Source: Abditibacterium sp. (GTDB lineage: Bacteria > Armatimonadota > Abditibacteriia > Abditibacteriales > Abditibacteriaceae). From it: a DNA stretch of 64,000 bases. Location of the stretch: positions 576,001-640,000 of the forward strand of contig OZ251992.1 of assembly GCA_965246885.1 (NCBI GenBank), written 5' to 3'. Below the pieces are notes generated by a model. That model saw only the letters and a list, made by a program, of their open reading frames with translations. It searched no databases and was not told where the DNA came from. Position 1 is the stretch's first letter; each line of letters begins with the position of its first letter. The position numbers were made by a program, and so were the translations under genes. Of the stretch, positions 1 through 64,000 are shown piece after piece.

Positions 1-266
1 GTTTGCGCGACCTGCGCCGTTTGCGCTTTCGAGGGCGCCAGTTGCCGGAAGTCCTCCACTCCCGGTTGCCGCCATACCAGCGCCGCGAGCAAAACCGCTA
101 CAAACACCGCGAGGCCGCCCCACTGCGCGATGGGCTGCGTGTGCGTGCGCCGCCCGCCCGGATGCGCGAGCGCCCCGACCCGCCACGCGAGCGCGCGCAC
201 AAACGGCGTCGTGAGCAGCGCCGCCCCCAACGCGAGCACAAACGCCGCAAGCGGCGAGCCTTTCAT
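1..266 (-). CDS. MraY/WecA/TagO-family undecaprenyl-phosphate sugar-1-P transferase (5' part, runs off window)
   Basis: Manual translation from ATG 266: MKGSPLAAFVLALGAALLTTPFVRALAWRVGALAHPGGRRTHTQPIAQWGGLAVF. This matches the glycosyltransferase-4 N-terminus (P..R..H..P...GG). Not in the ORF track. Confidence 0.8.
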   Translation of the reverse strand, partial: MKGSPLAAFVLALGAALLTTPFVRALAWRVGALAHPGGRRTHTQPIAQWGGLAVFVAVLLAALVWRQPGVEDFRQLAPSKAQTAQVAQ

Positions 267-371
267 ATCGAAAGCCATGAGAACACCAGAAGTGTGACCA
301 ATTCCCAAGGGCGTCACTGCGCTTCTTCCGGCCAAATCCCAACACTCCTCCGCGAAAAACGGAATAATTAA

Positions 372-1451
372 ATGGTCTTTTTCGAGCGCGCCCGCCCCGA
401 CGCGCCCAAAACATCCATGCCGCCAACATCGCACTCCGGGCCACCGCCCATTCCATCGCCGCCCCGCCGCTTGCAACGCCCCGAAGAACGCTTTTCCGCT
501 CCGCCCGAACCCGCCGACGAACTCCCGCCCGTCGCGCCCACCTCAGTTCGAGCGCCCAAGGCAGCGCCCAAGGCAGCCCCCAAACGCCGCCACGAGCGCC
601 GCCACTTCGAGCAACGGCGCCGCGCCGCGCCGCGCCCGACACGCGCCGCGAGCGTGCCCCTACCCGACTTGCCCCCTTCGCCCGCCCTCGAACGGGTGCG
701 CGCCAACCGGCGCCGCGCTTGGAAGCGCGCGGGCGTTGTCGCGGCGGGTTTACTCGCCGTCGGCGCGGGCGCTTGGGCGCTTTCGGCGCCCCAAATGAAC
801 ATCGCGCGCGTCGAAATCACCGGCTTGCATGCCACCATGCCCGCCTTGGTGCGCCCGCTCGCGGCACACTTGCTCGGCCACAACGCCCTGCGCGCCGACC
901 GCAAGGGCGTCGCGCGTGAAGTCGCGGCCTTGACCACCGTCGAATCCGCCCACGTGAGCGTCGCGCCCGCCCTGCCGCCCGTCGCCCGCCTCCATGTAAC
1001 CGAGCGCGTTCCCGTCGCGCGGGTGGGAAGCGGAAATGTATGGTGGGTCGCCGACGCGCGCGGCCTGCCCTATCGCCGCGCCAACTTGCACGACGCCCGC
1101 TTGCCCGCCCTCACGTGGAGCGACGAAATCCAGCCCATGCGCCCGCTTGAGGCGCGCAAGTGGAGCAGTGCTGCGCTTCTCGCACAGGCCATCGCGGGGC
1201 AACACGGCGCTTTGGGCCGCATCCGGCAAATCGAACTCGACGCGAGCGGCGACGCCGCCCTCCAAGTCGCCGCGCCCGATGGCACATCGCAGATCACGCT
1301 CAAGTTAGGCAACGACGAGTGGCCCGCAAAGCTGGCCCGCGCCCGCGTCGCGCTGCTTTACTTCGCCCGCACCAAGCGCGACGCGGGGGAACTCAACCTC
1401 ATTTCCCTGCAACTGCCGCGCTGGACGCCGAGGGCGGCTACCAGCGGTTGA
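372..1451 (+). CDS. ftsQ: Cell division protein FtsQ/DivIB (POTRA domain)
   Basis: Disordered N-tail, one TM, then 'IARVEITG...VESAHVSV..P..ARLHVTERVPVA'; lies upstream of DUF881-sbp-ftsA. Confidence 0.75.
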   Translation: MVFFERARPDAPKTSMPPTSHSGPPPIPSPPRRLQRPEERFSAPPEPADELPPVAPTSVRAPKAAPKAAPKRRHERRHFEQRRRAAPRPTRAASVPLPDLPPSPALERVRANRRRAWKRAGVVAAGLLAVGAGAWALSAPQMNIARVEITGLHATMPALVRPLAAHLLGHNALRADRKGVAREVAALTTVESAHVSVAPALPPVARLHVTERVPVARVGSGNVWWVADARGLPYRRANLHDARLPALTWSDEIQPMRPLEARKWSSAALLAQAIAGQHGALGRIRQIELDASGDAALQVAAPDGTSQITLKLGNDEWPAKLARARVALLYFARTKRDAGELNLISLQLPRWTPRAATSG

Positions 1452-1544
1452 TCCCTCAACTGGGCCGCCGCGCAAAAACAGGGGCAACGCGGCGCGCGCC
1501 ATACGTTCTATTTGTTGGCTGCTCTTGAGTGCGGCTTTTTCTCC

Positions 1545-2399
1545 ATGAACGCCTCGCCTTTGGCTTCTTCTCGCACCGCGCCCGATGCGCCCGCTTTGGC
1601 GACGACGCGGCCCCGCTCCTTGCGCTCTCTGTTGGGCACCATCACCGGCATCTCCTTCGTCTTCGGCGCCCTCGTTGCCGTGCAGGTGCGCTCGATTACC
1701 AATTTGGAAAAGGCCCGCGTTGCCAAAACCCAGACCGACGCCCTGCAAAAGCAGCGCGCCGAGCAACTGCGCCTCGCCGCCGTCAAAGCCGCCCACGAAC
1801 GAGACGCCGCCAACCAAAAGCTCAAGGCCACCCTCGCGTCCATCAAGACCAACGGCGTAGCATCCAGCGCGCAAATCAAGTCGCTCACCGCCCAAATCAA
1901 GACCCTGCAAGCCCAAGCCTGCCTGACCACCGTTGTCGGCCCCGGCCTGCGCATCGTGTTGTCCGACAACCCCCAAGCCGCCCAAAGCGGCGCCAACCCG
2001 TCCCTGCCGCTCCCCGGCTTGGTGCACGACTACGACGTGTTGCAAGTCGTCAACGAACTGCGCGCTGCCAAAGCCGACGCCATCGCCGTGCACGGCGCGG
2101 GCGGCGACCCCATCCGCATCACGTCGGCCACGCCCATTCGCTGCGTCGGCCCGGTCATCTTCATCAACTGGCAAGCCGTCGCCGCGCCGTTCACGGTCGA
2201 GGCCGTCGGCAACGCCAAGACGCTTCAGTCGGCCATCGAAATGCCCGGCGGCATCGTCGAAAACCTGCGCGTGCAAGGCGCCGTCGGTGTCAAAGTCGCG
2301 TCCGCCAGCGACTTGGAACTGCCCCCCGGCGACGTGCCCGGTGGCGCCGCTCCCACCCCCGAAGCTGCCGCTACCCTCACCGACACCAAAGCACCGTGA
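1545..2399 (+). CDS. DUF881 family protein (YlxW/YlxX-like)
   Basis: TM and coiled coil, then 'GPGLRIVLSD', 'LVHDYDVLQVVNELRAAKADAIAV', 'APFTVEAVG'. Confidence 0.85.
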   Translation: MNASPLASSRTAPDAPALATTRPRSLRSLLGTITGISFVFGALVAVQVRSITNLEKARVAKTQTDALQKQRAEQLRLAAVKAAHERDAANQKLKATLASIKTNGVASSAQIKSLTAQIKTLQAQACLTTVVGPGLRIVLSDNPQAAQSGANPSLPLPGLVHDYDVLQVVNELRAAKADAIAVHGAGGDPIRITSATPIRCVGPVIFINWQAVAAPFTVEAVGNAKTLQSAIEMPGGIVENLRVQGAVGVKVASASDLELPPGDVPGGAAPTPEAAATLTDTKAP

Positions 2400-2510
2400 G
2401 GACGCGCTGCCCTGTTTGGAGTGCGCCCGTCAGGGCGTGTTCGCCGGTGAAACGCCCTAATGGGCGCACTCCAAACAGTTGGCCCGTTTCTCAAACTACC
2501 TTCTTCCACC

Positions 2511-2936
2511 ATGTTTCTCCTTCCCTTTGTCGCCCTCGCGCTGGGCTTCGGGCTGTTCTGGGGGTTGGCGGGCGAGATTTCCCCGACCAGCGAAACCTTC
2601 GCTCGCTACGCCGCCATTGCCCTGCTCGCGGGGTTCGATACCGTCTTGGGCGGGGTGCGGGCGTGGCTCATGGACAAGTTCGACGACGCCATCTTTATTT
2701 CCGGGTTTTTCCTCAATGCGCTATTGGCCGTCGGGTTGGTCTTGCTCGGCGAGCGGTTGGGCTTGGAAGCCGGGTTTGGCGAGGGGCGCATCTCGATGAT
2801 GATGATTGGCGCCGTCGTGCTCTTTTCCGGGCGCATCCTGAACAACCTCGCGGCCTTGCGGCGCATCGTTATCGAACGGCTGCGGGCGCGGCGTGGATTG
2901 GGCGCGCAAAGTGCCGCGTTTGTGGCGGCGGAGTAG
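2511..2936 (+). CDS. sbp: Small basic protein (DUF1290)
   Basis: 'YAAIALLAGFDTVLGGVRA...FDDAIFISGFFLNALLA...GERLG...RILNNLAALRR'; synteny with DUF881 and ftsA. Confidence 0.85.
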   Translation: MFLLPFVALALGFGLFWGLAGEISPTSETFARYAAIALLAGFDTVLGGVRAWLMDKFDDAIFISGFFLNALLAVGLVLLGERLGLEAGFGEGRISMMMIGAVVLFSGRILNNLAALRRIVIERLRARRGLGAQSAAFVAAE

Positions 2937-3008
2937 GGCCATCAAGCGGCGCGGGCGCTTGCGATAAAATGAAAGGGTAGCCGCACTCACTTGTTCTCCC
3001 GTTCCTCC

Positions 3009-4676
3009 ATGTCGCCGCCCTTCTCCCCGCCTTCTGTTGTCGTTGGCCTTGACATCGGCACCACCAAAATCTGCGCCTTGGTGGCGGGCGAGGGCGAAGT
3101 GGGCGCCGAGGGAGCGCCGCACGACCACTCCATGCGCGTCTTGGGCGTGGGCATTGTCCCCTCGATAGGCGTGCGGCGCGGCGTCGTCGTGGACGTGCCC
3201 GATACGGTCGAGGCCATCAAAGAAGCCGTCGCGCGCGCGGCGCACATGGCGGGCGTCGAAATCGAGGGCGTTGTCGCGGGCGTGACGGGCGACCACATCA
3301 CTTCCCAAACCTGCACCGGCAGCGTCACCGTCGCTTCGCGCGGCAACCAAGTCTCCGCTTTCGATGTGGACAGGGCGCTCTCGGCGGCCTTGTTGGAAGT
3401 CGGGCGCGACCGCGAGATCATCCATTCCCTGCCCAAAGCGTGGAGCGTGGACGAGGAGCGCGACATCAAGAAGCCGTTGGGCATGGTCGGCACGCGCTTG
3501 GAAGTTGAAACCCACGTCATCACCGGCCAAAGCGCCATCCTGCGCAACACCCTGAGTTGTTTGGGCGGGGCCGGGGTGCGCGCCGACGCCCTCATGCTGG
3601 AGCCGCTCGCTTCCGCCGAAGCCATCACCACCCGCGCCGAGCGCGAAATGGGCGCCTTGGTGCTCGACATCGGCGGCGGCACGACCGATATGGCGGTGTA
3701 TCACGAAGGCTCCATCGTCTTTGTCGCGGCGCTTCCCGTCGGGGGCAACCACGTTACCCGCGACGTGAGCATCGGGCTGTCCACGCCCTTCGAGTTCGCC
3801 GAAAAGCTCAAAGTCGGGTCGGGCGCCGCCACGCGCGACATGATTCCGCACGGCGAAGCGCTCGAAGTCTTCTCGGCGGGCGGCGCCGCGCGCTTGCGCA
3901 TCCCGCGCGCGCTTCTGGGCGAAATCATCGAAGCCCGCATGCGGGAACTGTTCGAGCTTTGCCTCGCCCTCGCCACCCAAAACGGCTTGACTGGCTTGGT
4001 CGCCGGCGGCGTCGTGTTGTCGGGCGGGGGCGCCTTATTGCCGGGCAGCGTGGAGTTGGCCGAGGAGATTTTCGGCTTGCCCGCGCGCTTGGGCGTGCCG
4101 GAAGGATTGAGCGGTTGGAGCGAGGCCGTCTCATCGCCGCAGTTCTCGACGGCGGTGGGGTTGTGCCGCGTCGCGCTCGCCCAAAAGCGCGAAGTGCGCC
4201 CTAAAGCGGGCGCGCCCGTCGCACTTCCCGGTGCGCGGCGCGTGTGGGGCTTGCTCGCGCCCGGTTTGGTCATGGCGCGGCCCCAACAAGCGGGCGCCAT
4301 CCCCGCCGTTCCCGAAGAAGCCGTTCCCGACAAAGCCAAAGCCTCCGCCAAGCCCATCGCGCGCGAAGAGTTCCCCGCCCAGATGCGCTTCTCGCCCCCG
4401 CCCACCCCCGACGCTTCCGAAACTCCGGTCGTCGCGCCCGACGCCAATCTCAACGGCGCCGCCCCGCCCGTCCCCGCGCCCGCCGAGGACGACCCGCTCG
4501 TGCCACGCACCCGCTTCCGCAACATTCTGGGCCGCACCGCCACACCGACCGCCGCCACACCGACCGCCGCCACACCGACCGCCGCCACACCGACCGCCGC
4601 CACACCGACCGCCGCCCCGCCCCTTTCGCGCTGGCAACGGTTCCTCAAGTTCGTCGGCTTTGGCGAAGAGGAATAA
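3009..4676 (+). CDS. ftsA: Cell division protein FtsA with long Pro/Ala-rich C-terminal linker
   Basis: 'VGLDIGTTKI', 'VLDIGGGTTD', 'GVVLSGGGALLPG', 'PQFSTAVGL'; terminal amphipathic helix RWQRFLKFVGF. Confidence 0.95.
   Translation: MSPPFSPPSVVVGLDIGTTKICALVAGEGEVGAEGAPHDHSMRVLGVGIVPSIGVRRGVVVDVPDTVEAIKEAVARAAHMAGVEIEGVVAGVTGDHITSQTCTGSVTVASRGNQVSAFDVDRALSAALLEVGRDREIIHSLPKAWSVDEERDIKKPLGMVGTRLEVETHVITGQSAILRNTLSCLGGAGVRADALMLEPLASAEAITTRAEREMGALVLDIGGGTTDMAVYHEGSIVFVAALPVGGNHVTRDVSIGLSTPFEFAEKLKVGSGAATRDMIPHGEALEVFSAGGAARLRIPRALLGEIIEARMRELFELCLALATQNGLTGLVAGGVVLSGGGALLPGSVELAEEIFGLPARLGVPEGLSGWSEAVSSPQFSTAVGLCRVALAQKREVRPKAGAPVALPGARRVWGLLAPGLVMARPQQAGAIPAVPEEAVPDKAKASAKPIAREEFPAQMRFSPPPTPDASETPVVAPDANLNGAAPPVPAPAEDDPLVPRTRFRNILGRTATPTAATPTAATPTAATPTAATPTAAPPLSRWQRFLKFVGFGEEE
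4539..4613 (+). repeat. 15-bp in-frame tandem repeat x5 (ATPTA) in ftsA linker
   Basis: GCCACACCGACCGCC repeated five times. Confidence 0.95.
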
Positions 4677-4727
4677 AGTGGTGCCGCCATCGCGCCGCGC
4701 ACGGCAAACTCTCTCCGCTCGCTTCCC

Positions 4728-6083
4728 ATGATTTCCCCCGCCGAACTCGCTCCGCCTTTTGCGCCGCTTCCGGTGCGCGCGCGCGGCACACTCGAAATCT
4801 TCGATACCGCCTTCAAACTCTTCCGCCGCTACGCCAAAGTCTTGCTGGCGTGGTCGGCCATCGCGGGGATAATCAACATCGTTCCCATCGTGGGCATCTT
4901 CGGCTTTATCCTCACCATGCCCCTTGTCTACGGCTCCGTTTCGTGCGCCGTCGCGGGCGCAGTGCGCGGCCAAGACATCACCTTCAAGCAAGTGTGGGGC
5001 TTCACCAAGCCGCGCTACGGCGCGCTTTTGGGCGTGCTCATCCTCGCGCTTATCCTGCTGTCCATCGTGAGCTTTGCCGTCTTGCTTGTCGGGACGTTGG
5101 GCTTCGGCTTGGTCGTGGCGGGCGCGTCGAACTACGGGACTGCGGCCCAAGTCGTCGCCACCATCGTCGTCGGACTCGCTTCGCTGGTCGGCGGCTCGCT
5201 CCTGCTGGCCGTCGTGATGGGCTGGTTCAACCTCGCCCCCGTCATCGCCTGCCTCGAAGACGGCAATCGCGGCTCGAACGCTCTGTCGCGCGCGTGGATG
5301 CTGCTCAGCGGCAACTGGCGCAAAGCGAGCGCGGTCGCCACCATCCTCGCCCTTGCGGGCACCGCCGCGATGCTCGTTGTTTTCAGCTGCGTGATGTTTT
5401 TCTTTTACGGCGGCTGGGACAAGATGCTCGGCGCGAGCACCGACTGGGCGTCGGGCCTCGCGCTGTCGGGCATCAGCGCGCTCTTTTTCATCGCGTGGGC
5501 GCCGCTTCAAGCGATCATCGGCGCCGTGTTTTACCTCGACCTGCGCACGCGCAAAGAAGCGCTCGACCTCGAATGGACGAACTACGCCGCCAAGCCCGAA
5601 ACCCTGCCCGTTCCCGTCCAAGCCGCGCCGCCCCCGCAACCTCAACTTCCGATGGCCCCCTCCCCGGCCCCGGTGGGAGGAGCGGCGCCATCCGCCGCGC
5701 CGATGCCGCCGCCCCCGCCGCTTTTCGCGGCGTCCGTCGCGCCGTCGCCGCCGTCTGTGACGCTCCCGCCGCCGTCTGTCGCGCCGTCGCCGCCGTCTGT
5801 CGCGCCGTCGCCGCCGTCTGTCATCGCTCCGCAGACCTTCAATGAGGTGTCCCCGCCGCCCGTCATCGCCCCGATGTCGCCCGTCATCGCCCCGCCGCCT
5901 CCCCTCGAAGCGCCGCCGCTCAGCGCGCTCGACCGGTTCGCCGCCGAAGTTGAAGCTGCGCGCGAGTCCTCCCCGGCGCCCGCGCCGACCGCGACTTCAT
6001 CCTTCGCACCGCCGCGTTTCCGGCGCGAGCGCACAAGTGACGAAAAAGCCGACCCGTCGTCGTTCGGGGGTGGCGCGCGATGA
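4728..6083 (+). CDS. Multi-pass membrane protein of the MoxR-operon type, Pro-rich C-tail
   Basis: 'EIFDTAFKLFRR', 'ALSRAWMLLSGNW', 'FYLDLRTRKEALDL'; ATGA overlap with next gene. Confidence 0.75.
   Translation: MISPAELAPPFAPLPVRARGTLEIFDTAFKLFRRYAKVLLAWSAIAGIINIVPIVGIFGFILTMPLVYGSVSCAVAGAVRGQDITFKQVWGFTKPRYGALLGVLILALILLSIVSFAVLLVGTLGFGLVVAGASNYGTAAQVVATIVVGLASLVGGSLLLAVVMGWFNLAPVIACLEDGNRGSNALSRAWMLLSGNWRKASAVATILALAGTAAMLVVFSCVMFFFYGGWDKMLGASTDWASGLALSGISALFFIAWAPLQAIIGAVFYLDLRTRKEALDLEWTNYAAKPETLPVPVQAAPPPQPQLPMAPSPAPVGGAAPSAAPMPPPPPLFAASVAPSPPSVTLPPPSVAPSPPSVAPSPPSVIAPQTFNEVSPPPVIAPMSPVIAPPPPLEAPPLSALDRFAAEVEAARESSPAPAPTATSSFAPPRFRRERTSDEKADPSSFGGGAR
5729..5830 (+). repeat. 21-nt-period repeat encoding PPSVAPS heptads
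   Basis: GTCTGT core at 5753, 5774, 5795, 5816. Confidence 0.85.
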
Positions 6084-7192
6084 AACGGCTCTGGCTGGCG
6101 CTCGTGTTGCTCGTGGCGGGCGAGGCGGCGCGCGCGCAGGTTAAGTTGCCCGCCACTAAGCCTTCGGCGGTGAGTAAGACCATCTCCGCCGCCGCTTACC
6201 GCGCGCTATTGCAGGGGGCGCTGGATAAAATCACCGCCGTCGAGAAGCGCCCGCCCACCGACGTGCGGCCCGCGCTTCGCCCGCTCGATGCGCCGTTTAC
6301 CGTCACGCGCCCCGATGGGCAAAGCCAAAGCACGCGCGGCGACGAATGGAACCAACTGTTATCGAACGGAAGCGGAAAGAGCGCCGCCAAGCTGGGCCGC
6401 GATGAAACGAGCGCGCTCAAGAGTTCCCTCGCCAGCCGCTTGCAAGCCCTCGACGCGTGGACGAGGAAGGACGCGAACGGCCACTACTACGCCGCTTTCG
6501 ACGCGCAGAAAGTCGTGGACGAGGCGGTGTCGTCCGGGCAAATCCGCGTCGGGCCGCCGCCCTTGCAGAAGTGGCTCGGCGACGTCCAAACCGCCATCGG
6601 CGACGCCATTGACCGCTTCTTCAAGTGGCTGGGAAGCCTGATGCCCAAGTCGAAGGCGCCCCCGCCGCCATCGGCCAAGTTGCCCGACTTGTCGTGGCTG
6701 TGGTTCCTTTTCTGGGCGCTGATGGTGAGTCTGCTCGGCGTGTTGCTCTTTTTGGCGGCGCGCGCGCTGTCGGGCGGCTCCTTCACGCTGTGGGGCATCG
6801 GGCGGCGCCGCCCCAAGGAAGCGGAACTGCGCGACGAAGACGCGGCCCTATTCCAAATGGCGCCGGAGGAACTGCGCGACCGCGCTGACCAATTCGCTTC
6901 TCAAGGCAACTTCCGCGAGGCGCTCCGGCACCGCTTTATCTCGCTACTGGTCTTGCTCGACGCGCAAGGCACGTGGCGCTACGACATCCGCCGCACCAAC
7001 TGGGAGCACATCGCCCTCTTGCGCCGCGAGGAGAGTAAGCGCCCGCTCGTCGCGCCGCTCACCGACTTGACGCGCGCCTTTGACCGCGTGCGCTATGGCG
7101 GCGCGCCCTGCGACGAGGAAGGCTGGAACGGCTTCCAAGCGGGCGTGCGCGAAGTCGAATCTCAAGTCGGAGGCCGCGCCGTCGCGCGCTAA
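6080..7192 (+). CDS. DUF4129 domain protein
   Basis: Signal peptide, TM, C-terminal 'GNFREALRHRF...RTNWEH...LTRAFDRVRYGG'. Confidence 0.85.
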   Translation: MKRLWLALVLLVAGEAARAQVKLPATKPSAVSKTISAAAYRALLQGALDKITAVEKRPPTDVRPALRPLDAPFTVTRPDGQSQSTRGDEWNQLLSNGSGKSAAKLGRDETSALKSSLASRLQALDAWTRKDANGHYYAAFDAQKVVDEAVSSGQIRVGPPPLQKWLGDVQTAIGDAIDRFFKWLGSLMPKSKAPPPPSAKLPDLSWLWFLFWALMVSLLGVLLFLAARALSGGSFTLWGIGRRRPKEAELRDEDAALFQMAPEELRDRADQFASQGNFREALRHRFISLLVLLDAQGTWRYDIRRTNWEHIALLRREESKRPLVAPLTDLTRAFDRVRYGGAPCDEEGWNGFQAGVREVESQVGGRAVAR

Positions 7193-7198
7193 GACACC

Positions 7199-8440
7199 AT
7201 GAAACGCATCAACCGCACGCGCCTTTTCGTCGGCCTGCTCATCGCCTTGGTGGTTGGCATCGCCTTCGTCGCGGCGCGCCACGAGGGGGGCGACCCCTCG
7301 CCGCCCGTGCACCCGCGCGACGCTTCGCCCGAAGGCGGACGCGCGCTTGCGCTCGTGTTGGAACGGATGGGCTACACCGTCCAAACCCAAGCCGCGCCGC
7401 TCCAGCAAATGCCCTCCGACGCGCGGGTCTGGCTGCTGCTTGATTCCGGCACGACCTTCTCGGACAAAGAAGCCGACGCGCTACTTGAGTGGGTGCGCAA
7501 GGGCGGAACGCTCCTGTGGGTGCCGCCTTCTTATTCTTACTCGGTCACGAGCGGCTCAACCGCGCGCCCCGGCGCGGACGTCCTCAAGGGGAAACTGGGC
7601 ATCTCGACGGGCGGGCAACCCAACTTCGACGCCAACGGCTTGCCGCGCATGACTCCCGTCACCCTCGACGCCGTCGCCCGCTACCGCACCGGCGTTAAAA
7701 CCGCGTCCTCGTCGGGCGCAAGCGCGGCGGCGGCGGGGTTCAACGACCGCGAAGCGGATGGGACGGTGCGCGGCGCCTTGCAAGTCACCGGCGACGGCGC
7801 CATCCTCCGACTGGACGAAGGGAGCGGCCACGTCTTCGTCTTTCCCGACGCATGGATGCTCTCCAACTTCGGTATGGCCCAGCCCTCTAACGCCACGCTC
7901 ATCGCCAACCTCATTCGCGCCGACACTCTCGGCGCAAGCGGCGCAAACGGCGGCGCGGTCTACTTCGATGAGCGCCGCCACGACAACACGCTCGCCCCGC
8001 CCGCGCCCGACGATTGGCCCGCGCGGTTGCGGCAAAGACCGGTCGTGTTCGCGTTATGGCAACTGCTGGTCGTCGGACTCGGCACCCTTGCCCTTGTCGG
8101 GAGGCGCTTGGGGGCGCCGGTCGCGCTGCCGTCGAGCGCGCCCGTGACCCGCGCGTCCGGCTTCGCGCGGGCGATGGGCGGCCTCTTGCTCAAAGCCGCG
8201 CGCCCCAAAGCGGCGGCGCAAATCATCGGCGAGTCGTTCCGCGCGCGCTTGGCACGGCGCATCGGCCTCTCGCCCCGCGATTCGGACGACGTGCTGGCCG
8301 GACGCGCCGCCGAAATCTCCGGCCTCGACCGCGACCTGCTCGCGCGCGCCCTCATCAACTCGCGTGCCCCCGCAACCGACGAGACGAACGCCCTGCGCGA
8401 CGCGCAGCAAATGGAACGCATCCTCGAAAGATTGGGATAG
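7199..8440 (+). CDS. DUF4350 domain protein
   Basis: 'PEGGRALALVLERMG', 'LLEWVRKGGTLL', 'VYFDERRH', 'RRLGAPV'; between DUF4129 and MoxR. Confidence 0.85.
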   Translation: MKRINRTRLFVGLLIALVVGIAFVAARHEGGDPSPPVHPRDASPEGGRALALVLERMGYTVQTQAAPLQQMPSDARVWLLLDSGTTFSDKEADALLEWVRKGGTLLWVPPSYSYSVTSGSTARPGADVLKGKLGISTGGQPNFDANGLPRMTPVTLDAVARYRTGVKTASSSGASAAAAGFNDREADGTVRGALQVTGDGAILRLDEGSGHVFVFPDAWMLSNFGMAQPSNATLIANLIRADTLGASGANGGAVYFDERRHDNTLAPPAPDDWPARLRQRPVVFALWQLLVVGLGTLALVGRRLGAPVALPSSAPVTRASGFARAMGGLLLKAARPKAAAQIIGESFRARLARRIGLSPRDSDDVLAGRAAEISGLDRDLLARALINSRAPATDETNALRDAQQMERILERLG

Positions 8441-8461
8441 AATACAAGCGCCCTTTTTACC

Positions 8462-9439
8462 ATGACCTCCGAAATTCAAGCGGGCGCGACTGCCCCGGTT
8501 CAACGCCTCATCGAAGCGGTGCGCGAGGAAGCCGCCAAAGCCGTCGTCGGGCAAGACGAACTCATCGGGCAGTTCCTTATCGCCTTCCTCGTTGGCGGGC
8601 ACGTCTTGCTCGAAGGCGTTCCCGGCGTGGCGAAGACGCTTTCCAGCCGCACCCTCGCGCACACCCTGTCGGCGACCTTCAAGCGCATCCAGTTCACGCC
8701 CGACCTCATGCCTTCCGACGTGACCGGCACGAGCGTCTTCGACGCCCGTAGCGGGGATTTTACGCTTAAAAAAGGCCCCATCTTCACCGACATCCTGCTC
8801 GCCGACGAAATCAACCGCACCCCGCCCAAAACCCAAGCCGCGCTCCTCGAAGCCATGCAGGAAAAGCGCGTCACCATTGATGGCGTCGGCCACGAACTGT
8901 CGCCGCTTTTCACCGTCTTAGCGACGCAAAACCCCGTTGACTACGAGGGCACCTACCCCCTCCCGGAAGCCCAAGTTGACCGCTTCGTGATGAAGGTTTT
9001 GGTGACGTACCCGCGCCCCGACGAAGAAATGGCCCTCTTGGAGCGCGTCCATGCCGGGTTCAATTCGCACGACTTGGAGCAAGCGGGCGTGCGTGCCGTC
9101 GCTTCGCCCGAAGACCTGATGGCCGCGCGCGCCGCCGTGCGCGCCGTCAAGGTCAGCGAAGGCATGATCCGCTACATCTTCTCCTTGGTCGAGCGCACCC
9201 GCACCCTCGCTACACTTACTCTGGGCGCGTCGCCCAGAGCGGGCATCGCCCTTTTGGAGTGCGCCAAGGCGCTCGCTGCCATGAACGGGCGCGACTACAT
9301 CATCCCCGAAGACGTCAAAACCGTCGCTTTTCCCGTCCTGCGCCACCGCTTGTTACTCCGTGCCGAAAGCGAGATGGAGGGCCTCAAGTCCGACGACATC
9401 ATCCGCTCCATTCTGGCCTCGGTCGAAGTGCCGCGCTAA
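8462..9439 (+). CDS. moxR: MoxR family AAA+ ATPase
   Basis: '[14 protein letters not shown]', '[12 protein letters not shown]', '[20 protein letters not shown]', '[14 protein letters not shown]'. Confidence 0.95.
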
Positions 9440-10212
9440 AACGCCCGCAATACCCACAGCGCCGCGCATGCCGCGAACAGGAGGGAATCGAACCTGTCCA
9501 GCACCCCGCCGTGACCGGGCAGCAGACTCCCCAAGTCCTTCACCCCCAGTTCGCGCTTGACGAACGACTCGAACAAATCGCCCAAAGGCGCCGCGATGCC
9601 CACGACGGCGCCCAGTAGCAAGGCGCGCGAGGGCGGCAGATGCAAGAAGTGCGCGAGTAGGGGAGCCGCGAAGGTCGTGGCCAGCAGGCCGAACGTGAAC
9701 CCTTCGCGCGTTTTCTTGGGGGATAGAGGCGAGAGCGGATGTTTGCCAAAGCGCTTGCCGCCGTAATACGCGAGCGTATCGCCCGTCCACACCAGAAGCA
9801 GCACCAGCCAGAACCATTTTCCCGCGCCTAATTCGCGTAGCTTCGGCAAGAGCGCGAACAGGGCCGCGTACAGCGTGCCAAACAGCGTGGACTGCACCGC
9901 CGCGAGGGATAAACGCGGCCCCTGCGCCGCGCCTCCCAACACCACCGCCGCGACGCCAATGGCCGTCACAACGCTTGCCACCCACGCCCCCGATAACCCG
10001 AACGCCACCGCCCATGCCACAGCCGGAAACGCAACCGGCGCGAAGACCGGCGCCGCGCCTTCCTTGCTTGATGCCGCCTGCAATTCGCGGGTCGCAAGTA
10101 GCGCCAGCACCAAACAAAACCCGCGAAACCACCACCCGCCCGCCGCGACGACGAGCAACACAAGCGGAATCCCCGCCACCGCCGTCCACACGCGCGCTTC
10201 AATTTTGTTCAT
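9436..10212 (-). CDS. cdsA: Phosphatidate cytidylyltransferase
   Basis: 'DTLAYYGG', 'LSPKKTREG', 'GDLFESFVKRELGVKDLGSLLPGHGGVLDRFDS'. Confidence 0.95.
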   Translation of the reverse strand: MNKIEARVWTAVAGIPLVLLVVAAGGWWFRGFCLVLALLATRELQAASSKEGAAPVFAPVAFPAVAWAVAFGLSGAWVASVVTAIGVAAVVLGGAAQGPRLSLAAVQSTLFGTLYAALFALLPKLRELGAGKWFWLVLLLVWTGDTLAYYGGKRFGKHPLSPLSPKKTREGFTFGLLATTFAAPLLAHFLHLPPSRALLLGAVVGIAAPLGDLFESFVKRELGVKDLGSLLPGHGGVLDRFDSLLFAACAALWVLRAF

Positions 10213-10224
10213 AGCCTGATTCGC

Positions 10225-11055
10225 TCACGCGCCCGCCTCCATCGCTCTCACCAGCGCCCGCAAATCGGGGAAGATCAAGTCCGGCGCTTCCTCGCCGGTC
10301 GCCATGTGCGCTGCTTCGGGCGTCGTCACGCCGGTTTCGACCAGTATCGTGCCAATGCCTGCCCGTGCCCCGCACGCGATGTCCGTATCCAAGCGGTCGC
10401 CGACCATTGCCGCTTCCGCTTTGGCGAGGTTATGGCCCGTCAGGATTTCCAGCAGCATCGCCGGTTCGGGCTTGCCCATCGAAAGCGGCGCCACTCCCGA
10501 TGCGGTAGCGATGGCGGCAACGATGGAACCGGCGCCGGGCACAACGCCGCCTTCGACGGGGAACGTCGCGTCGCGGTTGGTGGCGATGAAACACGCGCCG
10601 CGCCCGATAAATTGTTGGGCCAAGCGCAGCTTTTCGTAGTTGAAACCCCGGTCAATACCCGCGACGACGACCTCGATTTCGTCTGATTCCGAGACAGTTT
10701 CCAACGTGAACACGCGCGCTCCGGCGCTCCGTAGCAAACCTTGCACGCCCTCCTCGCCAACGACGAATGTGCGCGCGCCGGGAAACTCGCGCCCCACGTA
10801 AGAGGCCGTCGCCGTCGCGCTGGTGACGACTTCCTCCGGCGAAGCGGCGATGCCCATCCCTTGGAGCCGCTCGGCGAACCAATCGGGCGAGCGCGCCGAG
10901 TTGTTCGTCGCATAAAAACAGCGCTTGCCCATGTATTTCAGCCGCTCAACGGATTCGGCGGCGCCGTCAATGGGCGACGCCCCCCGCCAAATCACGCCGT
11001 CCAAATCGAAAATGAAGGCCGACACTTGCCGAAGGGCATCGAGAGAAAGGGGCAC
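10225..11055 (-). CDS. HAD-IIA family hydrolase (NagD-like)
   Basis: 'FDLDGVIW', 'ATNNS', 'GKPEP', 'MVGDRLDTDI'. Confidence 0.9.
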   Translation of the reverse strand: MPLSLDALRQVSAFIFDLDGVIWRGASPIDGAAESVERLKYMGKRCFYATNNSARSPDWFAERLQGMGIAASPEEVVTSATATASYVGREFPGARTFVVGEEGVQGLLRSAGARVFTLETVSESDEIEVVVAGIDRGFNYEKLRLAQQFIGRGACFIATNRDATFPVEGGVVPGAGSIVAAIATASGVAPLSMGKPEPAMLLEILTGHNLAKAEAAMVGDRLDTDIACGARAGIGTILVETGVTTPEAAHMATGEEAPDLIFPDLRALVRAMEAGA

Positions 11056-11096
11056 GCGAGAAATTTAACAAACAGAGGCGCCATTCTTCCGCTCAC

Positions 11097-11210
11097 CCAT
11101 GCGCGCCACCGAGCCGCCTATGCGCGCCGTTGCGTCGTCTATGCGCGCCGTTGCGTCGTCTATGCGCGCCGTTGCGTCGTCTATGCGCGCCGTTGCGTCG
11201 CCCGCATAGG
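11097..11210. repeat. 21-bp tandem repeat (4 near-perfect copies plus 1 degenerate)
   Basis: CTATGCGCGCCGTTGCGTCGT at 11118, 11139, 11160, 11181; followed by GCATAGG, the reverse complement of the unit start. Confidence 0.9.
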
Positions 11211-11223
11211 TGACTCGCTGCTT

Positions 11224-11739
11224 TTACAACCCGCGCTCCATTTCCAACCGCTCGACCCGGAAACCGGCGCGCTCATATAATCGCACGGCGGAAGCGTTTG
11301 AGCCAGTGACCGTCAAGCGCAAGCGCTCGACCTTGCGCGAGCGGAACCATCCGGCGGCGTGTTCGAGCAATTCCTCGCCCAAATGTTGGCCGCGATGCGT
11401 CGCTTCGATAAAAACGTTATTGACGTAGCCATAGCGCTCGTTCGTCCAGCTATTCGTGCACAGCACCACCCAAATGAACCCGCAGGGGCCAGAAGCGACG
11501 TCATCCAGCACCCACAAAGCATGGTTGCCATCCAAAAAGGCGCGGCGCAGGTCGTGACGAAAAGCGCCGGTGAACTCCAAGGAAATCTTGAATTCGGGAA
11601 AGTTGAGCGCATACGTTTCGCGTTGCCACGAGCAAACGGAATCGGCGTCGGCCTCCCACGCAAAGGAGCGCAGCGCGATGGTTTTTTCCGCTCCCACCAA
11701 GCGCAGCACCGGCGAGGGCCACTCGCGCGGGCGCGGCAA
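11224..11739 (-). CDS. GNAT family N-acetyltransferase (start uncertain)
   Basis: 'YVNNVFIEATHRGQHLGEELL', 'NASAVRLYERAGF'; the upstream part of the track ORF runs through a palindromic repeat. Confidence 0.8.
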   Translation of the reverse strand: MPRPREWPSPVLRLVGAEKTIALRSFAWEADADSVCSWQRETYALNFPEFKISLEFTGAFRHDLRRAFLDGNHALWVLDDVASGPCGFIWVVLCTNSWTNERYGYVNNVFIEATHRGQHLGEELLEHAAGWFRSRKVERLRLTVTGSNASAVRLYERAGFRVERLEMERGL

Positions 11740-11854
11740 AGCGGGAGCCGCTTCGGGGGACGGAGCAGCGCGCTTAACGGCGAAAAACGGGAAGCGCCCG
11801 ATAAGGCTCTTGATGGGGTGAAGTGTAGAGATTTTGAATGGGGTGCTAACTTGT

Positions 11855-12037
11855 ATCAGCCTCTTTGGTTCAGCGACGCCCGGCGACTGAAGTCGCGGGC
11901 AACTTACGGCAAAGCCTCCCTTCGGAGGCTGCGAGCCGGGACAAATGAGTGGCGTTCCTCCAGTCGGCATAGGTGGGCTTTGCCGTAAGTTGCCCGCGAC
12001 TTCAGTCGCTGGGCGTTGCTGAACCAAAGAGGCTGAT
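11855..12037. repeat. REP/REPIN-like inverted repeat, ~62-bp arms, GCGACTGAAGTCGC core
   Basis: 11855-11916 is the reverse complement of 11976-12037 with two differences. Confidence 0.85.
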
Positions 12038-12112
12038 GAAGGGTTCCTATTCCAATTCCAAATTCCGCCTTGCCAAAACCCGCGAAATCCCTCAAACCCA
12101 AAGGCGTTTTTT

Positions 12113-13846
12113 ATGGCTTCTACTTCTGTTATCGCGGCGAAAACAAGCGCGCCGCGCATTGCTTACTATTCGATGGAGATCGGTTTTCGCACCGACATCC
12201 CCACGTATTCGGGCGGTTTGGGCGTTCTGGCGGGCGATACCCTCAAGTCTGCTGCCGATTTGGGCGTGCCGGTTGTGGCGTGCTCGCTGCTTTACAATCG
12301 CGGCTACTTCCGCCAGCATCTCGATCTTGACGGTTGGCAGAGCGAGGAAGACGTGCATTGGGACTTCGCCGCCAAAGGCTTCGTCCTGCAAGACGCGCGT
12401 GTGTCGGTTTCCCTTGAAGGGCGCCGCGTGCAGTTGCAAGCGTGGCGCTACAACTTGAAAGGCGAAACGGGGCACGTCATCCCGCTCATCATGCTCGACG
12501 CCGATGTGGAGGGCAACTCGCCTCAAGACCGCGAACTCACGTTCCGCTTGTATGGTGGCGACAACCGCTACCGCCTCAAGCAGGAAATTATTCTGGGCAT
12601 TGGCGGCACGAGGATGCTCGCCGCGCTCGGTTTCACGCCGCAGAAATACCACATGAACGAGGGACACGCCGCGTTCTTGGTGTTGGAACTGCTGTCGAAG
12701 ACCAAGAAAAACATTGAGGACGTGTGGGACGAAAATCTGGTGTGGGATACGCAATCAGTGAAGGACAGGTGCATCTTTACCACGCACACTCCCGTCGAGG
12801 CGGGGCACGACCGCTTCCATTGGGACTTGGTGAGCGAAGTGATGGGCGACTTCTTTCCGATGCGCGACTTCAAGCGCTTCGGGGATGAACACGACGAACT
12901 CAATATGTCCGTCCTCGCGCTGAATCTGAGCGGCTTCCACAACGCCGTCGCCAAGAAACACGGCGAGGTGTCGCGCAACATGTTTCCGGGCTACGACATT
13001 CGCTCCGTGACCAACGGCGTTCATTCCAAGACGTGGACGCACGAGCTTTGGAAAAGCGTGTTCGACCAATACATCCCCGGCTGGACGCTCGAACCCGAAC
13101 TCTTCGTGCGCGTGGACAACGTGCCGGACGCCGTCGTGTGGGAAACGCACCAAACGTGCAAGCGCGAGTTGCTGGGCATCGTCGAAAGCATGACCGGTAT
13201 TAAAATGTCGGACGACATTTTGACGCTCGGCTTCGCGCGGCGTGCCACGCCTTACAAGCGCGCCGACCTGCTTTTCCGCGATGTGGAGCGCCTGCTTGAG
13301 ATTGCGGGCGGCAAGCTGCAAGTCGTGTATGCCGGAAAAGCCCACCCCAAAGACGGCGCGGGCAAGGACAACATCCACAAAATCATCGAGGCCGCGCGCA
13401 AGTTAGGCGGCGAAATCCCCGTCGTCTTTCTGGAGAACTACGACATGGAACTCGCGCTCAAGATCATCGCGGGCGCGGACGTGTGGCTCAACACCCCGAT
13501 GCGCCCCCGCGAAGCGTCGGGCACCTCCGGCATGAAGGCGACCCACAACGGCGTGCCGAACTTTTCCGTCCTCGACGGGTGGTGGATCGAGGGCTGGATA
13601 GAGGGCGTCACTGGCTGGAGCATCGGCCCCGAAGCAACGGAGACCAACCTCGACGCAGTGGATGAAAACCTCGACCTCGTTGATCTGCTCGACAAGTTGG
13701 AGCACAAACTTCTGCCCACCTACTACGCCGCCGACAACCACGCGGCGTGGATTCAGGTGATGAAGGGGGCGATTGGCAAAAACGCCTGCTACTTCAACAC
13801 CCACCGCATGATGCGCCAATACGTCACGGACGCTTATATCCAGTAA
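12113..13846 (+). CDS. glgP: Alpha-glucan (glycogen/maltodextrin) phosphorylase, GT35
   Basis: 'YSGGLGVLAGD', 'HMNEGH', 'FARRATPYKR', PLP motif 'EASGTSGMK'. Confidence 0.95.
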   Translation: MASTSVIAAKTSAPRIAYYSMEIGFRTDIPTYSGGLGVLAGDTLKSAADLGVPVVACSLLYNRGYFRQHLDLDGWQSEEDVHWDFAAKGFVLQDARVSVSLEGRRVQLQAWRYNLKGETGHVIPLIMLDADVEGNSPQDRELTFRLYGGDNRYRLKQEIILGIGGTRMLAALGFTPQKYHMNEGHAAFLVLELLSKTKKNIEDVWDENLVWDTQSVKDRCIFTTHTPVEAGHDRFHWDLVSEVMGDFFPMRDFKRFGDEHDELNMSVLALNLSGFHNAVAKKHGEVSRNMFPGYDIRSVTNGVHSKTWTHELWKSVFDQYIPGWTLEPELFVRVDNVPDAVVWETHQTCKRELLGIVESMTGIKMSDDILTLGFARRATPYKRADLLFRDVERLLEIAGGKLQVVYAGKAHPKDGAGKDNIHKIIEAARKLGGEIPVVFLENYDMELALKIIAGADVWLNTPMRPREASGTSGMKATHNGVPNFSVLDGWWIEGWIEGVTGWSIGPEATETNLDAVDENLDLVDLLDKLEHKLLPTYYAADNHAAWIQVMKGAIGKNACYFNTHRMMRQYVTDAYIQ

Positions 13847-13850
13847 AATC

Positions 13851-13881
13851 GGAAACGGCGCCCCGTCGGGGCGCCGCTTCC
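13851..13881 (+). terminator. Hairpin after glgP
   Basis: GGAAACGGCGCCCC-gtc-GGGGCGCCGCTTCC directly after the stop. Confidence 0.55.
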
Positions 13882-13914
13882 CCCATTTCATATTAGAAGT
13901 TAAACTGGCGCGCC

Positions 13915-14955
13915 ATGAACCGAGTTCTCTTGGCGGGCGCGCTGGTGGCTCCGCCCCTGCTTTTCGTGGCGGCGCACGGGGCGCCGCCTAAAGCCGCTAT
14001 GCCTAAAGCGGCACCTCCCACCCCGACCGCTCCTGCGGCAATGGGAAAACCGGTTTTGGTAGGCACCGACCCGGACGGTGCGGCTTTTCTCACATGGGCG
14101 GCGGATGGTCAGTCGGTGCAAGTGGCGCCGATGGATCGGCGCCAGAATTTGCACTGGGGCGACTGTTCGCTTCCGGCTTCCAAAGGCTCGTCGGTGCCGC
14201 AAGTCACTTCGGCGCGTGTGCCCTTGTGGGAAATCGGTGGGCGTCCGGCCTCTGATGATTCCGACCCGAAAAAGCCGTCCATAGACCTTTCATCGCCCGA
14301 TGGCAAATTGTCCGTCCCTCTTCAAAACACGCCTTGGGATTTGTTTGGCGCGGAGTGGGGGGAAGTCATAATATGGTCATGGCGGTTTCAGGCTTCGGCC
14401 TTTTCGCCCGACTACTCGCGGGTCTTCATCGCCAGTTCAGGCGCCATCTACTCTTGGTCAACCCAAACGGGAAAGCGGTTGGGGCGTGTGGTGTTCGACC
14501 CGTCCGAAGAGAAGCGGGTTAACGTTGCCTTCTCACCCGACTGCCAATCTCTGCTCGCTCCGGCGAATGCCGGGGTGTTCGATACGCGCACCGGGCGCAA
14601 GCGATTCGGCGTCCCAATTCCCAACTCTCTCTATCCACCCCAATGGAACCCCGATGGGCGTAGCTTCTACGTACAATACGACCACTCGGTCGGTTTTTTC
14701 GACGCGCTCAACGGGCATCCCTTGTGGCGCGCTTCCATTGGCGAGCGCCCCCTCGTTCGTTTCGTGCCGGAGCTACACGCCGTTATTCTGTCCGCCGCCA
14801 ACGGGTTGGAACTGCGGGACGCACGGACGGGAAAAGCGCAACGGTTTCTGCCTGACCCGACCGAAGACGTGGAGGACTTCGCCGCTTCCCCCGATGGCTC
14901 GCAGCTTTGGGCGAGCTACGCGAACGGGCAAATCTGGAGTTGGCGATTGAATTAG
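13915..14955 (+). CDS. Secreted WD40-like beta-propeller protein
   Basis: Signal peptide; repeated 'AFSPD', 'FDTRTG', 'DARTGK', 'ASPDGSQL' blades. Confidence 0.6.
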   Translation: MNRVLLAGALVAPPLLFVAAHGAPPKAAMPKAAPPTPTAPAAMGKPVLVGTDPDGAAFLTWAADGQSVQVAPMDRRQNLHWGDCSLPASKGSSVPQVTSARVPLWEIGGRPASDDSDPKKPSIDLSSPDGKLSVPLQNTPWDLFGAEWGEVIIWSWRFQASAFSPDYSRVFIASSGAIYSWSTQTGKRLGRVVFDPSEEKRVNVAFSPDCQSLLAPANAGVFDTRTGRKRFGVPIPNSLYPPQWNPDGRSFYVQYDHSVGFFDALNGHPLWRASIGERPLVRFVPELHAVILSAANGLELRDARTGKAQRFLPDPTEDVEDFAASPDGSQLWASYANGQIWSWRLN

Positions 14956-14990
14956 CGTCGTAGTCCCGTGTCACGACGGGACTACGACGC
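14955..14990. terminator. 15-bp perfect hairpin between convergent genes
   Basis: GCGTCGTAGTCCCGT / ACGGGACTACGACGC. Confidence 0.65.
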
Positions 14991-14995
14991 GCGGC

Positions 14996-17149
14996 TTAGC
15001 CCTTGGGCACCACGAATAAGTTGACGCTTTGCGGAGAAAGGTCGCACAAAAGGGAGCCGCCAACAACGGGCACGTCGGGGAGGCGGGTGATGGTGCCATC
15101 CCCGGCGGCGGCGAAGTGTTGGGCGGTTTTGGCGGGGGTGAAGTGGGCGAAGCGCAGGTGGAGCGGCGCGATTTCGCCGGGTTCTTTGTGGATGACCATC
15201 GCGGTGAGGGCGCCGTCTTGGGTGCGCAAGGCGCCGAAAGCCGAAAGGACGTCGGGGTTGGGGGCGACGGTTTTGATGCTCGTATCGCCGAAAGCGGCGC
15301 CGCGTCCGTCGTAGTTGCGGTAGAGTTGGAAGGCGGCGAAGGTGGGCGTCTTGACAATGGGCGCGCACCAGCGCGTGGCGATGTCCAGCCCTTCGCGCCC
15401 AAAGATGCCCAGCAAGTCGGCTTGCGCGGCGGCGCCGCTCAGGGAAGCGTCGTTGCCCCAGTTATATTCGGTGATGCCGGTTTGCATCCCCGGCGCGTTG
15501 TCGCGCACCCACTTCTTCATGCGCGGGATAAGCGCGACTTTGGCGTTAATCCACGACTCGTCGGTGTAGTTCGCGTCCCACAGGGCGCGCGTCGAGCGGG
15601 CGCGCAGGCGCTGGACGTCAGGGGTGTCGCCGGTATCGGACAAGCCGATGCCGTTGCCCTGCGGGTAGATGTGGTTGGTAAACACGTCGAGCAGCTTCTG
15701 GCCGGAGCGGTTTTCTTCGGCGCGGATTTGCCCTAAGAGCCAAGGCTGGAAGTCTTGCCCGCCGATGGCTTTGCGGTCGGTCATGTGGGTGGGGTTCCAG
15801 TCGCCGCGCTTGGCCGCGTCTTGCACGTCGAAGGGCGAATACAAGAAGCTGTTCCAGCCCCATTCTTCTGGCCCGACGACCTTCGCGCCGGGGTCGGCGG
15901 CTTTGATGGCGCGGGCGTATTGGATGATGCAGTCGCGCAGTTGGGCGGCGGTGGGCGCGACGGCAATCACGTCGCGGTGGTTGGTCGCCCACAACCCCGG
16001 CTCGTTGTCGAGCAAGTAGTAGCGCACGCCGCCCCCCTTGGCGGTGCCCCATTTGCCGACGAGGTGCTTCACCCACGCGGCCTGAAAGTCGGGCGTGGCG
16101 GGCATGTTGGCGTCGGTCGGGTCGTTGCCTTCGACGGGCTTGCCGTCGGGCTTGCTCCCGTTGCCCGCGTCGGGCACCCACTGCTCGGTCTTTTGTTGTG
16201 GGCCGTATTTGGCGACCGAGAACGAGGCCAACTTCTCACGGTTGGGGCCGAGCTTGCCGACCCAGCCGTTGATTGGGATAGTCACCATCGGCGCGGCGCC
16301 GAGGTCTTTGGAGGTTTGGATGAGCGCGTCAACGGCGGCTCCGGGCGTCGCGTCGCCGCTATCGGGCACGCTTTCAAAGAAGTAGTCGGCGCCGATGGCG
16401 TGGGCGTTCTGTTGCCAGTTGTAACGCGAGGTCGAGTTGCCGCCCCACCGGTTGAGCGTGGGGCGCAGGGCGGCGTGCGCTTTTTCGGCGAAGTTGACGC
16501 CGTAGATGAGCGGCGAGATGGGATGCCTCCCCACCCCCGCGTCCACGACGACTTCGACGGGAGCGACGCGCTTGGGCGGCGGCGGGACGAACTTGACGGG
16601 CGCATCGGGCGCCGAGAGCGCGGCTTTAGCGGCGTCGGGCGACAGCAACTCCACGTCGTCCAAGAAGAACTCTCCCGCCGCGTCGGGCGAGTTGTTGCCG
16701 ACGACGATGCCGGTCACGTCGGTTTTGCCACTCACGCCAAGGGCGTCGAGCGGCACGACGACGCGGCGCCACTCGTTGGGCTTGAGGGCGTCAAGGGGAA
16801 AGGAGGCGTCCTGAATCTTGTCGGCGCGCGAGGCTTGCACGCGCAGCTTTTGCCCGCCGCCCTCGCCGCCGCACACCCAAAACGAGACGGCACCAAAGGG
16901 GGCCACGTCGAGCGCGCTGTGGTGAAGGTGGATGGCCTCCCACCCACCCGCCCCGACGCGAATCGAAGCCGCCGCGCCGCCGTAGGCGGGCGCCGGGTTC
17001 TTGAGGTCAATGGTCTTGGCCCACCCCCAACTTTGCCAGCCGTTCTGGAGGGCGTCGGAAAAGATGAGTTGGTTGTTCTGCGCGCGCGCCGCCGAACACG
17101 CGGACAAGGAACACGCGCACAGCGCGGCGGTGAAAAGAGAGAAACGCAT
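14996..17149 (-). CDS. Glycoside hydrolase family 44 (endoglucanase/xyloglucanase) with N-terminal CBM-like domain
   Basis: 'ISPLIYGVN', 'RWGGNSTSRYNW', 'YLLDNEPGLW' (acid/base), 'GITEYNWG' (nucleophile); signal peptide. Confidence 0.88.
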   Translation of the reverse strand: MRFSLFTAALCACSLSACSAARAQNNQLIFSDALQNGWQSWGWAKTIDLKNPAPAYGGAAASIRVGAGGWEAIHLHHSALDVAPFGAVSFWVCGGEGGGQKLRVQASRADKIQDASFPLDALKPNEWRRVVVPLDALGVSGKTDVTGIVVGNNSPDAAGEFFLDDVELLSPDAAKAALSAPDAPVKFVPPPPKRVAPVEVVVDAGVGRHPISPLIYGVNFAEKAHAALRPTLNRWGGNSTSRYNWQQNAHAIGADYFFESVPDSGDATPGAAVDALIQTSKDLGAAPMVTIPINGWVGKLGPNREKLASFSVAKYGPQQKTEQWVPDAGNGSKPDGKPVEGNDPTDANMPATPDFQAAWVKHLVGKWGTAKGGGVRYYLLDNEPGLWATNHRDVIAVAPTAAQLRDCIIQYARAIKAADPGAKVVGPEEWGWNSFLYSPFDVQDAAKRGDWNPTHMTDRKAIGGQDFQPWLLGQIRAEENRSGQKLLDVFTNHIYPQGNGIGLSDTGDTPDVQRLRARSTRALWDANYTDESWINAKVALIPRMKKWVRDNAPGMQTGITEYNWGNDASLSGAAAQADLLGIFGREGLDIATRWCAPIVKTPTFAAFQLYRNYDGRGAAFGDTSIKTVAPNPDVLSAFGALRTQDGALTAMVIHKEPGEIAPLHLRFAHFTPAKTAQHFAAAGDGTITRLPDVPVVGGSLLCDLSPQSVNLFVVPKG

Positions 17150-17194
17150 GGAATGGGATGGGTTGGAAACGCGCGCATGCTTGGCGCGCGGGGT

Positions 17195-18820
17195 TCAGGG
17201 GATGGAGATGCCCTTTTGGATCGCCTCTTGGATGAGCTTGCCGCCCGCCTCGTTTAAGCGCGCGGTGTAAACGAGGCCAGTGCCAGCCTGCGCGTTGGCG
17301 TCAACGGGGAATGACACATCTACTGCTCCCGTTCCGCCCGCCACGTCCACCGTCGCGCCGCCCAAATAGGCGTAGCCGTTGGCCGGGTTCTTGAGCGCGA
17401 CCTCGATTTTGCGCGCGGTAGTGGCCGAGTAAGCGACGTGCACCTTCACGGTTTGGCCCGCATGGACGGAGGTGGGGCCGCTCACGCTTTGGATGGCGTC
17501 GGTGGCGGCTTTGGCTCCTCCACCACCAATGGGCGCGGGCGGCGGGTCGCCTTCGGGAGCGGCGGTGCCGCCGATGGCTGCGAGATAGGTCGCCATGTTC
17601 AGCTTGTCGTGCCACTGATGGGCGTCCGTTTCGCCGTTGGCGTGCAAGCCGTCGAGAACGGGATTGGTTTCGTCGTTTTGCCAGCGCGAGCCGCCCGCCC
17701 AATAGGTGCCGCCGACGATGACGTCCTTATCGTGGGTGTTGACTTCAAGAACAAATCGGGATAACTGGGCCTGCCAATCGCCCGCAACGGCGGGCACGCT
17801 GAACTCGCCGATGAAGCCCTTCTTCTTGTTGGTGCGAAGCCAATCCACGAAGTCGCCGATGGCCGCGACACTGCGGGTGCGGTCGCCACCGGTTTGCTTG
17901 GCCGCGTCGAAGCCGCCGCCCTGCTCGTTGTAGGTGCCGCTCCGGTCGGCGTCCCAATAAGTGTGGCCCTCGAAGATGAGGCGGTTGGCGGGGTCGCGCA
18001 GGGTTTTGAGGCCGTCGGAGTAGTGCGTCCATCGGTCGGTCGGCGAGAACTGGTAGCCCGCGACGAGGATGGGGGTGGCGCTGTCCACTTCCCGGATAGC
18101 GGTGATGGTGTCTTGGGCGACGTCGGCCCACAGTTGTTTGCCGCCCTCGTCTTCGGAGTCGCCGTTTGGCCCCATGTTGCGCGGCTCGTTCATGATGTCC
18201 CACGCCCAGATGACGCCCTTAGTGTCGGCGAGGCGCGGGATGAGTTTCTTCCACAAGTCGCCCAGCGCGGCGCGGTCGGTGTTGCGCCCGACGATGAACT
18301 CCTTGCGGGAAGCGGGGTCTTTGCCGGGTTCAAAATAGCGGGCGTAGTTGTGGCAATCGGGGATGACGCGCAAGCCGTGCGCTTTGGCGTCCTTCAAAAA
18401 CGCGCGCATGCGGCCCACCTCGACCTCGTTGAGTGGCCCGAACAGTCCGTCTTGCATCCGCTCCCAACGGAAGGGCAGGCGCACGAGCTTGAGGTTCTTG
18501 CTCGCGTAGTAGGCAAGCTCGCCCGGCGCTTTGGCGTCGTCGTTGGGGTAGCCGTAGTCGTCGTTGTAGGTGCCGGGCAGTTGCTTGTAGTCGGCGAACT
18601 CGGCGCCCGCAAGGTTGACGCCCCACGCGACAGCGCCCGATGGGGCGCCGAGGGCGCTCGAAGAGGTAGCGGCGTGCGCCGGTGACGCGCCCACCCCGGC
18701 ACCCGCCTCAGGCGATGCGGCAGAAGACGCGCCGCGCCGCGCGGACAACGCCCACGCCCCGCCCGCGCCCAACAGCGCAACGGCCACCACGCCAAGCAGC
18801 CAATTGTTTTTCGTTTTCAT
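17195..18820 (-). CDS. Glycoside hydrolase family 5 (endoglucanase-like) with one C-terminal ~104-aa module
   Basis: 'GVNLAGAEF', 'RLPFRWERMQ', 'HNYARY', 'IMNEP', 'FIGEF'. Confidence 0.9.
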   Translation of the reverse strand: MKTKNNWLLGVVAVALLGAGGAWALSARRGASSAASPEAGAGVGASPAHAATSSSALGAPSGAVAWGVNLAGAEFADYKQLPGTYNDDYGYPNDDAKAPGELAYYASKNLKLVRLPFRWERMQDGLFGPLNEVEVGRMRAFLKDAKAHGLRVIPDCHNYARYFEPGKDPASRKEFIVGRNTDRAALGDLWKKLIPRLADTKGVIWAWDIMNEPRNMGPNGDSEDEGGKQLWADVAQDTITAIREVDSATPILVAGYQFSPTDRWTHYSDGLKTLRDPANRLIFEGHTYWDADRSGTYNEQGGGFDAAKQTGGDRTRSVAAIGDFVDWLRTNKKKGFIGEFSVPAVAGDWQAQLSRFVLEVNTHDKDVIVGGTYWAGGSRWQNDETNPVLDGLHANGETDAHQWHDKLNMATYLAAIGGTAAPEGDPPPAPIGGGGAKAATDAIQSVSGPTSVHAGQTVKVHVAYSATTARKIEVALKNPANGYAYLGGATVDVAGGTGAVDVSFPVDANAQAGTGLVYTARLNEAGGKLIQEAIQKGISIP

Positions 18821-18845
18821 ACGGTTAGTGGAGTGGGAAAGATGA

Positions 18846-18876
18846 AAATGGCGCCCGCTTGGAAGCGAGCGCCATT
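18846..18876 (-). terminator. Terminator-like hairpin between DUF1559 gene and GH5
   Basis: Minus strand AATGGCGCTCGC-ttccaa-GCGGGCGCCATT followed by TTCATCTTT. Confidence 0.65.
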
Positions 18877-18896
18877 GATTGGAACCAAAAGCGGGG

Positions 18897-19670
18897 TTAC
18901 GCGCAGCCCTTGGTGATGTCGAAGCACGGCATTTTGGCGGTGTCCGTCGGGTTGCCGGTGTTGTAGTACTTCTCGGTGCGCAGTGACTTCACGTGGCCAT
19001 CGGCGAACAGCACGTTACCCATTTCCAAGTGGCGGGGCAACGGCCCGGCTGTATCATAAAGGTGTGCGGCGTCGTTGCCATTGGGAACAGGATCAATGGT
19101 GAATGCATTTGGCGCTTGCGTCCATTTCAACGGGTCGGCGTTCGATGTTGTGTTGCCAGCGCCATCAACGCACATAACCGTTGTTGCAACGCTCGAAACA
19201 GCTGACTGAGACACGCCGGGGCCACCATTGCCACTCAAAGGCCCGCCGATGTCGAGGTTGTAGAGGTAGCTGGTGTGGAATTGAAGCGATGGTGCGACGT
19301 TCCAAAAGCCGGAGTTCATGTAACCCGTGTTGGCACTGCTGGTGTTAGCAATGGTGTCGCTGGGGCACTCGAATAGCTGGATGCTTTTTACATAAGGTTG
19401 AACAAGGTTAGGCCAAGCGGCGGCGGCTGTGATGCCTGGAGCTACCCACGCAGATGTCGGATAACGCTCGTCGTAGTCCTGCGAGTACTGCAAGATGCCC
19501 AAGCCGATTTGCTTGAGGTTCGACTGACAGGACGACTTGCGGGCGTTTTCGCGGGCACGGGCGAAGGCGGGGAACAGGATGGCGGCGAGAATTGCGATGA
19601 TAGCGATAACAACGAGCAATTCTATGAGCGTAAAAGCGCCCCGCTTGATGGTGGTAGCTTGGGTTTTCAT
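18897..19670 (-). CDS. Prepilin-type N-terminal cleavage/methylation protein, DUF1559 / H-X9-DG type
   Basis: '[24 protein letters not shown]', '[11 protein letters not shown]', C-terminal '[16 protein letters not shown]'. Confidence 0.92.
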
Positions 19671-19745
19671 GATGGTAAGTGACGTATCGGTGGAAGTCGC
19701 GGCCCCTTAAAAGGGGTTAAGACCTGTGAGCGACTTGCCGCCCGG

Positions 19746-19791
19746 TTGACTGTCAAAACACAGTATGCCCATCCCGGAGCGGTTTTAAACA
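19746..19791 (-). promoter_or_regulatory. Putative promoter TGTTTAAA-N16-CATACT with downstream palindrome TTGACAGTCAA
   Basis: Same layout at 21957-22002; same promoter spacing at 30097-30126, 33967-33996 and 35361-35390. Confidence 0.6.
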
Positions 19792-19940
19792 TTTTTGGAG
19801 AAAATTTATTTTTCCCCTGCGATGCGGGCGGACGGGACGGCATTGGGCGTGGCTTTATCTCTCTGGCCTTATTACAGTTGCACTTTTCCTGCCGTCTGAC
19901 CCGGCCCATCGCGCCGTTTTGGTGGGGATTGCAAAGTCCC

Positions 19941-20082
19941 AAGCAGCAACGCGCTGTCAATCCGAGGGGAGCCTTGGCGACCAGAGGAGTCTATTGACGC
20001 TCCGTCGTCAGGAGCAAACGGGCGGCAGGGAGCAGATTCTTCTGGTCGCCAAGGCTCCCCTCGGATTGACAGCGCGCTGCTT
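19941..20082. repeat. REP-like inverted repeat (GTCAATCCGAG...AGATTCTTC type)
   Basis: 19951-19992 pairs with 20034-20075. Confidence 0.8.
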
Positions 20083-20106
20083 TTATGGCTCGCTCGCCGC
20101 GCCGCT

Positions 20107-21954
20107 TTACCGGGTGATGGAGATGTTCTTTTGGAGCACCTCCTGAATGAGGGCGTTGCTCGTGTCGTTTAGGCGGGCCGTGTAGAGAAAGCCGTTGCCG
20201 ATGGGCGCGTTGGGGTCTACTGTGAAGATGACGTTGACCGTTCCACTTCCGGCGCCCAGATTTACCGTCGCGCCGCCCAGCCATGCGAAGTTGTTGTAGG
20301 GGTTCTTGAGCGCCACTTCCAACTTGCGCGCGGTCGTTGCGCCATAGGAAACCGCGACGGTGATGTTTTGCCCCGGTTTGACCGAGGTGGGGCCGCTTAC
20401 GCTGTTGATGACGTCGGTCGTGTTGGCGATGGAGACGTTCTTTTGCGTTACCTCTTGAATCAGGTTATTGTTCGTGTCGTTTAGGCGCACCGTGTAGAGA
20501 AAGCCGTTGCCCAACGGCGCGTTGGCGGCGACGGGGAAGGAGAGGTCTATCGCACCGCTTCCGGCGGACACATTCACTGTCGCGCCGCCCAGCCACGCGA
20601 AGTTGTTGTAGGGGTTCTTGAGCGCCGCCTCGATTTTGCGCGCGGCCTTAGCGTTGTAAACCACGTGAACCGAAACGGTTTGTCCGGGGCGCACTGGCGT
20701 TGGGCCACTGACGGCGGAAATTGCGTCGGTGGTGGCGGGCGTTCCTCCCCCGCCAGTTCCGCCGTTTTCGGGGTAGGCGTTGCCCGCGATGGCGTTCAGG
20801 TAAGTCGTCATCACGAGCTTGTCGTGCCAGTTGCCGAGGTTGGTGTCTCCGTCGGTGTGCAAGGCGTCCAACACGGCTCCCGTTGTGTCGTTGCTCCACT
20901 GCGGGCCGCCCGCCCAGTAGGTGCATCCGACGATGACGTCGCTGTAGTTGTTGCGCACCGCAAGCACAAAGCGCGACAGTTCGGCTTGCCAGCCGCCCGC
21001 AACCGATGGCACGCTGAACTCGCCGATGAACCCCTTTTTCCCGTTGGCGCGCAGCCAGTCGGTGAAGTCTTTGATGGCCGCAACACTGCGCGTCAAGTCG
21101 CCGCCGGTTTGAAATTGGAAGTCCAGATTGGTGTTGTTGGAGTAGGTGCCAGAGCGGTCGCCGTCCCAATACGTGTGCCCCTCGAAGATGAGATTGTTCG
21201 CGGGGTCGCTCAGGTTCTTGAGCCGGTCGGAGTACTGCGTCCACCGGTCGGTGGGGGAGAACTGATAGCCTGCGACGAGGATCGGCTTGGAGGTGTCGGC
21301 GGTGCGCAGCGCCGCAATGGTGCTTTGCGCCATGTCGAACCAGAGTTGTTTGCCGGCGTCGTCCTCCGAGTCGCGGTTGCCCTGCGCGTTGAGGGCGCCC
21401 AAGTTGCGCGGCTCGTTCATGATGTCCCATCCCCAAATGGTGGCGGCGTAGTCTTGTTTCAGGCGCGGCACCAGCTTTTTCCACAGGTCGCCGAGCGCGC
21501 TTTTGTCGGTGTTGATGCCGGGAATGTATTCGGTGCGGCTGCCCGGCGCGACGTCCGTTTGGTAGAAGCGGGCGTAGTTGTGGCAGTCGGGAATGACTTT
21601 TAGCCCTTTGCCCTGCGCTTCGGCGAGGAAAGCGCGCATCCGTCCGACTTCGGTTTCGTCGAGCGGCCCGAACAAGGTGTGTTGCATCCGCTCCCAACGA
21701 AATGGCAGGCGCACAAGCTTTAACCCCTTACCCGCGTAGTAGGACAACTCGCTACCACCGGGCGCTTTCGGGCTGTCGTTGGGATAGCAGTAGTCGCTTC
21801 CATAGGTGCCCGGAAGCTGTTTGTAATCGGCGAACTCCGCACCCGCGAGGTTAGCGCCGAACTCGACGGCACGCGCACGCGGCGTGCAAGACCCCGCGCA
21901 ACTCGCGCACAGAAGCGCGGCCAGCAAAAGGCTGCTTTTATAGTGGATGTTCAT
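20107..21954 (-). CDS. Glycoside hydrolase family 5 paralog with two C-terminal ~104-aa modules
   Basis: Same GH5 motifs; strongly similar to 17195-18820; tandem modules start at 20733 and 20421. Confidence 0.9.
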   Translation of the reverse strand: MNIHYKSSLLLAALLCASCAGSCTPRARAVEFGANLAGAEFADYKQLPGTYGSDYCYPNDSPKAPGGSELSYYAGKGLKLVRLPFRWERMQHTLFGPLDETEVGRMRAFLAEAQGKGLKVIPDCHNYARFYQTDVAPGSRTEYIPGINTDKSALGDLWKKLVPRLKQDYAATIWGWDIMNEPRNLGALNAQGNRDSEDDAGKQLWFDMAQSTIAALRTADTSKPILVAGYQFSPTDRWTQYSDRLKNLSDPANNLIFEGHTYWDGDRSGTYSNNTNLDFQFQTGGDLTRSVAAIKDFTDWLRANGKKGFIGEFSVPSVAGGWQAELSRFVLAVRNNYSDVIVGCTYWAGGPQWSNDTTGAVLDALHTDGDTNLGNWHDKLVMTTYLNAIAGNAYPENGGTGGGGTPATTDAISAVSGPTPVRPGQTVSVHVVYNAKAARKIEAALKNPYNNFAWLGGATVNVSAGSGAIDLSFPVAANAPLGNGFLYTVRLNDTNNNLIQEVTQKNVSIANTTDVINSVSGPTSVKPGQNITVAVSYGATTARKLEVALKNPYNNFAWLGGATVNLGAGSGTVNVIFTVDPNAPIGNGFLYTARLNDTSNALIQEVLQKNISITR

Positions 21955-21956
21955 GG

Positions 21957-22002
21957 TTGACTGTCAAAGCAGAGTATGTCCATCGCCGACACGGTTCAAA
22001 CA
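21957..22002 (-). promoter_or_regulatory. Putative promoter TGTTTGAA-N16-CATACT with TTGACAGTCAA palindrome
   Basis: Palindrome ends 2 nt before the GH5 ATG; mirrors 19746-19791. Confidence 0.6.
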
Positions 22003-22016
22003 TTTCGCGCGAAAAT

Positions 22017-23033
22017 TTATCCTGTTGGCCCAATAGGGCGCACCGACGCCCGCTCCACGAGCGCGACCGGGATAGAATGGGAACACTTCGCCGCGCTTTG
22101 GCCTTTGATCTGGCAAACGAGGGATTCGATGGCTAAACGCCCAACTTCGGCGTAGGAGAAGCCCATCGTCGTCAGGCCGCGCCGCGCGCCTTCAATTGAG
22201 TTGTCCACGCCGATCAGAGAGACATCTTCCGGCACGCGCAGGCCGTGCGCTTCGAGGGCGTCCCACAGTTCCAACGCGAGGTGGTCGTTCAGGCACACGA
22301 CGGCGGTGGGGCGCAGCGCGAGTAGGGCGGGGACGGCGCTGGGCGTTTCCTCGTAGCGCGCCGCCACCACCCAGTCGGCACTTCCTGTCAATCCGAGGGC
22401 GTTCATGGCGTCGGCGAAATGGGTGCGGCGCTGGATGGTATCGAAGATGGGCTGCGATTCCTCCGTCAGGTGCGCGATGCGCGTATGGCCCCGACTGCGC
22501 AGGTGCTCGACGGCGCCGAACATGGCGGCGCGGTTGTCGGGGTCTACCCACGCCACACCGTCGGGCACATCGCGGCGGTAGCAGACGATGGTCGGGATTT
22601 TATGGCGAACAAGTGTTTCGAGCGTGGCGTGGCTGGCGCCAATGACGGGCGAGGCGAACACGAAGCCGTCGCTGCGGCGGTCGAGGAACTGCACTTCGCC
22701 CCGGTCAAGCGCCCAATCCGGGTCGGGGCGCAGAAGTGTCAAGAGGTCGTAGCCGTGTTCAAGGGCGCTTTGGCACATGCCGTCGTAGGTTTCGGCGTGG
22801 ATGTTCCACCACACGCGGCGCGGCGTGCCGAGCGAGAGGGCGAAGACGCGCGTCGGGACGTGGCGGTTTTGCAGCGCCGAACGGACGGGAACGTACTCCA
22901 ATTCGCGCACCGCGTCTAACACGGCGCGTTGCTTGTCGGGCGTCACGACTCCAGTGCGTCCAAGCAGCACATTGGAAACGGTAGTGCGCGACACTCCCGC
23001 CCGTTGCGCGACTTGGCGAATCGTTGACCTCAT
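22017..23033 (-). CDS. LacI family transcriptional regulator
   Basis: 'TIRQVAQRAGVSRTTVSNVL', 'GHTRIAH', 'VPEDVSLIGVDN', 'LVERASV'. Confidence 0.93.
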   Translation of the reverse strand: MRSTIRQVAQRAGVSRTTVSNVLLGRTGVVTPDKQRAVLDAVRELEYVPVRSALQNRHVPTRVFALSLGTPRRVWWNIHAETYDGMCQSALEHGYDLLTLLRPDPDWALDRGEVQFLDRRSDGFVFASPVIGASHATLETLVRHKIPTIVCYRRDVPDGVAWVDPDNRAAMFGAVEHLRSRGHTRIAHLTEESQPIFDTIQRRTHFADAMNALGLTGSADWVVAARYEETPSAVPALLALRPTAVVCLNDHLALELWDALEAHGLRVPEDVSLIGVDNSIEGARRGLTTMGFSYAEVGRLAIESLVCQIKGQSAAKCSHSIPVALVERASVRPIGPTG

Positions 23034-23177
23034 GGGGTGCTTCAAACACTGTGAGTATGTCTGAAATTTCACTTTCCCTTAAACACGGGGCAAATCGAGG
23101 ACAGACGCCCACGTTTGGGGTTGAAAACTTCGGTCAAATACGGCAACCTTAGGGCGCGCGACACTTCGCTTTCTCTG

Positions 23178-25043
23178 ATGAACTCTTCGACACCCCGTCC
23201 CGAATACCCGCGCCCCCAATTTGTGCGCGACCGTTGGCTCTGCTTGAATGGCGAGTGGGACTTTGAAATAGATGGCGGCGACTCCGGCTTCGCGCGCGGT
23301 TTCGTCAAGCCCGGCCACGCCCTGAGTGGGCGCATCACCGTGCCCTTTTGCCCGGAATCGGTTTTGTCCGGCGTAGGACACACCGACTTTATGAACGCCG
23401 TTTGGTATAAACGGCGCGTCCACATCCCCGCCGAGTGGAAAGGGCAAAAGCTGCTGCTTCATTTTGGCGCCGTTGATTACGACGCGACCGTGTGGGTGAA
23501 CGGCGTCGAAGTCGGTCGCCATCGTGGTGGCTTCACGCCCTTCGAGTGCCCCTTGCAGGAGTTGGCGAGCGGCGGCGACGAGATCGAGATTTGCGTGCGC
23601 GCCCGCGACGACAACGCCACTCCCAAGCCGCGCGGCAAGCAGTCGCAACTCTTGCACAATCACGGCTGCTTTTACACCCGCACGACTGGCATCTGGCAAA
23701 CCGTGTGGATTGAGCCGGTCGGCGACACCCACCTCCTGCGCCCGCGCATCACGCCCGAAGTCGGGCCGGGGCGCTTCCGCTTGGAACAGCGCATTGCCAA
23801 CAACCACCCCGGCCTCATCCTGCGCGCCACCCTCTTGGATAAAGAGGGCGCCATCACGACAGTGCAAACCGCGACCGGCTACGACCTCACGCCCCGCCTC
23901 GATCTCGACATCCCGCGCGACCGTCGCCACCTCTGGGAAGTGGGCGACGGCTTTCTCTACGACATCGCCATCGAACTGGTGGACGAAGCGGGCACCGTTG
24001 TTGACTCCTGCCAAACCTACGCGGGCCTGCGCTCCATCCAAATCGAGGGCAAGGCCATCAAGCTCAACGGGCGCAGTGTCTTTCAGCGCCTCGTCCTCGA
24101 CCAAGGCTATTACGCGGACGGCATCATGACGGCCCCGACCGACGCCGACTTGGTGCGCGACATCGAACTGGGCATCAAAGCGGGCTTTAACGGCGCGCGC
24201 TTGCACCAGAAGGTCTTTGAGGAGCGCTTCTTGTATCACGCCGACCGCATGGGATATCTGTGCTGGGGCGAGTTCGCTGACTGGGGCTGCCGCTACACCA
24301 CCATTGACAATACCGCGCAGTTTCACGGCATCACTTTCGCGGCGCAGTGGGCCGAAGCGTTGGAGCGCGACTACTCGCATCCGTGCATCATCGGTTGGTG
24401 CCCGCTCAACGAGACCTATCAAGAAATCCGCGACGAGATCACCGAACTCGACGACGCCGCGCACGCCATGTATTGGATGACCAAACTGCTCGATACCACG
24501 CGCCCCGTCATAGACGCTTCCGGTTACAGCCACCGCGTCTCCCAAACCGACGTTTACGACTCGCACGACTACGAGCAAAACCCCAAGAAATTCAAGAAGA
24601 ACCAAGCCGGTTTAGCCAAGAACAAGCCGTTCCTCAATACCGGTGGCAAAGACCGGCCCTTCTCCATCGCGTATCGGGGTCAGCCCTACTTTGTTTCGGA
24701 GTTCGGCGGCATCCACTGGAACCCCGCAGCCAGAAAAATCGAGAAATCCGTGTGGGAAGGCGATTGGGGTGACACAAGCGAAGAAGGCTCCGCCATCAAC
24801 ACATCATGGGGCTACGGCTCCAGCCCCAAGTCGCTCGAAGAGTTCTACGCCCGCTTCGATGGTTTATGCGGCGTTCTGCTTGAAAACCCCGACATGTTCG
24901 GCTACTGCTACACCCAACTCACCGACGTCTTCCAAGAGGAGAACGGCATCTACAACTTCGACCGGAGCGAGAAGTTCGACATGGAGAAGATAGCCGCCGC
25001 CCAAACCAAACGGGCGGCCATCGAAAAGAAGGACAAACAGTAA
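23178..25043 (+). CDS. Glycoside hydrolase family 2 (beta-galactosidase/glucuronidase-like), no signal peptide
   Basis: 'PRPEYPRPQF', 'LHFGAVDY', 'GIWQTVW', 'WCPLNE', 'VSEFGG', 'YCYTQLTDVFQEENG'. Confidence 0.9.
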   Translation: MNSSTPRPEYPRPQFVRDRWLCLNGEWDFEIDGGDSGFARGFVKPGHALSGRITVPFCPESVLSGVGHTDFMNAVWYKRRVHIPAEWKGQKLLLHFGAVDYDATVWVNGVEVGRHRGGFTPFECPLQELASGGDEIEICVRARDDNATPKPRGKQSQLLHNHGCFYTRTTGIWQTVWIEPVGDTHLLRPRITPEVGPGRFRLEQRIANNHPGLILRATLLDKEGAITTVQTATGYDLTPRLDLDIPRDRRHLWEVGDGFLYDIAIELVDEAGTVVDSCQTYAGLRSIQIEGKAIKLNGRSVFQRLVLDQGYYADGIMTAPTDADLVRDIELGIKAGFNGARLHQKVFEERFLYHADRMGYLCWGEFADWGCRYTTIDNTAQFHGITFAAQWAEALERDYSHPCIIGWCPLNETYQEIRDEITELDDAAHAMYWMTKLLDTTRPVIDASGYSHRVSQTDVYDSHDYEQNPKKFKKNQAGLAKNKPFLNTGGKDRPFSIAYRGQPYFVSEFGGIHWNPAARKIEKSVWEGDWGDTSEEGSAINTSWGYGSSPKSLEEFYARFDGLCGVLLENPDMFGYCYTQLTDVFQEENGIYNFDRSEKFDMEKIAAAQTKRAAIEKKDKQ

Positions 25044-25106
25044 ATGGGAAAAAGGGTTGTTGAGGGCCTAAACAACGTTTGAAATGGGGCGAGGAAGTCC
25101 CCGTTG

Positions 25107-25203
25107 TCGTCATGCTGAGCCTGCGAAGGATCTATAGTTACTGCGTAGAGGGCGTAACTGTAGAAGGCGTTGCTATAGATTCTTCGCAGGCTCAGCATGA
25201 CGA
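25107..25203. repeat. REP-like inverted repeat (GTCATGCTGAG...AGATTCTTC type)
   Basis: 31-bp arms 25107-25137 and 25173-25203, one mismatch. Confidence 0.85.
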
Positions 25204-25306
25204 GGGGCGCGGCTTTTGCGACCTGATAGGGACATCAGTTGCATCGCTCACTCAGGACGAAACTGCCGCTTTTTCCGCCCGTCCACTGCTTTGCAAGGCA
25301 CTTCCC

Positions 25307-26248
25307 ATGCTCTCCTTTGAACCGCGCGAAGTGCGTTGGGAACGGATGTTCCCCGATGAACTCGAAGCGGCGTTCGCCGCCTGCCCGACGCTGTACCTGC
25401 CGCAAGGGATGTGCGAGCCGCACGGCCCCGCGTGCGCGCTGGGGCTGGACGGTCTCAAAGCGGGCGCGCTGTGCGAGATGGCGGCGCGGGTAAGCGGGGG
25501 CATCGTGGCGCCGACCGATTACTGGCACATTCACGAACTGGGCGGCTACGCGGCGTGGTCAGAGCGCAACGTCGGCGAAGTCGCGCGCACATGGCTGACC
25601 GCGCTTCCGCCTTGGCAGCACTTCAAGAACCTGTGCTATCATCTGCGCGCCGCCGACGCGCTGGGCTTCGAGGCCGTCGTTGTGCTGACGGGACACTATG
25701 GCCCGAACTGGCGCGACCTTCAAACGCTGCTCAGTTGGATACAGCCGCGCATCGGCGCGCGCTTGCTCGGCCTGCCCGACTTCGAGGCGAACGCGCCCGG
25801 CCTCAATGGTCACACCGGCGACCACGCCGGAGCGGTCGAGACCAGTTTGCTGTGGGCGCTCGCGCCGGACTGCGTGGACACCTCGCGCTTTCCCGCGCCG
25901 GACGACGCACGCGGCGCTCCGCACTTCGCGCTTGGCCCGACGGCGCGGATGGCCAATCGCGTCGAAGGGCAGCGCATGGCGCGCGACATCGCGCGTTATT
26001 TGGGCGAGCGCGCCGCGCAGTTGCGCGTCGAGTTCAGCCAGTCGAAAGGGGCGGCACGCCTGCGGACTTTCGCGCAAGTCGAGGCGCTGTGGCTCGAACT
26101 GGTCGCGCCGCGTTTGGGCGAACTGGAAACCATGCGCGAGTGGAGCGACCTCCCCGGCGCTTCGCCGGAGCCGTCCGCTAATTCTCGTTGGCACGCGAAC
26201 TGGGCAATTCCCGAAATTATCGCGTCACCCACGTCTGTCAGTGAGTGA
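25307..26248 (+). CDS. Creatininase family protein
   Basis: 'GMCEPHG...GLDG', 'TGHYG', 'GDHAGAVETS'. Confidence 0.85.
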   Translation: MLSFEPREVRWERMFPDELEAAFAACPTLYLPQGMCEPHGPACALGLDGLKAGALCEMAARVSGGIVAPTDYWHIHELGGYAAWSERNVGEVARTWLTALPPWQHFKNLCYHLRAADALGFEAVVVLTGHYGPNWRDLQTLLSWIQPRIGARLLGLPDFEANAPGLNGHTGDHAGAVETSLLWALAPDCVDTSRFPAPDDARGAPHFALGPTARMANRVEGQRMARDIARYLGERAAQLRVEFSQSKGAARLRTFAQVEALWLELVAPRLGELETMREWSDLPGASPEPSANSRWHANWAIPEIIASPTSVSE

Positions 26249-26486
26249 CCCGTGTCTGTGGGCGATTCCCGGACGTCTGTCAGTGATTCCCACGCGTCCG
26301 GGAATCGCCCACCCACGCGCGGGACGCACTGACACACGCGCGGGACGCACTGACACACGCGCGGGACGCACTGACACACGCGCGGGACGCACTGACACAC
26401 GCGCGGGACGCACTGACACACGCGCGGGACGCACTGACACACGCGCGGGACGCACTGACACACGCGTGGGAATCACCGACAGACAC
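26232..26486. repeat. 21-bp repeat element: 3 degenerate units, then inverted units including 7 perfect copies
   Basis: CACGCGCGGGACGCACTGACA x7 at 26314-26460; GTCTGT cores at 26233, 26254, 26275 in the opposite orientation. Confidence 0.92.
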
Positions 26487-26524
26487 CGTTCGGGCGCTGG
26501 TGCGCTAAACCTTGGGGAGGTAAT

Positions 26525-28990
26525 ATGTCATCCACCCGCCCTGCGCCCGCGCGCGCCGTTCGCAATGTGTCCGATTTGGACGCGCCGCAGTGGTTCCAAA
26601 ACCGCGAACTGTCGTGGCTCGAATTTAATGGGCGCGTGTTGGAAGAAGCGCAGGACGAGGGCAACCCACCCTTGGAGCGCCTCAAGTTTCTGGCGATTGT
26701 GGCCAGCAACTTGGATGAGTTCTTCGAGATTCGCGTGGCGGGCTTGCAACGTCAGGCCGAAACGCGCCCCGACGAAGCGGAGATAGACGGCTTGGGCGCC
26801 AGTGACTCGCTCGACGCCATCGCGCTACGCGCGAAAAAGCTGGTGGCCGACCAATACGCGTGCTACCGCAATGGTGTGGTGCCTTCGCTCAGCGCGGCGG
26901 GGATTGACCTCTTCACGGTGGACGAATTGGACGAGCGGGGCCGCGCATGGGCCGCGTCTTACTTTGCGCGGGAAGTTTTTCCCGTCTTGACGCCCCTCGC
27001 CATAGACCCCGCGCACCCCTTTCCGCAGTTGGCGAACAAGTCGCTCAATCTGGTGGTGGAGCTTCGCGTGACGGACACCGAAGGCGAAATAGACGGCATG
27101 TTGCACGACCATCAGCACGTCGAGTTCCGGCTGGGGGTGGTGCAAGTGCCGCGTATTTTGCCGCGCCTGTTGGAAGTGCCCGCCGAGTTCGCGCCCAAGG
27201 GACGCAAGATATACCTGTTTCTGTCCAGCCTCATTTCGGCGTTCATCGGCGGGCTGTTTCCGGGGCTGGAAGTGCGCGGTTGCTACGCTTTTCGCCTCAC
27301 GCGCAACTCCGAACTGTTTCTGGACGAGGACGAAGCGGACAATCTATTGGAAGCGATGCAAGAGCAACTCGCCAGCCGACGCAAGGGCGATGCGGTGCGC
27401 CTCGAAGTGCAGCGCGGCGCCGACCCGCATATCATCTCGCTCCTGCTCGAAACCTTTGAACTGGACGCGGTGGACTTGTATGAAGTGGATGGCCCCATCA
27501 ACCTGACGCGCTTGATGGCCATTTATTCCGCCGAGAACCGCGCCGACCTCAAGGACGCGCCGCTTCGCTCGCAGACGCCGCCGGGTCTTAAGGGTGTGGA
27601 CGGCGCCGACGAGTTTTTCGCGGCGGTCAAAGCGGGCGACATCCTGCTCCATCACCCCTACAACAGCTTCCGGCCCGTCGTGAAGTTCGTCCAACTCGCA
27701 TCGGAAGACCCGCAAGTGCTGGCCATAAAAATCACCCTCTATCGGACAAGCAAGGACTCGCCGATTGTGCGCGCTCTCATGCGCGCGGCGCAAAACGGCA
27801 AGCAGGTGACGGCTTTGGTGGAACTCAAAGCGCGCTTTGACGAGGAGAACAACATCGCGTGGGCCAAGGCGATGGAGGACGCGGGCGTGCATGTGGTGTA
27901 TGGTTTAGTGGGCCTCAAGACGCACTCGAAACTGGCGTTCGTGGTGCGCCGCGAGGAAGACGGCATCCGCCGTTACGTGCACCTTGGAACAGGGAACTAC
28001 AACGAGGTGACGGCGCGCATTTACACCGACATCGGTCTGCTCACCGCCAACGCGGAGATAGGCGAGGACGCCGGAAAGATATTCAACTTGCTGACCGGTA
28101 TGAGCCAGTTCCCCGGCCTGACGCACCTGATGATGGCGCCTTTTGGCCTCGAAGAAGCCTTCACCAAGCGCATCGAGCGCCTGACATCGCTCGCCAAAAA
28201 GCAGAAGCGCGCGCACGCCCAAAGTGGCAACGGCTCCGAAGCCGCCAAGCCGCCGCGCATCATTGCAAAGATGAACGCCCTCCTCGATGCCGGGGTCATC
28301 AAGGCGCTTTATAAGGCCAGCCAAGCGGGGGTGCAGGTTGACCTGATCGTGAGGGGAATGTGCGCGCTTCGTCCGGGGGTGCCAGGGTTGTCGGATAACA
28401 TCCGCGTCCGATCGGTGATCGGACGCTTCTTGGAGCACTCGCGTGTCTTTTATTTTGAAGGCGGCGACGAGGCCGAGGTGCTGTGCGGCAGCGCCGATTG
28501 GATGCCGCGCAACTTTTTTCGGCGCGTCGAGGTGGTGTTTCCCATCCTTGACCCCCTCCTGCGGGAGCGCGTGGTGCGCGATGTGCTTCTCCGTGCCCTC
28601 GCGGACAACACCAAAGCACGCGAATTACTGGCCGACGGCACGCACAAGCGCGTCACGCGCGGCGGGGGCGAGGTGCCGCGCGACTTTCAAGCGGAACTGA
28701 TGCAACTCGCCGCGCCCCCCGTTTCCCCGAAAAGTGCGCCCGATGCGCCAGAGCGTCCCACTTCCAAAGCGGCGCCCAAGCCCCTGTCCAAAGCGGCGGC
28801 GCTGCGCGCCTCGCAGGTGGTCGCGCCGGTGGATGGCCTGCCCGGAACCGGCGCCGACCCGGTCTTGCAATCGCTCCAGCACTCCCTCTCCCAACCGCGC
28901 CGCGCCGAGCGCCCCGACGCTGGAATGACCGCACTCAAGACCGACACGCCGCGCGAGGAAACCGACGACGAAGACGACGGGGAGGAGTAG
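26525..28990 (+). CDS. ppk1: Polyphosphate kinase 1
   Basis: 'NRELSWLEFN', 'SNLDEFF', 'LLHHPY', 'ELKARFDEENNI', 'HLGTGNYN', 'SADWMPRN'; GGAGG SD upstream. Confidence 0.97.
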   Translation: MSSTRPAPARAVRNVSDLDAPQWFQNRELSWLEFNGRVLEEAQDEGNPPLERLKFLAIVASNLDEFFEIRVAGLQRQAETRPDEAEIDGLGASDSLDAIALRAKKLVADQYACYRNGVVPSLSAAGIDLFTVDELDERGRAWAASYFAREVFPVLTPLAIDPAHPFPQLANKSLNLVVELRVTDTEGEIDGMLHDHQHVEFRLGVVQVPRILPRLLEVPAEFAPKGRKIYLFLSSLISAFIGGLFPGLEVRGCYAFRLTRNSELFLDEDEADNLLEAMQEQLASRRKGDAVRLEVQRGADPHIISLLLETFELDAVDLYEVDGPINLTRLMAIYSAENRADLKDAPLRSQTPPGLKGVDGADEFFAAVKAGDILLHHPYNSFRPVVKFVQLASEDPQVLAIKITLYRTSKDSPIVRALMRAAQNGKQVTALVELKARFDEENNIAWAKAMEDAGVHVVYGLVGLKTHSKLAFVVRREEDGIRRYVHLGTGNYNEVTARIYTDIGLLTANAEIGEDAGKIFNLLTGMSQFPGLTHLMMAPFGLEEAFTKRIERLTSLAKKQKRAHAQSGNGSEAAKPPRIIAKMNALLDAGVIKALYKASQAGVQVDLIVRGMCALRPGVPGLSDNIRVRSVIGRFLEHSRVFYFEGGDEAEVLCGSADWMPRNFFRRVEVVFPILDPLLRERVVRDVLLRALADNTKARELLADGTHKRVTRGGGEVPRDFQAELMQLAAPPVSPKSAPDAPERPTSKAAPKPLSKAAALRASQVVAPVDGLPGTGADPVLQSLQHSLSQPRRAERPDAGMTALKTDTPREETDDEDDGEE

Positions 28991-29056
28991 CGCCAACCAC
29001 CAGCGCCGCCTCCCTTTCAGTTGGCGTGGCTTGGGAACCCTTTGCGGGTTAAGAGT

Positions 29057-29102
29057 AGACACAAAGCAACGCGGCGCGTTTCGCAAGGGAAACGCGCCGC
29101 GC
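29057..29102 (-). terminator. Hairpin downstream of DUF1559 gene, near-identical to 33041-33085
   Basis: CGCGGCGCGTTTC-gcaagg-GAAACGCGCCGCG with shared flank AGACACAAAGCAA. Confidence 0.7.
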
Positions 29103-29121
29103 AGAGGGAACTTTGCGCTGT

Positions 29122-30012
29122 CTATTTGGGGCTAAAGGTGGCAGCGTAGCCGGGAGCGTCCGTCCCGGCGGCGGCAGTTGCGGTTTGGGCCGCCGTCGAG
29201 GACGCGGCGGAGGTGCCCGGCGAAACGGCGCCACCCTTGAGCCACTTGACGTGGCCGTCGCAGAAGAGGAAGTTCGACCCCTCCAAATGGATGCCGTTGG
29301 GAGTAGTCACGTTGGCTCTGGCCGGAGTCGCAGTGGCGGGCACCGTTTGTCCGCTCATCGCCCCGGTGTTATAGTAGCCGCTGGGTTTGGTGCCGTCGCA
29401 CGTGCCCAACATATTGCCAGCCGTGCCATTGCCCGTTAAGGAGGTCGTGTCGGTGCCGCCAAAGGTGAGTTCGGGGACGCCCTGCGTCAGAATGGTACCG
29501 TCCAGCCCGCCCAGCACAGGTTCGGCAGACATATGCGCTTCAAACAACAACACCGTTTTAGCGGTGCTGTTGAACGCCGACAAAGCGCCCTTGACGCCCG
29601 ATCCGGGGGTGCCATCCGATCCGATGCTCATATTAGTGGCGTAGGAAACGGGAACCCGTCCCCCGCGCAGCTTGACCGGCCCATCGCTGGGGCACACGTA
29701 GACTTGCTCGCTCTTCACGTAGGGATAGACCGCAGCGCCCCAACCGTAAGGGAAGTAGTAGCCCAAGTCGGTGCAGTTGCTCACGCCGACGAAGTATTTC
29801 TCGTCGTAGTCCTGCGTGTATTGTGCGAAGCCTAATCCCAACTGCTTGAGGTTAGACTGGCAGGAAGCGCGGCGGGCATTTTCTCTGGCGCGGGCGAAAG
29901 CGGGGAAAAGAATAGCGGCGAGAATAGCGATGATGGCAATAACTACGAGCAATTCTATAAGCGTGAATCCCTTAGCAGCGCCTCCTCCCTTTGTGTGAAC
30001 GATGTGTTTCAT
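29122..30012 (-). CDS. Prepilin-type DUF1559 / H-X9-DG protein
   Basis: '[15 protein letters not shown]', '[11 protein letters not shown]', '[16 protein letters not shown]'. Confidence 0.92.
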
Positions 30013-30134
30013 AATGGTTAGTAGGCCGTTGCGGTTCCCGCCTCTTGCCGCACACAGGCGAGCGAGGCGGGTGGCGGCTCAGGCCGATACACCCACAGTA
30101 TGCCCAAACGCGACCCGCTTCTAACACTTGCGCG
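29843..30134. repeat. Direct repeat (copy A) of promoter, leader and pilin N-terminus; copy B is 3870 bp downstream
   Basis: Aligns without gaps to 33713-34004. Confidence 0.9.
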
Positions 30135-30174
30135 GGAAGTTTCTTTCGCCCGCTTCTCCAGTCGCAACCGCGCT

Positions 30175-33030
30175 TTACTTCGCCGGGTTTTGGTCGCCGT
30201 CCACCCATGCGGTGCGGGTGTAGTCGGACGCGGCGGCGGCTTGGTTGAAAGCGCGTAGGCGGTAGGCGTAGGAGTGACCTGCTTGGGCTTTGGCGTCCGT
30301 CCAACTGGTGGCTTTGGTTTGCGCGGCGACGCTCCACTCGCCCCAGCCGTTCGGCGTGTGTTCCATGCGCTCGATTTTATATCCGATGGCGCCTGCACTG
30401 GGCTTCCACCCCAGAACTGCGCCGGTTGCCTTGAACTCTTCGGGGGGTTCGGGCGCGTCGGTCACGGAGGGTTTCCAGCGCAGCATAACGACGCCGTTGT
30501 TGGTGTAGTTGGTTTGGAAGATCAGATACTCGCCGTTTTTGCGGGGCAAAACGCGCAGTTCGTTGGGGCCGTCGTAGATGGGCGCGGTGCCCTGTTCGCC
30601 GACGATGGTGGTGCCGACGTAGCTCAAGTCGCTTTTGCGATAAACGCGGTTGACCATGTGCTTGAAGTAGCCCACGAACAGGTAATCGCCGCCCAGAGTC
30701 ACGAGATATGGCTGGTCGTCCGGTTCGCCGGAAATGCCCTTGTCACCGTAAGGCAAGGCGAGTTCGTCTATTTTGTCGAGGCTGTTGCCGTTGACTTTGT
30801 ACCTCACGAGCAAGCGACCGCTTGGCGCGTTCTGGCCGAGGGTGTTGGGATAGTCGTTGTTGAAGCCGAAGCAATACAGCGTGTTGCTCGCGCGGTCGTA
30901 GACGAGGCGCTTGATGGAGCCGAAGCCGCCATAGGCTTTGCTACTGGCGTTTGGGGTATCGAAGGGCGCGGGCACTTTCCACTCGTGGTTGCGCGGCGAG
31001 TTCCAGCCCCAATGCGGGTTGCCGTGCGCGTCGAGCTTGGAGGGCGCCAGCATCCGTATCTTTTGCGCGCCCTCATCGAACAGCCAGAAGTTGCCCGCGT
31101 CGTCGAAGTTGGACGCCATCAGCCAAAGCGACGGCTCGGAGTCGTATTCGTTCGCGTCCATCTTGCCATCGCCGTTGAGGTCGTTCCAAATCCAGTGGCC
31201 ACCTTCGATAGGTTGATTGGGTGGGCCGAGGGCGTTGCCGGATAGGTAACGAAACGCGGCGACGGGCTTCCAGATGTTGCCATCGGTCGCCGGGTCATTG
31301 CGGTATACGCCATAGCTGCTTTGGCCCGCGTCCGATTCGAGGAAAAACTGGCGCCCGCCAATGGTGCAGACGCCCTGAATCCGCATAGCCAAACCCGTCA
31401 AGCGCGGGTCGTGCGGATACTTTTGTCCGTCTATTGTCGTGGCGGCGATCTTCCACTCATTGCCCGCCAACTTGGAATAGTTCATCGAGAAGCGGTAGTT
31501 CTCGGTCAAGACCTGCGTCTCGTCCTGCGGAAGGGGAAGGGCAGTGTCGAAGGTGGTGACGCCTTGCAGTTGCCAGCGCAGCTTGCCAGCCGGGGTATAG
31601 GACTCGATGCGCGAGCCACTCACGCCCGACTGCCCGACCATCGCCACATACAGGTTGCCCGCGCCGTCCGTCCCGATGTCGCGCACCGTGTCGAAGCGGA
31701 GCGGCCCAAACTGGCCCTTTTGCGCGGCAGATCCCGCGAAGATGCCGCCGCGTTCGCCAAAGCGTCCGCCTTGGCCAAAGGAGGCATCGAGTTGCGGCGT
31801 TCCGTCGAGGTGGTTGTAAGCGAGCACTTGCTGGTCGGCGCCGTAGTGGGACACGAGCAAACGGTCGTGCGCGCCGTCGTAAGCGATACCCGACGGCTGC
31901 TCGACATCGGAAATTGCGGCGGGGAGCTTACGGCCATCGGGCGAAAAGCAGACGATTCGCCCCGGCTCGTTGCTGACGGCGTAGGCATATAGGCCACTGA
32001 TGGCGAGTTTCTTGTCCGGCGCCGCCAAAACGCGCACATAGCGGTAGGGCTTGGCATCGTTGACGGTGAACCACTTGTCGGGCCATCCGCCCAGTTCGGA
32101 CTTGATCGCGCGCCAGTCCGTCCACGTCTTTTGATCGTTGGAAGCCTGAATAGTGGCGCCTGCAAACCCCTCGCCCGCATTGACGAACTGCAACGCGGCC
32201 AGCGTTTTCGGCGCCCCCAAGTCGAGGCCGATGAAGCCGCCGCCCTCGCCCGCCACAAAGCTGCTTTTGTCGCCCCCGTTCAGCTTGTCGGCCTCGTTGC
32301 CCGCCACTCCCGCCGAGCCGAACGGTTTGGCGTCGGCAACCTTTTGTGGGTCTAACATCGCCGTTTCGATGGCCCACACATTCCCGCGCTTGTCCACTTC
32401 GAGACGCGTGGGGCGCTTGGTGTTGAAGTTGCCCGCAGGCATCGTGAGCGGCTTGCCGTCGGCGAGGTTGAAAACGCGGATGTTGCCTTTGGCGTCGGAT
32501 AAATAGAAGCGCCCGCGCCCTTCATCTATCGCCAACCCCTTGTAAGCCGTGACGCCCGCGCCCTCGTCCACGTGGTAGTCGTGCCCGGCGCCCTCGCCGT
32601 TGACGTGGCCGTTGATGGCGTAGCCGGGGGTGCGGTCGAAAACGGTAACGACGCCATTGCCACGCGCATACACAGCGTGCTTATCGGACACCGCAACGGA
32701 ATAAACGGGGTTGAACAGGAACGGCGAATCGGTCGCCCAGTCGCCATTGTGGTAGACGCCCGACGAGTTCAGGCCCTCCTCGTAAGCGCTCGACACGAAC
32801 ACGAACCCATCCGGCGAGACCGCGCAATCGTCGAAGTAAGACGCCATAAAACGCCGCCCCGCTTGAAAGAAGTTGCCGCCAAGCGGCCCCGGATTGAGCG
32901 TGTTGCCCACATAAGAGGTGGTGACGGGCAACTTGCGGTGCGGGATACCCGTCTTGGGCGGCGAAACCAACTGCGCGCGGGCGCACCCGGAAAGCACCAA
33001 GAGCAGGGAAGGCAAAAGAAATCGCTTCAT
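30175..33030 (-). CDS. Large secreted protein: NHL-like propeller with inserted discoidin-like domain and C-terminal FN3-like domain
   Basis: Signal with 'LSGC'; 'GFIGLDLGAPK...IQASND...YRYVRV'; 'DIGTDGAGNLYV'; 'WNDLNGDG'; 'LGWK...GYKIER...WTD...YAYRLRAFN'. Confidence 0.6.
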   Translation of the reverse strand: MKRFLLPSLLLVLSGCARAQLVSPPKTGIPHRKLPVTTSYVGNTLNPGPLGGNFFQAGRRFMASYFDDCAVSPDGFVFVSSAYEEGLNSSGVYHNGDWATDSPFLFNPVYSVAVSDKHAVYARGNGVVTVFDRTPGYAINGHVNGEGAGHDYHVDEGAGVTAYKGLAIDEGRGRFYLSDAKGNIRVFNLADGKPLTMPAGNFNTKRPTRLEVDKRGNVWAIETAMLDPQKVADAKPFGSAGVAGNEADKLNGGDKSSFVAGEGGGFIGLDLGAPKTLAALQFVNAGEGFAGATIQASNDQKTWTDWRAIKSELGGWPDKWFTVNDAKPYRYVRVLAAPDKKLAISGLYAYAVSNEPGRIVCFSPDGRKLPAAISDVEQPSGIAYDGAHDRLLVSHYGADQQVLAYNHLDGTPQLDASFGQGGRFGERGGIFAGSAAQKGQFGPLRFDTVRDIGTDGAGNLYVAMVGQSGVSGSRIESYTPAGKLRWQLQGVTTFDTALPLPQDETQVLTENYRFSMNYSKLAGNEWKIAATTIDGQKYPHDPRLTGLAMRIQGVCTIGGRQFFLESDAGQSSYGVYRNDPATDGNIWKPVAAFRYLSGNALGPPNQPIEGGHWIWNDLNGDGKMDANEYDSEPSLWLMASNFDDAGNFWLFDEGAQKIRMLAPSKLDAHGNPHWGWNSPRNHEWKVPAPFDTPNASSKAYGGFGSIKRLVYDRASNTLYCFGFNNDYPNTLGQNAPSGRLLVRYKVNGNSLDKIDELALPYGDKGISGEPDDQPYLVTLGGDYLFVGYFKHMVNRVYRKSDLSYVGTTIVGEQGTAPIYDGPNELRVLPRKNGEYLIFQTNYTNNGVVMLRWKPSVTDAPEPPEEFKATGAVLGWKPSAGAIGYKIERMEHTPNGWGEWSVAAQTKATSWTDAKAQAGHSYAYRLRAFNQAAAASDYTRTAWVDGDQNPAK

Positions 33031-33040
33031 GAATACAGTA

Positions 33041-33085
33041 AGACACAAAGCAACGCGGCGCGTTTCGCAAAGGAAACGCGCCGCG
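33041..33085 (-). terminator. Hairpin downstream of DUF1559 gene, near-identical to 29057-29102
   Basis: Same 13-bp stem and flank. Confidence 0.7.
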
Positions 33086-33105
33086 TGCGCCGCAATTGCT
33101 GAGGC

Positions 33106-33882
33106 TTAGGCCGCGCTTGGCCACCACAGGCGCCAGCTGGTTTCCGGCGTGGGAGGCGAAATGATAATGGTGTGCCGCAGCCACTTCACGTGGCCATCAG
33201 CGAAGAGAACGTTGCCGCCCTCGAAATGGCGCGAGTGGGGAAGGGCGACGTTGTTCACGTTGTTGATGTGGCATGGGGCGCTGGTGAAGTTATACCACGT
33301 CATTGTGTAGCCGCCTTTGAATGGCCCGCCGCCGCCGCCGTAGCCACCGCCTAACGCGGGGTTGGGGTCGGCATCCAGACTGTCCTCGAACACGATACCC
33401 AATTCAGCAGCGTTGTTAATGGCTGCCGCAGCCCGTCCGACTTGACCGCCATTGTCGAGTTCGCCAGTGCCCTGCATAAGGGCCATGTTGTAGCCGTAAG
33501 ACAAGCGGTCGGCTTGCCCCGTTAGGACGGTGTTGTTGTCGGCATACTGATAGCTGGGGCAGTTGAATATCTGCTTGCTTTTGACGTAAGGGTAAATCAG
33601 ATTGGGCCAACCATTAAAACTGTTGGTGCAGCTACCAACGCAGGTCTGGTTTTCAACCGGCACATACCTTTCATCGTAATCTTGGGCGTATTGCACAATA
33701 CCCAAGCCAATTTGCTTGAGGTTAGACTGGCAGGAAGCGCGGCGGGCGTTCTCGCGGGCGCGAGCGAAAGCCGGGAACAAGATAGCTGCCAAGATAGCGA
33801 TGATGGCAATGACCACCAACAATTCTATAAGAGTAAATCCCTTAGCAGCGCCTCCTCCCTTTGTGTGAACGATGTGTTTCAT
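33106..33882 (-). CDS. Prepilin-type DUF1559 / H-X9-DG protein
   Basis: N-terminus identical to the 29122-30012 protein; '[16 protein letters not shown]'. Confidence 0.92.
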
Positions 33883-34004
33883 GATGGTTAGTAGACCGTC
33901 GCGGTTCCCGCTTCTTGCCGCACACAGGCGAGCGAGGCCGGTGGCGGCTCAGGCCGATACACCACCAGTATGCCCAAATGCGGCTCCGTTCTAACAGTTG
34001 CGCG
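33713..34004. repeat. Direct repeat (copy B) of promoter, leader and pilin N-terminus
   Basis: Aligns to 29843-30134. Confidence 0.9.
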
Positions 34005-34109
34005 CCAGTTTTTTAGGGGCTTGTTGCTTCTTGCCGCTTTTGCTGTCCCCTACAAGCGTGCAAGCGGCAAACTCAACGTTTGCCGCTTGCAGGGGGTGGG
34101 CTAATCGGC

Positions 34110-35318
34110 TCACGCCGCCGCCGTCATTTGTGGCTCTTGCAGCAAGGCGCGCCCCGCGATGCCGTAGGAAGCGGCGCTTTCGGCCCCTATCTCGACGAGT
34201 TGCGGCGTAATCACTTGGCGCACCGGAGGCTCCGGCAGATGCCCCGCGATGCGCGCGAAGAGCATTTCCGCCGCCCGTTCGCCCAGTTGCGTGTTGTGTT
34301 TGTCAACGGTCGCCATCGGTGGCGTGGACTCGAAGGCGCGCGTGGGCGCTTCGCTCCAATAATTGTCGTAGCCGCCCAGCATCACGTCGCGGTTCGGCTC
34401 CAATCCCAGTATCTTGAGCGCCGCCGCCAGCAAGGGAACATGCCCGTCGGACGCGGCCAGCAGCACGTCGGGGGTTTGGTTCTTGAACGACTTTTGCAGC
34501 GCTGTCGCCAGTTGGCTCGCGGCGCGCTCGAAGGCGGCGGCGTTTTTGGGCAGGGCAGAGGTCGGTGGGCGAAGCGTGGGAAGGACGCGCAGGTTCGCTT
34601 CTTCAAGTGCCCGTTCGTAGCCCGCCTGCCGCAACGCGAACCAGTAGCCATCCGCCGGTGCGAACCACACGTTCTGGATGCGGCGCGCGCCCCGATTGGC
34701 GAAGAACTGCGTAAGAGCAAAGGCCCCGGCCTCATGATCGGACACCACGCGGTCGCAGTGTTTGAACGCCGGATGGTCGCTCATGGCCACGACCGGAATC
34801 GCGTGTTGTTGCAAACCGCCCAGTAGCTTGTGCAGGTGCCCCTCGGCGCCGGGCAGGTCGGTAATAAGCATCCCCGACAAGTGCCGCATCGCCAGTCGCT
34901 CGATGTCTTCGGCGACCACGATCTCATCCACGAAGCGGCGCGGATGCAGCGTCAGGACGTGGTGCTCGTGCTCATGCACGCCGTGCGAGGCGCCCGCGTC
35001 CACCGCCTGCGTCCACCCGGAGGGGCGCAGGTCTATCGCTTCGAGCGAGTGCGGCGACAACAGGGCGACCGTATCGCCCTTGGGCGCGTTTTTCTTTTCG
35101 CCCGCGATGAACGTCCCGACGCGCGGCACGGAATACAGTAGACCGCGTGCCGCCAGCTTTTGAAGTTCAAGGTTCACCGAGCGCAACGACAGCCCATGCC
35201 GCGCCGCCAATTCGCGCACCGGTGGCACCAAAGCGCCCGCGCGCGCGCCTACTCGTGTCCCGCTCAATTCTTCGTGCAAAGCCTGCTTGCGCTGAGATAC
35301 ATCCAAACGTGTCGACAT
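34110..35318 (-). CDS. GntR-HTH plus LacI-type substrate-binding-domain regulator
   Basis: 'VPPVRELAARHGLS...LAARGLLYSVPRVGTFI'; 'VVSDHEAGA', 'DVMLGGYDN', 'ATVDK'. Confidence 0.85.
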   Translation of the reverse strand: MSTRLDVSQRKQALHEELSGTRVGARAGALVPPVRELAARHGLSLRSVNLELQKLAARGLLYSVPRVGTFIAGEKKNAPKGDTVALLSPHSLEAIDLRPSGWTQAVDAGASHGVHEHEHHVLTLHPRRFVDEIVVAEDIERLAMRHLSGMLITDLPGAEGHLHKLLGGLQQHAIPVVAMSDHPAFKHCDRVVSDHEAGAFALTQFFANRGARRIQNVWFAPADGYWFALRQAGYERALEEANLRVLPTLRPPTSALPKNAAAFERAASQLATALQKSFKNQTPDVLLAASDGHVPLLAAALKILGLEPNRDVMLGGYDNYWSEAPTRAFESTPPMATVDKHNTQLGERAAEMLFARIAGHLPEPPVRQVITPQLVEIGAESAASYGIAGRALLQEPQMTAAA

Positions 35319-35360
35319 AAATTATCTGCTCAAACTCCCCGGACAAAAATATACATCCTC

Positions 35361-35390
35361 ACTATACCCGCTTGCACCCCGTTTCTAACG
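35361..35390 (-). promoter_or_regulatory. Putative promoter CGTTAGAA-N16-TATAGT
   Basis: Same spacing as the DUF1559 and GH5 promoter motif. Confidence 0.5.
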
Positions 35391-35443
35391 CGGTGGAAAA
35401 AATTCTTTCCCGGAAAGTATGACGCACCGCCGCCCTCGCTTCA

Positions 35444-35537
35444 CCGCCGTCTGTCATTGCCCGGCGCAGGTCTGCCATCGTTCCGCCGTCGTCTGTCGAG
35501 CAGTGACAGACGTCCGGCGAGCAATGACAGACGGCGG
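35444..35537. repeat. Palindromic 21-nt-period element (GTCTGTC / GACAGAC cores)
   Basis: 17-bp outer inverted repeat; cores at 35449, 35470, 35491 and inverted at 35505, 35526. Confidence 0.8.
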
Positions 35538-35667
35538 CGGAACGAAGGATTACCTCCGTCATCGCGTCGCCGCCCTCCCGCACCGTCTGGCAGAAGGCGG
35601 GCAGCGCCACTTCTCTGGCAAGCATCCCAAACCAAGGCCGCGCCGCCCGCTCAAACTGGAAGGCGTT

Positions 35668-36333
35668 ATGCGCGTTCTCATTGTAGAAGACACGCCCGCC
35701 GTCGCGCGGCTTTTGCGGCAATCGGTTTCCGAGGCGGGCTATGCGCCCGAAGTCGAGACCGATGGCATCGCGGCTTTGGCGCGCGCCAAAAACGACCAGT
35801 TCGACCTCATGCTCCTCGACTGGATGCTGCCCGGCATGTCGGGCCTCGAAGTGTGCCGCTCGTTGCGCAAAGAAGGGCACAACACGCCGATTCTGATGCT
35901 TACGGCGCGCGACACCACCGAAGACAAAGTGGCGGGGCTGGACGCGGGCGCCGACGATTACATCGTCAAGCCGTTCGCGGTCGTGGAACTTTTGGCCCGC
36001 ATGCGCGCCCTGCTCAGGCGCGGCGCCGCGACGCCCACCGCGTTCCAAGTCGGCGACCTCACCCTCGACCCCACCACCCGCCGCGCCAATCGCGCCGGAA
36101 AAACTATCTACCTGTCCGCCACCGAATACACCCTGCTCGAATACCTGATGCGCCACGCCGGGAAAACCCTGACGCGCACCCAACTCCTCGACCACGTGTG
36201 GCAATACGATTTCGGCGGCAACGACAACGTCCTCGACTGCTACATCTCCTACCTGCGCCAAAAAATAGACAAAGGCGCCGACACCCGCCTCATCCACACC
36301 GTGCGCGGCGTGGGCTTTCGACTGGGAGAGTAA
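35668..36333 (+). CDS. OmpR-family response regulator
   Basis: 'MRVLIVED', 'LLDWMLPG', 'GADDYIVKPF', 'IHTVRGVGF'. Confidence 0.95.
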   Translation: MRVLIVEDTPAVARLLRQSVSEAGYAPEVETDGIAALARAKNDQFDLMLLDWMLPGMSGLEVCRSLRKEGHNTPILMLTARDTTEDKVAGLDAGADDYIVKPFAVVELLARMRALLRRGAATPTAFQVGDLTLDPTTRRANRAGKTIYLSATEYTLLEYLMRHAGKTLTRTQLLDHVWQYDFGGNDNVLDCYISYLRQKIDKGADTRLIHTVRGVGFRLGE

Positions 36334-36334
36334 T

Positions 36335-36407
36335 GAACCCAGAGCGGGGGAGACGGGCACGCGAAACAGTCAGTTATGGGCGTGCCCGTCTCCCCCGCTC
36401 TGGGTTC
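36335..36407. repeat. 28-bp perfect inverted repeat between regulator and kinase genes
   Basis: 36335-36362 pairs with 36380-36407. Confidence 0.85.
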
Positions 36408-36415
36408 TTCCAACA

Positions 36416-37765
36416 ATGAACTGGCGTTCAATGCGTGCCCGCGTGACGACGGGTTTTGTGGCGGCCTTTGCGCTTTTGCTTTTGGTGACGGGCGCGAGTT
36501 TGCTGTTGGTGGCGCACATCGGCGCGCGCGATCGCGTGCAAACGCTGCTCAAAGCCACCAAGAGCGAGTTGCAGGGCGATTTGCAAAACCACCAAATAGA
36601 TGCGCGCGAGCCAGCGCAGATGATGCGCCTCGACGCGGCGCAGTTCCGTAAGTCCGACCTGCTCTTGCTGGTCTACGACGAGCGCGAGCGCTTGGTGGCG
36701 TGGTCGAGCCGCCACCCGCCGCGCCCCGACGAAGAACGCGGCTGGATGACGACGTCCATTCCCAGTGGCGGGCGGCGCATCGTGCTCGCGTTTCCTTGGG
36801 CGCGGGCGGCGCGCGAACTGAACCGCCTCGCGTGGTCGCTGTTTGCGGGCGCGCTGATCGTGTTGTTGGCGGTTGCGGTGGGGTCGTGGGTGTTGGTGGG
36901 CCGCGTTTTGTCGCCCATTGACCGCCTCGCGGAACTGGCGCGCACGGCGCCGGTTGAAACCGCGCGTTTGCAAGCGCCCTCGGAAGATGTCGAGGTGCAG
37001 CGGTTGGTCGGCACGCTAAACGACTTTCTGGCGCGCTTGCGCGAGTCCAACCGCGCCAAAGACCGCTTCTACGCTGCCGCCTCGCACGAACTGCGCACGC
37101 CGCTTCAGGGGCTGGCGGGGTTTTTAGAGATAGGCTTGGCCCGTCCGCGCGAGCGCGACGAGTTGGTGGAGATACTGCGCGAAGCGCAGGGCCAGTCGAA
37201 GCGGCTGGTGAAGCTAACCGCCGATCTGCTTGCGCTCAATCAGTTGGAAAGTGCCGCCGACAAGCCTTCATCGGAGGAAAGCGAGATGGACGTGGCCGAC
37301 GTGGTGGAGCGCGCGGTGGCCCCCTTGGAAGGTGCGCGCGCAGCGCGCAGTTTACAGCTTGCGCTCGACCTGCCGGGAGACGCCGCCGCCGAGATACTGG
37401 CGCCTTGGAGCCACGTCGAGATGCTGGTGCGCAACCTCGTGGAGAACGCGCACAAGTATGCGCCCGACGGCGGGCACATTGAGATCGCGTGGCACGAGGG
37501 AGCGCTGCGCGTGTGGAACACAGTCGCGTGGAGCGACTCCGACCAGAAGCGCGCGCGCGAACGCGGGCTGAACCGCTTGTTCGAGCCGTTCTACCGCCTC
37601 GACGCTTCGCGCGAAGGGCAAGTGACCGGCAACGGGCTGGGTCTCGCCATTTGTCATGCCATTTGCGGCGCCAACGGCTGGAAGATTGCCCTGCGCCCCA
37701 CGCGCGAGGGCGACGAAGCCGGACTGGAAGCGCGGGTGGAGTTTAAGCAGCACACAAGCGACTGA
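36416..37765 (+). CDS. Membrane sensor histidine kinase (HAMP-HisKA-HATPase)
   Basis: Two TMs, 'ASHELRTPL', 'NLVENAHKY', 'LFEPFYR', 'GNGLGLAI'. Confidence 0.92.
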   Translation: MNWRSMRARVTTGFVAAFALLLLVTGASLLLVAHIGARDRVQTLLKATKSELQGDLQNHQIDAREPAQMMRLDAAQFRKSDLLLLVYDERERLVAWSSRHPPRPDEERGWMTTSIPSGGRRIVLAFPWARAARELNRLAWSLFAGALIVLLAVAVGSWVLVGRVLSPIDRLAELARTAPVETARLQAPSEDVEVQRLVGTLNDFLARLRESNRAKDRFYAAASHELRTPLQGLAGFLEIGLARPRERDELVEILREAQGQSKRLVKLTADLLALNQLESAADKPSSEESEMDVADVVERAVAPLEGARAARSLQLALDLPGDAAAEILAPWSHVEMLVRNLVENAHKYAPDGGHIEIAWHEGALRVWNTVAWSDSDQKRARERGLNRLFEPFYRLDASREGQVTGNGLGLAICHAICGANGWKIALRPTREGDEAGLEARVEFKQHTSD

Positions 37766-37860
37766 AGTCGCAGCCAGCGAGAGCGTCGGCCTTTGCCGAC
37801 GGGGTTGCTGCTACTTGTCGGCGAAGGCCGACGCTCTCGCTGGCTGCGACTTCAGTCGCT
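37757..37860. repeat. REP-like inverted repeat, 44-bp arms, GCGACTGAAGTCGC core
   Basis: Same core as 11855-12037; contains the TGA stop of the kinase. Confidence 0.85.
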
Positions 37861-37863
37861 CGC

Positions 37864-39777
37864 TCAACCCCCCGCCAACATCTGCTGCGGGCCGCCGTGC
37901 TCGCTCCGCTTGCGCTCTTCGGCGGTTTGGGCGGGCAGCAGGACGACGAAGTGGGCGCCGGTTTCCTTGTCGTCGCGCCCGATTTCGGCGATGACGCCGC
38001 CGTGCGCTTCGATGATGCCCTTGACGATGCTTAATCCCAGCCCCATGCCCTTGGCTTTCTTGGTGTAAAAGGGCGCGAAAACGCGGTTGCGCTCGAACTC
38101 GGACAAGCCCGGCCCCCGGTCTTGGAAGTCGAGGCGGATGGTGGGCGGCACGAAGGTCTGGCGCGTCAGGGCGGAGATGGCTTTGGGGTCGGCGATGCTG
38201 CTGCGGATGGCGATTTGTCCGCCACCCGGCTGAAAATCTATGGAGTTCTCGATTAGCTCGCCAAACGCGCGCTTGAGCTTGACTTCGTCGCAGTGCACGG
38301 GCGGCAGGTCGGGCAAAAGGTTGAGCACGAGGTCTATCTTGGTGTTCTTGGGAAAGGTTTCGCCCGTGACGGCGCGCAGGATGGAGTTGATGTCGCCCGT
38401 CGTGGAATGGAGTTGCGTGGCTAACACGAAGTCGCGGAACTCGCCCAGTATCCCTTCGAGTCGGTAGATGCCGCGCGTGACCGATTCGGCCAACTCGCGG
38501 GTGTCTCGCCAGTCGGGGTCGTCGGAATCGGCTTTGGTTTTGAGGACGTAATTGAGTTCGTTCAGGTGGCCCTTGACGCCAAAAACCGTGTTGCCGATCA
38601 TGTGTGCGGCGCGCGCGCTCATTTCGCCCCACGCGGCCATGCGCTCGGCGCCCAACAGCCTGTTGGTGAGCTTGGTGCGGTCTATGGCGACGGCCATTTG
38701 CGAGGCGAGCGTGCCGAGCACGTCCTCGTCGGCTTGGGTGAACTCTTGCGGCAGAAAGTACAGCGAGCCTTTGCGCTTGCGCACGACGCGAAGCACCCCG
38801 GCCTTGGAACGCTGCGTCAAGACGGGCACCGCCAGAAGCGCGGCGACTTCGGAAGGCGGCGCTTCGGAAAACAAGCCTTTCCAGCGCGAATCGGTGCGCG
38901 GGTCGCCAACGCGGATGGCCCGCCCGTTCTGCGCGACCCAACCCGTCAAGCCTTCGCCGATGCGGTAGCGAACCGTGTGGCGGCCCGACTGTTCGTCCAA
39001 GGGGCCATACGAAGCGGCGAGTTCAAGCGCTTCGCCCGCCTCGTCCATGAGGAACAAGGAGCAGTCGTCGGCGCGCAGAATCTTGGTGGCCTGTTGCACG
39101 ACGTCGTGCATGAGGGAGTCGAGGTCGGAAGTGACGTTGAGGTCGCGCCCAACGGAAATCAAGGCTTCCTCGCGCAATTGGTGCTCGGCCATTGTGATGA
39201 TGATGGCCGCGCGGCGTGTGAGGGGTTGCAACAGCTTGGCGTGCGCCTCGTCCCACATGTCGGAGTCGGGCGATTCGATGTTGATGACGCCGATGGTGCC
39301 GCCGCCCGACGCCTTGATGGGCAGGGCGATCTCCGACTTCACGTCGTCGAAGAAGCCGATATAGTGCGGGTCGCTCGACACGTCGCCCGTCCAATACGTG
39401 CGCCCGTTGATGACGACGTGCCGCGTGATGCCGCGCCGCGAGGTGCTGCCCGCGTTGGAGACGGCATGGACGTTGACGCGCAGGCGCCGGATTTCGTCCG
39501 TCCAGCCCTCGCCCGCCGTGAAGCGCAACACCAGTTCGCCCGACGAGGTGTCCACGAGCGCCAGAAACGCGCGGTTGCCGCCGACCAACTCCATCGCTTC
39601 TTCAAGCGTCGAGCGGAGCAGTTCGTCGGCTTCCTTGAGGGAGGTTTGCGACAGTTCGAGGTCGAACTCGTGCGAGTCGAAGGCGGCGCCGGGCAGCGAC
39701 GCGTCGGCGATGGTGCCCGTCGTTTGCCCCGACACGGCGGGCGAGGACAACGGCAAGGAAGAAAGCGGCTCGGACAT
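37864..39777 (-). CDS. Cytoplasmic GAF-GAF sensor histidine kinase
   Basis: Two GAF domains ('SEIALPI...GVINIES', 'GEGLTGWVA'), H-box 'AAHMIGN', 'DRGPG', 'GMGLGLSIV'. Confidence 0.88.
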   Translation of the reverse strand: MSEPLSSLPLSSPAVSGQTTGTIADASLPGAAFDSHEFDLELSQTSLKEADELLRSTLEEAMELVGGNRAFLALVDTSSGELVLRFTAGEGWTDEIRRLRVNVHAVSNAGSTSRRGITRHVVINGRTYWTGDVSSDPHYIGFFDDVKSEIALPIKASGGGTIGVINIESPDSDMWDEAHAKLLQPLTRRAAIIITMAEHQLREEALISVGRDLNVTSDLDSLMHDVVQQATKILRADDCSLFLMDEAGEALELAASYGPLDEQSGRHTVRYRIGEGLTGWVAQNGRAIRVGDPRTDSRWKGLFSEAPPSEVAALLAVPVLTQRSKAGVLRVVRKRKGSLYFLPQEFTQADEDVLGTLASQMAVAIDRTKLTNRLLGAERMAAWGEMSARAAHMIGNTVFGVKGHLNELNYVLKTKADSDDPDWRDTRELAESVTRGIYRLEGILGEFRDFVLATQLHSTTGDINSILRAVTGETFPKNTKIDLVLNLLPDLPPVHCDEVKLKRAFGELIENSIDFQPGGGQIAIRSSIADPKAISALTRQTFVPPTIRLDFQDRGPGLSEFERNRVFAPFYTKKAKGMGLGLSIVKGIIEAHGGVIAEIGRDDKETGAHFVVLLPAQTAEERKRSEHGGPQQMLAGG

Positions 39778-39792
39778 AAACTGCGCTTCAGT

Positions 39793-40152
39793 ATGAACGT
39801 GCCCACCCCCGCTCCCGAACCCAGTGAGGCCGAACTCCTGCGCGCCCAAATCGTGCGCTTGTGCCAATCCGTCCCGCAGGGCCGCGTCGAATCGTATGGG
39901 AAGTTGGGCGCGCGCTGCGACCCGCCCGTGTCGGGCTATGTGTGTGGGCGCGTGATGGGGCAAATCATGGACGGCGCCCCTTGGTGGCGCATCGTCGGAA
40001 AAGACGGACGTCTGCCCATCTCCAAACGCTCGCCCGACCATTCGCGCCAGCAGCGCGAACGCTTGGAAGCCGAGGGCGTGGAGTTCGAGGAGGACGGGAC
40101 GGTCAAGCGGCGGTTTTTTGGGGGAGAAGCGGAGGAGTTGGCGTTGTTTTGA
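39793..40152 (+). CDS. Alkyltransferase-like (ATL/YbaZ, MGMT-family) DNA-binding protein
   Basis: 'VPQGRVESYG', 'PWWRIV', 'QRERLEAEGV'; W replaces the catalytic Cys. Confidence 0.88.
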   Translation: MNVPTPAPEPSEAELLRAQIVRLCQSVPQGRVESYGKLGARCDPPVSGYVCGRVMGQIMDGAPWWRIVGKDGRLPISKRSPDHSRQQRERLEAEGVEFEEDGTVKRRFFGGEAEELALF

Positions 40153-40158
40153 AGTGAG

Positions 40159-40878
40159 CTACTTCGCAAACACCGCCAGATAGTTATCCTCGCCCAGTTG
40201 CCGCGATTCGAGAAAGCGGAAGCCCGCGCGCTCCCCTTCGCGGCGCACGATGTCGAGGGCGAGGCGGTGGTCGTCGGTGAGCGGGTTGTGGTCGTCGCGT
40301 TCCTCGACGCGGTGCAGTATCTCGCCCGTTTTGGCGTAGGCGCGGCGCGCTTCGCGGCGCAGTTCGGGAGTGTCGCGCTCGATGATACCCAAGCGTCCGC
40401 CGCTTTTCAAGGCGGCCTTGATGCGCGCGAGCATACCGAGTGGCTGGTCGAACTCGTGGTAGGCGTTCAAGATGACGACGGCGTCAAGGGAGTTGGCGGG
40501 CAGTTTGGGGTCACTGGTGGTGCCCAAGACGGTGCGCACGTTGCCCAGCCCCGCGCGTTTGGCGCGGGCGGCGGTGTAGGCGGTGTATTTGGGCAGAATC
40601 TCTTCGGCGTAAACGGTTCCGCTCGGCCCGACGGCGCGGGCAAGGCGCACGCTCAGCCAACCGCCGCCCGCGCCAACGTCGGCGACCGCTTTGCCGCGCG
40701 TGATATGAAGGGCGCGAAAGGTGGCGGGCAGGCGCAGTATCTTGTCGCGCCCCGGCGTGTCGAAAGCATCAGCGTCACCCGTCCAAGGCGCGGCAGTCTG
40801 GCGCTGCGTGCCATCCGGTTTGGGCGCGGCAAGCGCAAGGGCGGGGAGGAGGGCGAGGAGGAGCAAAGGGCGTTTCAT
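40159..40878 (-). CDS. Class I SAM-dependent methyltransferase with signal peptide
   Basis: 'VADVGAGGG', 'LPANSLDAV...AYHE', 'LKSGGRL'; N-terminus MKRPLLLLALLPALALA. Confidence 0.85.
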   Translation of the reverse strand: MKRPLLLLALLPALALAAPKPDGTQRQTAAPWTGDADAFDTPGRDKILRLPATFRALHITRGKAVADVGAGGGWLSVRLARAVGPSGTVYAEEILPKYTAYTAARAKRAGLGNVRTVLGTTSDPKLPANSLDAVVILNAYHEFDQPLGMLARIKAALKSGGRLGIIERDTPELRREARRAYAKTGEILHRVEERDDHNPLTDDHRLALDIVRREGERAGFRFLESRQLGEDNYLAVFAK

Positions 40879-40941
40879 ATCCCTCCCAGACGTGCGGCCC
40901 GAAGCGGGGCGCCTCGCGTTGACACTTCACGGGCAAGCCGC

Positions 40942-41535
40942 TTAAAACCCGTTATTGGGTTCGGGCGAGATTTTCATTTGTAGCGAGGCATCTGGTTCAA
41001 TGGAGAAGGAGGAGATGGGGGCGGTTTTAGTTTCTGTTTCCTCGCGGTAACTGCTGTCGCCAGTGCTGACCCACTCGATGGGGAAGCGGCGAGCAAGGCG
41101 GAAGCTGAACCGTCCGCCCAAGCTCAAGTCGAACATCCGCCGTAGGGGGAACACAATCGTTTGCTTGCCTTTGGGCGGCAGATAAATACCCGCGTTTCCA
41201 AAAACGTTCACCATCGGCGTGAAGCAGCCCTCTCCGAAGGCAGTGCGAGCAACCTCCCTCTGCGTCCCATTGGCATTGGGCAAATCTTTCTGCCCCCACA
41301 ACTTCAGGTCGAACAACGAGAACTTATCCGCTCCAGTGCCGAGATTGATTCTCTGGTCGCTCTTGTTCTCCAAGACGACGGTCAAATTGACCGGCTCATC
41401 GGCCCCGAACTTCTGCTTGGCAAGAGTTGCCGTGATTGTAACTGGCACTTTCTCCACCGCAAGGGCGGGAGCAACAGCGAAGGCGGGCGCGTGCAGGGCG
41501 CAGACGAAAGCGAGTAGGCAGAAGAAGGGCTTCAT
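40942..41535 (-). CDS. Hypothetical secreted protein (beta-sandwich-like)
   Basis: Signal peptide; fills the gap between co-oriented genes. Confidence 0.6.
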   Translation of the reverse strand: MKPFFCLLAFVCALHAPAFAVAPALAVEKVPVTITATLAKQKFGADEPVNLTVVLENKSDQRINLGTGADKFSLFDLKLWGQKDLPNANGTQREVARTAFGEGCFTPMVNVFGNAGIYLPPKGKQTIVFPLRRMFDLSLGGRFSFRLARRFPIEWVSTGDSSYREETETKTAPISSFSIEPDASLQMKISPEPNNGF

Positions 41536-41595
41536 AGCGCATAGAGACACATGCCCGCCCCCGTTGTGGCACGCGCGCCCTTACGTGGGAGCGCC

Positions 41596-42378
41596 CTACT
41601 TCACCGCGTATCCCACGACGACGATGGCGACGATTTTCTTGTCGAGGGCGGTGGTGTCGTCGGTTCCGCCGTCGCTTTCGCCCTTGGAAAAGTAGGGCGT
41701 GATGGAGGGCGTCATCATGCGGGCGAAGCGCACCTCGCCCAAGCGACAGCCCGCGTTTTGCGCCATCGCTTGCGCGCGGTTCTGGGCGTCGCGCGCGGCT
41801 TCGGCTTGCATGGCGACTTTGAGTTCGCTCATCTTGGTGTAAAGGTAGGTCGGCTCGCTGCCGCTCAAGACAACGCCTTTGCCCAACAGGTCGCTGGTAT
41901 CGCGGGTGGCGTTTTCGACCACATCCACCTTGTCGGAGCGCACTTCGAGGCTTTGCGTGAGCTTGTAGCCCGCGACCTCGGTGCCCGTCGAGGCTTCGGT
42001 CGTGACCGTCCCGTTGGGCAAGCGGGTGGTGCGCGGCTTGACATAGAGCGTCTCGACGCTCACGCCTTGCGAAACGACATCCTTATCGGCCACGCCCTTG
42101 CCGACCAAGTAAGCGCGCGCGATGGCGGTCTTGCCTTTGACGCCCGCGAAAGCGAGGGCGAGGGTGGGGGCCGTCTTTTCGACGCTGCCGCTCCAAATGA
42201 TGAAGTCGGAGCGGATGGAGCGCCGCGCCGAACCCACCACGCGCAGGACGGCCTCTTGTCCCCGTGCGCGGATGAGGGCGCGCGTCCAAATGGAGGAGCA
42301 CCACAAGGTGCCAACCACGAAGATAGTCGTGACGGCGACGGGAACGGGCACGAGGACGCGGGGCAGGGAAAGGCGCAT
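41596..42378 (-). CDS. SIMPL (DUF541) domain protein
   Basis: 'VVGSARRSIRSD', 'YKLTQSLEV', 'AARDAQNRAQAMA...LGEVR'. Confidence 0.85.
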   Translation of the reverse strand: MRLSLPRVLVPVPVAVTTIFVVGTLWCSSIWTRALIRARGQEAVLRVVGSARRSIRSDFIIWSGSVEKTAPTLALAFAGVKGKTAIARAYLVGKGVADKDVVSQGVSVETLYVKPRTTRLPNGTVTTEASTGTEVAGYKLTQSLEVRSDKVDVVENATRDTSDLLGKGVVLSGSEPTYLYTKMSELKVAMQAEAARDAQNRAQAMAQNAGCRLGEVRFARMMTPSITPYFSKGESDGGTDDTTALDKKIVAIVVVGYAVK

Positions 42379-42408
42379 GGGTGTATGACAACCGCGCCCG
42401 CCGCGCGG

Positions 42409-43350
42409 TTACGCGGTCATTTCCCGCGCCCATTGCGCCGCGCCGATTAAGCCCGCGCGGTTGCCAAGGGTCGCCATGACGATTTGGCTCGTGTCGAAGT
42501 GGAGGCGCGAGGTGCGCGCGGCGACGGCGCGGCGCAAGGGAAGCAGGAGCACGTCGCCCGCTTGCGCGACGCCCCCGGCCAACACTACGCGCGACACGTC
42601 GGCGGTGAAGACGACGTTGACGATGCCGACGGCCAAATAGGAGGCGGTTTCGAGCCACACGCGCACGGCGATGTCGTCGTTTTGCTCGGCGGCGAGGGCG
42701 ATGTGGCGCGGCGTGAGTTCGCTAAGATCAGGGCAAAGCTCGTGGATGAGCGAGTCGCGCCCCCACGTTAGGGCGCGGAGAGCGCGCCAGACGATAGCGT
42801 CGCGGCCACACACGCTTTCGAGGGTGCCGACGTTGCCCGCCGAGCCGCGCTTGTCGTTGATGTCAACGGTGATGTGCCCAATTTCGGCGCCGCGCTCGAA
42901 GGCGCCCAAGCGCAGTTTGCCGTCGAGAATCAGACCCGATCCGATGCCGGTGCCAAGCGTAACGACGAGCACATCGGGCGCCCCGGCGCCCGCGCCAAAG
43001 CGCGCTTCGCCCAGCGCGGCAGCGTTGGCGTCGTTGAGAACGTGGACGGGCAGTCCGATTTTCTCGCTTAGTATCGGGCCGACGGGCAAATTTACCCAAC
43101 CCTGCAAGTTGGGCGCGTAGACGCAGATGCCCTCGCGGTGCCGAACCGGGCCGGGAACGCCGATGCCAACGGAGGCCGCCGCGCCGCCCTTTTCCAACAC
43201 GCGCTTGGCCGCGTCCGCGATGCGGCTCAGTAACACATCGGGCGCGTCGTGCTGGCGCGTTTCGATGGTGTGTTCGTGGCTGAGGGCGCCGCTTTCGTCG
43301 AGCAAACCGAGCGCGCAAGTGGTGCCGCCCAGATCAATTCCCAGAATCAT
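42409..43350 (-). CDS. ROK family sugar kinase (glucokinase-like)
   Basis: 'GIDLGGT', 'NDANAAALGE', 'TLGTGIG', 'AEIGH', 'AGLIGAA'. Confidence 0.92.
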   Translation of the reverse strand: MILGIDLGGTTCALGLLDESGALSHEHTIETRQHDAPDVLLSRIADAAKRVLEKGGAAASVGIGVPGPVRHREGICVYAPNLQGWVNLPVGPILSEKIGLPVHVLNDANAAALGEARFGAGAGAPDVLVVTLGTGIGSGLILDGKLRLGAFERGAEIGHITVDINDKRGSAGNVGTLESVCGRDAIVWRALRALTWGRDSLIHELCPDLSELTPRHIALAAEQNDDIAVRVWLETASYLAVGIVNVVFTADVSRVVLAGGVAQAGDVLLLPLRRAVAARTSRLHFDTSQIVMATLGNRAGLIGAAQWAREMTA

Positions 43351-43393
43351 GGCTTCTGGTATAGCCGCTCACACCGATCAAGCGTTCGTCCAT

Positions 43394-43449
43394 GCGCCCA
43401 CGTGGGTGCCATCGCGCCAACGAAAAAGGGCACCCACATGGGGTGCCCT
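43394..43449. repeat. Short palindromic REP-like pair after rpsR
   Basis: AGGGCACCCACATGGGGTGCCCT with partial inverted partner CCCACGTGGGTGCC. Confidence 0.55.
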
Positions 43450-43474
43450 CACGGACTCTATTGTGTCGGTAGCG

Positions 43475-43744
43475 TTAGCCGCCCTGCGATTGGCGCAGGT
43501 GGTCGGCGGTGTAGTGCAAGAGCGCCATGTAGCGGGCGAGCTTGACTTGTTCGGCGACGTGGCGCTGCTGTTTGGCGGAAAGGCCGGAGTTGCGGCGCGA
43601 CAGGATTTTGCCCCGGTCGGTGATGAAGCGCTTGAGTTGCGAGGCGCTCTTGTAGTTGAGGCCGAAGACGAACTCGTCGGTAAAGGTCGGGCGCTTGCCT
43701 TTGAGCGGGCGAAGCGGTTTGCGACTGCGTGATTTTTGTGCCAT
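43475..43744 (-). CDS. rpsR: 30S ribosomal protein bS18 (Cys-free form)
   Basis: 'YKS...LKRFITDRGKILSRR..G..AKQQR...K.AR.MALL.Y'; AAGGAGG SD; after ssb. Confidence 0.95.
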   Translation of the reverse strand: MAQKSRSRKPLRPLKGKRPTFTDEFVFGLNYKSASQLKRFITDRGKILSRRNSGLSAKQQRHVAEQVKLARYMALLHYTADHLRQSQGG

Positions 43745-43823
43745 TGTTATCTATCCTCCTTTGCGTGGGAGTTGCTTTCTAAAGGTGAAGCGGGCTAACG
43801 CGCGTCAGCCCGCTTTGGGTGGT

Positions 43824-44441
43824 TTATTCGTCGGCGAACGGGTCGCTGTCGTCGAAGTCCTCGTCGTAGGTCGCTGCCGGAGCCGCTTTGCGGGCCGCCG
43901 GAGCGGGGGCCGGAGCCGCGCGAGTGGGAGAGGGAGCCGGACGCGCCGCTTGCGCCGCGACCGGAGCGGGCCGGTTGGCCGGACGCGCGGGCGCCGGTTC
44001 GTCGTCAGGGAAGTAGCCGTTGCCGCCACCGTCATCGTCTTGGCGAGCGTTGCCGCCGCCACCCCGATTGCCGCCGTCGTAACCGCCCCCGCCGCCTTCG
44101 CCGCCCTCGCGGTTGCGCGAATCGAGGGTTTCCACGCTGTCCACCGAAATCTCGGTGATGTAGCGCTTTTGCCCTTCTTTGTCGAGATAGTCGTTGAGTT
44201 CGACGCGCCCCTCGACCAGCACCAAACGACCTTTGCCGACGTATTGCTCGACGAAATCGGCGCGTTGGCGCCACGCTTTGCAACGGAAGAAGTCGGTCTT
44301 CTTCTCGCCGTTTTCCCCTTTGCCAAACGCGCGGTCTACCGCGACGGTGAACTGCGCGACCTTAAGGCCGCCTGAGGTGTTGCGAACTTCCGGGTCGCCC
44401 GTCATGCGACCAACCAGCGTTACTTTGTTATACGAAGCCAT
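43824..44441 (-). CDS. ssb: Single-stranded DNA-binding protein
   Basis: 'NKVTLVGRM..DPE.R', 'KGRLVLVEGR', acidic tail 'DDSDPFADE'. Confidence 0.95.
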   Translation of the reverse strand: MASYNKVTLVGRMTGDPEVRNTSGGLKVAQFTVAVDRAFGKGENGEKKTDFFRCKAWRQRADFVEQYVGKGRLVLVEGRVELNDYLDKEGQKRYITEISVDSVETLDSRNREGGEGGGGGYDGGNRGGGGNARQDDDGGGNGYFPDDEPAPARPANRPAPVAAQAARPAPSPTRAAPAPAPAARKAAPAATYDEDFDDSDPFADE

Positions 44442-44591
44442 CTTTTTTCTCTCCTGACGCTCCACTTAAAATTTCACTCGGATCAGTGAGATGGAGCGGA
44501 CAAGGCAAACGGGCCATAGGATAACGCCTTGGCCGCCCCATTTCAAGGGGTGGCGGGCGAAATTTCTGGCGGGAGTTCCCGCGCAAGACGC

Positions 44592-45056
44592 TTACGCGTC
44601 TTCGCGCAGGATGATGTGGCGCAAGATGCGCTCGTCCAATTTGAAGAAGCGCTCTAACTCGCCCGTCAGGTCTTTGCCAAAGCGCGCGTTGAGGACAACG
44701 TAGACGCCTTCGGCCTTTTTAGCGATGGGATACGCCAAGCGTCGGACTTCCGACACACGCGCATTGTCTACGGCGCCGCCCGCCCCTTCAATGAGGGCTT
44801 TGACGCGCTCTTGCGTTTCCTCGACGGCGCCCGCCACGTTCGCTTGCACGATGTAGGTGATCTCGTAAGCGCGCCCGTTCGCCACTTCTTGCGTGGAAAC
44901 GGGGGTTTGCCCTTCGCCGATTTCGGGAAGGAGGTCGCTCGCGCCCACGCGGATGCCCGCCGGACGCTGCGCCTGCGGTTCAGTGCGCTCTGGAGCGCCG
45001 TTCTCGGCTGCCGCCACGTCTTCGCGGGGTGCCGTTAAGGTTGTTGATTCTGCCAA
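44592..45056 (-). CDS. rpsF: 30S ribosomal protein bS6 with ~60-aa N-terminal extension (TTG start)
   Basis: 'YEITYIV', 'RRLAYPI', 'ILRHIILR'; AGGAGG 8 nt before TTG at 45056. Confidence 0.9.
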   Translation of the reverse strand: MAESTTLTAPREDVAAAENGAPERTEPQAQRPAGIRVGASDLLPEIGEGQTPVSTQEVANGRAYEITYIVQANVAGAVEETQERVKALIEGAGGAVDNARVSEVRRLAYPIAKKAEGVYVVLNARFGKDLTGELERFFKLDERILRHIILREDA

Positions 45057-45060
45057 TATA

Positions 45061-45140
45061 TTCACCTCCTCATGGATGTTCTCCGGCTCTGGGCCGGAAA
45101 ATCAGCCCGAAACGCGCGAAGCGTTCAGGTCAAGGAGCTT
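45061..45140 (-). promoter_or_regulatory. Candidate S6:S18-binding rpsF leader RNA
   Basis: CTCCTTG can pair with the SD-containing TGAGGAG, with CCA just 5' of it; TATAAT at 45173-45178 upstream. Confidence 0.55.
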
Positions 45141-45211
45141 GTTTCCCGCCGAAGCGAAAAAGCCAACGGGGAATTATAACGTATGGCGCACTTCGCGGGG
45201 TACGGCACTGT

Positions 45212-45301
45212 CGGAGGAAGCTGATTGGAAGAGGTCGTCAGACCCGCTTTCGCTAAGTGACGGGAGCGGGTCTGACGACCTCTTCCAATCAGCTTCCTCC
45301 G
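45212..45301. repeat. 37-bp perfect inverted repeat (REP-like)
   Basis: 45212-45248 pairs with 45265-45301. Confidence 0.85.
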
Positions 45302-45385
45302 TGACTCTCGCTTTAACGCCCTCCCTGTGAACCCCAACTCCCCTTTCGCCCCCAACAAAGCGCGTTTGGGTTTACTTGAGGGCCG

Positions 45386-46420
45386 ATGCTTCCGTCCTCC
45401 TCCTTTCCTCGCGTGGCCGTTGTGGGCGCGGGAATTGGCCGCGCCCATGTCGAGGGCTACCTCGCGGCGGGCGCGGAGGTTGCCGTCATCTGCGACCTCG
45501 ACCCCGCAAAGGCCGCCGCCGTCGCGCTCAAGTGGAACATCGCGCCGCGCATCGAGAGCGATTTTGGCGCTATTCTGGCGGACGACTCCATCAGCGCCGT
45601 CTCGATTTGCACGCCCAACTCGCTCCACGCGCCAATGGCGGTCGCGGCCATGCGCGCGGGCAAGCACGTTTTGTGCGAAAAGCCCCTCGCCCTCAACGCG
45701 CCCGACGCACAACTCATCGCCGACTGCGCGCGCGACACGGGGCGCATTTGCATGGTGTCGCACGTCCTGCGCTTCCGCGACGATGTGCTGGAACTCAAGG
45801 GCCGCGTCGGGGACATCGGCGAAATTTACTACGCCCGCGCCCTCGCGCGGCGCGTGAGCGGCATCCCCAAGTGGGGCGGCTGGTTCACCCAACAACGGCT
45901 GTCGGGCGGCGGGCCACTGATTGATACCGGCGTTCATGTCCTCGATCTCGCGTGGTGGCTGGCGGGGTGCCCCATTCCCCTACGCGCGTCGGGCACGACC
46001 TACGCCAAGTTCGGCCCCGCCCAAACGCACTTGGGAGCGGGCGGCGCGCACAACCCCGGCGGCGTCTTCGATGTCGAGGATTTGGCGGCGGGGTTGGTGC
46101 GCTTCGAGAACGGCCTGAGCATCCACTTCGAGGCGTCGTGGGCCATTAGCGCCGAGGGCGATGAGCGGTTTTGCCACCTGCACGGCACGCGCGGCGCCCT
46201 GCTCTGGGAAGACGAACCCAAATTCGTCGGCGAAAACGACGAAGTCGAACGGCTCACCCCCGGCGCGGGCGGGGCATGGAAGCGCGAAATGGAACACTTC
46301 CTCGCCGCCATCCAAAGCGGCCAAGCCCCCGACCCCGACGCGGGACAAGGCGTCACCATGATGCGCATGCTCGACGCGCTGTATCTGTCCGCCCGCGAAG
46401 AGCGCGAAGTCGCGGTGTGA
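45386..46420 (+). CDS. Gfo/Idh/MocA family oxidoreductase
   Basis: 'VAVVGAGIG', 'GKHVLCEKP', 'GGGPLIDTGVH'. Confidence 0.93.
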   Translation: MLPSSSFPRVAVVGAGIGRAHVEGYLAAGAEVAVICDLDPAKAAAVALKWNIAPRIESDFGAILADDSISAVSICTPNSLHAPMAVAAMRAGKHVLCEKPLALNAPDAQLIADCARDTGRICMVSHVLRFRDDVLELKGRVGDIGEIYYARALARRVSGIPKWGGWFTQQRLSGGGPLIDTGVHVLDLAWWLAGCPIPLRASGTTYAKFGPAQTHLGAGGAHNPGGVFDVEDLAAGLVRFENGLSIHFEASWAISAEGDERFCHLHGTRGALLWEDEPKFVGENDEVERLTPGAGGAWKREMEHFLAAIQSGQAPDPDAGQGVTMMRMLDALYLSAREEREVAV

Positions 46421-46427
46421 TTTGGAC

Positions 46428-46592
46428 GGCGGACACGCCCTAAAGGACGTGGCAAGAAGCCTCCGGCTGGTCGTGCTCCGCACGAGTGGCGGCTCTAATC
46501 TCCTTGCGCGGACGCGGCTCACTTACGCCCTCGTATTGTGCGGAGCACGACCAGCCGGAGGCTTCTTGCCACGTCTTTAGGGCGTGTCCGCC
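46428..46592. repeat. ~55-bp inverted repeat (REP/MITE-like)
   Basis: 46428-46483 pairs with 46538-46592, one bulge. Confidence 0.85.
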
Positions 46593-46617
46593 ATCGGTCG
46601 AACGAAACTCCATCCCC

Positions 46618-47406
46618 ATGTTTTTCGACTCCCACTGCCACCTTTCCGACGCGCGCTTGCTCGCGAACTTGCCCGCCGTCTTAGAGCGCGCCCGCGCCGC
46701 GCACGTGAGCCGCATCCTTTCCATCGCGGTTGACTTGGACGACGCGCGCGCCATCGCGCCCTTGGCCGATGGGCAGAGCGTATGGATGAGCGCGGGCGTG
46801 CATCCCGCTTCGGCCCTGACGTGGGACGACGCGACATCGGGCACCGAACTACGCGACATGGTGCGCGACAACCCGCACTGCGTCGCCGTCGGCGAGTGCG
46901 GCTTGGATTATGTTTACGACGACGCGAACCCGCAATACCCCGGCGCAACTCGCGCCCGCCAAGCGGAGGTTTTCGAGGCGCAGTTGCACATCGCCGCCCA
47001 AGCCCGCAAGCCCGTCGTCATCCACAACCGCGACGCCGACGGCGACGTGCTCGCCATCCTCGGAGCGTGGCAGAGCCGCTTAGCGGGCGGCGTGTTTCAC
47101 TGCTTTGGCTCCGATTGGGAAGTCGCTCGGCGCGCACTTGACCTCGGCTTTCACATCGGCTTCACCGGCATCGTCACCTTCAAAAACGCGCCCCTGCTCC
47201 ACGAGGTCGCCGCCCAGTGCCCCCTCGAACGCCTTCTCATCGAAACCGACGCGCCCTATCTGGCCCCCGTCCCGCACCGGGGGAAACGCAACGAGCCAAG
47301 CTACGTCCCCTTCGTCGCCGCCAAAATCGCCGAACTGCGCGGGATGAGCCGCGACGAAATCGGGGAAATCACTACCAACAACGCGCGCCGCTTGTTCGGG
47401 GTGTGA
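46618..47406 (+). CDS. tatD: TatD family hydrolase
   Basis: 'DSHCH', 'GVHP', 'GECGLDY', 'IHNRDA', 'ETDAPYLAP...RNEP'. Confidence 0.93.
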   Translation: MFFDSHCHLSDARLLANLPAVLERARAAHVSRILSIAVDLDDARAIAPLADGQSVWMSAGVHPASALTWDDATSGTELRDMVRDNPHCVAVGECGLDYVYDDANPQYPGATRARQAEVFEAQLHIAAQARKPVVIHNRDADGDVLAILGAWQSRLAGGVFHCFGSDWEVARRALDLGFHIGFTGIVTFKNAPLLHEVAAQCPLERLLIETDAPYLAPVPHRGKRNEPSYVPFVAAKIAELRGMSRDEIGEITTNNARRLFGV

Positions 47407-47441
47407 AGGCCCGTTTCATGACAGTCACCGGGAGTAGCCTC

Positions 47442-47888
47442 TCACTTCTTGCGCGTGTAAAAGGTGATGGCAGCAATCACCGCCGCAACTGCGAAGCCGT
47501 AGCCTTGCAGGTCGCGCGCGCCGTCCCACGTCACGACTTGGCCCAAGAACAAGACGCCCAGCAGCGTGACTACGACGCCGAGCAACTTGCTCTTGAGGTC
47601 GTCGAGTGTGTGGATGGCCAGCCACTCCGGGACTTGGATGGTTTCGTCTACGAAGAGTTCATACAGTCCCAGCGCCACGACGTAACACAGCGTTGCCAGT
47701 AGGAACGTGTCTATCGCTTCGATGGCATGAAGCAGCAACAGCTTGCCCTTGGCCGCGCCGCTCAAGAGTTGGCCCACTAAGGTCAATACTTCCCATGCGC
47801 CGTAACCCAAGAGGGCGCACGCACACACGAACGAACCCGCCACCGCGACGAACACCAACAGCCGCGAGCGCGACAGAAAAGCCGACAT
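47442..47888 (-). CDS. YqhA (UPF0114) family membrane protein
   Basis: 'IDTFLLA...GLYELF...PEWL.I..LDDLKSKL'. Confidence 0.85.
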   Translation of the reverse strand: MSAFLSRSRLLVFVAVAGSFVCACALLGYGAWEVLTLVGQLLSGAAKGKLLLLHAIEAIDTFLLATLCYVVALGLYELFVDETIQVPEWLAIHTLDDLKSKLLGVVVTLLGVLFLGQVVTWDGARDLQGYGFAVAAVIAAITFYTRKK

Positions 47889-47917
47889 AAGCGCCGCCCA
47901 GTTTGAACGCGCGGCCT

Positions 47918-47946
47918 TTGACGCGGCGCGTCAAAGGGGCGACACT
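47918..47946 (+). promoter_or_regulatory. Putative leaderless sigma70-type promoter TTGACG-N17-GACACT
   Basis: -10 ends 6 nt before ATG 47953; -35 lies in the palindrome CTTTGACGCG..CGCGTCAAAG. Confidence 0.5.
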
Positions 47947-47952
47947 GGGGGA

Positions 47953-49176
47953 ATGACCAGCGTTTCTTCGCGCAGGATATGGCGTTTTGGTACGGGCATC
48001 GCGCTCGTGCTGGGGCTAATCGGTGCCGGGATGCTCCTGAGCCGAAGCGCGACCGGCTCCATTCCCGCTCCGCTTCCGCTTCCTTCGCCCAACGGGTTCG
48101 ACCGCTACGTTGCGGCGGCGACGGCCATTGTGCCCGCCCGTCCGCCCGTAGACGCGGTAAACGACACCGTCGTTCTTACCCCCGCTCAAGCCGCCGTGAA
48201 CTATGCGCCCGCCCGACGGGAAGCGTGGATTGGAGCCAACGCCCGCGCGTGGGCACTCATGGCCAGCGCCAAAGCCGTCGCTTCGCGCCACCCCAACATG
48301 CGCGGCACGACAATGACCCTCCCGGCATGGAAGAGGCTGCGCGAACTGGCGCGCAGCCAATCCATCCGCGTGCACAACTGGGAAGCGCGCGGGCAATGGG
48401 GCGCCGCGATGGACGGCGGCCTCGACACCCTCCAAATGGGCCGCGACATTGAACACGGCGCCCCGCTCATCGGATCGCTCGTCGGCATGGCCATCGAGCA
48501 TATCGCCGACCGTTGCGTCGAAGACGTGCCCGCGCACCTGAGCGCCCTCGAAGCGCGCGCCGCCACGCGCCGCTTGGAAACCATCATCGCTACCGGCGAG
48601 CCGTTTTCGGGCGTCTTGACCGAGGAAAAGTGGAGCTTTCTCACCCTCGCCCTCAGTTCGATGGGCGGGACGAGCGCTCGTGGCGCCTTCGCTTCCCTCG
48701 TGACGACGCCCGGACGCACCGGTTACATCAGGACGATGGACGCTTTCATCGCGGGGGCCAACGCGCCCGCACTCGCCCAAAAACCCGTTCCACTCCCCGC
48801 CGCCGCTCCGGGTTTTCTGGGCATTTATAACCTGATGTACCCCTCCGTCGAAGAGGCGCTGTTCAGCGAACACCGCCGCCGAGCGGTCGAAAACTTGCTG
48901 CTCTTGCGCTTGGCGTTGCGGGCCTACCGCGTCCAAAACGGCGCCTATCCCGCGCAGTTGTCGGCGCTTGCGCCCGGCATACTCAAGCAACTGCCCGTTG
49001 ATCCCTTCGGTGCGGGCGAGCCGCTTCGCTACCGCGTTGCGGGCGACTCTTACCTCGCGTGGAGCATCGGGCCGGACGGCATAGACAACGGCGGAGCGCT
49101 CATCCCCCTGCGCCCCGGCGCCACGCACCGCGTCGCCCGTGCAACTTCGCAGGGCGACATCACGGCCTCGCCCTGA
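47953..49176 (+). CDS. Membrane-anchored hypothetical protein with GspG/pseudopilin-like C-terminus
   Basis: N-terminal TM; C-terminal 'ALRAYR...GAYP..L..L......P.DPF...Y...SIGPDG.D.GG'. Confidence 0.6.
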   Translation: MTSVSSRRIWRFGTGIALVLGLIGAGMLLSRSATGSIPAPLPLPSPNGFDRYVAAATAIVPARPPVDAVNDTVVLTPAQAAVNYAPARREAWIGANARAWALMASAKAVASRHPNMRGTTMTLPAWKRLRELARSQSIRVHNWEARGQWGAAMDGGLDTLQMGRDIEHGAPLIGSLVGMAIEHIADRCVEDVPAHLSALEARAATRRLETIIATGEPFSGVLTEEKWSFLTLALSSMGGTSARGAFASLVTTPGRTGYIRTMDAFIAGANAPALAQKPVPLPAAAPGFLGIYNLMYPSVEEALFSEHRRRAVENLLLLRLALRAYRVQNGAYPAQLSALAPGILKQLPVDPFGAGEPLRYRVAGDSYLAWSIGPDGIDNGGALIPLRPGATHRVARATSQGDITASP

Positions 49177-49216
49177 GCCGCCCAAACGCGCGCGGGATTT
49201 GCTCCTTCTGCGGGCA

Positions 49217-49690
49217 ATGACTTCTTTTGCTCATTCGTATCTGTGGCGCGGCGTGGCAACGAACGCGCGGGTGTTTGGCTTTTTGCTCCATGACCTGCCG
49301 CTCGATTCGCCGCGCTGGGACGCGCGGCCTGAGGCCGACCGGTTCTCGCTCCGCGAAGTGGTGGCGCATCTGGTGGACTTCGACACGGTGACGCGCGAGC
49401 GGTTCGAGAGGATTATCCGCGAGGACAACCCCGAACTGCCCGACTGGGATCCAACCGTTGCCGCCGCGCACTACTCGGCGCGCGACCCACAGCATGGGAT
49501 GGAACACCTGCTGCTTTCGCGGCAAGAGTTAGCGCAGTGGCTCGAAGGGTTAAGCGAGCCGGAATGGAAGAGACGCGGCTCGCGCCCGCGCGTCGGGGAG
49601 TTCTCCGTCGAGGAAGGCACCGCCCTCTTTCTCGGACACGACTCCTATCACCTGATACAGATAGCGCAGTGGCTCGACGCGACGAAGTAA
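49217..49690 (+). CDS. DinB family protein
   Basis: 'FSLREVVAHL', 'GHDSYHLIQI'. Confidence 0.88.
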   Translation: MTSFAHSYLWRGVATNARVFGFLLHDLPLDSPRWDARPEADRFSLREVVAHLVDFDTVTRERFERIIREDNPELPDWDPTVAAAHYSARDPQHGMEHLLLSRQELAQWLEGLSEPEWKRRGSRPRVGEFSVEEGTALFLGHDSYHLIQIAQWLDATK

Positions 49691-49713
49691 CCACTTCCAC
49701 CCATTTCACTCCC

Positions 49714-50616
49714 ATGTCACTTCACCCCGTTGCGCCGCGCGTTTGGCGCTCGAATGTCCTCAACTTCGTCAACGCTTACTTCATCCAAAACGCGGACGGC
49801 GAGTTCGTCCTCGTGGATGCGGGCTTGCGGCCCGTTGTCGGGCAACTTCAGGGCGCTGCCGTTGAGTTGGGGCGCCCTCCCGTCGCCATCGTCCTCACTC
49901 ATGGGCACATAGACCACGTCGGCGGCGCGGGCGAGTTGGCGCGGGCGTGGAACGTGCCGGTTTACGCGGGGCGTTTGGAACGCCCGTTTTTGACCGGCAT
50001 GGATTTATACCCGCCCGGCGACCCCACCGTCGGCGGCGCGCTCGCGCAAGTCTCGCGCTTCCTACCGCCCCAAAAGTTCGACCTTTCCGACGTGTTGGAA
50101 ACCCTCCCCGACGACGGGCAGTTGGACGTTTTAGGCGGCTGGCAAGTCATTCAAACGCCGGGACACTCGCCGGGGCACGTGAGTTTGTGGCACGAGGACG
50201 ACCGGGTGTTGCTTGCGGGAGACGCCTTGTGCACGGCGGACATGGACTCACTCGTTGGTATGACGACGCTCCAACCCACGCAGTTCGCGCGCGGCGGCAC
50301 GCCGTTCGTTCCCGACTGGGGCGCCATGAAACACTCGCTCGGCGTTCTGGCCGACTTAGAACCCGTGACTGTTGCGGCGGGGCATGGCCTACCCATGAGC
50401 GGCGGAGACGTGCCGCAACGCTTGCGCGATTTCTATCACTCCTTCACCCCGCCCGCGCATGGCCGTTACGCCGACGTTCCCGCCCTGACCGACGAAAGCG
50501 GCGTCACGTTTTTGCCGCCCGCGCCGCCCGACCCATTGCCGCGCAACGTTGCGCTCGGCGCCCTCGCGGGCGGGTTGGCGTTTGCCCTTTTGGGCGGCGC
50601 ACGGCGGGGAGATTAA
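49714..50616 (+). CDS. MBL-fold metallo-hydrolase
   Basis: 'LTHGHIDHVG', 'TPGHSPGH', 'AGDA', 'GHG'. Confidence 0.92.
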   Translation: MSLHPVAPRVWRSNVLNFVNAYFIQNADGEFVLVDAGLRPVVGQLQGAAVELGRPPVAIVLTHGHIDHVGGAGELARAWNVPVYAGRLERPFLTGMDLYPPGDPTVGGALAQVSRFLPPQKFDLSDVLETLPDDGQLDVLGGWQVIQTPGHSPGHVSLWHEDDRVLLAGDALCTADMDSLVGMTTLQPTQFARGGTPFVPDWGAMKHSLGVLADLEPVTVAAGHGLPMSGGDVPQRLRDFYHSFTPPAHGRYADVPALTDESGVTFLPPAPPDPLPRNVALGALAGGLAFALLGGARRGD

Positions 50617-50720
50617 CCAATGGCGCGATCCGGTGGACGAATGGCATGGCCCGGCGGACGGATGGCGCAGTTAATTCTTTGAATGGCGCGACCCGGCGGG
50701 CGAGTCACCGAGGCCCGCCG
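50615..50720. repeat. Degenerate 21-nt-period repeat between convergent genes
   Basis: (A/G)ATGGC at 50619, 50640, 50661, 50682. Confidence 0.65.
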
Positions 50721-50721
50721 C

Positions 50722-51465
50722 TTAGTTCTGGAAGGTGTTTCCGGCGCGGTCTACGCCCCGCGCGCGCCACAGTTTGTGAATTTGGTTGTGCGGGTGGTCG
50801 GGGAAGATTTGCGTGGTGAGCGGAAAGTAGCGCATGGTGTATCCGGCGCGGCGAAGCGGACTGGTGTTCGCTTCGGCTCCGTGAATAATGCGCGCCTCGT
50901 GGAGGCTGCACCCGTTCGGCTCCAACTCGAAGTAAACCGCGCGGGAGGCATCGAACTGGTCGGCTTTGATTTGCGAGTTGAAAATGTTGTTTTGCGTGTC
51001 CACGCCTTCATATTGCGAGAAGCCGCCTTCTTGCGTGCCGGGAATGACGGCCATGCAGCCATTCTCGCGGGTGGCGCGGTCGAGGGCGAGCCACACGGTG
51101 ACGATGCCTTCCATCGTCGAAATGCGCCCGCTCCAATAGGTGGAGTCCTCGTGCCAAGGCGTCGCTTTGCCGGTGAAGGGCGGCTTGGAAATGAAGTGGC
51201 TGCTCCACAGTCCGATGTCTGGCCCGACGAGCGGCTCCACCAAGTCGAGAACTTCGTCGCACAAGAGGAACTCCAACAGCCGCGCGTCGCGGAAGTGGAT
51301 GGTGTCAAGGTTCTCTTCGCCGTAGGTGGCCAAGTCTTCCTCGAAGATGGCCTGAAGGCGGGCGAACTTGTCGGGAGCAAAGACAGGTTGGTGAAACAGC
51401 GTGTAGCCGTCGCGCCCGTACTGTTCGACTTGGGCGGGCGAAAGGCGTCCGGTGGTGGTGGTCAT
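50722..51465 (-). CDS. Phytanoyl-CoA dioxygenase family (Fe/2OG) protein
   Basis: 'TPWHED', 'WLALD....ENGC..VIPG', 'IHGAEANTS..RR'. Confidence 0.9.
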   Translation of the reverse strand: MTTTTGRLSPAQVEQYGRDGYTLFHQPVFAPDKFARLQAIFEEDLATYGEENLDTIHFRDARLLEFLLCDEVLDLVEPLVGPDIGLWSSHFISKPPFTGKATPWHEDSTYWSGRISTMEGIVTVWLALDRATRENGCMAVIPGTQEGGFSQYEGVDTQNNIFNSQIKADQFDASRAVYFELEPNGCSLHEARIIHGAEANTSPLRRAGYTMRYFPLTTQIFPDHPHNQIHKLWRARGVDRAGNTFQN

Positions 51466-51540
51466 GGCCTTTCTAATCTACCCCCGTACGGTGGCGCGGA
51501 AAAGAGAGTAAACCTCCTCCGGTTCTCTTTTGCGGCCACA

Positions 51541-52335
51541 ATGATCAACCACATTCGTTTCTTCGATGTCGCGGGCGTTCGCGCCTTCCACGCGCGCCGC
51601 GTCGTGGGGGCCGAGAAGATTTCCGCTCACGACCACGACTTTTGGGAAGCTTTTTGGGTTGAAAGCGGAAGTGCCCGCCATGTTGTCAATGGGCGCGGAC
51701 ATGCTTTGGGGCGCGGCGACGCCTGCTTGATTCGGCCCTCCGACGTTCACTGCTTGGAAGGCGACGCGCCGTGCCGCATCGTCAACGTCGCGTGGCCCGC
51801 CGATGGCTGGGAGCGGTGGTTGGACTTGGCGGCACTCCGGGCCGAGGAAGCCGCTCCCTTCACTCATGGCCCCGAACTGGGCGCCGCCTTCGCGCGCATG
51901 AACGCGGCTTACGCTGTTGAGGGCACGCGCGAAGCGCTCGAACTGGCCCGTTTCTGGGGCGAACTGGCGCCGCACTTTTGGCCCACCTCCGACCCAAATG
52001 ACGCGCGACCGCCTTGGGTGCTCCGCGTTCTCGACCGATTTGAGCGCGAGGACGGCGTGCGCGGCGGCTACGAGTTTCTGCTTCGCATCGCGCCCGTTTC
52101 GCCGCGCGGCTTGCACCGCGCGTGGACGGCGGCTTTTAATCAAACTCCCTCCGCGTGGGTGGGCGAAAAGCGCTTGGCCCGCGCCGCTTTGCTGTTGCTT
52201 GAAACCGCTTTGCCCGTCCAAGAAGTCGCGCTGCGGTGCGGCTTCGACAACGCCCCGTATTTCCACCGCGTTTGGAAGCAAAAACACGCCGTTTCGCCCC
52301 AAACCTTCCGCGACCGTTTGCGCACCGGAGACTAA
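51541..52335 (+). CDS. AraC family transcriptional regulator
   Basis: Cupin 'HDHDFWE...DVH'; HTH 'RLARAALLL...VALRCGF....YFHR.W...SPQ.FR'. Confidence 0.9.
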   Translation: MINHIRFFDVAGVRAFHARRVVGAEKISAHDHDFWEAFWVESGSARHVVNGRGHALGRGDACLIRPSDVHCLEGDAPCRIVNVAWPADGWERWLDLAALRAEEAAPFTHGPELGAAFARMNAAYAVEGTREALELARFWGELAPHFWPTSDPNDARPPWVLRVLDRFEREDGVRGGYEFLLRIAPVSPRGLHRAWTAAFNQTPSAWVGEKRLARAALLLLETALPVQEVALRCGFDNAPYFHRVWKQKHAVSPQTFRDRLRTGD

Positions 52336-52341
52336 TCCCCG

Positions 52342-53361
52342 ATGAACCGCTTCATCCCACAAGCCGCGCTTCGCGTCGGTGCCATGCTCGCTACGGCTTG
52401 TTGCCTGTCATTGGGCGTTTGCCACGCCCAAGGGTTCCCGCGCGCCTCGCTCGTTGGCTATGAGCCGGTCGGGTGGCACATCACGTATATGACCGGCCTG
52501 CGCGACGACCTGTTCTGGCCAATTCCTGTAGGTGGCGATGGCCTCGGCAATGAAGGAATAGGATATTTGGAGGTTTTCTGCTGCGCTCCACACCTTTACG
52601 GCATGTTTGGCTTCAATGGGGGTGTCGAACTACTCGACTTTGGGCCAACTCGCAGTGTGGGCACCTTCCCGCTTGCGCCCCGCGATTCGGGTAACGACGA
52701 GCAGGTTTACGCCGGTGCGTCGCGGGTCGTGCTGGTTCAAAGCAACGGGGCGTGGGTGTGGAATAGACGTTCGCGGCGTTTGGTGAGCCACTGGAATTTG
52801 AAGCGGGCTGAAGGAGAAGAAGTCGGGCTGATGTCCACTGCCTATGCTCCCCACGCGGGCGTTATTATGCAAGCGGTCGGCCCTCAACTGCGCGCGTGGA
52901 ACGTGAGGACAGGAAAGCTCGCTTGGGTGGCGCCGCACGCTTTGGCCGAATTCGACGCCGAATATGGTGAAGCCAAAGAAGCCAGCCACGTGGTATTTTC
53001 GCCCAACGCCCACTTGTGCTTCTACGATACGACCAATTACGACAACCGTCCCGGCCCGCGCGACGACGAAGATACGCCGCGCGACGGGCCTCCCGGCCCC
53101 ACGCACGTCGCTTCGTGCGCAAGCGGGCTGACGCTCTGGACGATTGCCCCCGCTTACACCTTGACTTTTGGCGGCGACGGACGCACCGTGTGGGCGCAGC
53201 GTGCTGGCGCCCTCACTGTAGAAATGTGCGACGCCCAAACGGGGAAGGTGTTGCGTACTGTGCCCATCGGCGCAGGGTGTCGCGTGCTTGGCTCATCCAG
53301 TGACGGGGCGGCGCTGTATAGTCACGACAAGGCGGGTCGCGTTTATCGGCAGGGTCTGTGA
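52342..53361 (+). CDS. Secreted WD40-like beta-propeller protein
   Basis: Signal peptide; 'WNVRTGK', 'VFSPN', 'DAQTGKVLR', 'SSDG' blades. Confidence 0.55.
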   Translation: MNRFIPQAALRVGAMLATACCLSLGVCHAQGFPRASLVGYEPVGWHITYMTGLRDDLFWPIPVGGDGLGNEGIGYLEVFCCAPHLYGMFGFNGGVELLDFGPTRSVGTFPLAPRDSGNDEQVYAGASRVVLVQSNGAWVWNRRSRRLVSHWNLKRAEGEEVGLMSTAYAPHAGVIMQAVGPQLRAWNVRTGKLAWVAPHALAEFDAEYGEAKEASHVVFSPNAHLCFYDTTNYDNRPGPRDDEDTPRDGPPGPTHVASCASGLTLWTIAPAYTLTFGGDGRTVWAQRAGALTVEMCDAQTGKVLRTVPIGAGCRVLGSSSDGAALYSHDKAGRVYRQGL

Positions 53362-53467
53362 GGTCTTACAATACTGTGCGCGGAACGAAGCGGGGGGCGC
53401 GGCGTTTAGCAGTGTGCTGAGCAAAACAGCGCGGGCCACCGGAAAACACCGGATTCCGCTCACCATT

Positions 53468-53878
53468 ATGGAAACCACAACGACAATGATTTCGATTTCC
53501 GACCGTGCCGCGCAAGAAGTGCACGGTCTGTTGGAGCGCCAAAACAAGCCCGACGCGATGCTCCGCGTGTTCGTCGCAGGCGGCGGCTGTTCGGGCTTTC
53601 AATACGGCATGACGCTCGAAGAAGAGCCGATGGAAGGCGACGAGCAGTTCGAGTCGAACGGCGTACGCGTGATTATTGACCCGCGCTCCGTGCAGTACAT
53701 GGGCGGCGCCCAGATTGATTTCGTCGAGTCCATGATGGGCGGCGGCTTCAAAATTGATAACCCCAACGCGGCGTCTTCGTGCGGTTGCGGCTCCAGCTTT
53801 ACGCCCAAAGAAGGCGAGGCGGCTCCGGCGAGTGGCGGCGGGTGCGGCTCGTGCTCGTCGGGCGCGGGCGGATTCTAA
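53468..53878 (+). CDS. A-type Fe-S carrier (ErpA/IscA, HesB family)
   Basis: 'GGGCSGFQY', 'NPNA..SCGCGSSF'. Confidence 0.95.
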   Translation: METTTTMISISDRAAQEVHGLLERQNKPDAMLRVFVAGGGCSGFQYGMTLEEEPMEGDEQFESNGVRVIIDPRSVQYMGGAQIDFVESMMGGGFKIDNPNAASSCGCGSSFTPKEGEAAPASGGGCGSCSSGAGGF

Positions 53879-53884
53879 GCGATT

Positions 53885-53924
53885 TCCTTCCGGCGGCGCG
53901 CTCCCATAACGCGGGGCGCGCCGC
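53885..53924 (+). terminator. Hairpin after the Fe-S carrier gene
   Basis: GCGGCGCGCTCC...GGGGCGCGCCGC. Confidence 0.45.
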
Positions 53925-53935
53925 TTGCTGTTTCC

Positions 53936-54787
53936 ATGCTCCTTGGCGCCCATCTCCCGACCGGTAAGGGGTTCCCCTTCGCCCTTGCCCATGCGCAGCA
54001 GCTCGGTTTGGGGTGCTTGCAACTGTTCTCGAAGTCCCCAAAACAGTGGAGCGCGGCGGCTTTGGACGAGGGGAAGTGCGCCGACTTCCGCGCGCGTTGG
54101 CGCGAGTCCGGGATGGCGCCGCTTGTGGTGCACGACTCGTTCCTCATCAACCTTGCCGCGCCCGACGAAGCGGTGAGGGAAAAGTCGATCGCCGCGATGG
54201 TGGACGAGATACAGCGCGCCGACGCTCTGGGCGCCGATTGGCTGGTGACGCATTGCGGCGCGCACCTCCAGAAAGACAAGACCGAGGGCGAGCGGGTGGG
54301 TTTGGCGACGCTCGCGGCGAGTTTGTGGCTCTGCTTGGAAGCGACGGCAGGGGCGCGGGTGCGGATTGCCCTCGAAAACACCGCCGCGCAGGGCACCTGC
54401 TTGGGTGGCCCGTTCTGGCATCTGGGGCAGGTATTGGCCGACCTCGATTCGCCGCGCTTGGGGGTATGTTTCGATACCTGCCACGCGTGGGCGGCGGGCT
54501 ACGATGTCGCGGCGGATGTGGCGGGAGTGCTGGCGCAGTTCGACGGCGCGATTGGGTTGGGTAAACTTGGCGTCGTTCACTTGAACGACGCCAAGGGCAC
54601 GCTCGGCGGGCACTTGGACAGGCACGAGCACATCGGCGAAGGTGCCATCGGGCGCGCGGGGATGGCCGCTTTGCTGCATCATCCAGCGTTGCGGGCGTTG
54701 CCATTTGTCCTCGAAACGCCGGAAGTCGAGACGCGCATCGCCGATAACGTCGCGGCGGCGCGCGCCCTTGGCCCGCTCAGCGCGTGA
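53936..54787 (+). CDS. nfo: Endonuclease IV
   Basis: 'LGAH', 'HDSFLINL', 'LENTA', 'CFDTCH', 'HLND', 'DRHEHIGEG', 'LETP'. Confidence 0.95.
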   Translation: MLLGAHLPTGKGFPFALAHAQQLGLGCLQLFSKSPKQWSAAALDEGKCADFRARWRESGMAPLVVHDSFLINLAAPDEAVREKSIAAMVDEIQRADALGADWLVTHCGAHLQKDKTEGERVGLATLAASLWLCLEATAGARVRIALENTAAQGTCLGGPFWHLGQVLADLDSPRLGVCFDTCHAWAAGYDVAADVAGVLAQFDGAIGLGKLGVVHLNDAKGTLGGHLDRHEHIGEGAIGRAGMAALLHHPALRALPFVLETPEVETRIADNVAAARALGPLSA

Positions 54788-55196
54788 ACAGCCACAGCAA
54801 GCCGCCCGCCGCGCCCAGCGCGACCAATGGCACGAGCAGGATGAGCGGGCGATTCTCGCGCTCCCCATACGACGGCGCGACCAGCCAATACCCCAGCGCC
54901 CCGCCCATCACCGCTCCCCACACCGTCCACGCAATCCAAGGCGCAATCGGGAGCGCCGCGCCGCCCGTGATTGTGTCCAAACCCCGCACCAGATAAAACG
55001 CGGGCCAGCGCAGCGCCTGCGACAGCCACACGAGCGCGCTCAGGCCGAAAGTCACCAGCATCAACCCCACGCTGAGCAGCATCTGCGGCGGTAGCTGCGA
55101 CAGCCAACCCATCCCGCGACGGCGGCGCGGCGCTTGGCGTGAACGCTGGTCGGGCGGGGGCGACAAAAACGAAGGCGGGCGGAAAGAAAAGTTCAT
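54777..55196 (-). CDS. Small membrane protein (about 3 TM), last gene of the kinase operon
   Basis: Hydrophobic segments; starts 10 nt after the kinase stop. Confidence 0.7.
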   Translation of the reverse strand: MNFSFRPPSFLSPPPDQRSRQAPRRRRGMGWLSQLPPQMLLSVGLMLVTFGLSALVWLSQALRWPAFYLVRGLDTITGGAALPIAPWIAWTVWGAVMGGALGYWLVAPSYGERENRPLILLVPLVALGAAGGLLWLFTR

Positions 55197-55206
55197 CGGA
55201 AGCACC

Positions 55207-57777
55207 TCACGACTGCGCGTGTTTCTTGAGCGCGTCGAGCCACACGTAGAAGGCTATCACCGCGCCCACGAGCAGAAAGCCGAGCGCGCCGATGTATCCC
55301 ACTGGCGGCTCGACGTCGGAACCATCGGGCGGGTCGGGGTTGATGGTGACGACGCGCACTCCGTCCGCGCGCACAACGGTGCTGGCGCCCCATCCACCTG
55401 CCGGGGGCGGCACGGCGACGGCAGCTTTGACGGCGGCTTCGGGCGACCACTGCGCGCCGGTGCAAGCGAACGCCAGCAATCGTGTGCCGCCCCCGATGGC
55501 CGCGCCCATCAGCATGCCATTGCGCACGAAGGTCTTACGCTTGGTGTCGGGCGGCGCGATGCGGTACGCCAAACCGAGCGGAGCGCGTAGGCAAGCGGTG
55601 CCTCCCTTGGCAAGGGCGAGACTCGCGCGGCCCGCGCTGCCGGGCGCCATGCCGTCGCGCGAGTTGAGCGACACCATCACTTCGCCGCGCCGCGTGTTGA
55701 TTTGAAGCGGCTCGATGCGAAGACCGGGCGGCGCGTTATCGAGCGCCCACGCGCCAAAGGGTAGCCCCGGCCCGACGGCCTCGAACTCCAAGCGCGCGGT
55801 CGCCTTCTCGCCCCACTCGACGGTCATCGGAGTGGGCGCGGCGGTGAAGCGCAGTTCGACGCGCGGCAGTTCGGGGTCGAGCAGGCGCAAGACGGCTTCA
55901 AAGGTCGCTTCGGGCGCGACGGCATCCTTGCGGCGCAGCGCCTCGATTTGCGCGACAAGCGGAGAAACCTCGCCGTTTTCGTCGCGCATCCGTTGGCGCA
56001 GCCACGCGCCCAGCCAGCCGTCGCGCCAGCGCTCCAACCCCGCGCGATACGCCGACGGCACGCCCGCGTCCCAGTCGCGCGCGCTTCCATAGCACGCCCG
56101 CGCGAGGTCGCGCGGTGAACGGGCGACGACGCCGGGCAGGATGGTGTAGGGCCGCGCCGGGTCGAGGAGCCACAGCACCTCCTCCCACGCGATGCGCGCG
56201 TCTATGCTCGACAAGGTGGCGCCCTCGCGCGAGGGCGGCCACCACGCGCCGCGCAAGATGGCCACGCCCGCCGCCAAGTCGGGCCGGTTGGGGCGCCCCA
56301 AGCGCAGCCACGCTTCGAGGGAGTAGAGCGTCTTGCGGGTGATAATCTCGTGAAGGCTGGTCTGCTTGGCCGCCAGCCACGCTTCCACCTGAGCGGGAAA
56401 CGCCTCGATCTCCTCGACCCACAGCCCCGGCCCAAAGGGAAAGGGCAGGTCGGGGTCGAGGCGCAAAATGGCGTGAAAGAGGGCGAGTCGCGGCGCGGTG
56501 CCCCATTGCTCGCGGTCGCGGCGGATGTCGCGCGCGGCCTTGACGTCGAGTTCGCCGATCCAGTTGAGCAGGACGTCCGAGCGCAGCAGTTCCTCTTCGC
56601 CCAGCGTGGGTTCCTCGCCCAGCGCGCGGGCCATGCCCGCCAAGTCGGTGGGCGCGGACGGGAAGACGTTGTAAGGCCGCGCCGCTCGCTTGACGCCTAA
56701 CTCATACCCGGCGTCGTCGCGGATTTTCTGGCGGTCGTGGTCGGTGGTGGTGCCCCCCAGCCAGCGCGCCACTTCGGGGGCGCCCCAGCGCGTGCGGCGG
56801 TTGCGGATGAGCAGACCTTGCATTAACTCCCGCAAGCGCGGCTCGCAGTCGGGCACGGCAACGCGCCCGCCCGCCATGTAGAAGTCGTAGACGTCGCTCC
56901 AACGCCCGGAATGGAGCGCACTCGTGCCGCTTAAAAGCTCGACCAAGACGACGCCAAAGGAGTAGTAGTCGGACGCGGGCGACACGATGGCGGCGGTCTG
57001 GCCGCTTTCGGGGTCAACGAAGCGCGGAAAGGCTTCGGGCGCCATGTAGAAGTGGGTGCCCGCCGCGCGCACGGTGTCGCGCGAGGTGAGGTGCAGTTCA
57101 ACGAGCGAGGAAATGTCGAAGTCGCCGATGGCAAGCGACAAGCGCCCGTTGTGGCGGCGCAAATACAGGTTCTTCGGTTTAATGTCACGGTGAACGACGC
57201 CGCGCTCGTGCAGGTACTGCAAGCCCGCGCAAAAGGGCGCGACGACGCCGCGCTCCAAAACTTGCGCCGCGAGGCGCGCTTGGCCGTCGCGCGGCAGGGC
57301 ATCGTCTAAGGTGCCGCCCTCGCAGAACTCCTGCACTTCGGCCCAGAAGTCTCCCTCGCGCGCGACGCGGTGCGTGGTGAGCAGGGCAGGGTGGCGCAGG
57401 TCAGGCAAGCGGCGCCAGAGTTCCTCGCGCGGCGGATGCAGAGCGGCGGCGATTTTCACCATCACGCGGCCTTGGGGCGCGTCGCAGTCATAAAGTCCGG
57501 CGCGCGTGGTCTCGTGCGGGCGGATGGTCTCGCGGACGATGCAATCGCCACAAATGAGCGCTCCCGGCGCCAAAACGCCCAACGGCAGCAGCCGACCGGC
57601 GCCCGTTTGGACGCGAGCGCGCGGCGCCATGCGGGTGGCATCGGCGGGCGCGAGCGGCGGGGCGGGCGCGGCCTCGACGGGGCGGCGCGGCACGCGGCGC
57701 GTGACGGCCCACAGCAAAGCGCCACGCGGCGCGCGGCGCGTGGTTTGGGCGCGAAAGTCCAGTGGGGAAGCGGCCAT
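55207..57777 (-). CDS. Hanks-type Ser/Thr protein kinase with helical repeats and C-terminal TMs
   Basis: 'VMVK', 'HRDIKPKN', 'GDFDIS', 'GT..YMAPE', 'SDYYSFG'; start could extend to 57957. Confidence 0.88.
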   Translation of the reverse strand: MAASPLDFRAQTTRRAPRGALLWAVTRRVPRRPVEAAPAPPLAPADATRMAPRARVQTGAGRLLPLGVLAPGALICGDCIVRETIRPHETTRAGLYDCDAPQGRVMVKIAAALHPPREELWRRLPDLRHPALLTTHRVAREGDFWAEVQEFCEGGTLDDALPRDGQARLAAQVLERGVVAPFCAGLQYLHERGVVHRDIKPKNLYLRRHNGRLSLAIGDFDISSLVELHLTSRDTVRAAGTHFYMAPEAFPRFVDPESGQTAAIVSPASDYYSFGVVLVELLSGTSALHSGRWSDVYDFYMAGGRVAVPDCEPRLRELMQGLLIRNRRTRWGAPEVARWLGGTTTDHDRQKIRDDAGYELGVKRAARPYNVFPSAPTDLAGMARALGEEPTLGEEELLRSDVLLNWIGELDVKAARDIRRDREQWGTAPRLALFHAILRLDPDLPFPFGPGLWVEEIEAFPAQVEAWLAAKQTSLHEIITRKTLYSLEAWLRLGRPNRPDLAAGVAILRGAWWPPSREGATLSSIDARIAWEEVLWLLDPARPYTILPGVVARSPRDLARACYGSARDWDAGVPSAYRAGLERWRDGWLGAWLRQRMRDENGEVSPLVAQIEALRRKDAVAPEATFEAVLRLLDPELPRVELRFTAAPTPMTVEWGEKATARLEFEAVGPGLPFGAWALDNAPPGLRIEPLQINTRRGEVMVSLNSRDGMAPGSAGRASLALAKGGTACLRAPLGLAYRIAPPDTKRKTFVRNGMLMGAAIGGGTRLLAFACTGAQWSPEAAVKAAVAVPPPAGGWGASTVVRADGVRVVTINPDPPDGSDVEPPVGYIGALGFLLVGAVIAFYVWLDALKKHAQS

Positions 57778-57831
57778 AGCGGATAGTTGCTTTGACAAAG
57801 CGTTAGTTTGAACCGAATCAGCCCTCGGCGT

Positions 57832-57968
57832 CCCGGCCATGAATGACCGGGCTACCCGTTGGCTTTGCCAACCACTGCCCGCCTTCGCGGACAAAACGCA
57901 GTTCGTGTTGGCCACGAAGGTGGCCAGTGGCGCCAAAGGCGCGTGTAGCCCGGCCATTTATGGCCGGG
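57832..57968. repeat. REP doublet GTAGCCCGG-CCAT-t-TATG-GCCGGG
   Basis: 57945-57968 with an inverted partner at 57832-57855; overlaps the FHA gene stop. Confidence 0.75.
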
Positions 57969-58458
57969 CAGAAATTCCCCCTTCAATCGCCACGCGGAAC
58001 GCGGTGAGCGAAAGCGAAAGCAGCGAGCCGTCATGGAGCGCCACTTCCGAGTCGTCTTCGACTGTTTCGCCGTCTACCGCGATGAAGTTGCCCTGCGCGA
58101 TGTATTGCACGAACCACTGCTCGCCGCGCCGCAAGAACTTGGCGTGGCGGCGCGAGATGAAATCCATGTGCGGCACGTCGCAAAGGAGCACGTCGGCTTC
58201 GAGGCCGCGCCCGATGGTTTGCCCCGCTTCCATGACAAAGGAGCGCGTCGGGTCGTCCACCAATTCCAAGCGGCAACGCGCGGGGATCGGAGCAACGGGC
58301 GCGGCGGGCGGGAGCGGGGCCGCGACTTCCACGCTATCGGCGGCGCGCGCCGCGACGGTTTGCGCGGGAACCGACAAGAGGTCGAAGTCGCAGCGCGTGC
58401 AAAAGGATTCGCTCGGCGCGTTTTCGAGGCCGCACGAGGGGCAGATTTTGACTTGCAC
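57958..58458 (-). CDS. Zinc-ribbon plus FHA domain protein
   Basis: 'CPSC...CTRC'; FHA 'IGR...DV...ISRRHA'; GTG 1 nt after the upstream stop. Confidence 0.9.
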   Translation of the reverse strand: MQVKICPSCGLENAPSESFCTRCDFDLLSVPAQTVAARAADSVEVAAPLPPAAPVAPIPARCRLELVDDPTRSFVMEAGQTIGRGLEADVLLCDVPHMDFISRRHAKFLRRGEQWFVQYIAQGNFIAVDGETVEDDSEVALHDGSLLSLSLTAFRVAIEGGISARP

Positions 58459-58459
58459 G

Positions 58460-59152
58460 CTACGCAGTTTCTCCTTCCGGGGCTGTCCGGCGCGCGGGCA
58501 GGTCGGGGCGCGCTTGGATGCCCTGCGCCATCAGCGCCCCGCGATACGCCGCCAAGTCGCCGCGCTTGGGGATCCCAATCAAGCGGAAGCGCGCGGCTCC
58601 CAGCATCTGCAACTGCAACGGGCGGCGCTCCGGCATCGGCGCGGTGGTTTGCTCAAGGTGCCGCGCCGCGCGCGGTGACAAGAGATGCACGCGCTGATTA
58701 TCCGAGCCGCGCCACGCCAACTCGTTGCCCGCGCCCTGCTCGAAGCGGCCATCTATCAGCAAGTCCAACTCGCCCAAATACTCCGCCACTTCCGGCCCGC
58801 GCCCTTGCAACTCCTCCAGCGAAAAGCCGGAATACGACAGCACTTCCAACCCTTCCAAGCCCGCCATCGCCCGCAACGCCCGAATCAGCAGCGTAAGCGG
58901 GCGCGCTTGCAGCGTCGGCTCGCCGCCCGAAATCGAAAGCCCATCCAACCCGCGCAAGGCGGGCGCCAACTGCTGCGCTATCTCGCCCACTGCGCGGTGC
59001 GTCGCGGACGCTCCCGGTTCCCACAGTTCGGGCGTCATGCAACCCGGACACGCGAGCGGGCAGCCGCGCACCCACAAGATCAAGCGGCGCCCCGGCCCCA
59101 GCCCTTCGACGGGCGCGGCGAAGTCTTCCATGTCCAGCAAGGCGTCTTCCAT
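58460..59152 (-). CDS. Radical SAM protein, NrdG/activase-like (4Fe-4S single cluster)
   Basis: 'GPG.R..LWVRGCPLACPGC', 'SISGGEP', 'YSGF', 'DLLIDGRF', 'WRGSDNQR'; TAATG overlap with the ATPase. Confidence 0.9.
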   Translation of the reverse strand: MEDALLDMEDFAAPVEGLGPGRRLILWVRGCPLACPGCMTPELWEPGASATHRAVGEIAQQLAPALRGLDGLSISGGEPTLQARPLTLLIRALRAMAGLEGLEVLSYSGFSLEELQGRGPEVAEYLGELDLLIDGRFEQGAGNELAWRGSDNQRVHLLSPRAARHLEQTTAPMPERRPLQLQMLGAARFRLIGIPKRGDLAAYRGALMAQGIQARPDLPARRTAPEGETA

Positions 59153-61200
59153 TACTTCGCCTCCCAGTGCAGCGTGTAGCCCCAACCCGCGACGGGCGGG
59201 ACTTCGATGTTCGTGACGCGCAGCGTGGTTATCTTGTGCGGCGCGTCGAGAACTTGGAACAGGACGCGTGCGAGCGGGTTGAGGACGGCGGCTTCGGCGA
59301 GGTTGCCCATGCCGCGCCCGCCCGACGCGACGTCACCCCCGCCCAAGCGCATGAGGGTGTCCACCACGCCCTGCTCGAAGACGACTTCGATGCCGTGTGT
59401 TTCGCGCACTTGGGAGGCAATGGAGGGCAGCACTTTGTTTTCGAGGATGCGGCGTAGCGTCGGCTCGCGCACGAAGTCGAAGACAACGACGTTTTGCCCG
59501 ATGCGGTTAAGCAGTTCGGGGCGCCCCAAGATGTGCTTGAAATACGAGCCGACGCCGTCCACGATCTTGGCGCGCACATCGGCATACTCGGTGTCAATGG
59601 CGGGGTCTACGTTGAGTTCGGGCCGCCCCGTGACGGGGTCTACCATAGGCCGCGTGGTTTGCGGGTCGAGGCGGTAGATGCCCGCGTTGGACGTAAAGAC
59701 GATGACGGACTCGGAGAAGTAGACGGTTTGTCCGCGCCCGTCGGTCATGCGGCCATCTTCGAGTATCTGGAGGAACTTATCGAGTATCGAAGGGTGCGCC
59801 TTCTCGATTTCGTCGAAAAGTAAGACGGAGAACGGGTTGGCGCGGACGCGGTTGGTGAGTTGTCCGCCTTCCTCGTAGCCGACGTAGCCGGGCGGGGCGC
59901 CCAATAGCTTTTGGTCGGAGTGCGTGTCGCCGTATTCGCTCATGTCGAAGCGGATGCAGGCGTCTTGGGTTCCAAAGACCAGTTCCGCCATCGCTTTGGC
60001 GAGTTCGGTCTTGCCCACGCCGGTTGGCCCGGCGAAGAACAGGACGCCGCGCGGCTTGGTGCGACTGGAATGTTGCGCGCCCGACAAGCCCAGTCGCGCG
60101 CGGCGCAAAACGTCGGCGACCGCCGCGACCGCCGCTTCTTGGCCGATGACGCGGCGGCTCAAGGCGGCTTCGGCGCCCGCCAACTTCGCGGCGGGCAAGG
60201 TGTCCCATTCGCTTTCGCGCTCGCCGTATTTGAAGCGGTCTACTAATTCCTTGGGCTTGATGGGCGCGTCCTCGCCTTGCGCGTGCGCGGCGCGCGCGAT
60301 TTTGCGGATGCCATACAGGTCGCGCACGCTCATGCCGTCGGTCAGTTCGACCAACTCATCGAGGGGTGTCTTGTGGCTGGCCTCGGAGCGTTGGCGGGCG
60401 ACGGCGGGCAGGAAGCGGGTGAAGAAGTGGCGCCGCTCGACCGAGCGTGGCAATTCCACCTCGACGCCCGCGCCAAAGGGGTTGTTGAGATACACCCACG
60501 CCGGCAGGTCGGTCAGCTTGTCGCAACCCACGACCAGCAGGTTCTGCACTTCGCGCGGCGCCTCGTCGCCCGCGCCGCGCGCCGACAGGACACGGTTTTC
60601 CGGCGCCGAGCGCACCAGCCGCAAGAACGAACTCCGCTCGGCGAGCGTCAGGTGCGTCGGCGACGCGAGCAGTTGCGAGGCGTATTCCAGAAAGAACACC
60701 GTTGGCACCCGCGCGTTGAGCAGACAAATCCGCATTTGCTGGAGCGCCAAGTCGAGAGGGTCTTCGGGGTTGCTCGGCCCCGGATGGCGCCCCGCGCCAA
60801 GCGAAAAGCGCGCCGTCCGTTCGCCCGCTTCGACGAACTGCTCGAACAGTTGCGCCATCGTGAGCGCGGCGCCGGGAACTTTAACCGGCAAGACCGGCGC
60901 TTTGACGTCAGTGAGCGGAAGCGGCACGCCCGCGAGTGGCGCGTCGGCGAACACCATCCCGTCAATGGAGTTGAACGCGCCAATCAGCCCATAGCCGCGC
61001 GTTCGGAAAAACTCGAACAGCGCCTCGCGCAGCGACCCCAACTTCCAAGCGCCGTCCCCTTCGGGCACGCCGGGCGAGGGCGCGAGCGGATACAGCACGG
61101 TGTCCTTGATTTGCCCGTAGAGATAGATTTGCGACTTGAACGCGCTCAGGCGGTCGAGGTCGCGCATCCAACGCGGCAGCAGATTCGGGGTTTGCGACAT
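59152..61200 (-). CDS. ClpB-like AAA+ ATPase: intact D2 module, degenerate N-terminal module
   Basis: 'VIGQ..AV', 'GPTGVGKT', 'RFDMSEY', 'GAPPGYVGY', 'LFDEIEKAH', 'TSN', 'RPELLNRI'; no Walker A in the first half. Confidence 0.9.
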   Translation of the reverse strand: MSQTPNLLPRWMRDLDRLSAFKSQIYLYGQIKDTVLYPLAPSPGVPEGDGAWKLGSLREALFEFFRTRGYGLIGAFNSIDGMVFADAPLAGVPLPLTDVKAPVLPVKVPGAALTMAQLFEQFVEAGERTARFSLGAGRHPGPSNPEDPLDLALQQMRICLLNARVPTVFFLEYASQLLASPTHLTLAERSSFLRLVRSAPENRVLSARGAGDEAPREVQNLLVVGCDKLTDLPAWVYLNNPFGAGVEVELPRSVERRHFFTRFLPAVARQRSEASHKTPLDELVELTDGMSVRDLYGIRKIARAAHAQGEDAPIKPKELVDRFKYGERESEWDTLPAAKLAGAEAALSRRVIGQEAAVAAVADVLRRARLGLSGAQHSSRTKPRGVLFFAGPTGVGKTELAKAMAELVFGTQDACIRFDMSEYGDTHSDQKLLGAPPGYVGYEEGGQLTNRVRANPFSVLLFDEIEKAHPSILDKFLQILEDGRMTDGRGQTVYFSESVIVFTSNAGIYRLDPQTTRPMVDPVTGRPELNVDPAIDTEYADVRAKIVDGVGSYFKHILGRPELLNRIGQNVVVFDFVREPTLRRILENKVLPSIASQVRETHGIEVVFEQGVVDTLMRLGGGDVASGGRGMGNLAEAAVLNPLARVLFQVLDAPHKITTLRVTNIEVPPVAGWGYTLHWEAK

Positions 61201-61242
61201 GGGTAGTGGGTTGTTGGGGTTGGGAAGCGTTGAAAAAGAGTT

Positions 61243-62574
61243 TTATTCCCCCATTCGCCGCACTTGGGGCGCCCCGCTTTCGCGGCGGGCGGCTTCGGCA
61301 ATGGCTTGGGAGGCCCCGTCGCTTTGCAGTTGCACGACTTGCAACTCTTCCTTGCCCGCTTTGAAGTTGCGGCGCTTCTTTTCGCGCACAACCAAGTTGC
61401 GGCGGCGCAGGCCGTCGAAGACGGCGTCCATCAGGTCGCACACCCGCTCTTGTTCGCGGCTCGATACCTCGCGCGTGCCGTCCGACAGGGCGACCATCTT
61501 GCCTTCGAGCGCGCCTTTGCCGTCTATGTGCAGTTGCACGCCCGTTCCGGCGTCGAGAACCGCGACAAGTTCGGGCGAGTTGGTGGCGCTCGACACGCGG
61601 TAGCCAAGCCCCGCCAGCACTTGCTGCACTTGGTCTTCGAGAAAGGTCTGCATGGCGCGCTCGTCGAGGGCTTCCTGCGTGCGGGCGAACAGGGCGTCGC
61701 TTTGCTCGGCCAGCCCTTCGAGGGTTTGCAGTTCGACGGGCGTCGCGGCGACAAGGGCGGACAGGCGTTTGAGCATCTCGTTCGCTTCGCGGCGCGGCTC
61801 CTCAAGGACGGTTTGGTTGAGGACGGCGCGCGCGTTGGCCGAAATGTGACCGGCCAACTCGCGGGCGCGGGCGGCGTTTTGCAAGCGCGCGGCGTCTTCT
61901 CCGGTGGCGCGTTTGATTTCACTCCGCGCCCGCTCCCCAAGCAGTTGCAGCCCTTGCACCGCCATCGCGGGCTGAGTCGCCGCCAGTTCGCGCACTTGCG
62001 CGGCGCGCTCCAAAATGGCTTTGAGTGCTGCGCCCCGTCCGCCGCGCGCCAAGGGAGACGCGCGCACATCCGCTTCAAGCGCGGCGACTTCCTCGCGCAC
62101 GAGTGCCGCGACATCGGCGCTCTTGGCGGAGGTCTCTTTCGCGCGTGCCGCCACCCATGCCGCGACCGCCGCCTGCAATTGCTCGAAGGCCGCCATCTGT
62201 CCGCCCGCGCCGGACGCCGCTACCTCGCGGATGACCTCCGCGCATCGGGCGCGCAGAGCCGCCACTTGGGGAGAAGTCGGCGCGTTCGGGTCGCCGCCCG
62301 CCGCGCCCAAGCGCCCGCGCATCCGGCTCAGGGCGCCCAGCAGAAACGCTGTGTCGGGGTCGGCGGCGCTTTGGGGAGATAGCTCCAGCGCCATGCTTTG
62401 CGCCAAGCGCCGCGACTCGGCGAACTGCGCGCGCTGTTGCGAGTGTTCTTGTGCTTCGCGCTCGTCGCGCGCGGCCCACTCCGCTTTGGCCGCGCAATAA
62501 TCGCCGCGCATCTGGCGCGCGGCCAAATACACCGCCGCTCCCGCCACCACCACGCCCCCCGTCGCCGCCATCAT
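61243..62574 (-). CDS. Coiled-coil protein with N-terminal hydrophobic helix, first gene of the operon (true start probably 62645 across a frameshift)
   Basis: Long Ala/Glu/Arg-rich helices; C-terminal alpha/beta domain 'VLAGLGYRV...LHIDGKG...ERVC'. Confidence 0.75.
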   Translation of the reverse strand: MMAATGGVVVAGAAVYLAARQMRGDYCAAKAEWAARDEREAQEHSQQRAQFAESRRLAQSMALELSPQSAADPDTAFLLGALSRMRGRLGAAGGDPNAPTSPQVAALRARCAEVIREVAASGAGGQMAAFEQLQAAVAAWVAARAKETSAKSADVAALVREEVAALEADVRASPLARGGRGAALKAILERAAQVRELAATQPAMAVQGLQLLGERARSEIKRATGEDAARLQNAARARELAGHISANARAVLNQTVLEEPRREANEMLKRLSALVAATPVELQTLEGLAEQSDALFARTQEALDERAMQTFLEDQVQQVLAGLGYRVSSATNSPELVAVLDAGTGVQLHIDGKGALEGKMVALSDGTREVSSREQERVCDLMDAVFDGLRRRNLVVREKKRRNFKAGKEELQVVQLQSDGASQAIAEAARRESGAPQVRRMGE

Positions 62575-62729
62575 GGTGGCAAAGGCGCCCGCGCCCCCGC
62601 CCGCTCCGCGTTCATTATCACGACCGCATCGGTTGCTCCGCTCATAGTTCCTCCCGGCGAAAATGCCGCTTCAAGTAAAGCACGTTGCGCGCCGCCGCTA
62701 AAGGGAGCGATAAGCAAAAAGCCTTGCAA

Positions 62730-63095
62730 TCACGCCGCGTGCGCTCGCAGTTGGGCCAAGTCCACCCACTCCAAAGCGGAAATGTGGGTGGCATGAAGGT
62801 CAACGGGCGGGGCGACGCCTGCGTCGAACGCTTCTTTCCAGCGCCCAACGCACAAGCACCACCGGTCGCCCGCGCGAAGGCCGGGGAAACCGAAACGCGG
62901 GACGGCAGTAACGAGGTCGTTGCCGCGTGCGCGGGAGAAGGCGAGGAACTCGTCGGTCATGACGGCGCACACGAGGTGCAGGCCGGAGTCGTTCTCGCCG
63001 GTGTTGCAGCAGCCGTCGCGGAAAAAGCCGGTGAGCGGGTCGCGGCCACACTCTTGGAGCGGCTCGCCTAAGACGTTGTGGGCCGTAGAAGTCAT
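62730..63095 (-). CDS. DUF2237 family protein
   Basis: 'NVLGEPL..C..DPLTGFFRDGCC.T...D.G.H.VCA...GNDL.T..P..GFPGL..GDRWCLC..RW'. Confidence 0.92.
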   Translation of the reverse strand: MTSTAHNVLGEPLQECGRDPLTGFFRDGCCNTGENDSGLHLVCAVMTDEFLAFSRARGNDLVTAVPRFGFPGLRAGDRWCLCVGRWKEAFDAGVAPPVDLHATHISALEWVDLAQLRAHAA

Positions 63096-63185
63096 TGCTG
63101 GGGCGTGGTTCCATTTGCGCGCCAAAATTCCGGTGAACTTCCGCGCCACAAGCGCGTCCAAGGGTGCAAGTTCAAGAGGATTCCC

Positions 63186-63356
63186 ATGTTTCCGCGCCAC
63201 CTTCCCGTTGTTTTGTTCGTCGCCGCGCTGTTGCTTTCGCAGCAGGCCATCACCCCCGCCGCCACCCACGACGACATCGCGGGCAAGAAAGACAAGGACG
63301 ACCCGCCCCGCCCCAAGCCCAAACCCGGCCCGCGCGGTGGCGGCGACGACGACTAA
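63186..63356 (+). CDS. Small putative secreted peptide (56 aa)
   Basis: Signal-like N-terminus, D/K/P-rich tail, AGAGGA upstream, hairpin right after the stop. Confidence 0.5.
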   Translation: MFPRHLPVVLFVAALLLSQQAITPAATHDDIAGKKDKDDPPRPKPKPGPRGGGDDD

Positions 63357-63385
63357 ACCCCCGGCTTCCCCCGAAGCCGGGGGTT
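63356..63385. terminator. Hairpin between convergent genes
   Basis: AACCCCCGGCTTC-ccc-GAAGCCGGGGGTT. Confidence 0.65.
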
Positions 63386-63395
63386 CGCGTTTGGC

Positions 63396-64000
63396 CTACG
63401 GCGCCCAGATCAAATCTTTGGTTTCGTCCTTCGAGCGCGCGGCGGCGTGCCCATCGACGAAACCAATTACCGTCTTGCCGTCGAAGCGGAAGTTGAGCGC
63501 GTCGCTTTGGGGCGCGGTGCCGTCGTAAAACAGGACGGTGTGGCTAACGTCGTTGAGCTTGGCTTGCGAGACGCCCGCCAAGTGGTCGTTGAAGTGCCAC
63601 TTCTCCCCGGTCGTTCCGATGATGGTGTAGAGGGTGTCATCCTTCAGGTAGGGCCGCAGGGCGCGCTCGTGTCCGGCGTCGTCAAAGGCGAACGTCTCGT
63701 CGTAGTCTTGCACGAACTGTAACACGCCCAAAGCCAGCTGCTTGAGTTGCGATTCGGCCCGCTCCTGCCGGAGGAGAACTCCTAAGCGCGGGTCGTGAGT
63801 TGCCACCGCCGCCGCGAGCAGGAGTGACGGCGTTTGGTCGAGGGGTTTGGCCAGCACGTCATCAATAGGCGGGGGCACGATGCGCCAAGTGTCTTTGCCA
63901 AAGACGGGGATGTTGCTGTGATCTAAGCGTAAGTGCAGTGTTTGGCTGTCGTCGCGGCGTTCTTTTGTTTCTGGTTGGGCGCCGTGATAAACAGTCTCCA
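63396..64000 (-). CDS. Protein with C-terminal DUF1559-like domain (5' end outside window)
   Basis: 'SQLKQLALGVLQFVQDYDE', 'GFVDGHA'; the frame stays open to the window edge. Confidence 0.7.
   Translation of the reverse strand, partial: ETVYHGAQPETKERRDDSQTLHLRLDHSNIPVFGKDTWRIVPPPIDDVLAKPLDQTPSLLLAAAVATHDPRLGVLLRQERAESQLKQLALGVLQFVQDYDETFAFDDAGHERALRPYLKDDTLYTIIGTTGEKWHFNDHLAGVSQAKLNDVSHTVLFYDGTAPQSDALNFRFDGKTVIGFVDGHAAARSKDETKDLIWAP

Follow-up and report, generated by a model that had tools for sequence, protein, structure and literature searches.

What does a bacterial cassette do that sets a long helical protein, a Clp-like ATPase and a radical SAM enzyme beside a kinase and an FHA protein? 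The window—i.e. the whole 64-kb stretch of Abditibacterium DNA that was analysed—holds all six genes on the minus strand in the region 54777..62645, and their ORFs are real. The cassette is one version of a widespread, undescribed bacterial machine, probably with a role in defence against invaders. The features, with the evidence for each in brackets, are as follows:

53936..54787, plus strand: nfo (endonuclease IV), flank outside the system (TIGR00587 above cut-off)
54777..55196, minus strand: gene 6, membrane protein, 139 aa (sequence)
55207..57777, minus strand: gene 5, Hanks-type Ser/Thr kinase, 856 aa (Pfam, motifs, orthologue start)
57832..57968, no strand: 137-nt palindromic repeat overlapping the FHA stop codon (z -9.2)
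57958..58458, minus strand: gene 4, zinc ribbon and FHA protein, 166 aa (Pfam, motifs)
58460..59152, minus strand: gene 3, short radical SAM enzyme (Fer4_12), 230 aa (Pfam/NCBIfam, model pLDDT 92.5)
59152..61200, minus strand: gene 2, tandem AAA+ ATPase, 682 aa (Pfam, motifs)
61243..62645, minus strand: gene 1, long helical (coiled-coil/bundle) protein, 467 aa (predicted structure, pLDDT 85.8)
62730..63098, minus strand: DUF2237 gene, flank outside the system (Pfam)

A preliminary description of this DNA reported six co-oriented genes with tight junctions between unrelated nfo and DUF2237 genes, and both points hold. Specifically, the ATPase stop and the radical SAM start share a TAATG overlap at 59152, a 1-nt gap at 58459 separates the radical SAM gene from the FHA gene, a 10-nt gap at 55197-55206 lies between the kinase gene and gene 6, and genes 1 and 2 are spaced by 42 nt. 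The TIGR00587 and Pfam matches confirm the two boundaries; nfo converges on gene 6, with an 11-nt overlap between them. The domains assigned are AAA_2 (residues 383-567), Fer4_12/Radical_SAM, zinc ribbon plus FHA, and Pkinase; genes 1 and 6 match no family in Pfam or NCBIfam, a promoter/terminator scan of the locus returned nothing above chance, and none of the public runs listed as containing the locus is an RNA run. A close ATPase orthologue is carried by 4 of 12 same-genus genomes, and three of these loci have all six genes in order while the fourth has genes 2-6 up to a contig end. Since these orthologous loci keep both genes and order, the gene set is not a chance one.

The start coordinate of gene 1, 62645, stands, but as the window is written one base is missing, which puts this ATG in another frame than the long ORF. 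Behind 62607, one extra base is present in the contigs of the two public runs compared (2 runs from 1 study, one of which may be the source sample), and same-genus orthologues begin at the equivalent ATG. Gene 1 is therefore whole, and its frameshift in the window is an assembly error; the extra base also rules out a pseudogene. Similarly, the kinase ORF appears to abut the FHA gene, with its first 60 codons mostly made of the 137-nt repeat. Because the repeat makes up most of these codons and the first residue of a kinase orthologue aligns at 57777, the junction is a 180-nt gap, and a 916-aa kinase is rejected. The repeat, presumably REP-like, occurs at 5 other places in the genome. A PP2C gene sits at the FHA-kinase junction in 3 of the 4 same-genus orthologous loci, and here the repeat occupies that place. 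Neither the window nor the genome holds a PP2C orthologue beyond 27-31% paralogues, and a PP2C remnant was looked for in the window and rejected.

The ATPase encoded by gene 2 is tandem. Its N-terminal domain lacks the Walker A lysine (G-x-x-x-D), and its C-terminal Clp D2 ring has Walker A/B, a GYVGY pore loop, an arginine finger and sensor 2. The Walker A K, Walker B DE, arginine finger and sensor 2 are found in 35/35 loci, and the pore Tyr in 34/35. Pfam finds no Clp_N or AAA_lid_9 match in gene 2, and its Clp family-model scores are well below the cut-offs. The dead domain has no match to the Clp D1 profile (probability 0.2) or, using shallow profiles, to the Ycf46 N-terminal domain; it weakly matches Vps4/paraplegin lids (E 0.018-0.1), and its family numbers 730 representatives at 50% identity (E<=0.001). 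The Dodola DolB model matches ATPase residues 326-505 (E 2.6e-17).

Gene 3 had been taken for an orphan radical SAM activase, and this view is upheld. The enzyme has CxxxCxxC (intact in 35/35 radical SAM members), GGEP and a short partial barrel. The top fold match of its model is PFL-activating enzyme (Z 10.6, rmsd 3.1, 142 aligned), with QueE (Z 9.2-8.4) and viperin (Z 6.6) ranked below among the predicted likenesses. Gene 3 falls short of both TIGR02491 (91.7 bits vs a cut-off of 126.1) and TIGR02493 (40.2 vs 231.75), and compared with NrdG found beside NrdD its family has ~60 extra C-terminal residues. The 92.7% complete genome has no match to Gly_radical (PF01228) or NRDD (PF13597), which rules out a misplaced NrdG; as positive controls, these profiles match in 3 and 6 of 14 genomes. 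None of the six proteins has an RVxGY-type motif. In a radical SAM tree of 52 rows, from which the near-duplicates L024, L037, L087 and L093 and the cut L041 were left out, PflA stands apart, and NrdG shares one unresolved fork with the gene 3 family, so the tree gives no separate clade. One plasmid homologue of the enzyme weakly matches pVip (E 7e-6).

Gene 1 opens with a hydrophobic stretch, which is not present in every coiled-coil homologue, and closes with an alpha/beta domain of KA1-like fold that has an LGY motif and an invariant Cys. The model of this domain resembles Chk1 KA1 (Z 8.4, rmsd 2.6, 78 aligned). The Cys is kept in 42/42 sequences and the Gly, hence not invariant, in 38/42. 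Profile comparisons gave low values from shallow alignments (probability 25 and 18); repeated with deeper alignments and controls, they match DUF1257 (probability 74%, score 33.6, 91 columns; shuffled <=18.6) and DUF2997 (probability 43%, score 25.5; shuffled <=16.8), with scores that exceed every shuffled and unrelated control. Pfam finds neither DUF1257 nor DUF2997 in 31 gene 1 family members. DUF1257 (Ycf35) is a probable distant relative of the C-terminal domain, whose invariant Cys aligns with the Cys of DUF2997; together, these likenesses, newly recognised here, would tie the system to the unexplained Ycf46 module. For the protein as a whole, Foldseek returned no match at E<=0.001, and Pfam found no PspA/Snf7 in gene 1 or the 31 members. 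PspA/ESCRT-III chains are absent among the fold matches listed for gene 1, which are generic helical bundles, and an atlas comparison gave only unnamed clusters (0.89-0.92, low recognition) and none for the C-terminal domain.

The remaining genes form a kinase/FHA module. The FHA domain of gene 4 keeps the phosphothreonine-binding GR, SxxH and N residues. The kinase has an N-terminal tail with Thr repeats, a helical and beta-rich middle, and C-terminal membrane segment(s). The motif T-x-[RK]-[ILVM] occurs 40 times in 2015 kinase tail residues vs 33 times in 24048 residues elsewhere, and in 18 of 32 kinases. Some related kinases have SH3 or FGE-sulfatase-like extensions, and in L035-L037 the gene 6 domain is fused to the kinase C-terminus; on such comparisons, gene 6 is the membrane part of a kinase that has become a separate gene.

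We find that the gene set recurs in five to six phyla, and that coiled-coil, ATPase, radical SAM, FHA and kinase genes stand together in 30/80 loci. Gene order varies between loci, and the catalytic motifs of the locus proteins are all intact. Among the 80 loci, 38 have the coiled-coil gene, 35 the radical SAM gene and 34 both, and the single radical SAM locus without a coiled-coil gene is cut by a contig end. In the two-gene ATPase form (39 loci), both genes are missing in 39/39. The 35 radical SAM loci include FHA in 33, a kinase in 31, PP2C in 23 and gene 6 in 18. Judged by gene content, the constant core is the coiled-coil protein, the ATPase and the short radical SAM enzyme, and kinase/FHA/PP2C is one exchangeable module. 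The six-gene unit of the preliminary description thus gives way to a three-gene core, with gene 6 as a kinase piece. Its idea of phosphorylation gating is not borne out in the form given: the kinase and FHA genes are an exchangeable module, which the helicase-PIN plasmid versions lack. Its choice of gene 1 as the substrate gains support. Specifically, co-occurrence is the basis on which we infer that gene 1 is the best candidate substrate of the radical SAM enzyme, since it accompanies that gene in 34/35 loci and both are absent from the 39 two-gene loci.

The core also has other partners. The ATPase is present on 19 plasmid records, of which 5 were examined: three combine an SF1 helicase and PIN with the core, one has the core with kinase-DUF4011-helicase-REase, and one has it with double-GTPases. 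The helicase-PIN versions are without kinase and membrane parts; Polaromonas naphthalenivorans pPNAP02 carries one of five genes. In L073, vWA, FHA and PP2C genes and a kinase with S1/OB domains lie beside the core, and vWA occurs without MoxR in L073 and L157. The radical SAM family of gene 3 adjoins a Ycf46-like ATPase, DUF1257 and DUF2997 in L124 and L125, and stands beside ClpC-like, FHA, DUF1257 and DUF2997 genes in L169. Viral contigs gave 54 pattern matches and 0 confirmed, and phage records gave no match.

The interval between nfo and DUF2237 is filled by other genes in 3 relatives. The tetranucleotide distance of the locus ranks 209/218 among genome windows, an odd composition of which Ala/Arg-rich proteins may be the source. 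In some loci the core adjoins T4SS coupling protein/relaxase genes, and in some SIR2, TIR-STAND, CHAT and Hhe-like genes are found beside it. Of the 230 ORFs that flank 32 loci, PADLOC matches only 19 at E<=1e-8, mostly through generic domains, and a credible defence neighbour appears in about 6-7/32 loci, counted without a matched control. In the closest clade (L019-L038) neighbours are often housekeeping genes, here nfo and DUF2237; its defence-island linkage is weak, and the enrichment raised in the preliminary description does not emerge for it.

Given these patterns, our favoured reading is a conflict (anti-invader) system under switch control that works through the coiled-coil protein, for which we see about an even chance. 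Core coupling, intact motifs, the Thr-repeat excess, patchiness, the variable nfo-DUF2237 interval, the tetranucleotide rank, the plasmid partner modules and the T4SS, SIR2, TIR-STAND, CHAT and Hhe-like neighbours of some cores count for it, and Dodola, TerY-P and GTPase-centric conflict systems (the last in the part of PMC7159879 cited here) are precedents. Weak defence neighbours, the housekeeping context and the lack of a recognisable effector domain count against it, and the SH3 and FGE-sulfatase-like kinase extensions fit envelope signalling equally well. The locus could alternatively be a remodelling machine for envelope or redox stress, akin to Ycf46/Ycf35/DUF2997, with no anti-invader role in this version, which we regard as possible though rather doubtful. 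The coiled-coil protein would then be a membrane-binding polymer recycled by the ATPase, like ESCRT-III/PspA by an AAA motor, the kinase would sense the cell-wall state, and the Fe-S enzyme would be a redox switch. KA1 domains bind acidic lipids, and the KA1-like fold and hydrophobic N-terminus of gene 1 suit such a polymer, as do its DUF1257 and DUF2997 profile matches, the radical SAM family beside these genes in three loci, and the housekeeping neighbours of the closest clade. Archaeal ESCRT loci also carry kinases, phosphatases and FHA proteins, according to the portion of PMC10936438 used here. By contrast, helicase-PIN and helicase-nuclease partners are ill-suited to membrane upkeep, presence is patchy and the insertion site variable, the dead domain lacks a match to the N-terminal domain of Ycf46 (shallow profiles), and some coiled-coil homologues lack the hydrophobic N-terminus.

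The helicase-PIN plasmids, devoid of kinase and membrane parts, also speak against a dedicated line that assembles and matures a structure for cell contact or secretion under a T6SS-like threonine-phosphorylation switch. In such a line the coiled-coil protein would be a subunit to be secreted or displayed, the radical SAM enzyme would modify it and the ATPase would unfold it. The T6SS switch follows a PpkA/PppA/Fha/ClpV logic, and the same four activities favour the idea, together with FtsK/EssC-like genes directly upstream in L064, L066 and L088 and periplasm-facing kinase extensions. However, a Pfam scan of 125 flanking proteins found no secretion channel genes except FtsK-like ones, with one flagellar neighbourhood seen by eye, and T6SS core genes were found neither beside the locus nor among those proteins; we judge this reading improbable. 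Finally, the radical SAM enzyme might act on a small molecule or nucleotide, like QueE or viperin, with the other proteins only regulating it. Those enzymes come next after PFL-activase in the fold ranking, and the pVip match points the same way, but a protein-acting activase family is the best fold and sequence match, the enzyme is strictly coupled to one large protein, and the core has no nucleotide kinase or pathway gene, which leaves this option very unlikely.

If the locus is a switch-controlled conflict system, the ATPase would form a ring and dock partners through its dead first domain, and the Clp D2 ring would thread the coiled-coil protein. The radical SAM enzyme would act on the KA1/DUF1257-like domain of that protein (conserved Gly-Tyr, invariant Cys), and so arm or lock it. 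The trigger in this genome would be the membrane kinase together with the gene 6 protein: the kinase would phosphorylate its own tail at the Thr repeats, the zinc-ribbon-FHA protein would dock there and recruit or release the core, and PP2C, in loci having one, would reset the switch. As this version has no nuclease, the most likely output would be that the coiled-coil protein assembles or is released at the membrane, for growth arrest or containment; elsewhere, the effectors tied to this core would be of the helicase-PIN or helicase-nuclease type. A broader proposal, unlikely in our view, is that the three core proteins serve bacterial immunity at large as an activation hub, using protein-radical chemistry on a Gly/Cys KA1-like domain, plugging into kinase, GTPase, Hsp70 or helicase-nuclease modules, and sharing ancestry and mechanism with Ycf46/Ycf35/DUF2997 of cyanobacteria and plastids.

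We found no characterised signalling or defence precedent for a protein-acting radical SAM enzyme and an unfoldase in one pathway. Such a system would provide a function for the many orphan genes labelled '4Fe-4S single cluster domain', and the DUF1257/DUF2997 link would offer a handle on the long-unexplained Ycf35/Ycf46 genes. These ideas are testable now, because the family is large and occurs in several phyla and on plasmids of cultured bacteria.

No description of this gene combination was found in the literature and no described system matched it, in line with the preliminary description, which knew of no such characterised pathway. With Hsp100/Clp proteins (ClpA, ClpB, ClpC, ClpV), gene 2 has the D2 ring, GYVGY pore loop and catalytic motifs in common, but it has no Clp N-domain, and D1 is replaced by an unrelated-looking dead AAA domain. 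Gene 3 shares CxxxCxxC, GGEP, the short partial barrel and its best fold match with NrdG/PflA, but lies under the family cut-offs, with no glycyl-radical enzyme in operon or genome. Dodola consists of DolA and the ClpB-domain protein DolB, with anti-phage activity reported in the part of PMC11514479 consulted. Both systems have a ClpB-D2-type ATPase outside normal Hsp100, whereas radical SAM, coiled-coil, FHA and kinase genes are all foreign to Dodola, and none of our six proteins matches DolA (DUF6414) at E<=0.01. The TerY-P triad (vWA, PP2C, Ser/Thr kinase) is an optional add-on to larger conflict systems, as given in the section of PMC10542128 cited. A phospho-switch is an optional add-on in both, and L073 adds vWA, FHA, PP2C and kinase, but the present locus has the kinase without vWA and PP2C, and FHA and the core are foreign to TerY-P.

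The Ycf46/Ycf35 (DUF1257)/DUF2997 system of cyanobacteria, plastids and other bacteria likewise has an AAA motor; the putative DUF1257-like domain of gene 1, with its DUF2997-like Cys motif, recalls the other two members, and short radical SAM genes of the gene 3 family adjoin them in some loci. By contrast, the motor here is a Clp D2 ring behind another dead domain, whereas the active domain of Ycf46 is classical AAA, and here the DUF1257-like domain, a remote homologue that Pfam does not pick up, is joined to long helical bundles. The FtsH-type vWA-MoxR ternary system, in its simple subtype, also has a tandem AAA+ protein whose N-terminal copy is inactive, and shares a radical SAM enzyme, alpha-helical proteins and a proposed conflict role; its radical SAM enzyme has been proposed to modify a partner, in the portion of Kaur et al. 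2020 (PMC7159879) cited. The active ring is FtsH-type there and AAA_2 / Clp D2 here, and the six genes include no MoxR or vWA, with vWA in some relatives only. In addition, our locus has a kinase/FHA module, and the partner is a protein of 350-590 aa where theirs is a peptide.

Six minus-strand genes bracketed by nfo and a DUF2237 gene make up the cassette, and the gene junctions reported in the preliminary description were confirmed on the sequence. The nearest named relatives of the cassette lie in Abditibacterium/Abditibacteriales genomes. The main features are as follows:

54777..62645, minus strand, six-gene cassette
61243..62645, minus strand, gene 1, coiled-coil protein, ATG at 62645
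57832-57968, 137-nt hairpin (palindromic) repeat
57777, minus strand, start of gene 5, kinase
54777..55196, minus strand, gene 6, small membrane protein

The reading frame of gene 1 appears shifted downstream of its ATG in the window. Contigs of both public runs that contain the locus (two runs from one study, possibly from the source sample) carry one extra base behind 62607, with no other difference listed. Because of this extra base, and because orthologues start at the codon equivalent to that ATG, gene 1 is whole; the base missing at 62607 is an assembly deletion relative to both runs' contigs, and further apparent frameshifts of the Abditibacterium genome may likewise be errors. The repeat lies within the 180 nt ahead of the kinase start, a place occupied by a PP2C gene in three of four same-genus loci, and has five further copies in the source genome contig (G000:C1 495728, 567213, 1407369, 1500010, and 2459142). 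The copy at 567213 directly precedes a 142-aa ORF, which from its motifs we take to be an IS200/Y1 (RAYT-like) transposase.

Scanning genome contigs for the inactive first ATPase domain yielded 219 pattern matches and 194 relatives, of which the best 80 were kept. Among these best 80 of 194, the coiled-coil gene is found in 38, the radical SAM gene in 35, and both in 34, with 2 loci too short for assignment. This neighbourhood search bears out the expected co-occurrence across phyla—i.e. coiled-coil, ATPase, radical SAM, FHA, and kinase genes stand together in 30 of the best 80 relatives, 17 of which also carry gene 6. These 30 loci, which include near-duplicates and overlap with the same-genus loci, are from Abditibacteriota/Armatimonadota, Bacillota, Bacteroidota, Spirochaetota, and Binatota, and their gene order varies. 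Counted within 8 kb, FHA is present in 33 of the 35 radical SAM loci, kinase in 31, and PP2C in 23. Another 39 of the best 80, mostly from rumen Clostridia, consist only of the same ATPase with all D2 motifs and a 226-aa protein (L046, L048, L049, L052, L054-L063, and other Clostridia), without a coiled-coil, radical SAM, or kinase gene. This partner, without a Pfam match, has a relative in the C-terminal portion of a DUF4236 protein (loci L092/L093).

In the window's phylum, the radical SAM profile matches in 34 of 201 genomes. In twenty further loci of this phylum, the core occurs in its Clp-type form, together with double-GTPases, or together with a SpoVK/CbbX-like tandem ATPase, which Hsp70 accompanies in some; among these loci there are also solo genes and genuine NrdG and PflA. 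The ATPase is also present on 19 plasmid records, five of which were read gene by gene. Specifically, Polaromonas, Moellerella, and Acinetobacter plasmids encode SF1 helicase, PIN, coiled-coil, ATPase, and radical SAM, and lack both kinase and FHA; on a Rhizobium plasmid the core accompanies a broken kinase-DUF4011-helicase-REase gene, and on a Geminocystis plasmid it accompanies double-GTPases. Mobile versions are located as follows:

L210:1563-11474, L211:1502-11455, L214:1359-11078, five-gene plasmid version, SF1 helicase with MkoA-like matches
L160:9593-18308, L163:9929-17761, L017, L018, core versions behind a T4SS coupling protein in Abditibacteriaceae

The four Abditibacteriaceae versions, of tandem SpoVK/CbbX-like ATPase, Hsp70, double-GTPase, or vWA-FHA-PP2C-kinase types, are integrative-element cargo, and three of the four also have a Replic_Relax-like gene. 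As a candidate defence system, the five-gene helicase-PIN version is at hand in cultured Proteobacteria. Immediately after it, at L214:11349-13331, come genes for a VakA-like nucleotide kinase and for a radical SAM protein of viperin-like type.

Given the composition of the full-type, phylum, and plasmid loci, the core comprises three genes, to which the phospho-switch is attached as one option among several. The six-gene unit proposed earlier is thus too broad, kinase and FHA being absent from the helicase-PIN plasmids. The genes and their motifs, the coupling of the core, and the exchange of modules are all directly observed. A same-genus cassette (L014) is interrupted by an unrelated 303-aa orphan (8019-8930) and a Gfo/Idh/MocA oxidoreductase (11085-12443), and in Clostridia (L064:265-6228, L066:1-5971, L088:3-5812) the radical SAM gene is immediately preceded by an FtsK/EssC-like gene together with genes for small, helical membrane proteins.

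In 35/35 full-type relatives, the Clp D2 ring of gene 2 retains the Walker A lysine and Walker B as well as sensor 2 and the arginine finger; in the domain that precedes this ring, G-x-x-x-D replaces Walker A. This dead domain is AAA-like, with weak matches to Vps4 and paraplegin lids. Its profile aligns with the N-terminus of the other tandem ATPase with the same partners (L160, L163) over 199 columns (probability 68%), and with neither Clp D1 nor the Ycf46 N-terminus. CxxxCxxC is likewise present in 35/35 for gene 3, whose modelled fold is closest to PFL-activating enzyme (Z 10.6), then QueE (9.2) and viperin (6.6). Gene 3 scores below the NrdG cut-off and is longer than true NrdG genes adjoining NrdD; no glycyl-radical partner was found in the 92.7% complete genome. 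Gene 4 retains its zinc and phosphothreonine ligands and gene 5 its kinase motifs. T-x-[RK]-[ILVM], the type of site that FHA domains recognise, is enriched in kinase tails (40 per 2015 residues vs 33 per 24048 elsewhere) and present in 18 of 32 kinases with a delimitable tail. The gene 6 domain is fused to kinases in L035-L037.

The model of gene 1 (pLDDT 85.8) has helical bundles and an alpha/beta domain resembling, with middling scores, KA1 folds (Chk1 Z 8.4, METTL16 7.8, AMPK 7.8). Its C-terminal domain conserves a Cys (42/42) and a Gly-aromatic pair (38/42). A Pfam search alone finds no DUF1257 or DUF2997 match for this domain. In a profile comparison (42 rows for this domain), the alignment to DUF1257 (38-row profile) spans 91 columns and scores 33.6 at a probability of 74%; that to DUF2997 (30-row profile) spans 38 columns, places the Cys in register, and scores 25.5 at a probability of 43%. 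Control templates, reversed or block-shuffled (30), score no higher than 18.6 for DUF1257 and 16.8 for DUF2997, and six unrelated profiles no higher than 21.4. Gene neighbourhoods also join these families:

L124/L125, radical SAM of the gene 3 family adjoining Ycf46-like ATPase, DUF1257, and DUF2997
L169:9670-13749, ClpC-like ATPase, FHA, DUF1257, and DUF2997, with a short gene 3-family radical SAM converging on them
L123:3568-9087, kinase, PP2C, ClpC-like ATPase, FHA, DUF1257, and DUF2997

The link of the gene 1 C-terminal domain and radical SAM enzyme to the Ycf46/Ycf35/DUF2997 module probably reflects common descent, short of proof. Elsewhere (L108, L109, L112, L114, L115), DUF2997 adjoins zinc-ribbon membrane, TPR, and PilT-like genes, the last assigned by eye.

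The cassette is accessory: it is present in 4 of 12 same-genus genomes, other genes occupy the nfo-DUF2237 interval in three relatives, and its composition is atypical (rank 209/218). A simple defence-island reading finds some credible neighbours, i.e. SIR2 (L039), TIR-STAND (L045), DrmD-like (L032), TPR-CHAT (L042), SNF2 (L066), Hhe-like (L092), and a HigA-like gene (L019). The PADLOC flank counts speak against it: of 230 ORFs that flank the cassette in 32 relatives, 19 match, mostly through generic domains, in a raw count from which two ORFs >1500 aa were dropped, one of them scanned separately.

For the Abditibacterium version, we infer all binding, substrate, and function steps. A cue would be received at the membrane kinase, whose Thr-rich tail would be autophosphorylated, and the FHA protein may act as adaptor on this tail. 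The ATPase would then thread, and the radical SAM enzyme modify, the coiled-coil protein, which in its activated form is the likely output.

The cassette is real, conserved, and, as far as searched, undescribed, and it could be assigned to none of the families tested. No description of the six-gene or core set was found in the literature searched, which covered few subscription papers and included parts of PMC7159879, 10.64898/2026.10.19.760177, PMC10936438, PMC11237479, PMC11514479, PMC10542128, and PMC4284462. Related neighbourhoods could be listed in the source data of PMC7159879 or in Text S2.2 of PMC11237479, which concerns a PspA-linked tandem AAA with an inactive N-terminal copy.
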